A stretch of DNA of 10,650 nucleotides, from the NCBI GenBank assembly GCA_045105515.1, contig JBGCDR010000097.1, positions 1 to 10,650 of the forward strand. Direction: 5' to 3'. Origin of the DNA: Oligoflexales bacterium (GTDB lineage: Bacteria > Bdellovibrionota_B > Oligoflexia > Oligoflexales > Bog-1112). The stretch's first letter is position 1. Each line of letters starts with the position of its first letter. The notes under the pieces are model-generated. The model ran no database searches and was not told where the DNA came from. It was given only the letters and a program-made list of their open reading frames with translations. A program made the position numbers and the translations under genes. Positions 1-10,650 of the stretch are shown here, piece by piece.

Positions 1-37
1 TCTCATACCTTTGCTCATAAGTGAGATTGGCAGACAT
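1..37 (-). CDS. 5' end of a gene running off the window (MSANLTYEQRYE...), possibly an IS30-like transposase or other HTH protein
   Basis: On the minus strand AAGAAAGGGGTATTT (SD-like) directly precedes ATG at 37-35, and the frame is open to the edge. LTxEQRYE resembles the LTxEERxxI start of IS30 HTH domains, but only 12 codons are visible. Confidence 0.35.
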   Translation of the reverse strand, partial: MSANLTYEQRYE

Positions 38-388
38 AAATACCCCTTTCTTGCAAGCAGATTAGCCTCATAGACTAAACTAAATCCGCCTTCCGAAGCG
101 ATGGAATTTTTTCTTCTGCACTTAATCTAGCAATCCGCCAAACAATAAGCTCTTGTTCGACGGTGTTTGATTCTATTTCATCCAAAGTATCTTCATCTTA
201 GATTAGCTGATAAAGATTGCGATCGATGGGCCGGTGGCAACCCGGTAGAACAATAAAAATGTAAAGACTATTTTGATATTTCCTATCTTTATTTTTGAGC
301 CTTTGTGTAGATTTAGTTACGATTCAGCAGGTGGACGAAAATATATATATTCTGATAAGATATATTGTACCTAAATTATGGAGTATTT

Positions 389-820
389 ATGGGCGAGCTA
401 TCTAATGAAACCAAACTTTCTGACAAAGTATATAAAATATTGATTGTGGATGATGATCAAAATTTAATTGATTCAGTCGCTTTAATTATTAAAAGCGAGA
501 TTATAGAAAGAATATCGATTCATGAGTCGACAGATGCGGAAGATGCTATGAATTCAGCCTCCAAAAATAAATACGACTTGATGATTATAGACTATAAACT
601 TCCAAAAATTAATGGTGATGAGTTAATAAGATATGTAAGAAATTCTGATTTAAACAAAGAATGTCCGATTATTTTTGTGTCAGGCTATTATACCCAATTT
701 GAAGATTCAAAAGTCGTGGATAGTTTCAAAAAAGTCATTTATATTAAAAAACCTTTTAATGTTAATCACTTATCGAAACATCTCAAATCACAGCTATTTT
801 CATCTAATAAAGAGCTATAA
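389..820 (+). CDS. Single-domain response regulator receiver (CheY-like), 143 aa
   Basis: ILIVDDD acidic pocket, DLMIIDYKLP phospho-Asp, IIFVSG (conserved S/T), YIKKPF (conserved K-P); no output domain. Start moved from TTG 365 to ATG 389 because GGAG at 380-383 precedes it. Confidence 0.93.
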   Translation: MGELSNETKLSDKVYKILIVDDDQNLIDSVALIIKSEIIERISIHESTDAEDAMNSASKNKYDLMIIDYKLPKINGDELIRYVRNSDLNKECPIIFVSGYYTQFEDSKVVDSFKKVIYIKKPFNVNHLSKHLKSQLFSSNKEL

Positions 821-901
821 GCAGTAGTAATTGAGAAAACACCCGATAAATGACCTAGGTATTATATCGGTAGCCATATATACTTTTTGCAGGATCAAAA
901 T

Positions 902-1306
902 ATGAATAAGACCTATCAATTATTGATAATAGAAGACGATGAAGCTTCGCGAAGACTACTGGAACGAAGCTTGTCAGCCTATAAAGCACTCAATCTCAAA
1001 GTGCACTCTTTTGTAAATGCGGAAAATGGCATTGCAAGTTGTAAAAATTATGATTATGATTTGATAATTACAGACTATAAATTGCCAGGTATGGATGGTT
1101 TTGAGTTTATTAAAGAGTTTCGCAAATTAGTAGGGGATGATTCTATCCCTATCATTTTCCTCTCGGGATTCTTTAAAGAATTAAAAATGGAAAACAATAA
1201 ACATCATTTTGAAAATGTCATGTTCTTAGATAAGCCTTTCGATATGGAAAAACTTTTTTCTAGAATTTCGATACTTCTTCGAATTAGTCATTATTCTAAT
1301 ATCTAG
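902..1306 (+). CDS. Single-domain response regulator receiver (CheY-like), 134 aa
   Basis: LLIIEDD, DLIITDYKLPGMDG, IIFLSG and FLDKPF receiver motifs. AGGA at 891-894 precedes ATG 902. Confidence 0.93.
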   Translation: MNKTYQLLIIEDDEASRRLLERSLSAYKALNLKVHSFVNAENGIASCKNYDYDLIITDYKLPGMDGFEFIKEFRKLVGDDSIPIIFLSGFFKELKMENNKHHFENVMFLDKPFDMEKLFSRISILLRISHYSNI

Positions 1307-1448
1307 TTAACCATATGAGACTACTCGAATTATATTTAGTCCCAGTACCAGTGACAATGTTATTTTTTAGACCGAAGATGGGTTTAACCAAAAGAATATT
1401 GACATAAAATGCGATAACTTTTAAAGATTTTGATTTTGATACCTAAGC

Positions 1449-2685
1449 CTATTTATTTAGATCTGCCCTGTCGCGACAAAATTTGCGCATTTTTGCTTCG
1501 CTGCCGATCTTATACTTTCCACCTTTATCAAGGATAGCTTCATTATTTCATAATATCCTTTTGTAGAAGCAAAATCAGCGGGATACCGGCCTTTTTGGTT
1601 TATTAAATTAAAATCTGCATTATCATCCAGTCCCTCATTTAAAAGCTCTAAATCTTTGTATTTATTTGCTGCATGAAGAGGATAATCATCTTATTTGTTT
1701 CTAAGCCTGAATCATAGCCGCTTAAACATGAGGCTATTGATTTCTGAGATCCTGAAAATACCTTAGTGGTGATTGGGCAAGCAGAAGTGTTCGAAGCTAT
1801 TTGATTATTTTTAGTATTTGCAATTTTTGCTGCAATTGCAGCGACAATTACAAGGGAATGTTTCTTTTCTACCCATTTTTTAAGACTACCTTCGGAGGTT
1901 CAGCAAATGAGAAATTCACTGAAATCAACTATGTCAGACATTGAAAAAGCACAAAAAGCTTGTAAAGCTGAGCCAGCAAAACCGATGGAAACTGCGTTCA
2001 AGACAGATCCCATAAAGTTTACACCTGACTCTATAGCCATTTTTCTTTGTAAACTGCTTTTCAAGCTATTTGTATTAATATTTTTTTGAAGTGCTTGAAT
2101 ACCTTTAATAGCAGTGGTATTGGCTATAACTGCCTCTTGCAGATCTTTAATAAAAAATACATTCTTTGTATTGTTTAACTCTCCGCGACGATCAAATCTA
2201 ATTTCTTGCTCTTTGCTGCTTACCCCATCTTCGCAAGATTTATCTAAAATTAGCCTGAAAATAGTCCATTGATTTTCATTAGAGGTGAACTTAGCAGACA
2301 TTGATAAACCATTTTGGATAAAGCCATTTCTCTGTTCCAAGTCTATAGATCCGGTTCGGTAAGAATAAATCACAAATGAGTAGAAAAATTTCATTTGATG
2401 GACATCTTCAATCAGTCCTGAAAGCTCATCTAGTTTCTTAAGTAAATCAATTATGCCAGTGCTTTCTTCAATGAGTTTTTTGTAAAATAAGCTTAGGTGT
2501 TTTTGCTGTTTTTTTCCATATTCAATGTAAACTTGTGAGACTGGGCTAAAATCAGAAATATAGTTTTCTTCAAGCGCATTAATCTGCAGATTGCTGAGGC
2601 GAGAGAGGGGACTAAGGTCTGTCATCTAGATAATCAATGTGAGGTTTACAAGTCCTGATAGAGGGCTAAGGTCAGAGACAGCCAA
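1449..2685 (-). pseudogene. Disrupted gene: internalin-like LRRs, helical/coiled-coil region, C-terminal ankyrin repeats
   Basis: In frame upstream of the 2625 ATG: LAVSDLSPLSGLVNLTLII* then TDLSPLSRLSNLQINALEENYISDFSPV (xDLSPLxxLxNL LRRs). Past the TGA at 1902-1900, protein-like sequence continues through frameshifts near 1810, 1692 and 1534. 1690-1535 reads DDYPLHAANKYKDLELLNEGLDDNADFNLINQKGRYPADFASTKGYYEIMKL and the shifted frame continues LDKGGKYKIG...LNK* (stop 1451-1449), giving about two ankyrin repeats. Confidence 0.8.
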
Positions 2686-2724
2686 TTATTTCAATGAATT
2701 TATTGCCTAAAATGTCTAAAAAAA

Positions 2725-2740
2725 ATCATAAAAATATGAT
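2725..2740. promoter_or_regulatory. Palindrome ATCATA-N4-TATGAT within A-tracts, possible operator or -10 element
   Basis: Perfect 6-bp inverted repeat upstream of the LRR/ankyrin pseudogene; reads TATGAT on both strands. The very AT-rich context weakens it. Confidence 0.2.
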
Positions 2741-2999
2741 AAAAAAAAATTAAGTTTAACCTAAAAAATATCTCAAAGATTACTGTTATTTTAAATGGTA
2801 GTTCTCTAGTCCTTAGCAATCAAAGGCTCACATTTTCCTTGTAATCTGATGTTTTTGATTTAGCAGGTAATAAATCTCAGTTTTTAAGATTCCCTACTAA
2901 ACTATCCAAGGGCTATTTTTTAGATCAGTGATTAATTCTGACGACTAACCAAATCTACAATCTTGGACTTGGTAATCAGCTAACTATAAGTAGACGGCC

Positions 3000-3270
3000 T
3001 CATAAATTACTTATGAACTGCTCAAGATGTCTTTGATCTTCGAGATTCATATTGAGATACTGAACTCAAGGATCACCGTTATATCAGGTTTTTCACCTCT
3101 GATAGCGAGACAGATTGCTAATTCAACAGAATTGGGATTAACTATTCTGAGCACTTTTGCCTGAAAGTTTATAGACTTTGGTGGGTATTCAGCCGTAAAT
3201 CAATACACAGCTCTAGTAGTTGATCTTTTTCAATTGACAAGCGATTGATATCTACTAATAATTGTCCGGA
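3000..3270 (-). pseudogene. PilZ-like domain remnant with two single-base frameshifts
   Basis: Three consecutive frames join (shifts near 3196 and 3067) to SGQLLVDINRLSIEKDQLLELCIDL / TAEYPPKSINFQAKVLRIVNPNSVELAICLAIRGEKPDITVIL / (G)VQYLNMNLEDQRHLEQFISNL* (stop 3002-3000). This matches the PilZ C-terminal pattern LxLxIxL...IxxxAxVxRx...GVxFxxxxxxxxxxLxxFI. The RxxxR motif is not seen. Confidence 0.6.
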
Positions 3271-4640
3271 TCACTTTTGAGGTTTACGACTTTGGAATAA
3301 AACTTTCCTATATTACTACTTTCTGCATAGGGTGTTGGTTTTACTCCTGCTTCAAAAAGATAATACTTGTCGGCTAAATAACCTTCACCAGCTGCGGCAT
3401 ATTGCTCATTTACTTGCCAAACGCGGTGACAATTAGCTAGCTCAGCACAGACATCTTGAGCCTTTTCTAAACTGTCAAAAGATCTTTTGTTGCCATCATT
3501 TTTTATAACCTTTGCATGTCCGTCCTTGTCAGGAAACATAGAAACATCACTTGATGTCCACAAGAAATGAAAGGTTCCTCTTTTTAAAATATATTTTAAG
3601 TCATAGTCTTTTGTATTAATTTCTATTCCCGCTTTAAAAAGATAGAAAAAGCCGTATGAAAGGCGCTCCGAACCAAAGATTGGATTAACTCCTGCCGCTG
3701 GTGTCCAGACTGCTGCACAATTGTCAAGTATTTCACACTCAGTTTTGGCCTCTTCAAGAGTGTTAAATATTATATTTAAATTATCTTTGTCTCTAATCAA
3801 AATATTTTCTACTTTTAGGGGGTTCCCCCTAGTATCTCTATATGTCCAATTTTTATCCATAAAATTAACTATCTCTTTCTCCACGGTTTCTGATAAATCT
3901 AGAGAAAACGAAATTAATTCGGTAAATTTTAGCTCTTCATCTGTTTTACTCTTTGCTTCTACAAATACCTTAAATTCCTTTGCGGTTAAAGTTTCCAATG
4001 ATTGCAACTTGTCATCAACTAACTTAAATAAAGCATTATCATTTTTGTCTTCTGTATCAACAAGAGAAAAAGTATATTCAATGTCGTTGGCATTGACCAC
4101 CTCGAAGCTACCTATTAAATTATCTTCACCCACTGAGGAGCTTACCTGAAAAGTAATACTTTTTTCCGACTCTTCAGATGTATTTTCTGCAAAACTCAAG
4201 GTAAGTGTAGACTCAAATTCATTAGTTCCATGCTGAGCTTTTATTTTTAGAGTAAAGCTTTTGTTAGTATCTATTTCATTGCTATTTATGATATGGGAAC
4301 TGTTTAGCTCGAATAGCTCATAGTCAGTTCCATCACTATTTAAAATCTGAAAATCTATTTTTAAATCTGAGGAATTGCCATCGGACAATACTGCATTTAG
4401 GGCAGCAATCTTTGTATTGGGTTCAATTGGATTTTCTTGCTTATTAACTAAAATATCTACGTTTATATCTTTAATTTCTTTGGTTTTATCATCATCTTCT
4501 GTATCTTGGCCTTGCCCTTCACTGTCAAACTTCTCCCCATCCTGCTCCGTCCTCATTTGATCGGTATCCTGACGACTTTGCTCACTACTTTGATTGCAAG
4601 AGAATAAAAGAAAAAATAAGCAAAAAAAATGGTATTTCAT
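3255..4640 (-). CDS. Lipoprotein with two cadherin-like domains and two tandem C-x5-C repeats (putative adhesin), 461 aa
   Basis: GGAG at 4653-4650 precedes ATG 4640. MKYHFFCLFFLLFS-C lipobox (Cys15), then an acidic linker. YTFSLVDTEDKNDNALFKLVDDKLQS and IDFQILNSDGTDYELFELNSSHII resemble bacterial cadherin repeats. The C-terminus has two similar units FxxLExAxxxCxxLxNCxxVW...YLFxAG. Confidence 0.85.
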   Translation of the reverse strand: MKYHFFCLFFLLFSCNQSSEQSRQDTDQMRTEQDGEKFDSEGQGQDTEDDDKTKEIKDINVDILVNKQENPIEPNTKIAALNAVLSDGNSSDLKIDFQILNSDGTDYELFELNSSHIINSNEIDTNKSFTLKIKAQHGTNEFESTLTLSFAENTSEESEKSITFQVSSSVGEDNLIGSFEVVNANDIEYTFSLVDTEDKNDNALFKLVDDKLQSLETLTAKEFKVFVEAKSKTDEELKFTELISFSLDLSETVEKEIVNFMDKNWTYRDTRGNPLKVENILIRDKDNLNIIFNTLEEAKTECEILDNCAAVWTPAAGVNPIFGSERLSYGFFYLFKAGIEINTKDYDLKYILKRGTFHFLWTSSDVSMFPDKDGHAKVIKNDGNKRSFDSLEKAQDVCAELANCHRVWQVNEQYAAAGEGYLADKYYLFEAGVKPTPYAESSNIGKFYSKVVNLKSDPDNY

Positions 4641-4732
4641 GTATAAAGGCTCCACACATTTAAATTCTCGAAGATCAAAGCTTCTTCAACATAATTAATA
4701 TCTCTACAACTAATAGTTTGAGGTAACCTTAC

Positions 4733-4740
4733 TTATCGGC
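4733..4740 (-). promoter_or_regulatory. Possible sigma-28 (FliA)-type -10 element GCCGATAA
   Basis: Exact match to the sigma-28 -10 consensus about 90 bp upstream of the lipoprotein start, in the right orientation. No TAAA -35 at the expected 15-bp spacing. Confidence 0.25.
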
Positions 4741-4823
4741 GAAAGTCTATTTTCGACAACATATATTTTGTAAATGACTATTATATATGGGTTTATGTAA
4801 GGACTTGAATCAGCATAAAAAGC

Positions 4824-5015
4824 TTGGAATGGTATTCCGTTTATCTTGAAGGCATCGAGTTGAATCATGAGTCAAGTTCTGTAAGCAGAATCGTAACCTC
4901 GATCACAGATGCTCAGAGGAATAGTGACTACGAGCAACTCAAAAATAATACATTAAAATTATGCAAATGCGTTATAAAAATGGACCAAAAAGCAGAAAGG
5001 ATTTCTCCTCACTGA
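4824..5015 (+). other. Short ORF or gene fragment of unknown status (63 aa)
   Basis: TTG start with no clear SD and no recognisable motif; may be a decayed gene fragment or spurious. Confidence 0.15.
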
Positions 5016-5105
5016 AATCATTGAAGTCTGCTACATCTCACCGCATATTTACATTCCAACTGAATCTACCTGCTCTTTAAAAAGTCTGGGGATTAGAATT
5101 ACTGT

Positions 5106-5365
5106 CTGAATACCAAGAAAATTGGTTAAACTTACGATCTAAATTTTCCCCGATTGATTACCTTCAAGACAATAAATCCCAACATCACCCTTGCGAATAA
5201 AAAGGATTACTTGACCGTGGCAGTTTTTGAGAACCATCCTCCAGAAATTTATCTTTTAACCCATCTTCTTAAATCGCGACATAGTAGATTTGTGGAAATT
5301 TTACTAAAATATTTTTTTGTTGGTAATGACATTGAACATATTGTAATTGGTATAACGGCTGATAT
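5106..5365 (-). pseudogene. Degraded paralog of the TIGR02594-like hydrolase at 6229-6702
   Basis: 5246-5106 translates FWRMVLKNCHGQVILFIRKGDVGIYCLEGNQSGKI*IVSLT--NFLGIQ versus FWRVTPKEWCGHVSVFIREDETGIYCLGGNQIGKVQIVSYSKNNLLGIR in the intact gene (26 of 49 columns identical, counted by hand). TAG at 5141-5139. Weaker upstream matches: SRFKKMG* vs ARSYLKIGE, CSMSLPTK vs CEVSIPPK. Confidence 0.85.
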
Positions 5366-5393
5366 CTTTTTAACGAATTGTAAGGGAAAAGTT

Positions 5394-6206
5394 ATGCTCA
5401 AGCTGATGCTGTTGTCTTTTGTTATGCTAAGCGATGGTTTTGTGCCCAAAAAAAACATTCACCTTGTCTCCAATCCCTATCCACATTCAGAAGTGACTGA
5501 AAGTTCAAGATTGTGTGCCTATCATCGTGATGTCCAAAAAATTGAAAACGCAAAAACAAACGTTGATATTAAAAATATATTTTGTACTGTAAATAAGCAA
5601 TTGTTGAAAGTTGGCCTTTATTTACCAGGATTAGCCCTTACAGGTGCTGGTGTTGGAACAACATTTGGTGGTCTGATCTTAGGAACTTTCATACCTCCCA
5701 TTGGTGAACCAATAAAAGCCGCCGGAATAATGGTTGGTATTGTGGGCGTCGCATTAGCAGATCTAGGTGGTGATGATGGATATTCAATTTATTCTGATGA
5801 AAGCTGTTACCAGAAGGCTCTTCATCAGAAATACTACATGCCACTTAACCTCCTAAGTGATCAAATCCAGGAATTGAAGTCTCAAATTGAAACTGAAATG
5901 AGTTCATCCAATGAACTAGTCTCTTTTAACAAAAAACATGCCAAGTCTATTATGGCAAATGGCTTGAATAAAAGTTCGCCAAAAGCGGAACTTTTATTTG
6001 ATAGAATATTTGCCTCTGAAGATAGCACCATACTCGCCTCTGATTTTGTCGAAAAAACTCGCGAACTCAGAGAAGAGTCCTATATGCTTCTAGGTCTTAA
6101 CAATGATGAAGGCCTTAATGTGATGATGAATGCAGTTATTCTTGACTTTTACAATGAATGCTTGGTCTTTGATCCAGAGTCACAAATCTCATTTCAATTG
6201 GAGTGA
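5394..6206 (+). CDS. Putative exported/membrane protein with Gly-rich hydrophobic hairpin and coiled coil, 270 aa
   Basis: AAGGGA precedes ATG 5394, and MLKLMLLSFVMLSDG is signal-like. The hydrophobic stretch VGLYLPGLALTGAGVGTTFGGLILGTFIPPIGEPIKAAGIMVGIVGVALADLGG (5610-5771) is followed by heptad-like LNLLSDQIQELKSQIETEM. Confidence 0.8.
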   Translation: MLKLMLLSFVMLSDGFVPKKNIHLVSNPYPHSEVTESSRLCAYHRDVQKIENAKTNVDIKNIFCTVNKQLLKVGLYLPGLALTGAGVGTTFGGLILGTFIPPIGEPIKAAGIMVGIVGVALADLGGDDGYSIYSDESCYQKALHQKYYMPLNLLSDQIQELKSQIETEMSSSNELVSFNKKHAKSIMANGLNKSSPKAELLFDRIFASEDSTILASDFVEKTRELREESYMLLGLNNDEGLNVMMNAVILDFYNECLVFDPESQISFQLE

Positions 6207-6228
6207 TGCCCGCCTAAAAACTTATTCT

Positions 6229-6702
6229 TCAAAAACTTAAATTATTTTTTTTCATGGATTTCGACTGAATCCCAAGAAATATAATGTAAGATAAGTATGG
6301 CATTTGGTATTCAAATTCTTTTCTAATCCCTAGAAGATTATTCTTGCTATAACTCACAATCTGCACTTTGCCTATTTGGTTCCCACCTAAGCAATAGATA
6401 CCTGTTTCATCTTCTCTTATGAAGACGCTCACATGCCCACACCATTCTTTGGGGGTAACCCTCCAGAACACAACGATATCCCCTATTAAAGGTTCATAAA
6501 CTGGCTCCCCAATCTTGAGATATGATCTTGCAACTTGAGGTCTGGGAGGCAACTCGTAGCCAATTTCAGAAAGTAAACTTCCCACTAACACGCCACACCA
6601 ATTAGCCTTTGGAGGTATTGATACCTCACATTGATTCGCATACTCTGGATTATATTTTGTCCCGTAGGCTGAAAGGGCACCAAGAATAATCTGATTATCC
6701 AT
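6229..6702 (-). CDS. TIGR02594-like protein (CHAP/NlpC-P60 superfamily, putative peptidoglycan hydrolase), 157 aa
   Basis: Family motifs NWCG (catalytic Cys), ARSYLKIG, PxxGDIVVFWR, GHV (catalytic His), LGGNQ and LLGIR. ATG 6702 is preferred over 6735 because GGGTGG precedes it and it overlaps the upstream frame's stop (ATGGATAA). Confidence 0.88.
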   Translation of the reverse strand: MDNQIILGALSAYGTKYNPEYANQCEVSIPPKANWCGVLVGSLLSEIGYELPPRPQVARSYLKIGEPVYEPLIGDIVVFWRVTPKEWCGHVSVFIREDETGIYCLGGNQIGKVQIVSYSKNNLLGIRKEFEYQMPYLSYIIFLGIQSKSMKKNNLSF

Positions 6703-7174
6703 TGACCCACCCGATAATTCTGCTGTTAACTTCATGAGGGAACTTGGTTTCTACGCCTTCCTGCTCCAAATAAATTTCATTATCAATTACCCTGCAGCGC
6801 ACTCCGTAAGACTTAAGGCTTGCAGAAACCTGGGAATGCTCTCTTCAGCTTAAGCAAACCAAGTTTTCACTCCCGTAATATGAAGATTTTCCTATTCTGC
6901 ACCTAAAATCATATTCTAAGCAATCACATTCTCCATTTTCACCCGTCAAATGCAAGAGGATCACCCCACTACACTGAGAATACTCAGAAAGAATTTTGAT
7001 TTTTTCTCCATTCTTGATAAAGGATTTCTCAAATCGATCGATGGATAGGTTGGCATCAAGCTTTCTTTTGAAGGCGTTAAGGGGCTCTAAGTTTTTAGAA
7101 TGCCCTGAAACCCTTTGCTCTAAGCTATCTGTCTTGCTTGTGTAAGTATTCTGCTCGGACTCAGTCTTGGCTGA
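6695..7174 (-). pseudogene. 5'-truncated unknown gene with one internal TGA, coupled to the hydrolase gene
   Basis: 160-codon frame (SAKTESEQ...ENLVCLS*REHSQV...SRIIGWVNG*) with a single internal stop (TGA 6847-6845). Its TAA (6697-6695) overlaps the hydrolase start. No start codon at the 5' end. Confidence 0.55.
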
Positions 7175-7228
7175 CTATTAACTTTTACATCTGTCTTAAA
7201 ATTCGTGCTTATTTGAAAATTGATATTG

Positions 7229-8068
7229 TTAATTTTCCATAATTTGCATGCAAACTGGACAGGTGTCGCTTTTGGAATACCATGCCTCTATACATGGAAT
7301 ACAAAATACATGCCCACACCCTATTTTCCAGCCATTGGATTTTACACTATCTAAGCAGATTGGACACTCAAGGTAATGTTTTTGATCCGAATAAGGTACT
7401 CCAATTTTTAACAATTCACTATCTTCCCAGTGGCGATTCTCAACATCTAATTCATGAGGTATTTCTTCTCCGTAGATTGTAATTAATCTATTTAGCTCTT
7501 CATCTTGAAGAAGCCACTGAACTTTTGATCTATCTCTTTTTGGCAGTTTTAAAAACTCAATATTGCTCCAAATTCGATCAGCAAAGACAAAAAAAACTGT
7601 AGGCCACAGAAATAATGTTGCAAGTGTGGCACTATAAAAGTATTCAGAAAGATCTTTAGGAGTTATAAAGCAGTTTTTTACGAAACTAGCGAAACTTACT
7701 GCACAAACGCTACCTGTCATTAGGGATAGAAGGCGCGGAAATTGCAAGCTTTCTTTGGTTGAATATTTTTGTGATATTGGTCTATATACCTTTAGTTTTA
7801 AATGTTTCACGGGAGGAATTTTTAGATGATAGCTCACACCACCCCTACGAACTAAGTAGCTATATTCTTGGTTGGTCGTATTAGGTTCTATGGCAGTATT
7901 TTCTATTTCAAAGGGTTCTATCTGTGTAATAAGAAGTCTTTCTCTATCTTGAAAAGAACTACCATGAAGTCCTAAAAGGACCTCAATCTCATACTGACTA
8001 CTTGAAAATGAATTCGACGAAAATATTATGCCAATTGCAAAAACAATAATATTAAAAACACATTTCAT
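7229..8068 (-). CDS. Signal-peptide protein with two hydrophobic helices and a C-terminal C3HC4 RING finger (putative E3 ubiquitin ligase-like), 279 aa
   Basis: AGAGGA SD at 8083-8078. MKCVFNIIVFAIGIIFSSNSFS is signal-like. Hydrophobic segments LLSLMTGSVCAVSFASFV and YFYSATLATLFLWPTVFFVFA. CPIC-x12-CGHVFCIPC-IEAW-x6-CPVC (7366-7250) equals C-x2-C-x12-C-x-H-x2-C-x2-C-x10-C-x2-C. Confidence 0.92.
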   Translation of the reverse strand: MKCVFNIIVFAIGIIFSSNSFSSSQYEIEVLLGLHGSSFQDRERLLITQIEPFEIENTAIEPNTTNQEYSYLVRRGGVSYHLKIPPVKHLKLKVYRPISQKYSTKESLQFPRLLSLMTGSVCAVSFASFVKNCFITPKDLSEYFYSATLATLFLWPTVFFVFADRIWSNIEFLKLPKRDRSKVQWLLQDEELNRLITIYGEEIPHELDVENRHWEDSELLKIGVPYSDQKHYLECPICLDSVKSNGWKIGCGHVFCIPCIEAWYSKSDTCPVCMQIMEN

Positions 8069-8086
8069 AACTAAAAATCCTCTACT

Positions 8087-8117
8087 ATTGTACTAATCAA
8101 GTTGACAAGTAATCAAC
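8087..8117 (-). promoter_or_regulatory. Putative sigma-70 promoter of the RING gene overlapping a short palindrome
   Basis: Minus strand TTGATT (8116-8111), 18 bp, TACAAT (8092-8087). Overlaps GTTGA-N7-TCAAC (8101-8117) and a TAATCAA direct repeat (8094-8100, 8110-8116). Confidence 0.35.
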
Positions 8118-8277
8118 TGTACGAAGATCTGTATCCGTACTTTAAATTGGCTGGAATGTAAATATTTTAATTGAGTATTAAGTAAATCTACAAAGATACC
8201 ATTGACATCATCAAAAACACTTCTTTTATTAGTTTATCCTGCAGACAGGGATTTATTCGAAAGATAACCTTTTAGGA

Positions 8278-8305
8278 TTGACAAACAAGACATACATCTT
8301 ATCAT
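8278..8305 (+). promoter_or_regulatory. Putative sigma-70 promoter of the 8339 gene
   Basis: TTGACA (8278-8283), 16 bp, TATCAT (8300-8305), about 30 bp upstream of the start codon. Confidence 0.5.
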
Positions 8306-8338
8306 CAAGCCCTTGTTCTCTGGTTATGGGATTTGATG

Positions 8339-9406
8339 ATGCAAAAATTTCTCTATTTTATTATCGTTATCAATTTTTTTGAAGTAACTGCCGAGGCCAA
8401 TAGCCTTAATACAGATACCATGATGCAAGTTTTATGCGCTGATGACGCTGTTTCTAAACAATCGTGTGCGAAAGTTAGAGATGAGCATGGTAGAGAAATT
8501 TGGAAAGATTTTAGTGTAATTCATGCCTCCGGTGAGGTTTCAAAAATTACTGATTTTAGGGATCTTGAATGGTTACTGGGTGAAGAGCTAGATAATGTTA
8601 AAAAAACTGCTTTAATAGAGCAAATATACAACATGCCAGAATTTTTTTCTTATTGCAATTATAAGTTACTTAGTGATTTGTGGACAACACAAACTCAAAA
8701 TACAGCGGCAGAAAACCCATGGGTTTCATCGCTAACTGGACTTACGTGGCTGAAACCTGAACCTAGATACCTGAGGGCAATTTCCAATTTTTTACATGTA
8801 CGACTTCTTTTTTACTCTGAAAAAATTGAAAAAGAATTAAAAACGAAAGAGGAACTCATATACCATGCTTATAATCTATTATTTGTAATGAATGCTTTTA
8901 TCAAATATTGCCATGCAACATCCACTCTAGTTTATAATGAAAAAACAAAACAAGCTGCTAGATATGCCGGATACCATTCAAGTTTAAGTGATATTGCAGT
9001 TTATAAATTAGGAGATTCATTTGATCCAGAGAAAATAAAAAAGGTTGTTTGGACAGGTCGCTTAAAAATACCAGAATCGATGATAAAATTATCTGCAACA
9101 AAAATAGGGTCGATTCCTTTTGATCAGAATAAAAGTCCGGGAAAGTATCATCGCTTCGTATATCGGACTATTGAAAAATTAACTCTTTTGTATTTGATTG
9201 ATCATTTCGAAAATTTTTTTAATTATGTTTATAAAGAGGCTCAAAGTTACTCTTCATTCAGGCCGGACGAAGCGCTTCACTTTTTTGATAGCTGGGAATC
9301 CTTTAAAATAGATTCCAAAAAAAATATTTCAAAATCTGGTAAATATTATTTCACTCCTTGGTTTGAGAAAGTTGAATCTGTATTGTTAATGGCTGGATTC
9401 GAGTAA
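8339..9406 (+). CDS. Hypothetical exported protein, about 355 aa
   Basis: Long ORF in AT-rich DNA. MQKFLYFIIVINFFEVTAEA is signal-like with an A-x-A site. The start could be 8333, 8336 or 8339. No family recognised. Confidence 0.82.
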   Translation: MQKFLYFIIVINFFEVTAEANSLNTDTMMQVLCADDAVSKQSCAKVRDEHGREIWKDFSVIHASGEVSKITDFRDLEWLLGEELDNVKKTALIEQIYNMPEFFSYCNYKLLSDLWTTQTQNTAAENPWVSSLTGLTWLKPEPRYLRAISNFLHVRLLFYSEKIEKELKTKEELIYHAYNLLFVMNAFIKYCHATSTLVYNEKTKQAARYAGYHSSLSDIAVYKLGDSFDPEKIKKVVWTGRLKIPESMIKLSATKIGSIPFDQNKSPGKYHRFVYRTIEKLTLLYLIDHFENFFNYVYKEAQSYSSFRPDEALHFFDSWESFKIDSKKNISKSGKYYFTPWFEKVESVLLMAGFE

Positions 9407-9543
9407 AAATAACCTGCTGGCTCTGAATCGTATTGCCTGTTTCTTAGGCTCCAATTATTTATTGCTTTGAACATATACCTAGTTTTGCTATTCTCGTTCC
9501 TTGGCTGTATTGACAAAACCCATATATATAGAAAAAACAAAAA

Positions 9544-10449
9544 ATGAAAAAACATTTATTGCTGTTTTTAATAATCTATCCAATATTTGCCTCGAAAGCC
9601 TTAAGCTCTGCTGATCCAAGCAATGGAATGTTACATGAAATTGACTCAGATTTTCAAAGTAATAACTTACCCATAGCTATTGCTAGCCTTGTAGAATCTG
9701 ATAATTCTCACGAAGACAAAAAGTTGGACCTAGATAATTTAAAATATTGGGAGTTGTATGATGTGTTTAGTCAGCGTTTTTCTCATTGGTTGTGTGAAAA
9801 GAGTATTAACTCATCGGTTGATGCTGGTAGATTAATTATTTCGTTATACTCTGTCTTTAAAGCCTCACATTTTCTGATCGATGAAATAGCAAGAAGCGCC
9901 GCTAAGAAAGCTATTTTATCTGGAGTACTTTACGATTACAAAAAACATGCAGATCTAATGAGACATGATCCTATAACTCGCATGATTGGTCACTATGTTT
10001 TATCAAATAATGCGTATTCTAAATACAAAATAAATTTCGATGGTATTTACAATTTGGATATAGATTTTTGGTCAGTTTGTCATATCGGATACTTCAGAGG
10101 CGTCGGTTCCAAATATGATAGATCAAGCATAATGGCAGTGCGTAGGAAAATAATTAATTCTTTTATGTATGATTCAATTTGGCATGCAACCTTTGAATCG
10201 GTTTTCCAAACTTATACAAAAAATCATCCATGGAAAGATTTAGGGCATATCGCTTTAAAGAGATCCAGATGGTTGATGGCCAAGCATATGTATTTGAATT
10301 TTCACTACCTACTTGATGAAGCTTACAATGCAAGAAACAAAAAAGTATGGAAACCTTCTGAAATTGAACTAAATCGAACTTTAGATGAACTGGAAGAATT
10401 AATTCCAAAGAGTTTTACAATTTTGGAAATTTTAAGAAATTCTAGATAA
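9544..10449 (+). CDS. Hypothetical exported protein, 301 aa
   Basis: Long ORF with signal-like MKKHLLLFLIIYPIFASKALS; aromatic-rich, probably helical body. No family recognised. Confidence 0.82.
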   Translation: MKKHLLLFLIIYPIFASKALSSADPSNGMLHEIDSDFQSNNLPIAIASLVESDNSHEDKKLDLDNLKYWELYDVFSQRFSHWLCEKSINSSVDAGRLIISLYSVFKASHFLIDEIARSAAKKAILSGVLYDYKKHADLMRHDPITRMIGHYVLSNNAYSKYKINFDGIYNLDIDFWSVCHIGYFRGVGSKYDRSSIMAVRRKIINSFMYDSIWHATFESVFQTYTKNHPWKDLGHIALKRSRWLMAKHMYLNFHYLLDEAYNARNKKVWKPSEIELNRTLDELEELIPKSFTILEILRNSR

Positions 10450-10552
10450 CATGCAATAACGTTTTTTTATGTAAATTCTGATCTATGGATTAACCAACTA
10501 ATTGGTTTTCTTAAATGCCAATCAACAGTTGAAACTCCTGGTATAGGCCGAT

Positions 10553-10650
10553 TTAGGCACTTGGTAAAATTCTCATCAGCATTCCAGCAGCTAGTCTACC
10601 GAAGATGTGCAAAGATAATCCTTGAGTTGACCTAACTTTACTTGCCATTT
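10553..10650 (-). CDS. Possible 3' end of a gene entering from the right edge, loosely like an IS982-type DDE transposase C-terminus
   Basis: Frame open from the edge: MASKVRSTQGLSLHIFGRLAAGMLMRILPSA* (TAA 10555-10553). The RSxxGLxxxIxxxLxA pattern recalls DDE transposase termini, but only 31 residues are visible. Confidence 0.3.
   Translation of the reverse strand, partial: MASKVRSTQGLSLHIFGRLAAGMLMRILPSA

Follow-up and report, generated by a model that had tools for sequence, protein, structure and literature searches.

A bacterial gene for a canonical RING-HC finger behind a signal-like N-terminus in an Oligoflexales family: a candidate host-directed E3 mimic

Results

Gene and Contig

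The window, which is the whole 10,650-nucleotide stretch analyzed here, is a complete contig (C97) of a 6.29-Mb, 461-contig Oligoflexales bin that is 90.9% complete and 4.8% contaminated (genome G000). On its minus strand, a detail that a preliminary description of the locus had left out, lies an open reading frame for a protein that we call P0001 (Table 1). The same description had claimed an intron-free gene with a bacterial Shine-Dalgarno sequence, and both points hold, as the reading frame is single and intact and an AGAGGA motif is found ahead of the ATG. Upstream of the ATG, the frame stays open for only eight codons, which include no start codon, and the hydrophobic N-terminus of P0001 is thus the true one. 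A promoter-like site (TTGATT-18-TACAAT) is located further upstream of the AGAGGA motif; promoter-like sites near the gene are not more frequent than expected by chance (7 versus 5.9 ± 2.5 in shuffled sequences). A genome search found the gene in single copy. Its codon usage is ordinary for the genome (31st percentile of distance), its GC3 is low (4th percentile), and none of the runs listed as containing the stretch is an RNA run.

Table 1. Features of the P0001 gene and of the contig that carries it (KD19, 19-residue Kyte-Doolittle mean; AF2, AlphaFold2)
Feature	Position	Strand	Basis
Whole gene (protein P0001)	7229..8068	-	279 codons plus stop, ATG start
Shine-Dalgarno-like AGAGGA	8078..8083	-	9 nt before the ATG, read from the sequence
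Signal-like N-terminus, residues 1-23: MK, hydrophobic core CVFNIIVFAIGIIF, then SSNSFSS	8000..8068	-	KD19 1.93 (residues 3-21), crude signal rule, AF2 helix 2-20
Orphan region, residues 24-111, predicted beta-hairpin 69-84	7736..7999	-	AF2, mostly low confidence
Hydrophobic helix A, residues ~112-134, marginal span	7667..7735	-	KD19 1.55 (residues 113-131), AF2 helix 110-132
Hydrophobic helix B, residues ~144-167	7568..7639	-	KD19 1.62 (residues 144-162), AF2 helix 137-173
Basic cluster KLPKRDRSK, residues 174-182, just past helix B	7523..7549	-	+5/-2 in residues 168-182
RING-HC (C3HC4) finger, residues 235-273	7250..7366	-	Pfam, HMM match at the same coordinates, AF2 pLDDT > 90
Pair of CheY-type genes with a single receiver domain each, 365-820 and 887-1306	365..1306	+	Response_reg matches of 67.3 and 70.5 bits (Pfam)
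Repeat at the left contig end (end A)	1..141	.	79 places on 74 contigs
Repeat at the right contig end (end B), sequence differs from end A	10510..10650	.	16 places on 16 contigs

The contig is AT-rich and about 69% coding (sum of the nine main open reading frames). Its GC content of 34.4% compares with 38.3% for the genome, and it ranks 196 of 203 by tetranucleotide distance. The RING of P0001 shares 45-58% identity with anonymous RINGs from marine metagenomes and MMETSP, versus 31-41% with the RINGs of its own bacterial family; no donor can be named, because these nearest RINGs are anonymous, the domain comprises 45 residues, and the global pool is vastly larger. Such deviations, together with the contamination of the bin, would fit DNA of a eukaryote or giant virus that was binned wrongly or joined into a chimera, in which case the RING gene would not be bacterial. 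We regard this as highly improbable. The two receiver genes on the contig yield 29 and 61 tblastn HSPs elsewhere in the genome, on contigs other than C97, and four other open reading frames have paralogues elsewhere in the bin (25-69% identity). The terminal repeats are found on 87 contigs of the bin (86 besides C97; 1.34 Mb in total), including three of the six contigs with nucleotide importer (NTT) genes; 91 of their 95 places sit at contig ends, and end A recurs many times in a genome of the same genus (G012) at 83-90% identity. RING genes are, in addition, a trait of the family (see below).

A second assembler recovered the same sequence. In the Logan assemblies, a single 10,427-base contig covers positions 113-10539 with 0 differences in two runs, and a third run holds the stretch in two overlapping pieces; all three samples carry one and the same sequence, free of variants. 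Sequencing depth is even (12.6, 36.8, and 41.6), with contig ends 30-280 times deeper. These runs test the assembly rather than the biology, as they come from one study that is possibly the source of the bin. The receivers, the shared end repeats, and the independent assembly of even depth together speak for a bacterial contig that is not chimeric, which settles a concern raised in the preliminary description. The RING gene is genuine and bacterial, and the original observation is confirmed.

Several other properties of the contig were noted. The three DNA runs with the stretch are labelled plant metagenome, and we draw no host from this label. Logan contigs contain joints such as 139>10514, the sides of which are shorter than 30 letters. 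Besides the end repeats, the sole DNA match in G012 is a TIGR02594-like gene, which has phage-tail-like neighbours there (judged by eye) and no RING gene nearby. Nothing in the window points to an endogenous partner: its nine open reading frames gave no match to E1, E2, or JAB families at E <= 0.1, and PADLOC reported no defence family among seven of them.

The RING Finger

The C-terminal part of P0001 was claimed to contain a complete eukaryote-type RING-HC finger, including an Ile, a Trp, and a Pro residue. We searched with the ligand pattern C-x2-C-x(9-39)-C-x(1-3)-H-x(2-3)-C-x2-C-x(4-48)-C-x2-C and found all eight zinc ligands in cross-brace spacing (C235-x2-C238-x12-C251-x-H253-x2-C256-x2-C259-x10-C270-x2-C273), with the three additional residues present as I237, W263, and P271. 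The suggested HMMER/Pfam comparison agrees: zf-C3HC4 (PF00097) reaches 40.6 bits (cut-off 21), zf-RING_2 (PF13639) 39.4 (cut-off 27.3), and zf-C3HC4_2 38.2 (cut-off 27), and zf-RING_UBOX and zf-RING_5 likewise exceed their cut-offs. The Prok-RING_4 model stays under its cut-off (16.6 versus 27 bits). An alignment of P0001 with 68 single-RING matches shows no variation at C235, C238, C251, C259, C270, C273, and P271, and at least 90% of the 69 sequences retain H253 and W263.

The closest PDB structures by sequence comprise RNF4 (3.4e-10), the EHV-1 RING, HRD1, gp78, RING1B, RNF126, RLIM, and RNF13. An AlphaFold2 model, guided by an alignment of RINGs, reaches pLDDT values above 90 for residues 230-279. 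The Foldseek matches listed from the PDB are all RING-domain structures, with a best rmsd of 1.2-1.3 Å over 45-49 columns; about a third of the rows have an rmsd of 8-19 Å, and the best E value is 1.4e-3, the shortness of the domain keeping all matches from reaching E <= 1e-3.

W263, located in the central helix, and P271, in the last CPxC motif, occupy positions of the E2-binding surface of active RING E3s. A hydrophobic residue (I237) precedes the second cysteine, which is an E2-contact position according to a report on SneRING, a bacterial RING E3 (PMC12591485). The closest solved relatives of the finger are active E3 RINGs, several of which were solved with an E2. The residue following the last zinc ligand is Met274, and RNF4 has an Arg at the aligned position. 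The usual linchpin at this place is Arg or Lys, and P0001 has no such basic residue there. Judged from its sequence, the finger is a real, fully canonical eukaryote-type RING-HC.

The N-terminal Region

The preliminary description had also noted a signal-like N-terminus and two closely spaced hydrophobic helices, and both are found. We scored N-termini with a crude rule of our own, which asks for three features, namely a basic residue, a hydrophobic core free of charges, and small amino acids at positions -3 and -1; P0001, with a core of 14 residues, is signal-like by this rule and by hydropathy, and its N-terminus remains compatible with a signal anchor. Helices A and B are moderately hydrophobic and are separated by a loop of 11 residues, and a helical linker connects the basic cluster past helix B to the RING. 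As a reference, we used 70 membrane-helix peaks from six transporters of the same genome, among which helix A falls at the 23rd and helix B at the 33rd percentile. The two helices are thus weak, yet within the range of real spans of this genome, and they could therefore integrate into the bacterial membrane. Outside the helices and the RING, the confidence of the AlphaFold2 model is low.

Residues 1-230 are an orphan in all searches made. In a word-indexed search of 5.8 billion clusters, P0001 matched only itself among 366 candidates. When 1.84 billion representatives were searched exhaustively with HMMER, P0001 had 940 matches; among the 149 other proteins listed, the highest-scoring part always falls inside residues 157-279, in most cases inside 225-279, and in none does it extend into residues 1-156. 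The ESM Atlas returned nothing usable for relatives of P0001, a scan of genome contigs for relatives gave 72 pattern matches with 0 confirmed, and searching the order's 94 other genomes in six frames produced one chance-level match (E 1.6e-3, 3 stops). An orthologue was found not even in the same-genus genome G012, and purifying selection is not demonstrable for such a singleton.

A protein of this kind could be a young, lineage-specific orphan, made of a captured, exon-like RING piece joined to sequence that is random or evolves fast, and it might have hardly any function or none. The lack of relatives for residues 1-230 and of a same-genus orthologue, the AT-rich and loosely coding contig with high-copy repeats at both ends, and the low model confidence beyond the helices and the RING are consistent with this. 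We nevertheless consider it improbable, given an intact 279-codon frame with a ribosome-binding site, eight ligands and three E2-surface residues that are all preserved, a codon usage typical of the genome, and the absence of variants across the three samples.

RING Genes and Nucleotide Importers in the Order

We surveyed 95 genomes of the order, which the tool grouped into 16 families, with the genome of the RING gene belonging to the first of these (f1). Chlamydia-type nucleotide importers of the TLC/NTT family occur in all 16 f1 genomes, in one to six copies, versus 0 of the 79 genomes in the other 15 families. G000 has six full-length copies, one of which shares 91% identity with a gene from an Oligoflexales bacterium and 55-59% with genes from Chlamydiia. 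RING genes detected with PF00097 are distributed in a similar way, being present in 14 of 16 f1 genomes versus 2 of 79 elsewhere (0/35 in f2-f14, 1/22 in f15, and 1/22 in f16). The f15 match is a 24-residue frame scoring 23 bits, and the f16 genome (G088) has 13 matches at 8% contamination, with none in its six congeners. Individual f1 genomes, the others of which are reported to be 1.8-4.6 Mb in size, contain up to 16 (G016), 9 (G011), and 8 (G017) RING genes; these are not stray fragments, since some reside on contigs of 112 and 370 kb. We read the distribution of importers and RINGs as one clade-level trait and attach no statistic to it, because related genomes are not independent and the families are defined by the tool. 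The f1 bacteria appear to depend on eukaryotic cells.

From 40 regions, we collected 47 distinct f1 open reading frames with the RING ligand pattern, and 36 of these entered the signal analysis after removal of five 5'-cut frames, one duplicate, and frames shorter than 150 residues. By our crude rule, 26 of the 36 (~72%) are signal-like, compared with 1316 of 4164 (32%) among all G000 frames of at least 150 residues, an enrichment whose p-value is overstated, as the rule is crude and RING paralogues are not independent. The rule misses the obvious signals of L002 and L007 and passes the doubtful one of L010. Most f1 RING proteins bear a signal and have no later span. There are exceptions: L036 and L037 have a signal, a RING, and then a hydrophobic segment, and L033 from G011 combines a signal, a RING, an armadillo-like stretch (assigned by eye), and a hydrophobic tail at the extreme C-terminus. 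In G000 itself, proteins with a signal and a RING are encoded on contigs C303 and C427, a third one (C57) adds an IBR-like part below cut-off, C56 encodes ankyrin repeats, a RING, and an IBR (21.9 versus 24.3 bits), and C188 an SNF2-RING-helicase. An F-box-like match (26.2 bits) is also present. Searches for U-box, OTU, and UQ_con families gave no matches, with the control genomes silent as well, and a search of G000 for E2 and ubiquitin genes came back empty, its control likewise silent.

A full-text literature search, judged by title, returned no paper linking Oligoflexales to ubiquitin, and the listed matches on nucleotide transporters and intracellular life contain no mention of the order. 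The host-directed role claimed for P0001 fits the lineage, in which nucleotide importers are universal and RING proteins are widespread and mostly signal-like; the alternative target named with it, prey, would fit only if that prey were eukaryotic.

Membrane Topology and Export

We compared the charges flanking the hydrophobic segments of P0001. The 15 residues ahead of helix A carry +2/-1 and the loop between the helices +1/-2, with the excess of basic residues located past helix B (Table 1). A cleaved signal followed by two spans, with the RING outside, places the basic flank out and the loop in, against the positive-inside rule. With the signal followed by helix B as the sole span, the rule would be obeyed and the RING would reside in the bacterial cytoplasm. 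The rule would also be obeyed if helices A and B entered a host membrane as a hairpin from its cytosolic face, in which case both flanks and the RING would face the host cytosol. Charges alone favour a cytoplasmic RING and the family pattern favours an exported one. The earlier placement of the RING outside the bacterial cytoplasm thus agrees with the family and disagrees with the charge distribution past helix B; we still hold it, with modest confidence, to be the probable location.

If helix B alone spans the membrane, P0001 could be a resident inner-membrane protein with a cleaved signal, residues 24-143 (helix A among them) in the periplasm, and the RING in the cytoplasm; this is the main alternative to a host-directed role. 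Instead of acting on a host, the finger may then mediate interactions as a zinc-dependent module, or it may be the ligase in a bacterial tagging system that has so far gone unrecognised. The charges on the two sides of helix B are those expected from the positive-inside rule, and of the three hydrophobic segments helix A scores lowest. We consider such a resident protein rather unlikely, since the family's RING proteins mostly carry a signal without a later span and so usually export the RING, the eukaryote-type models exceed the cut-offs that Prok-RING_4 fails to reach, no E1, E2, Ubl, or JAB gene is adjacent, and the genome has no UQ_con match (control silent). The RINGs of L033, L036, and L037 would be located beyond the bacterial inner membrane under either reading.

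The genome was also inspected for secretion systems, as had been proposed. It encodes a type II GspG-type pseudopilin (T2SSG, 96.2 bits) and one FHIPEP-type export gate, whereas a GspL match is weak (T2SSL, 22.5 bits, below cut-off) and no TssC was found. A Sec plus type II route is thus putatively available to the organism. The notion of a delivered, membrane-inserting mimic is supported in part. Two helices in the inner membrane would block simple delivery, which would thus require that the helices escape integration.

Discussion

We modestly favour the view that P0001 is a host-directed RING E3 mimic that anchors in a membrane, and we propose it as a candidate for this function. The best support for this view comes from the lineage, with its nucleotide importers and its many RING genes. 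Its signal-like N-terminus and the pattern seen across the family suggest that the protein would be exported over the inner membrane by Sec. The weakly hydrophobic helices A and B may then escape the bacterial membrane and form a hairpin anchor in a host-derived membrane. There, the RING could bind a host E2~ubiquitin conjugate via Ile237, Trp263, and Pro271 and promote the ubiquitination of host proteins or of proteins on the bacterial surface, with the orphan N-terminal 230 residues possibly contributing to localisation or substrate choice. Several points argue against this mechanism. The charges contradict a signal plus two spans in the bacterial membrane, a RING with seven cysteines would have to cross the periplasm, and Met274 replaces the basic linchpin.

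A broader interpretation, which we put forward tentatively and consider less probable, is that f1 represents an unrecognised eukaryote-parasitic clade with a secretome of ubiquitin-ligase mimics bearing Sec signals, of which P0001 would be an Inc-like, hairpin-anchored member. This secretome would comprise RING, RING-IBR, RING-armadillo, and tail-anchored forms, and the RING of P0001 would be exposed on the cytosolic face of a membrane of the host or of the vacuole. Sec-dependent delivery of canonical RINGs would then be possible; to our knowledge, such a route has not yet been described for bacterial E3 effectors.

Bacterial RING E3s are already known as a kind, and few have been studied so far. 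What is new here is the lineage, the fully canonical RING, and the layout of a signal plus a hairpin. The candidate E3 mimic described here should be easy to test against standard E2 panels because its RING is canonical. Of greater interest is that RING proteins with a signal form a family-wide set in an Oligoflexales clade that carries nucleotide importers. If this pattern holds, it would define a new host-dependent lineage in a phylum, Bdellovibrionota, known as predators of bacteria, and one would have to ask how zinc fingers rich in cysteine reach a host by a Sec-dependent route.

We compared P0001 to other membrane-associated RING proteins and to effectors of similar layout. For SneRING (SNE_A12920) from Simkania negevensis, a bacterium that lives in eukaryotic cells, RING E3 activity was demonstrated in 2025, together with a partial association with the ER and mitochondria of the host (PMC12591485). 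It resembles P0001 in being a RING-type protein encoded by a bacterium, in its membrane association, which is predicted for P0001, and in a remainder without informative similarity; its RING is N-terminal, with His/Asn ligand substitutions and a Ser at the E2-contact position (PMC12591485). In contrast, P0001, a candidate E3, has a C-terminal canonical C3HC4 finger with an Ile at the contact position, a signal-like N-terminus, and two hydrophobic helices, and no sequence relationship between the two proteins is detectable outside the fold.

Bacterial membrane proteins that bear a RING-like finger also occur in the endogenous prokaryotic ubiquitin-like operons with membrane Prok-RING fingers reportedly described by Burroughs, Iyer and Aravind in 2011. 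We rejected membership of P0001 in this group, as genes for E1, E2, Ubl, or JAB proteins are missing among the nine open reading frames of the window (E <= 0.1) and the score of P0001 is below the Prok-RING_4 cut-off. Among eukaryotic proteins, the PA-TM-RING family (RNF13, GRAIL, plr-1), HRD1, and gp78 show a comparable order of a signal or luminal part, one or more helices, a basic stretch, a linker, and a RING, and the RINGs of RNF13, HRD1, and gp78 are among the closest solved structures to that of P0001. The likeness is however limited to about 45 residues, and no PA or other luminal domain is detected in P0001. P0001 was not assigned to the PA-TM-RING family, given the missing PA match and a RING of the HC rather than the H2 type, with Cys256 instead of a His as the fifth ligand.

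Chlamydial Inc proteins and other effectors of the vacuole membrane, finally, contain a bilobed hydrophobic domain; the Inc proteins are type III substrates and are not known to carry a Sec signal or a RING. P0001 differs from them by its signal-like N-terminus and its RING, and its genome has only the one FHIPEP-type gate. What P0001 and the Inc proteins have in common are two close helices, each some 20 residues long, that are joined by a short loop and flanked by charges, an arrangement that would place both ends in the host cytosol.

Genomic surroundings of the RING gene

We found the gene for the candidate membrane-anchoring E3 mimic among ORFs that are largely orphans, on a contig that carries a repeat at either end. 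Five of its neighbors have no Pfam family. Diverged paralogues of three of them occur elsewhere in the same genome, and several have N-termini that look signal-like or lipoprotein-like by eye, as exemplified by a 466-aa ORF with ...LFSC at its N-terminus. The coding share of the contig, taken as the sum of the nine main ORFs, is only ~69%.

Features of the contig around the RING gene
Feature	Window position	Strand	Description
End A (left terminal repeat)	1-141		high-copy repeat; 79 places in genome
Orphan ORF	1900-2625		beside RING gene
Orphan ORF	3255-4655		beside RING gene
Orphan ORF	5154-6206		beside RING gene
TIGR02594-like gene	6229-6735	-	adjoins RING gene; 60.4 bits, under 70.55 cut-off
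Orphan ORF	8333-9406		beside RING gene
Orphan ORF	9544-10449		beside RING gene
End B (right terminal repeat)	10510-10650		high-copy repeat, sequence differs from end A; 16 places in genome

The TIGR02594-like gene has a protein paralogue (69%) on contig C28 of the same genome and a DNA counterpart, 71% identical, in the same-genus genome G012 (contig C334), where the surrounding genes appear phage-tail-like by eye.

Counted across the genome, 91 of the 95 places at which the two terminal repeats occur lie at contig ends. In the contigs of Logan, an independent assembly of three runs, end A reaches ~150-280x and end B ~30x the depth of the unique part, and end A is also present in G012 with 83-90% identity. 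The bin does not contain the inner part of the repeat element. A few Logan contigs run from end A (139/141) straight into end B (10514) or position 9899, with a shorter side of only 22-27 letters.

RING proteins and nucleotide transporters in the order

Three further RING proteins are encoded in the window's genome: an SNF2-RING-helicase with a signal-like N-terminus (C188), an ankyrin-RING-IBR-like protein (C56), and a small signal-RING-IBR-like protein (C57), the IBR matches of the latter two being under Pfam's cut-offs. Elsewhere in the order, two proteins of genome G011 (C21 and C25) combine a signal peptide and a RING with repeats that look armadillo-like by eye, and the C-terminus of one of the two is a hydrophobic, tail-anchor-like segment. 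Three paralogues of 269 aa lie in tandem in genome G016 (C75, 6500-10829), and all of them begin with a signal-like stretch and carry the RING at the C-terminus. G088, a genome of family f16, has 13 RING matches, against none in its six congeners. The genome is listed at 100% completeness and 8% contamination, so these matches may represent contamination or else an independent second expansion.

All 16 genomes of the family to which the window belongs carry TLC/NTT nucleotide transporters, versus none of the 79 genomes of the order's other families. The window's genome has six full-length copies (on C74, C181, C166, C40, C393, and C190). Outside the family, the nearest relatives are chlamydial, with 55-59% identity.
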